A program made the position numbers and the translations under genes. The notes beneath the pieces are model-generated. The model had not been told where the DNA came from, made no database searches, and saw only the letters and a program-made list of their open reading frames with translations. Of a stretch of DNA of 32,000 bases, positions 1 through 32,000 are shown piece after piece; the stretch's first letter is position 1; every line of letters begins with the position of its first letter. The stretch is from positions 1,080,001 to 1,112,000 of the forward strand of contig NZ_CP011391.1 in assembly GCF_001564455.1 (NCBI RefSeq). Reading direction: 5' to 3'. The DNA comes from Faecalibaculum rodentium. GTDB lineage: Bacteria > Bacillota_I > Bacilli_A > Erysipelotrichales > Erysipelotrichaceae.

Positions 1-8533: not shown

Positions 8534-8593
8534 AAAAAAGGCATCAGTGCCTGTTTCTGCAATCCATGCAGAAACGGGGTTGATGCCTTTTCC
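8534..8593. terminator. bidirectional rho-independent terminator between convergent genes
   Basis: The outer stem pairs AAAAGGCATCA (8536-8546) with TGATGCCTTTT (8581-8591). An inner stem pairs TTTCTGCA with TGCAGAAA. A-run on one side and T-run on the other. Confidence 0.7.
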
Positions 8594-8596
8594 TGT

Positions 8597-9718
8597 TTAC
8601 ATGCCGGCCGGTTCCTGTTCTGTATCGTTATCCTCTGATTCAGGCAGGGCCAGCGCCTCTGCCTCCATCCAGCCAAGAACGCTGTTGTGTTTGACCAGGA
8701 CCTGGTCCTGACAGCGAAGGACAACAGAAACCCGTTCACCTGCCTGCGCCGGCATCCGGTAATTGGTGTATTCGCTGACCGAACCGGACTGCACAAATGC
8801 ATCCGGGACCCAGAAGGATCGCCGCAGCCAGTCAGAATGCACCAGCGACTGTTCTCCCGCATGATCCAGGACCGAGATGTCCCGGTGATTCCAGCTCATG
8901 GCGAAGGGAATCTGCACCCCGGGATCTGTGTCCTTCAACACGACTGCCTGTTCCAGATCATCAGCCGACACGGTCGTGACGTTACGGCCCTGAAAGATGA
9001 CTGCATTGAGCTGACCGGATCTCTTCACCACATTCCCGCCATCGATTGACCAGATGTTCCGGGCCGGATCGAAAACGGGAGAAAAGTCGATCACTCTGTT
9101 CCGGTATTCGGAAACCGGCATGTGACCAACCACGACGGGTTTTGAGAACCGCTTGTCGGTGTGAAGGAAAAACGGTGTGGTCATGACCTCCCGGAAGTCC
9201 GATCCGAAGTGCTCTTCATCCATGATGGCCGCATGGGCATAAATCCGGTCAGGCGATACAAGAACATGCGGAAGATCCGCCAGAAACTGCAGCTCCGGCA
9301 GGAAGGCCTGACGGATCCTGTGACAGAATTCATCCATCTCCATTCCGGCAGGATCAATGCCCAGTGCTTCTGCCATTTCCATGATCAGAGATTGCCGTGA
9401 TGTGATGACGGATCTCAGAAACTGCAGCCGGTAGGAAAACAGCACGTTTTTGGCGGTGAAATCACAGTTTCCCATCAGACACCACACATTTCCGGTCCGC
9501 ACCTGTTCCATGACGAAGCGCAAAAGGGCCAGATTTTCCGGCCCTTTTTCCACGAGATCACCTGCCAGGATCAGCCGGTCCACCCCGTGGCGATATCGGC
9601 ATTTCTTCAGCAGCTGCTGATATACCGCGAGATTGCCATGAATATCGGATATCACGATCTCCTTGGCTTCCGGATCTGTCAGCTCCGGCAAGGCATGAAC
9701 CACAACTGACCGGTTCAT
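8597..9718 (-). CDS. calcineurin-fold metallophosphoesterase with a GNCD motif variant and a ~130 aa C-terminal extension
   Basis: 373 aa. Motifs VISDIHGN, LAGDLVEKG, MGNCDF and VVGHMP. The start ATG overlaps the upstream stop as ATGA (9715-9718). Confidence 0.85.
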   Translation of the reverse strand: MNRSVVVHALPELTDPEAKEIVISDIHGNLAVYQQLLKKCRYRHGVDRLILAGDLVEKGPENLALLRFVMEQVRTGNVWCLMGNCDFTAKNVLFSYRLQFLRSVITSRQSLIMEMAEALGIDPAGMEMDEFCHRIRQAFLPELQFLADLPHVLVSPDRIYAHAAIMDEEHFGSDFREVMTTPFFLHTDKRFSKPVVVGHMPVSEYRNRVIDFSPVFDPARNIWSIDGGNVVKRSGQLNAVIFQGRNVTTVSADDLEQAVVLKDTDPGVQIPFAMSWNHRDISVLDHAGEQSLVHSDWLRRSFWVPDAFVQSGSVSEYTNYRMPAQAGERVSVVLRCQDQVLVKHNSVLGWMEAEALALPESEDNDTEQEPAGM

Positions 9719-10473
9719 CGTTCCATCAGGAAGCGCAGGAAATCCGCGGCTTCCTCCTGCCAGGAAGCTTCCGTGTGTTCTCCCTGGGGCTTGACATTGA
9801 ACCGCACGCTCATGCCCTTGTCCATCAGCAGGTTGGCCAGATCCGTGCAGGCCGCGGTTTCTTCAATGAACGCATGCATTCCAGTCCCTTCATGAGCCCC
9901 CCAGGAGACGTACATCCGTGCCGGCAGATGCAGCCGGCAGGATGAAACGTCCGCCATCAGTGTACCCAGAACCGGCAGCACATAGGGAGAGATCACAAGT
10001 GACCGGGAATAGACATCGGAATGCCGGCAGGCAGCGTACAGTGCCATGAGGCCGCCGCAGCTGCTGCCGCCGATCCACGTCCAGCGCCGTCCGGGTCTGG
10101 TGGGAAAGTGGGCATCAATATAGGGTTTCAGGTCGTTGATGAAGAAATCCATGGTCGCTTCTCCTTTTCCTGAAAAATACCCGAACTGCGCATCATAGAA
10201 GGGAAACGGCCCGTATTCGTCCAGACGGGCATTGCCTTCGTGGGAACATTCCTGTCCAACCACGATCAGATCGGCACCGGCTGCCTGGATTTCCTCCTGC
10301 AGCCGCCAGGAGCGGCCGAAGGTGGCGTCTTCATCAAAAAACAGGTTGTGTCCGTCAAACATGTACAGCACGGGGTAGTCCCGGCCGGATGTCAGGTAGT
10401 CATCCGGCAGATACATGTGGATCATCCGGCTGCACTGCAGCTTTTCCATGAAGACTTCAAACTTGAGGATCAT
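9715..10473 (-). CDS. alpha/beta-hydrolase, 'putative esterase' (PF00756-like) family
   Basis: 252 aa. YPVLYMFDGHNLF, the nucleophile elbow IGGSSCGGLMAL (G-x-S-x-G), and a C-terminal His region. The start overlaps the ATP-grasp stop as ATGA (10470-10473). An alternative start is at 10449. Confidence 0.8.
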   Translation of the reverse strand: MILKFEVFMEKLQCSRMIHMYLPDDYLTSGRDYPVLYMFDGHNLFFDEDATFGRSWRLQEEIQAAGADLIVVGQECSHEGNARLDEYGPFPFYDAQFGYFSGKGEATMDFFINDLKPYIDAHFPTRPGRRWTWIGGSSCGGLMALYAACRHSDVYSRSLVISPYVLPVLGTLMADVSSCRLHLPARMYVSWGAHEGTGMHAFIEETAACTDLANLLMDKGMSVRFNVKPQGEHTEASWQEEAADFLRFLMER

Positions 10474-11657
10474 TGCCGTTCAAATGCCTTCAGGAAGAAC
10501 TCTGCCCTCCGCTCCATGGAAGTGAATCGTGCCTTGATGGTCACATCTCCCATCGCTGCTGCAAAGGCAGGCGGCAGGTATTCCGTGTTCAGGAGCTCCG
10601 GCCGGAACATGTCCTCGATTTCATGCACCGAGTACCGGTAGGGCACGCCGTTGCGCCGTCCTGCGAATCCTGCGGAGAATTTCAGCCTGGAAGACACAGA
10701 TGTCTCGTGCCCGGTGATGACCTGTGCCCAGAGGTCGTAGATGTCCATGTCGTTGGAGTAGTTGAGCAGATCCGGTGCAAATCCTCCGGGTGGACGGAAA
10801 TTCACCTCCAGCCCCATGAGCATGCCCTTTTTCCCGAGCCCCGGCTTGTCTTCCCGCAGACGGAAGTATTCACCGTGGAAGAACCGGCTCCGGATCCCGA
10901 AGGAATCCGCGACCCGCTGCGCGATCTGGCGGTATTCATCGCTCACGTCGAAGGTGTAGTACGTACCGATGGAGTCATGCTGCTGTACAGAATCCATGCA
11001 GTTGCCGACATATTCCATGCTGCCCAGAAAGCGGATCTGGCCGTCCTGGTCGGTGATGCCATCCAGCGTGATCACGTCCGCGTCGATGTATTCCTCCAGG
11101 ATCATGTGCAGGTCCCTTGTCTGCTCGAAGCAGGATACCAGCTGGGCATCGTCTGAGATTTTGTAGGTGAAGGATGCGCCCACACCATGGTCAGGCTTGA
11201 GCACGACAGGGAAGCCGACTTCCTGTACAAAGGCCCGGGCCTCTTCCAGCGTCTTTGGCAGGCAGTAGCGGGAGACAGGAACGCCTGCCCGTTCATAGTA
11301 TTGTTTCATGGCGGCCTTTGACTGGAATTCCGTGATCTGTTCAAGGCTGAACCCGGTTGTCACATGGAAGTCATCCCGCAGCCGGGCATCCAGCGTGAGC
11401 CAGGCTTCGTTGTTGGACTCGATCCAGTCGATTTTGCCATACTTCCAGGTAAAATAGCCCGCTGCCCTGAGCACTTCCTGGTAGTCATGGAAGCTTTTCA
11501 CCACAAAGCATTCGTCGATGTTGGCCCTGAGCTCCGGCTTCAGGGAATCATAGGGCTGATCCACCACCGCCAGCACTCTGGCCCCCTGCCGCTTGAGTCC
11601 CCGGCAGAACATCCAGAAACTTTCCGGATAATTGGGACTGATAAACAAAAAATTCAT
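10470..11657 (-). CDS. ATP-grasp domain ligase of unassigned specificity
   Basis: 395 aa. A pre-ATP-grasp N-terminus (MNFLFISPNYPE...ARVLAV), FPVVLKPDHGVGASFTYKI (ATP-binding Lys region), EEYI, and LEVNFRPPGG (the E-x-N metal/ATP motif). Confidence 0.8.
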   Translation of the reverse strand: MNFLFISPNYPESFWMFCRGLKRQGARVLAVVDQPYDSLKPELRANIDECFVVKSFHDYQEVLRAAGYFTWKYGKIDWIESNNEAWLTLDARLRDDFHVTTGFSLEQITEFQSKAAMKQYYERAGVPVSRYCLPKTLEEARAFVQEVGFPVVLKPDHGVGASFTYKISDDAQLVSCFEQTRDLHMILEEYIDADVITLDGITDQDGQIRFLGSMEYVGNCMDSVQQHDSIGTYYTFDVSDEYRQIAQRVADSFGIRSRFFHGEYFRLREDKPGLGKKGMLMGLEVNFRPPGGFAPDLLNYSNDMDIYDLWAQVITGHETSVSSRLKFSAGFAGRRNGVPYRYSVHEIEDMFRPELLNTEYLPPAFAAAMGDVTIKARFTSMERRAEFFLKAFERQ

Positions 11658-11677
11658 ATATTCTCTTTCTAAACTTC

Positions 11678-11706
11678 ATTTTACGATTCATGCCTGCACG
11701 TGCCAG
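11678..11706 (-). promoter_or_regulatory. promoter candidate for the ATP-grasp/esterase/phosphoesterase operon
   Basis: On the minus strand: CTGGCA (rc of 11701-11706), a 17 nt spacer, then TAAAAT (rc of 11678-11683). It is about 20 nt upstream of the ATG at 11657. Confidence 0.4.
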
Positions 11707-11720
11707 GCCGGAAACCGGAC

Positions 11721-12233
11721 TCAGCGCCCGATTTCATGGGTCTGCAGCACGGCAAGGTAAAGCGCGATCAGCGTCTTTGCGTCGCAGATCTCGTTTCGCC
11801 CTGCCATGGCCAGTGCATCTTTCAGGCTCATCCAGACCAGCTCGATGTCTTCATCCGGATCCGGCGGCAGGTGAACGGCAGCCGGTTTCGGATCATGCGC
11901 CTGATAGATATAGAGTGTTTCGTCGCAGAATCCCGGCGTGGACCAGAACTTCTGCAGAAGGGTCATGGAACTGCATTCCAGGCCTGTTTCTTCATTCAGT
12001 TCCCGCATGCCGCAGGAAAGAGGATCTTCTCCGTATTCCAGTTTCCCGGCAGGGATCTCCAGGGTCACGGCATTCACGGCCGGACGGAACTGCTTCACGA
12101 ACAGCATTTTTCCCTCACGGACCACCAGAACTCCCACCCCGCCGGGATGGCGGATGATTTCCCACGCATGACCGTCGATGGTTTCACGGCCCAGCGTGAA
12201 GATTTTTCCTTCAAACAGTGTTTCTTTTTCCAT
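11721..12233 (-). CDS. nudF: NUDIX hydrolase, ADP-ribose pyrophosphatase type
   Basis: Track ORF 11721..12254 starts at a TTG; I trimmed it to the ATG at 12233 (MEKETLFEGKIF...). The Nudix box is EIPAGKLEYGEDPLSCGMRELNEETG. From memory it is colinear with B. subtilis NudF. Confidence 0.85.
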   Translation of the reverse strand: MEKETLFEGKIFTLGRETIDGHAWEIIRHPGGVGVLVVREGKMLFVKQFRPAVNAVTLEIPAGKLEYGEDPLSCGMRELNEETGLECSSMTLLQKFWSTPGFCDETLYIYQAHDPKPAAVHLPPDPDEDIELVWMSLKDALAMAGRNEICDAKTLIALYLAVLQTHEIGR

Positions 12234-12255
12234 TTCCTTTTTCCCTTTGCCCAAG

Positions 12256-12264
12256 ATTTTACCA
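12256..12264 (-). promoter_or_regulatory. extended -10 promoter element candidate for nudF
   Basis: The minus strand reads TGGTAAAAT (TGnTAAAAT), about 25 nt upstream of the nudF ATG and just downstream of the amidase terminator. Confidence 0.4.
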
Positions 12265-12279
12265 TACCGGAAAAGATAA

Positions 12280-12301
12280 ACAAAAAAGTCCCTGCGGACT
12301 T
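12280..12301 (-). terminator. rho-independent terminator after the amidase gene
   Basis: The minus strand reads AAGTCC-GCAG-GGACTT followed by TTTTGTTT. The hairpin overlaps the amidase stop codon. Confidence 0.6.
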
Positions 12302-13022
12302 AATTGACAACTTTCAGAAATGCTTCTGCAACCGCTTCCCCGATCCGGTCCTGGTAACTTGAATCGGTGAGTTTGGCGTAGTCATCCGGATTCGTGACAT
12401 ATCCCAGCTCCAGAAGAATGCTCGGCACATCCCGGTCCATCAGGATGGGGAAGTTTGCGTAATGGTCGGAATCCACGCCTTCAAATGACGACAGATTGAT
12501 CGCGGACACTGCCTGCCCGGCCGCCGCCCCCAGTTCTTCCAGCTGTGTCTGCGGCTGGGTGAAGACCGCGAATCCCCTGGCCAGCGGATCCGGGCTGCTG
12601 GACAGCTGGACGGAAACGAGGTACTGCACACCCTGTTCCTTCATCCGCCGAAGACGGTCCTGACTGGAGGCTGCCTCAGTATCGAACACCGGAACATCGT
12701 CGGACTCACGGGTGTAGACCACCTGGTATCCGGCAGCTGACAGCTTCCGTCCGATGGCCAGTGCCAGATCCAGATTGATGTCCTTTTCAGGAATGGTTGT
12801 ATCGGACACATAGCCATAGTCGCTGCCGCCATGTCCCGCATCGACTGCTATGACGGCGTGGGACTGGCTGGATGTCATAGTGGCATCTTCGTTGGTGGTG
12901 GATCCGCTGTTGTTGACCGTGGGTACCCGGACATCCGGCGCAGTATAGGAGCTGTTGAGCCCTGGATGGAGCACAAGCAGCGCAAAGAGGCCCAGAAGCA
13001 GATAGATGGCGGCTTTTTTCAT
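12300..13022 (-). CDS. N-acetylmuramoyl-L-alanine amidase (Amidase_3 family), secreted
   Basis: 240 aa. N-terminal signal/anchor MKKAAIYLLLGLFALLVL, then IAVDAGHGGSDYG, EKDINLDLA and SILLELGYVTNPDD, which are Amidase_3 motifs. Confidence 0.88.
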   Translation of the reverse strand: MKKAAIYLLLGLFALLVLHPGLNSSYTAPDVRVPTVNNSGSTTNEDATMTSSQSHAVIAVDAGHGGSDYGYVSDTTIPEKDINLDLALAIGRKLSAAGYQVVYTRESDDVPVFDTEAASSQDRLRRMKEQGVQYLVSVQLSSSPDPLARGFAVFTQPQTQLEELGAAAGQAVSAINLSSFEGVDSDHYANFPILMDRDVPSILLELGYVTNPDDYAKLTDSSYQDRIGEAVAEAFLKVVN

Positions 13023-13059
13023 GTCCCTTTCCCCCTTTCCCGAATTCGGAAGTCTTTTC

Positions 13060-13068
13060 AGTATACCA
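13060..13068 (-). promoter_or_regulatory. extended -10 promoter element candidate for the amidase gene
   Basis: The minus strand reads TGGTATACT (TGnTATACT), about 40 nt upstream of the ATG at 13022. No convincing -35. Confidence 0.4.
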
Positions 13069-13097
13069 CAGAGCCATGAGTTGGTCGCTGTCGTCTA

Positions 13098-13106
13098 TGG
13101 TATAAT
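13098..13106 (+). promoter_or_regulatory. extended -10 promoter element candidate for scpA
   Basis: TGGTATAAT (TGnTATAAT). It lies only about 17 nt upstream of the scpA ATG, so the SD would sit at the very 5' end of the mRNA. That lowers confidence. Confidence 0.35.
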
Positions 13107-13122
13107 TGCGAAAGGTGAATGC

Positions 13123-13911
13123 ATGGAATTTTTGGTTGCACTGAATGAATTTGAAGGACCGCTGGACCTGATGCTGCATCTGGTCCGGCAGCACAAGCTG
13201 GATCTTCACAATCTGAACATGGCTGAACTGGCCGACCAGTATATCTGTTATCTGCAGTCCATGGCGGATCTTCACCTGGAGATCGCCAGCGAGTACCTGG
13301 AGGAACTGGCGCTGCTGGTCGAATACAAAAGCCGGATGCTGCTGCCCAGGCAGAAGGATGACCAGGAGGATGACTACGAGGAAGACCGGCGGCAGGATCT
13401 GGTCCGCAGGCTGCTGGAGTACCAGGCATACAAGGAAGCTGCGCAGATGCTCTCTGCCCGATACGAGGAGCGTACCCTGCTGCTTTCCCGGGCTCCGGAT
13501 TCTCGGATCAGGGAATGGAGCCGGCCGGTGGAGGAAACCTGGACCGGCACGGGGGATGAACTGGCAAAAGCCATGGAACGTGTCCTGCGACGGTATGCTG
13601 TCCTGGTCCCGCATGAAACCAGGGTCCAGACGCGGGAACTGTCCACCGGCATGCGGCGCCAGCAGATCCTTCACAGACTGCCTCCGGGAGCCCGGACGAG
13701 TCTCAGGGAGCTGTGCAGCGACTGCACAGATGTGCATATGGTCGTGGTGACATTTCTGGCCCTTCTGGATCTTCTGCACGAAGGCCTCGTGCAGGCGGTG
13801 CAGAATGAAGAGGACATCCGGATTTACAGGCCGGAGGGCGAAGCCGGCACAGAATCGGACAGGACCGCATCCGGCCAGCCCGGTCCGGCCGGCACAAAGG
13901 AGAACCAATGA
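13123..13911 (+). CDS. scpA: segregation and condensation protein A
   Basis: Track ORF 13006..13911, trimmed to the ATG at 13123 (MEFLVALNEFEGPLDLMLHLVRQHKLDLHNLNMAELADQY, the canonical ScpA N-terminus). SD AAAGGTGA upstream. Confidence 0.9.
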   Translation: MEFLVALNEFEGPLDLMLHLVRQHKLDLHNLNMAELADQYICYLQSMADLHLEIASEYLEELALLVEYKSRMLLPRQKDDQEDDYEEDRRQDLVRRLLEYQAYKEAAQMLSARYEERTLLLSRAPDSRIREWSRPVEETWTGTGDELAKAMERVLRRYAVLVPHETRVQTRELSTGMRRQQILHRLPPGARTSLRELCSDCTDVHMVVVTFLALLDLLHEGLVQAVQNEEDIRIYRPEGEAGTESDRTASGQPGPAGTKENQ

Positions 13912-14528
13912 CAGAAACAGCAGACATACCGGGCAGCCAGGCACTGAAGATTCTGGAAGGCCTGGTCTTTCTTGCCGGAGAGGACGGCCTGGATCTCTGG
14001 CAGCTGCAGACAGGCATGCCGGAATATACTCGGGAGGAACTGGAAGCAGGGCTGCACCGGCTGCAGGAAGACTGCATATCCCGCGGGATCGATCTGGTGG
14101 AGTATGCAGGCCGCTGGCGGTTTGTGGCCCGGGCAGAGGTGTTTCCCTATGCACAGGATCTCTTCCGGGAAGTCCGGCCGGCTTCTCTTTCCGCTGCTGC
14201 CCTCGAGACACTGGCGGTGATTGCCTATCGCCAGCCGGTCACCAGGGTCCAGATTGAGGAGATCCGCGGTGTGGCCTGCGATACAATGCTCAAAAAACTG
14301 CTGGCCCGCGGTTATATCGAAGCCCGCGACCGTCTTGACGCAGTGGGCCGGCCGCTGCTTTACCGCGTGACGGATGCCTTTCTGGATGCCTTCAGCCTCG
14401 AGGATCTGCAGTCGCTGCCGGAACTGTCCGCGGAAGGCGGGCAGGCCAGCCTGTTCGATGAAGTGACAGAGGAGCCTGAAGGATCTTCGGCAGATGACAG
14501 CGGACCAGGGACAGGGCAGGGGGCCTGA
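13908..14528 (+). CDS. scpB: segregation and condensation protein B
   Basis: 206 aa. ILEGLVFLAGEDGL, LETLAVIAYRQPVTRVQIEEIRGV and GRPLLYRVTDAFLDAF are ScpB winged-helix motifs. ATGA overlap with scpA. Confidence 0.9.
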   Translation: MTETADIPGSQALKILEGLVFLAGEDGLDLWQLQTGMPEYTREELEAGLHRLQEDCISRGIDLVEYAGRWRFVARAEVFPYAQDLFREVRPASLSAAALETLAVIAYRQPVTRVQIEEIRGVACDTMLKKLLARGYIEARDRLDAVGRPLLYRVTDAFLDAFSLEDLQSLPELSAEGGQASLFDEVTEEPEGSSADDSGPGTGQGA

Positions 14529-14629
14529 ACTGTCTTTGAGCAGGGCAGCCGGTGATCCGGCCGGCACAGACAGAGGCACAGAAAGCCGGATACAGTTTCC
14601 GGCAAAACGAAGCGAAAGGATGATGAATC

Positions 14630-15379
14630 ATGGAACGACTTCAGAAAGTGATTGCCCAGGCCGGGATCTGCTCCCGGCGGAAGGCGGAAGCACTCATAGC
14701 CAGGGGCAGGGTGCGGGTAAATGGAGAAGTCATCACGGAACCCGGGACCAAGGTGTCGGGCAGCGATACGATCGAGGTCAATGGACAGAGACTTGACAAG
14801 GAAGAAAAAGTCTATTACCTGATGAACAAACCGAAGGGTACGATCTGCAGCGTCAGCGACGACAAGGACCGGAAGACCGTGCTGGACTATCTGCCGAAAG
14901 ACAGGCGGATTTACCCGGTCGGACGCCTGGATTACGATACCAGCGGCATCCTCCTGCTGACCAATGACGGAGAATTCACCAACCGGATGATCCATCCACG
15001 CTATCACATTCCCAAGACCTACACCATCAACCTGCAGGGTATGCTGTCGCCTGAAGACGTACAGACACTGAAAAGCGGCCTGAAGACAAAGACGGAGACC
15101 TATCAGCCTGCACGTGTCCGGATCCTGCAGAAAGACTATACCCGGGACCGCATGATCCTGGAGCTCACGATCAGCGAGGGAAAGAATCACCAGGTGAAGA
15201 ACATGATGGAAGCCCTGGGCTGCGAAGTCCGCAGGCTGAACCGCAAGAGCTTCGGCCCGCTGACGGCGGAAGGACTCAAACCCGGCGAGTACAGGCGGCT
15301 CAACCCCCATGAGGTCAAGGAACTCCTGCGGCTGGCGTCATCTGCAGAACAGACCGACAGCGGAACCCGCCGCGCATGA
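14630..15379 (+). CDS. rluB: rRNA pseudouridine synthase, RluB/RsuA family, with an S4 domain
   Basis: 249 aa. S4 domain MERLQKVIAQAGICSRRKAEALIARGRVRVNG, and catalytic motif YPVGRLDYDTSGILLLTNDG. Confidence 0.9.
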   Translation: MERLQKVIAQAGICSRRKAEALIARGRVRVNGEVITEPGTKVSGSDTIEVNGQRLDKEEKVYYLMNKPKGTICSVSDDKDRKTVLDYLPKDRRIYPVGRLDYDTSGILLLTNDGEFTNRMIHPRYHIPKTYTINLQGMLSPEDVQTLKSGLKTKTETYQPARVRILQKDYTRDRMILELTISEGKNHQVKNMMEALGCEVRRLNRKSFGPLTAEGLKPGEYRRLNPHEVKELLRLASSAEQTDSGTRRA

Positions 15380-16143
15380 AGCAGGTGTTTGCATCAGGCC
15401 CCTGTGCTCTGGAATCCCGGATCATGCTGGACGAAAAGCAGGCCCATCATCTGTTTGATGTGCTTCGGACAGGCCCCAGGGAAACGGTACGCGTGGTCTG
15501 TGATGGGGAAGTGTGGCTGGGACATGTGGAGGAAAAACCGTTTGTCTGGCTGTTCGGCAAAGAGGAAACCCAAAAACAGGGACCAGAAATCACACTGTGC
15601 ACGGCACTGATCAAATCGGACAAATTCGAATGGATGCTGCAGAAAGCCGCAGAACTTGGCGTCACCCGCATTGTTCCCTTTGTGTCCCGGTATTCCGTGA
15701 TCCAGCTGGATGACAAACGGGCACTCCGCAAAATGGAGCGCTGGAACCAGATCCTGGTCAATGCCTGCAGACAGTGCAACCGGCATGACCTGGTGGAACT
15801 GGCGCCGGTTTCCCGTCTCGAAGACCTGGCAGCCTACAAGTCACAGCTGAATCTTGTGGCCTATGAAAAGGAACAGAGCCGCCACCTGGCCCACTATCTG
15901 CAGCAGGATCCTGCATCCGTCACATGCTGCATCGGTCCGGAAGGCGGTTTTTCCCAGCAGGAAGCTGGCTGGCTCATGGAAGCCGGGTTTGCCCCCTGCA
16001 CCCTGGGAAACCGGATCCTCCGGGCGGAGACCGCGGCATTGTATGTACTGGCGTGCTGTGAATACCAGACGCATGTCAGCGAAAAACCGGAGACCTGCCT
16101 GTCTGACAGTGAATCTCCGGCAGAGAAACAGGAGGGATGCTGA
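15376..16143 (+). CDS. rsmE: 16S rRNA (uracil1498-N3)-methyltransferase
   Basis: 255 aa. SDKFEWMLQKAAELGVTRIVP and GPEGGFSQQE...LGNRILRAETAAL are RsmE motifs. ATGA overlap with rluB. The conserved rsmE-mtaB order matches the B. subtilis yqeU-yqeV arrangement. Confidence 0.88.
   Translation: MKQVFASGPCALESRIMLDEKQAHHLFDVLRTGPRETVRVVCDGEVWLGHVEEKPFVWLFGKEETQKQGPEITLCTALIKSDKFEWMLQKAAELGVTRIVPFVSRYSVIQLDDKRALRKMERWNQILVNACRQCNRHDLVELAPVSRLEDLAAYKSQLNLVAYEKEQSRHLAHYLQQDPASVTCCIGPEGGFSQQEAGWLMEAGFAPCTLGNRILRAETAALYVLACCEYQTHVSEKPETCLSDSESPAEKQEGC

Positions 16144-32000: not shown

Follow-up and report, generated by a model that had tools for sequence, protein, structure and literature searches.

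The window analyzed here, a 32,000-nt stretch of Faecalibaculum rodentium DNA, contains three consecutive minus-strand genes. They encode an ATP-grasp ligase (11657..10470, 395 aa), a PF00756 serine hydrolase of the siderophore/feruloyl-esterase type (EST; 10473..9715, 252 aa), and a metallophosphoesterase with an ApaH/lambda-phosphatase-like domain and a C-terminal β domain (9718..8597, 373 aa). The ligase is L-amino-acid-ligase-like and falls in a clade associated with EST (clade A). Read on the coding (minus) strand, ATGA stop/start overlaps join ligase to esterase (10470..10473) and esterase to phosphoesterase (9715..9718). The three reading frames, running from 11657 down to 8597, and both junctions had been described in a first-pass annotation of the sequence and were verified, as were the motifs that it quoted: VVLKPDHGVGAS and LEVNFRPPGG are ligase residues 151–162 and 283–292, and YPVLYMFDGHN and GGSSCGG are esterase residues 33–43 and 135–141. 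Its family calls (ATP-grasp, PF00756, and calcineurin-fold phosphoesterase) were correct by Pfam. Many full-length homologues were found for each protein, the best E-values lying at or below 1e-250, so by homology all three are genuine genes. A threonine-aldolase-like gene (7379–8437, plus strand) is convergent to the operon. Upstream lies a minus-strand NUDIX hydrolase gene (11721..12254) of the ADP-sugar/NudE-AdpP type, with which the transcription unit probably begins.

The operon and the convergent gene have in common a bidirectional intrinsic terminator (8534..8593, both strands), and here the earlier proposal proved sound. The region 8525–8605 folds at −36.1 kcal/mol (z = −6.15), which 0 of 200 shuffles equaled. 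It forms a nested hairpin with an A-run and a T-run on the sides of its outer stem (8534–8593), an arrangement that would allow termination of both convergent units; a T-run terminator match lies at 8552–8539. The candidate promoter on the minus strand (11678..11706, CTGGCA-17-TAAAAT) matches the consensus at 9 of 12 positions, no better than chance, since the 5-kb region holds two such sites against 2.7 ± 1.6 in shuffled sequence. It is weak and possibly an internal promoter. The NUDIX gene extends into the ligase gene or stops ≤4 nt from it in the genomes of about 11 relatives, and no terminator-like hairpin was found in the 63-nt gap ahead of the ligase gene (z = −0.42). Together with the weak promoter, these observations suggest that the unit probably starts at the NUDIX gene and reads NUDIX-ligase-esterase-phosphoesterase. 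The self-contained three-gene unit originally envisaged is therefore doubtful, and we infer that the four genes are cotranscribed. Where the upstream amidase gene has its stop codon, a weak hairpin resembling a terminator (12286..12301, minus strand; z = −2.1) would split the amidase from the NUDIX-ligase unit. Downstream of it, TGGTAAAAT at ~12256–12264 was picked out by eye as a possible extended −10 promoter element. No riboswitch or T-box hinting at a substrate was found at the locus.

The overlapping junctions had been taken as translational "welding" and hence as a sign of one pathway. The ligase/esterase junction measures −4 to +12 nt in most loci that carry the triad, and the esterase/phosphoesterase junction −22 to +12 nt across them. 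In the same window, however, 4-nt ATGA overlaps also join ScpA to ScpB (13908–13911) and RluB to RsmE (15376–15379), and the RsmE and MiaB-like genes overlap by 7 nt. Because such overlaps tie unrelated housekeeping neighbors, they say little about a common pathway, and the welding argument finds no support.

The ligase matches PF02222 (31.7 bits, cut-off 27). Residues K154, E188, E284, N286, and R288 do not vary among 16 homologues (44–71% identity); from general knowledge of the superfamily, we take K154 (the central-domain Lys), E188 (the hinge Glu), and the E-x-N-x-R motif to be ATP/Mg-binding residues. The AlphaFold model (mean pLDDT 89.6) has the three-domain ATP-grasp fold. A Foldseek search of the PDB with this model gave 530 matches at E ≤ 1e-3, and every one of the 50 listed is an ATP-grasp enzyme. 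The best six are L-amino-acid ligases (RizA, BL00235, and YwfE/BacD; 4e-26 to 8e-19), with RizA first (4.3e-26); PurK, PurT, and biotin carboxylase rank behind (~1e-18 or weaker). When a profile of the ligase family was compared with PDB sequences, RizA again came first (1e-17), followed by carbamoyl-phosphate synthetase (1e-13). By profile and modeled fold, the closest solved relatives of the ligase are thus L-amino-acid ligases, at an identity of just 12–18% to the characterized enzymes. The protein is likely an uncharacterized member of this type, with a predicted dipeptide-type activity. The first-pass annotation could not place it with PurK, PurT, CarB, RimK, Ddl, or cyanophycin synthetase, and rightly so: against the curated equivalog models for these enzymes and for PurD, PylC, and LysX, it scores 18–35 bits, far under the NCBIfam cut-offs of 143–1027. 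Clustering at 50% leaves 446 representatives of the family (E ≤ 1e-30), and species-level genomes contain more than 535 stretches that match it. Its members are concentrated in gut anaerobes, among them Faecalibaculum, Holdemanella, Dubosiella, and Fusobacterium.

The esterase matches PF00756 with E = 1.9e-23 (84 bits, cut-off 22). The nucleophile motif G136-S137-S138-x-G140-G141, E195, and H233 are invariant across phyla; G136-S137-S138-x-G140 and H233 are kept by all of 12 sequences from several phyla. The best PDB matches of the family profile are the bacillibactin esterase BES (2qm0, 6.5e-15) and ferulic acid esterases (~1e-13). We predict an active hydrolase of the Ser-His-acid type that belongs to the siderophore/feruloyl-esterase branch. 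The fold and the Ser-His catalytic residues are those of BesA, Fes, IroE, and the CE1 feruloyl esterases; unlike the bacillibactin, enterobactin, and CE1 enzymes, the present esterase has no signal peptide and scores far under the curated cut-offs, and siderophore synthesis or uptake genes were not found near the locus. Assignments as S-formylglutathione hydrolase (15.6 bits, cut-off 281.7), enterochelin esterase (17.3 bits, cut-off 222), and GTNG_0744 esterase (31.6 bits, cut-off 450) were rejected.

The phosphoesterase matches PF00149 (50.1 bits, cut-off 21.5). Thirty homologues all keep its motifs SDIHG, GDLVEKG, GNCD, H162, GH199, and IDGGN, and with them the metal-ligand residues D25/H27, D54, N84, H162, and H199. 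The model (pLDDT 93.8) comprises a catalytic domain (~residues 1–235) and a C-terminal β domain (~236–352), and its Foldseek matches include ApaH-like 2qjc, the Pnkp phosphatase domain, and lambda phosphatase. All metal-binding motifs of these PPP-type enzymes, ApaH included, are present, but the protein has GNCD instead of GNHE/GNHD, a helical insert, and the additional β domain, which is conserved, spans ~115 residues, and is without a family match; the last 136 residues gave no Pfam match even at E ≤ 10. GNCD is presumably as in YfcE-type phosphodiesterases. Taken with the ApaH/Pnkp likeness, it would fit a small-molecule or nucleotide substrate. The protein fell below the cut-offs for ApaH (51.2 versus 176 bits), PrpE (26.4 versus 340), YfcE (23.1 versus 56.25), and PrpA-B (26.6 versus 326). 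The NUDIX product matches PF00293 (1.8e-18), and its NudE/YffH-AdpP matches in NCBIfam lie under the cut-offs.

The prospect that the three genes might not be syntenic in related genomes was not borne out. The triad recurs with overlapping or nearly overlapping junctions in ~18 species genomes from at least eight Erysipelotrichaceae genera and in ~13 metagenome contigs. Within the close clade, the whole 13-kb neighborhood is syntenic; there, synteny by itself proves little and is partly inheritance. Merdibacter retains a NUDIX-ligase-HAD-esterase-phosphoesterase block and the aldolase, although the outer flanks differ. HAD phosphatases entered the operon on two independent occasions and at different positions, as a fusion with the phosphoesterase in two loci (P0183 and L088) and as a gene inserted between ligase and esterase with 4-nt overlaps in two others (L106 and L170). 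A phosphorylated intermediate consequently remains plausible, in favor of the first-pass annotation, and with the block kept in Merdibacter, the phosphohydrolases may not be mere passengers.

The phosphoesterase accompanies ligase and esterase in one Erysipelotrichaceae lineage only. In a sister lineage (L021 and L084), it lies 3–5 kb off, beyond opposite-strand genes; two clade-A outgroups (L027 and L043) do not have it; and its homologues at 34–37% identity stand alone in unrelated contexts. Ligase/PF00756 modules of other families and phyla never include it. Gene content thus marks the phosphoesterase as lineage-specific and separable from the ligase/esterase pair. For the pair itself, a PF00756 gene lies within 3 kb of the ligase in 66 of 80 loci from species-level genomes and adjoins it on the same strand in 57. 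These loci come from Erysipelotrichales, Lachnospiraceae, Oscillospiraceae, Fusobacterium, and Desulfovibrionaceae, and their flanks are unrelated. Clade A ligases pair with EST and clade B ligases with a second PF00756 subfamily, C1; both hydrolase families retain the Ser and His residues. In two assemblies, a Peptidase_S51 domain is fused in frame to the ligase, and M20D amidohydrolase genes adjoin it in three loci (L027, L038, and L140). EST is often found without the ligase: of 36 metagenome loci with sufficient flank, 16 had none within 4 kb, and these fall in at least six different contexts. The esterase is therefore not a dedicated partner of the ligase. On this comparative evidence, only the ligase/PF00756 pair holds across phyla and is probably the functional core of the operon. 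The reading of the three genes as a unit of equals is supported for the ligase and its PF00756 neighbor and is doubtful for the phosphoesterase, which is displaced in the sister lineage yet kept in Merdibacter.

The near-constant presence of a hydrolase gene next to the ligase gene hints at a small molecule whose formation and breakdown are controlled. The best overall explanation, which we hold with moderate confidence, is a conserved Erysipelotrichaceae operon built around the ligase/esterase pair. Most likely, the ligase would turn the free carboxylate of an amino acid, or of a comparable small acid, into an acyl phosphate and couple it to the amine, or possibly the hydroxyl, of a second small molecule, giving a dipeptide-like or depsipeptide-like compound. 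The esterase would either recleave this product, making a make-and-break pair like LdmS/HmrA of Staphylococcus aureus, or free the acid substrate of the ligase from an ester; the gene structure, folds, catalytic residues, and extent of conserved gene order are established above, and the substrates and the direction of the esterase step are what we infer. The phosphoesterase, the NUDIX hydrolase, and, in some relatives, the HAD phosphatase would be lineage-specific additions coexpressed with the pair, with a possible tie to its chemistry. In agreement with the first-pass annotation, searches of Pfam, NCBIfam, PADLOC, the PDB, and a library of papers yielded no characterized three-enzyme pathway of this composition, and none of the three proteins matched a PADLOC anti-phage defense model. 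Finding the product of the ligase would add a piece to gut-microbe metabolism. For enzyme assays and metabolomics, the operon offers a clearly delimited starting point, if not one that would surprise a specialist.

A possible, though on balance unlikely, alternative is that a single ester/amide metabolite, phosphorylated or nucleotide-linked, is handled by the NUDIX hydrolase, ligase, esterase, phosphoesterase, and sometimes HAD phosphatase together, for instance in synthesis or salvage of a compound needing de-esterification, phosphodiester removal, and then phosphate removal. Such a pathway would fit the tight junctions in many genera (NUDIX to ligase and esterase to phosphoesterase included), the intact Merdibacter block between changed flanks, the double recruitment of HAD phosphatases, and the substrate type suggested by GNCD and the ApaH/Pnkp likeness. 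It sits poorly with the modules and clade-A outgroups devoid of the phosphoesterase, with the displaced phosphoesterase of the sister lineage, and with the unrelated contexts of its more distant homologues; 4-nt overlaps join unrelated neighbors too, and NUDIX, HAD, and metallophosphoesterase proteins are typical general house-cleaning enzymes. Somewhat more doubtful, and offered tentatively, is a bolder reading, in which the ligase/PF00756 modules of gut anaerobes, here with NUDIX, ApaH-like phosphoesterase, and sometimes HAD proteins, would make and turn over an undescribed small molecule, such as a dipeptide or depsipeptide that bears, or arises from, a precursor with a phosphate or nucleotide attached. 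If true, this would be a new metabolic pathway, primary or signaling, with a wide distribution in Erysipelotrichaceae, Lachnospiraceae, Fusobacterium, and their relatives.

It is improbable that the operon serves salvage, with the esterase releasing a carboxylic acid from an ester of dietary, host, or microbial origin, for example one of the feruloyl or siderophore type, and the ligase then attaching an amino acid or amine to it. The solved relatives of EST would suit this role, and the asymmetry of occurrence (EST often without the ligase, the ligase rarely without a PF00756 partner) is expected if the esterase acts upstream. The S51 and M20D peptidase partners, however, indicate amide cleavage, no uptake system was consistently linked in the neighborhoods compared, and we know of no L-amino-acid-ligase-type enzyme that accepts aromatic acids. 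Quite improbable, too, is an operon of convenience, in which unrelated cytoplasmic enzymes merely share a promoter and compact spacing. The syntenic 13-kb region, the similar overlaps among RluB, RsmE, and MiaB-like neighbors, and the occurrence of esterase and phosphoesterase families alone elsewhere would all be consistent with it. Against it stand the ligase/PF00756 adjacency in several phyla with unrelated flanks (the 57 same-strand neighbors above), the covariation of ligase clade with hydrolase subtype, and the hydrolase-ligase fusions. Least probable is a RimK-like or graspetide-like write/erase cycle, in which the ligase adds residues to, or cross-links, a protein or ribosomal peptide and the hydrolases reverse it: a ligase with a hydrolase suits this in principle and the ATP-grasp superfamily includes protein-modifying members, but the nearest relatives are free-amino-acid ligases (rimK_fam scores 27.7 bits, cut-off 143.4), no conserved small precursor-like ORF was seen among recurring neighbor clusters (ORFs ≥80 aa), and no carrier-protein gene was linked.

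Among known systems, the closest analogue of the favored ligase/esterase core is the S. aureus hmrA/ldmS operon, which encodes the M20D peptidase HmrA and the L-aspartate-L-methionine ligase LdmS (PMC9486568). There, too, a primary-metabolism L-amino-acid-ligase-type ATP-grasp enzyme shares a small operon with a hydrolase able to split such bonds, the physiological purpose is likewise obscure, and the M20D neighbors of some ligases in the present family extend the likeness. In contrast to the metallopeptidase HmrA, EST is an α/β serine hydrolase of the PF00756 family; the present operon has extra phosphohydrolase genes, and an S-box, CodY, or CymR-type regulatory clue was not found at the locus. 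LdmS was not among the PDB matches of the ligase family profile at E ≤ 1e-3, so the two ligases are not close relatives. The Bacillus dipeptide synthetases RizA, BL00235, and YwfE/BacD have the three-domain architecture and catalytic residues in common with the present ligase, but they lie in antibiotic clusters (rhizocticin and bacilysin) or are orphans, whereas the present family is chromosomal, widespread in gut anaerobes, and paired with esterases. An ATP-dependent ligase is also genetically coupled to an opposing hydrolase in glutathionylspermidine synthetase/amidase and in cyanophycin synthetase/cyanophycinase, with hydrolase folds (CHAP and S51) unlike PF00756. The present ligase differs from cyanophycin synthetase in having no polymer-forming Mur-ligase domain, and it scores 29.5 bits against the cyanophycin synthetase model (cut-off 850), yet the domain fused to one ligase of its family is of the S51 (cyanophycinase/PepE) type. 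The nearest relatives of EST split esters rather than peptide bonds, a poor fit with the S51 and M20D peptidases found in the same position.

The three genes lie in succession on the minus strand of the window: an ATP-grasp ligase (11657..10470, 395 aa), a PF00756 esterase (EST; 10473..9715, 252 aa) and a metallophosphoesterase (9718..8597, 373 aa). The window comes from Faecalibaculum rodentium or a very near relative: its ligase shares 99% identity with a protein assigned to that species, and its phosphoesterase is 100% identical to a database cluster. The first-pass annotation had described the three genes as a translationally welded, self-contained operon with no assignable pathway. The coding strand does read ATGA at both junctions, so the stop/start overlaps are real, but they carry little weight as evidence of a shared pathway. 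Overlapping stop and start codons are common in this genome; ATGA also joins ScpA to ScpB (window 13908–13911) and the unrelated genes RluB and RsmE (15376–15379), and a 7-nt overlap (ATGCTGA) joins RsmE to a MiaB-like gene (16137–16143). Tight packing of genes is thus usual in this genome and does not mark out a shared pathway. Long ORFs also run antisense to well-supported genes across the window (5655–7301 and 7346–8518 on the minus strand, 10473–11156 on the plus strand, and others). The window has a GC content of 55.7%, and these ORFs are most likely non-coding shadows.

A nested hairpin at 8525–8605 folds at −36.1 kcal/mol (z = −6.15), which was equaled by none of 200 shuffled sequences. 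Its outer stem (8534–8593) lies between an A-run on one side and a T-run on the other, indicating that the bidirectional terminator proposed there is real. The terminator is common to the phosphoesterase gene and a convergent gene for a threonine-aldolase-like PLP enzyme (7379–8437, +). The adjacency of these two genes is kept in the clade that carries all three genes in order (the triad), in locus L084 and in Merdibacter (L170), also in places where the outer flanks diverge.

The proposed start of the operon did not hold up. The candidate promoter at 11706–11678 (CTGGCA-17-TAAAAT) matches at 9 of 12 positions; the region has two sites of that quality, against 2.7 ± 1.6 expected from shuffled sequence. 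Because this frequency is no better than chance, the site was ruled out as a sign of operon autonomy. That the unit is self-contained is also doubtful: the upstream NUDIX hydrolase gene (11721–12254, −) overlaps the ligase gene, or stops no more than 4 nt short of it, in about 11 relatives, and folding of the 63-nt gap between them in the window gave no terminator-like structure. The likeliest transcription unit is NUDIX-ligase-esterase-phosphoesterase, possibly with an internal promoter. A weak terminator-like hairpin with a T-run is present at the amidase stop codon (12301–12286, −). Within 12256–12301 (−), this hairpin is followed by TGGTAAAAT, a possible extended −10 just 2 nt ahead of the TTG at 12254; were it in use, the NUDIX start would move to the ATG at 12233 (MEKETLF...).

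Profile matches agree with the three family calls made at first pass (ATP-grasp, PF00756-like and calcineurin-fold phosphoesterase). In Pfam, the ligase matched only generic ATP-grasp models (PF02222 at 31.7 bits). It fell far under the curated equivalog cut-offs for PurK, PurT, CarB, RimK, Ddl and cyanophycin synthetase, families with which the first pass could not place it, and under those for PylC and LysX. A family profile built from 16 homologues (44–71% identity) gave the L-amino acid ligase RizA as its best match (1e-17), with carbamoyl-phosphate synthetase ranking lower (1e-13). When the AlphaFold model (pLDDT 89.6) was searched against the PDB with Foldseek, the top six matches were to RizA, BL00235 and YwfE/BacD (4e-26 to 8e-19); PurT, PurK and biotin carboxylases ranked below these L-amino acid ligases. 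Residues K154, E188, E284, N286 and R288 are invariant in the 16 homologues, and the family numbers 446 representatives at E ≤ 1e-30 in a 50%-clustered library.

At 84 bits in Pfam, the esterase clearly belongs to PF00756, and homologues from several phyla all keep its G-S-S-x-G-G motif, E195 and H233. The best matches of its family profile were the bacillibactin esterase 2qm0 (6.5e-15) and ferulic acid esterases, and S-formylglutathione hydrolases matched weakly. Two further motifs are invariant across phyla, F-D-G-H-N (residues 40–43) and E75-C76-x-H78...R83 (residues 75–83; window 9715–10473), and may contribute to binding of a metal or of the substrate.

The phosphoesterase has all of the metallophosphoesterase metal motifs, invariant in 30 homologues, with GNCD replacing GNHE/D. 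Its catalytic domain is nearest to the ApaH-like phosphatase 2qjc, the Pnkp phosphatase domain and lambda phosphatase. Residues ~236–352 of the model (pLDDT 93.8) form a conserved beta domain; this C-terminal domain had no Pfam match even at E ≤ 10, and the Foldseek matches cover the catalytic domain only.

Species-level genomes were scanned for the ligase, giving 80 loci. Wherever the contig allows, all loci with a ligase at least 58% identical keep the ligase-esterase-phosphoesterase order (Dubosiella, Faecalicoccus, Absicoccus, Catenisphaera, Ileibacterium, Holdemanella, Solobacterium and Allobaculum), and in nearly all of them the junctions overlap or are separated by no more than ~12 nt. 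The triad therefore recurs in relatives, junctions included, and synteny does not speak against the original observation. The caveat is that the same genomes conserve the whole 13-kb region, comprising ScpA/B, RluB, the amidase, NUDIX, the threonine-aldolase-like gene and a CoA-transferase.

Beyond this lineage, it is the ligase and a PF00756 hydrolase that stay together. Over the whole set of 80 loci, a PF00756 gene lies within 3 kb of the ligase in 66, and is adjacent and on the same strand in 57. Ligases 38–46% identical occur in unrelated flanks (Fusobacterium, Mailhella, Lachnospiraceae, Oscillospiraceae and other Erysipelotrichales), upstream of a PF00756 hydrolase of ~251 aa with GCSMG and HDW motifs, which we call C1. 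BLASTP shows no similarity between EST and C1, which excludes close paralogy; they are two distant PF00756 subfamilies. In a neighbor-joining tree the ligases split into an EST-associated clade, which includes that of the window, and a C1-associated clade; the window has neither a second ligase nor a C1 gene. Arrangements include ligase-C1-ligase, ligase-C1-EST and EST-C1-ligase, and in Holdemania the EST and C1 modules adjoin each other, with an M20D amidohydrolase gene after them. The five-gene string there is ligase-C1-EST-ligase-M20D (L027 3134–8525; also L140 1909–7354). Tandem ligase paralogues around C1 were seen in these two loci and in L032, L036, L050, L054, L073, L076 and L079. Two metagenome assemblies encode a 642-aa protein that joins a Peptidase_S51 domain of the PepE/cyanophycinase family (GCSAGS motif), in frame, with a member of the ligase family (L086 1146–3074, L087 1008–2936); the junction, ...ACA TTT ATG AAT..., contains no stop. 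Whereas almost every ligase has a PF00756 gene close by, the esterase is often alone, which weakens the exclusivity of the pairing: among 36 metagenome loci with enough flank to judge, 16 esterase homologues (~40% identical) had no ligase within 4 kb, in at least six contexts. Solitary esterases of this kind lie on human-gut contigs L111, L122, L128, L132, L144, L146, L156, L158, L160, L163 and others.

The phosphoesterase was missing from every locus outside the triad clade in the 80-locus scan. In L021 and L084 it lies 3–5 kb from the esterase with opposite-strand genes between, still adjoining the threonine-aldolase-like gene, and homologues of 34–37% identity (Anaerocolumna, a Clostridiaceae genome) have unrelated gene neighborhoods. 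Phosphohydrolases are best supported as lineage-specific companions of the pair. The first-pass description was largely correct; the stress it laid on a welded triad is better shifted to the ligase and esterase, a widespread pair to which phosphohydrolases are optional additions.

The absence of an assignable pathway still stands: the three proteins had no match among PADLOC defense models, scanning the window and nine loci with Rfam turned up neither a riboswitch nor a T-box close to the ligase, and the literature searched yielded no paper on such a gene pair. Only the S. aureus hmrA/ldmS operon surfaced, which encodes a peptidase and an L-Asp-L-Met ligase (PMC9486568) and is, by analogy, the nearest characterized counterpart. 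The pair belongs to this known ligase-plus-hydrolase type of operon. In the best-supported mechanism, which we consider to have roughly an even chance of being right, the L-amino-acid-ligase-type enzyme would join small molecules by an amide or ester bond via an acyl phosphate, the active serine hydrolase would undo this step or supply the acid, and phosphohydrolases would accompany the pair in particular lineages. A single integrated pathway with a phosphorylated intermediate is a tentative alternative. Merdibacter keeps a NUDIX-ligase-HAD-esterase-phosphoesterase-(aldolase) block with different outer flanks, and HAD-type phosphatases have joined this operon twice, once as a separate gene that lies between those for the ligase and the esterase and overlaps by 4 nt, in Merdibacter-like genomes (L106 3345–4004; L170 8188–8862), and once as a C-terminal fusion to the phosphoesterase (protein P0183, L088 6001–7809). 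Together these leave room for phosphate removal in the ligase/esterase chemistry, to be set against the restriction of the phosphoesterase to one clade. Esterase-first salvage, which would account both for the solitary esterases and for ligases that rarely lack a PF00756 partner, seems unlikely. Mere co-transcription, given compact spacing in this genome and yet pairing in unrelated flanks, is slightly less likely again, and protein or peptide modification, set beside top matches to L-amino acid ligases, least of all.

The flanks of distant loci vary: they include ABC and MATE transporters, permeases, chorismate mutase, a tautomerase-like ORF and pst genes, with no pathway neighbor recurring beyond single lineages. 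In some Erysipelotrichaceae, phosphate-transport-like genes, namely one for a PstB-like ATPase and its neighbors, are found within a few kb of ligase-C1 modules (L036 4–2551, L052 3224–4635, L069 832–2280), which may reflect lineage synteny only. A 118-aa tautomerase-like Met-Pro ORF with no Pfam match lies 3′ of the ligase in two Coprococcus loci, and seven Erysipelotrichaceae/Solobacterium loci have a type II chorismate mutase gene divergent from that for the ligase (together, L024 7207–7563, L031 7207–7563, L035 3680–4060 and 6 others).
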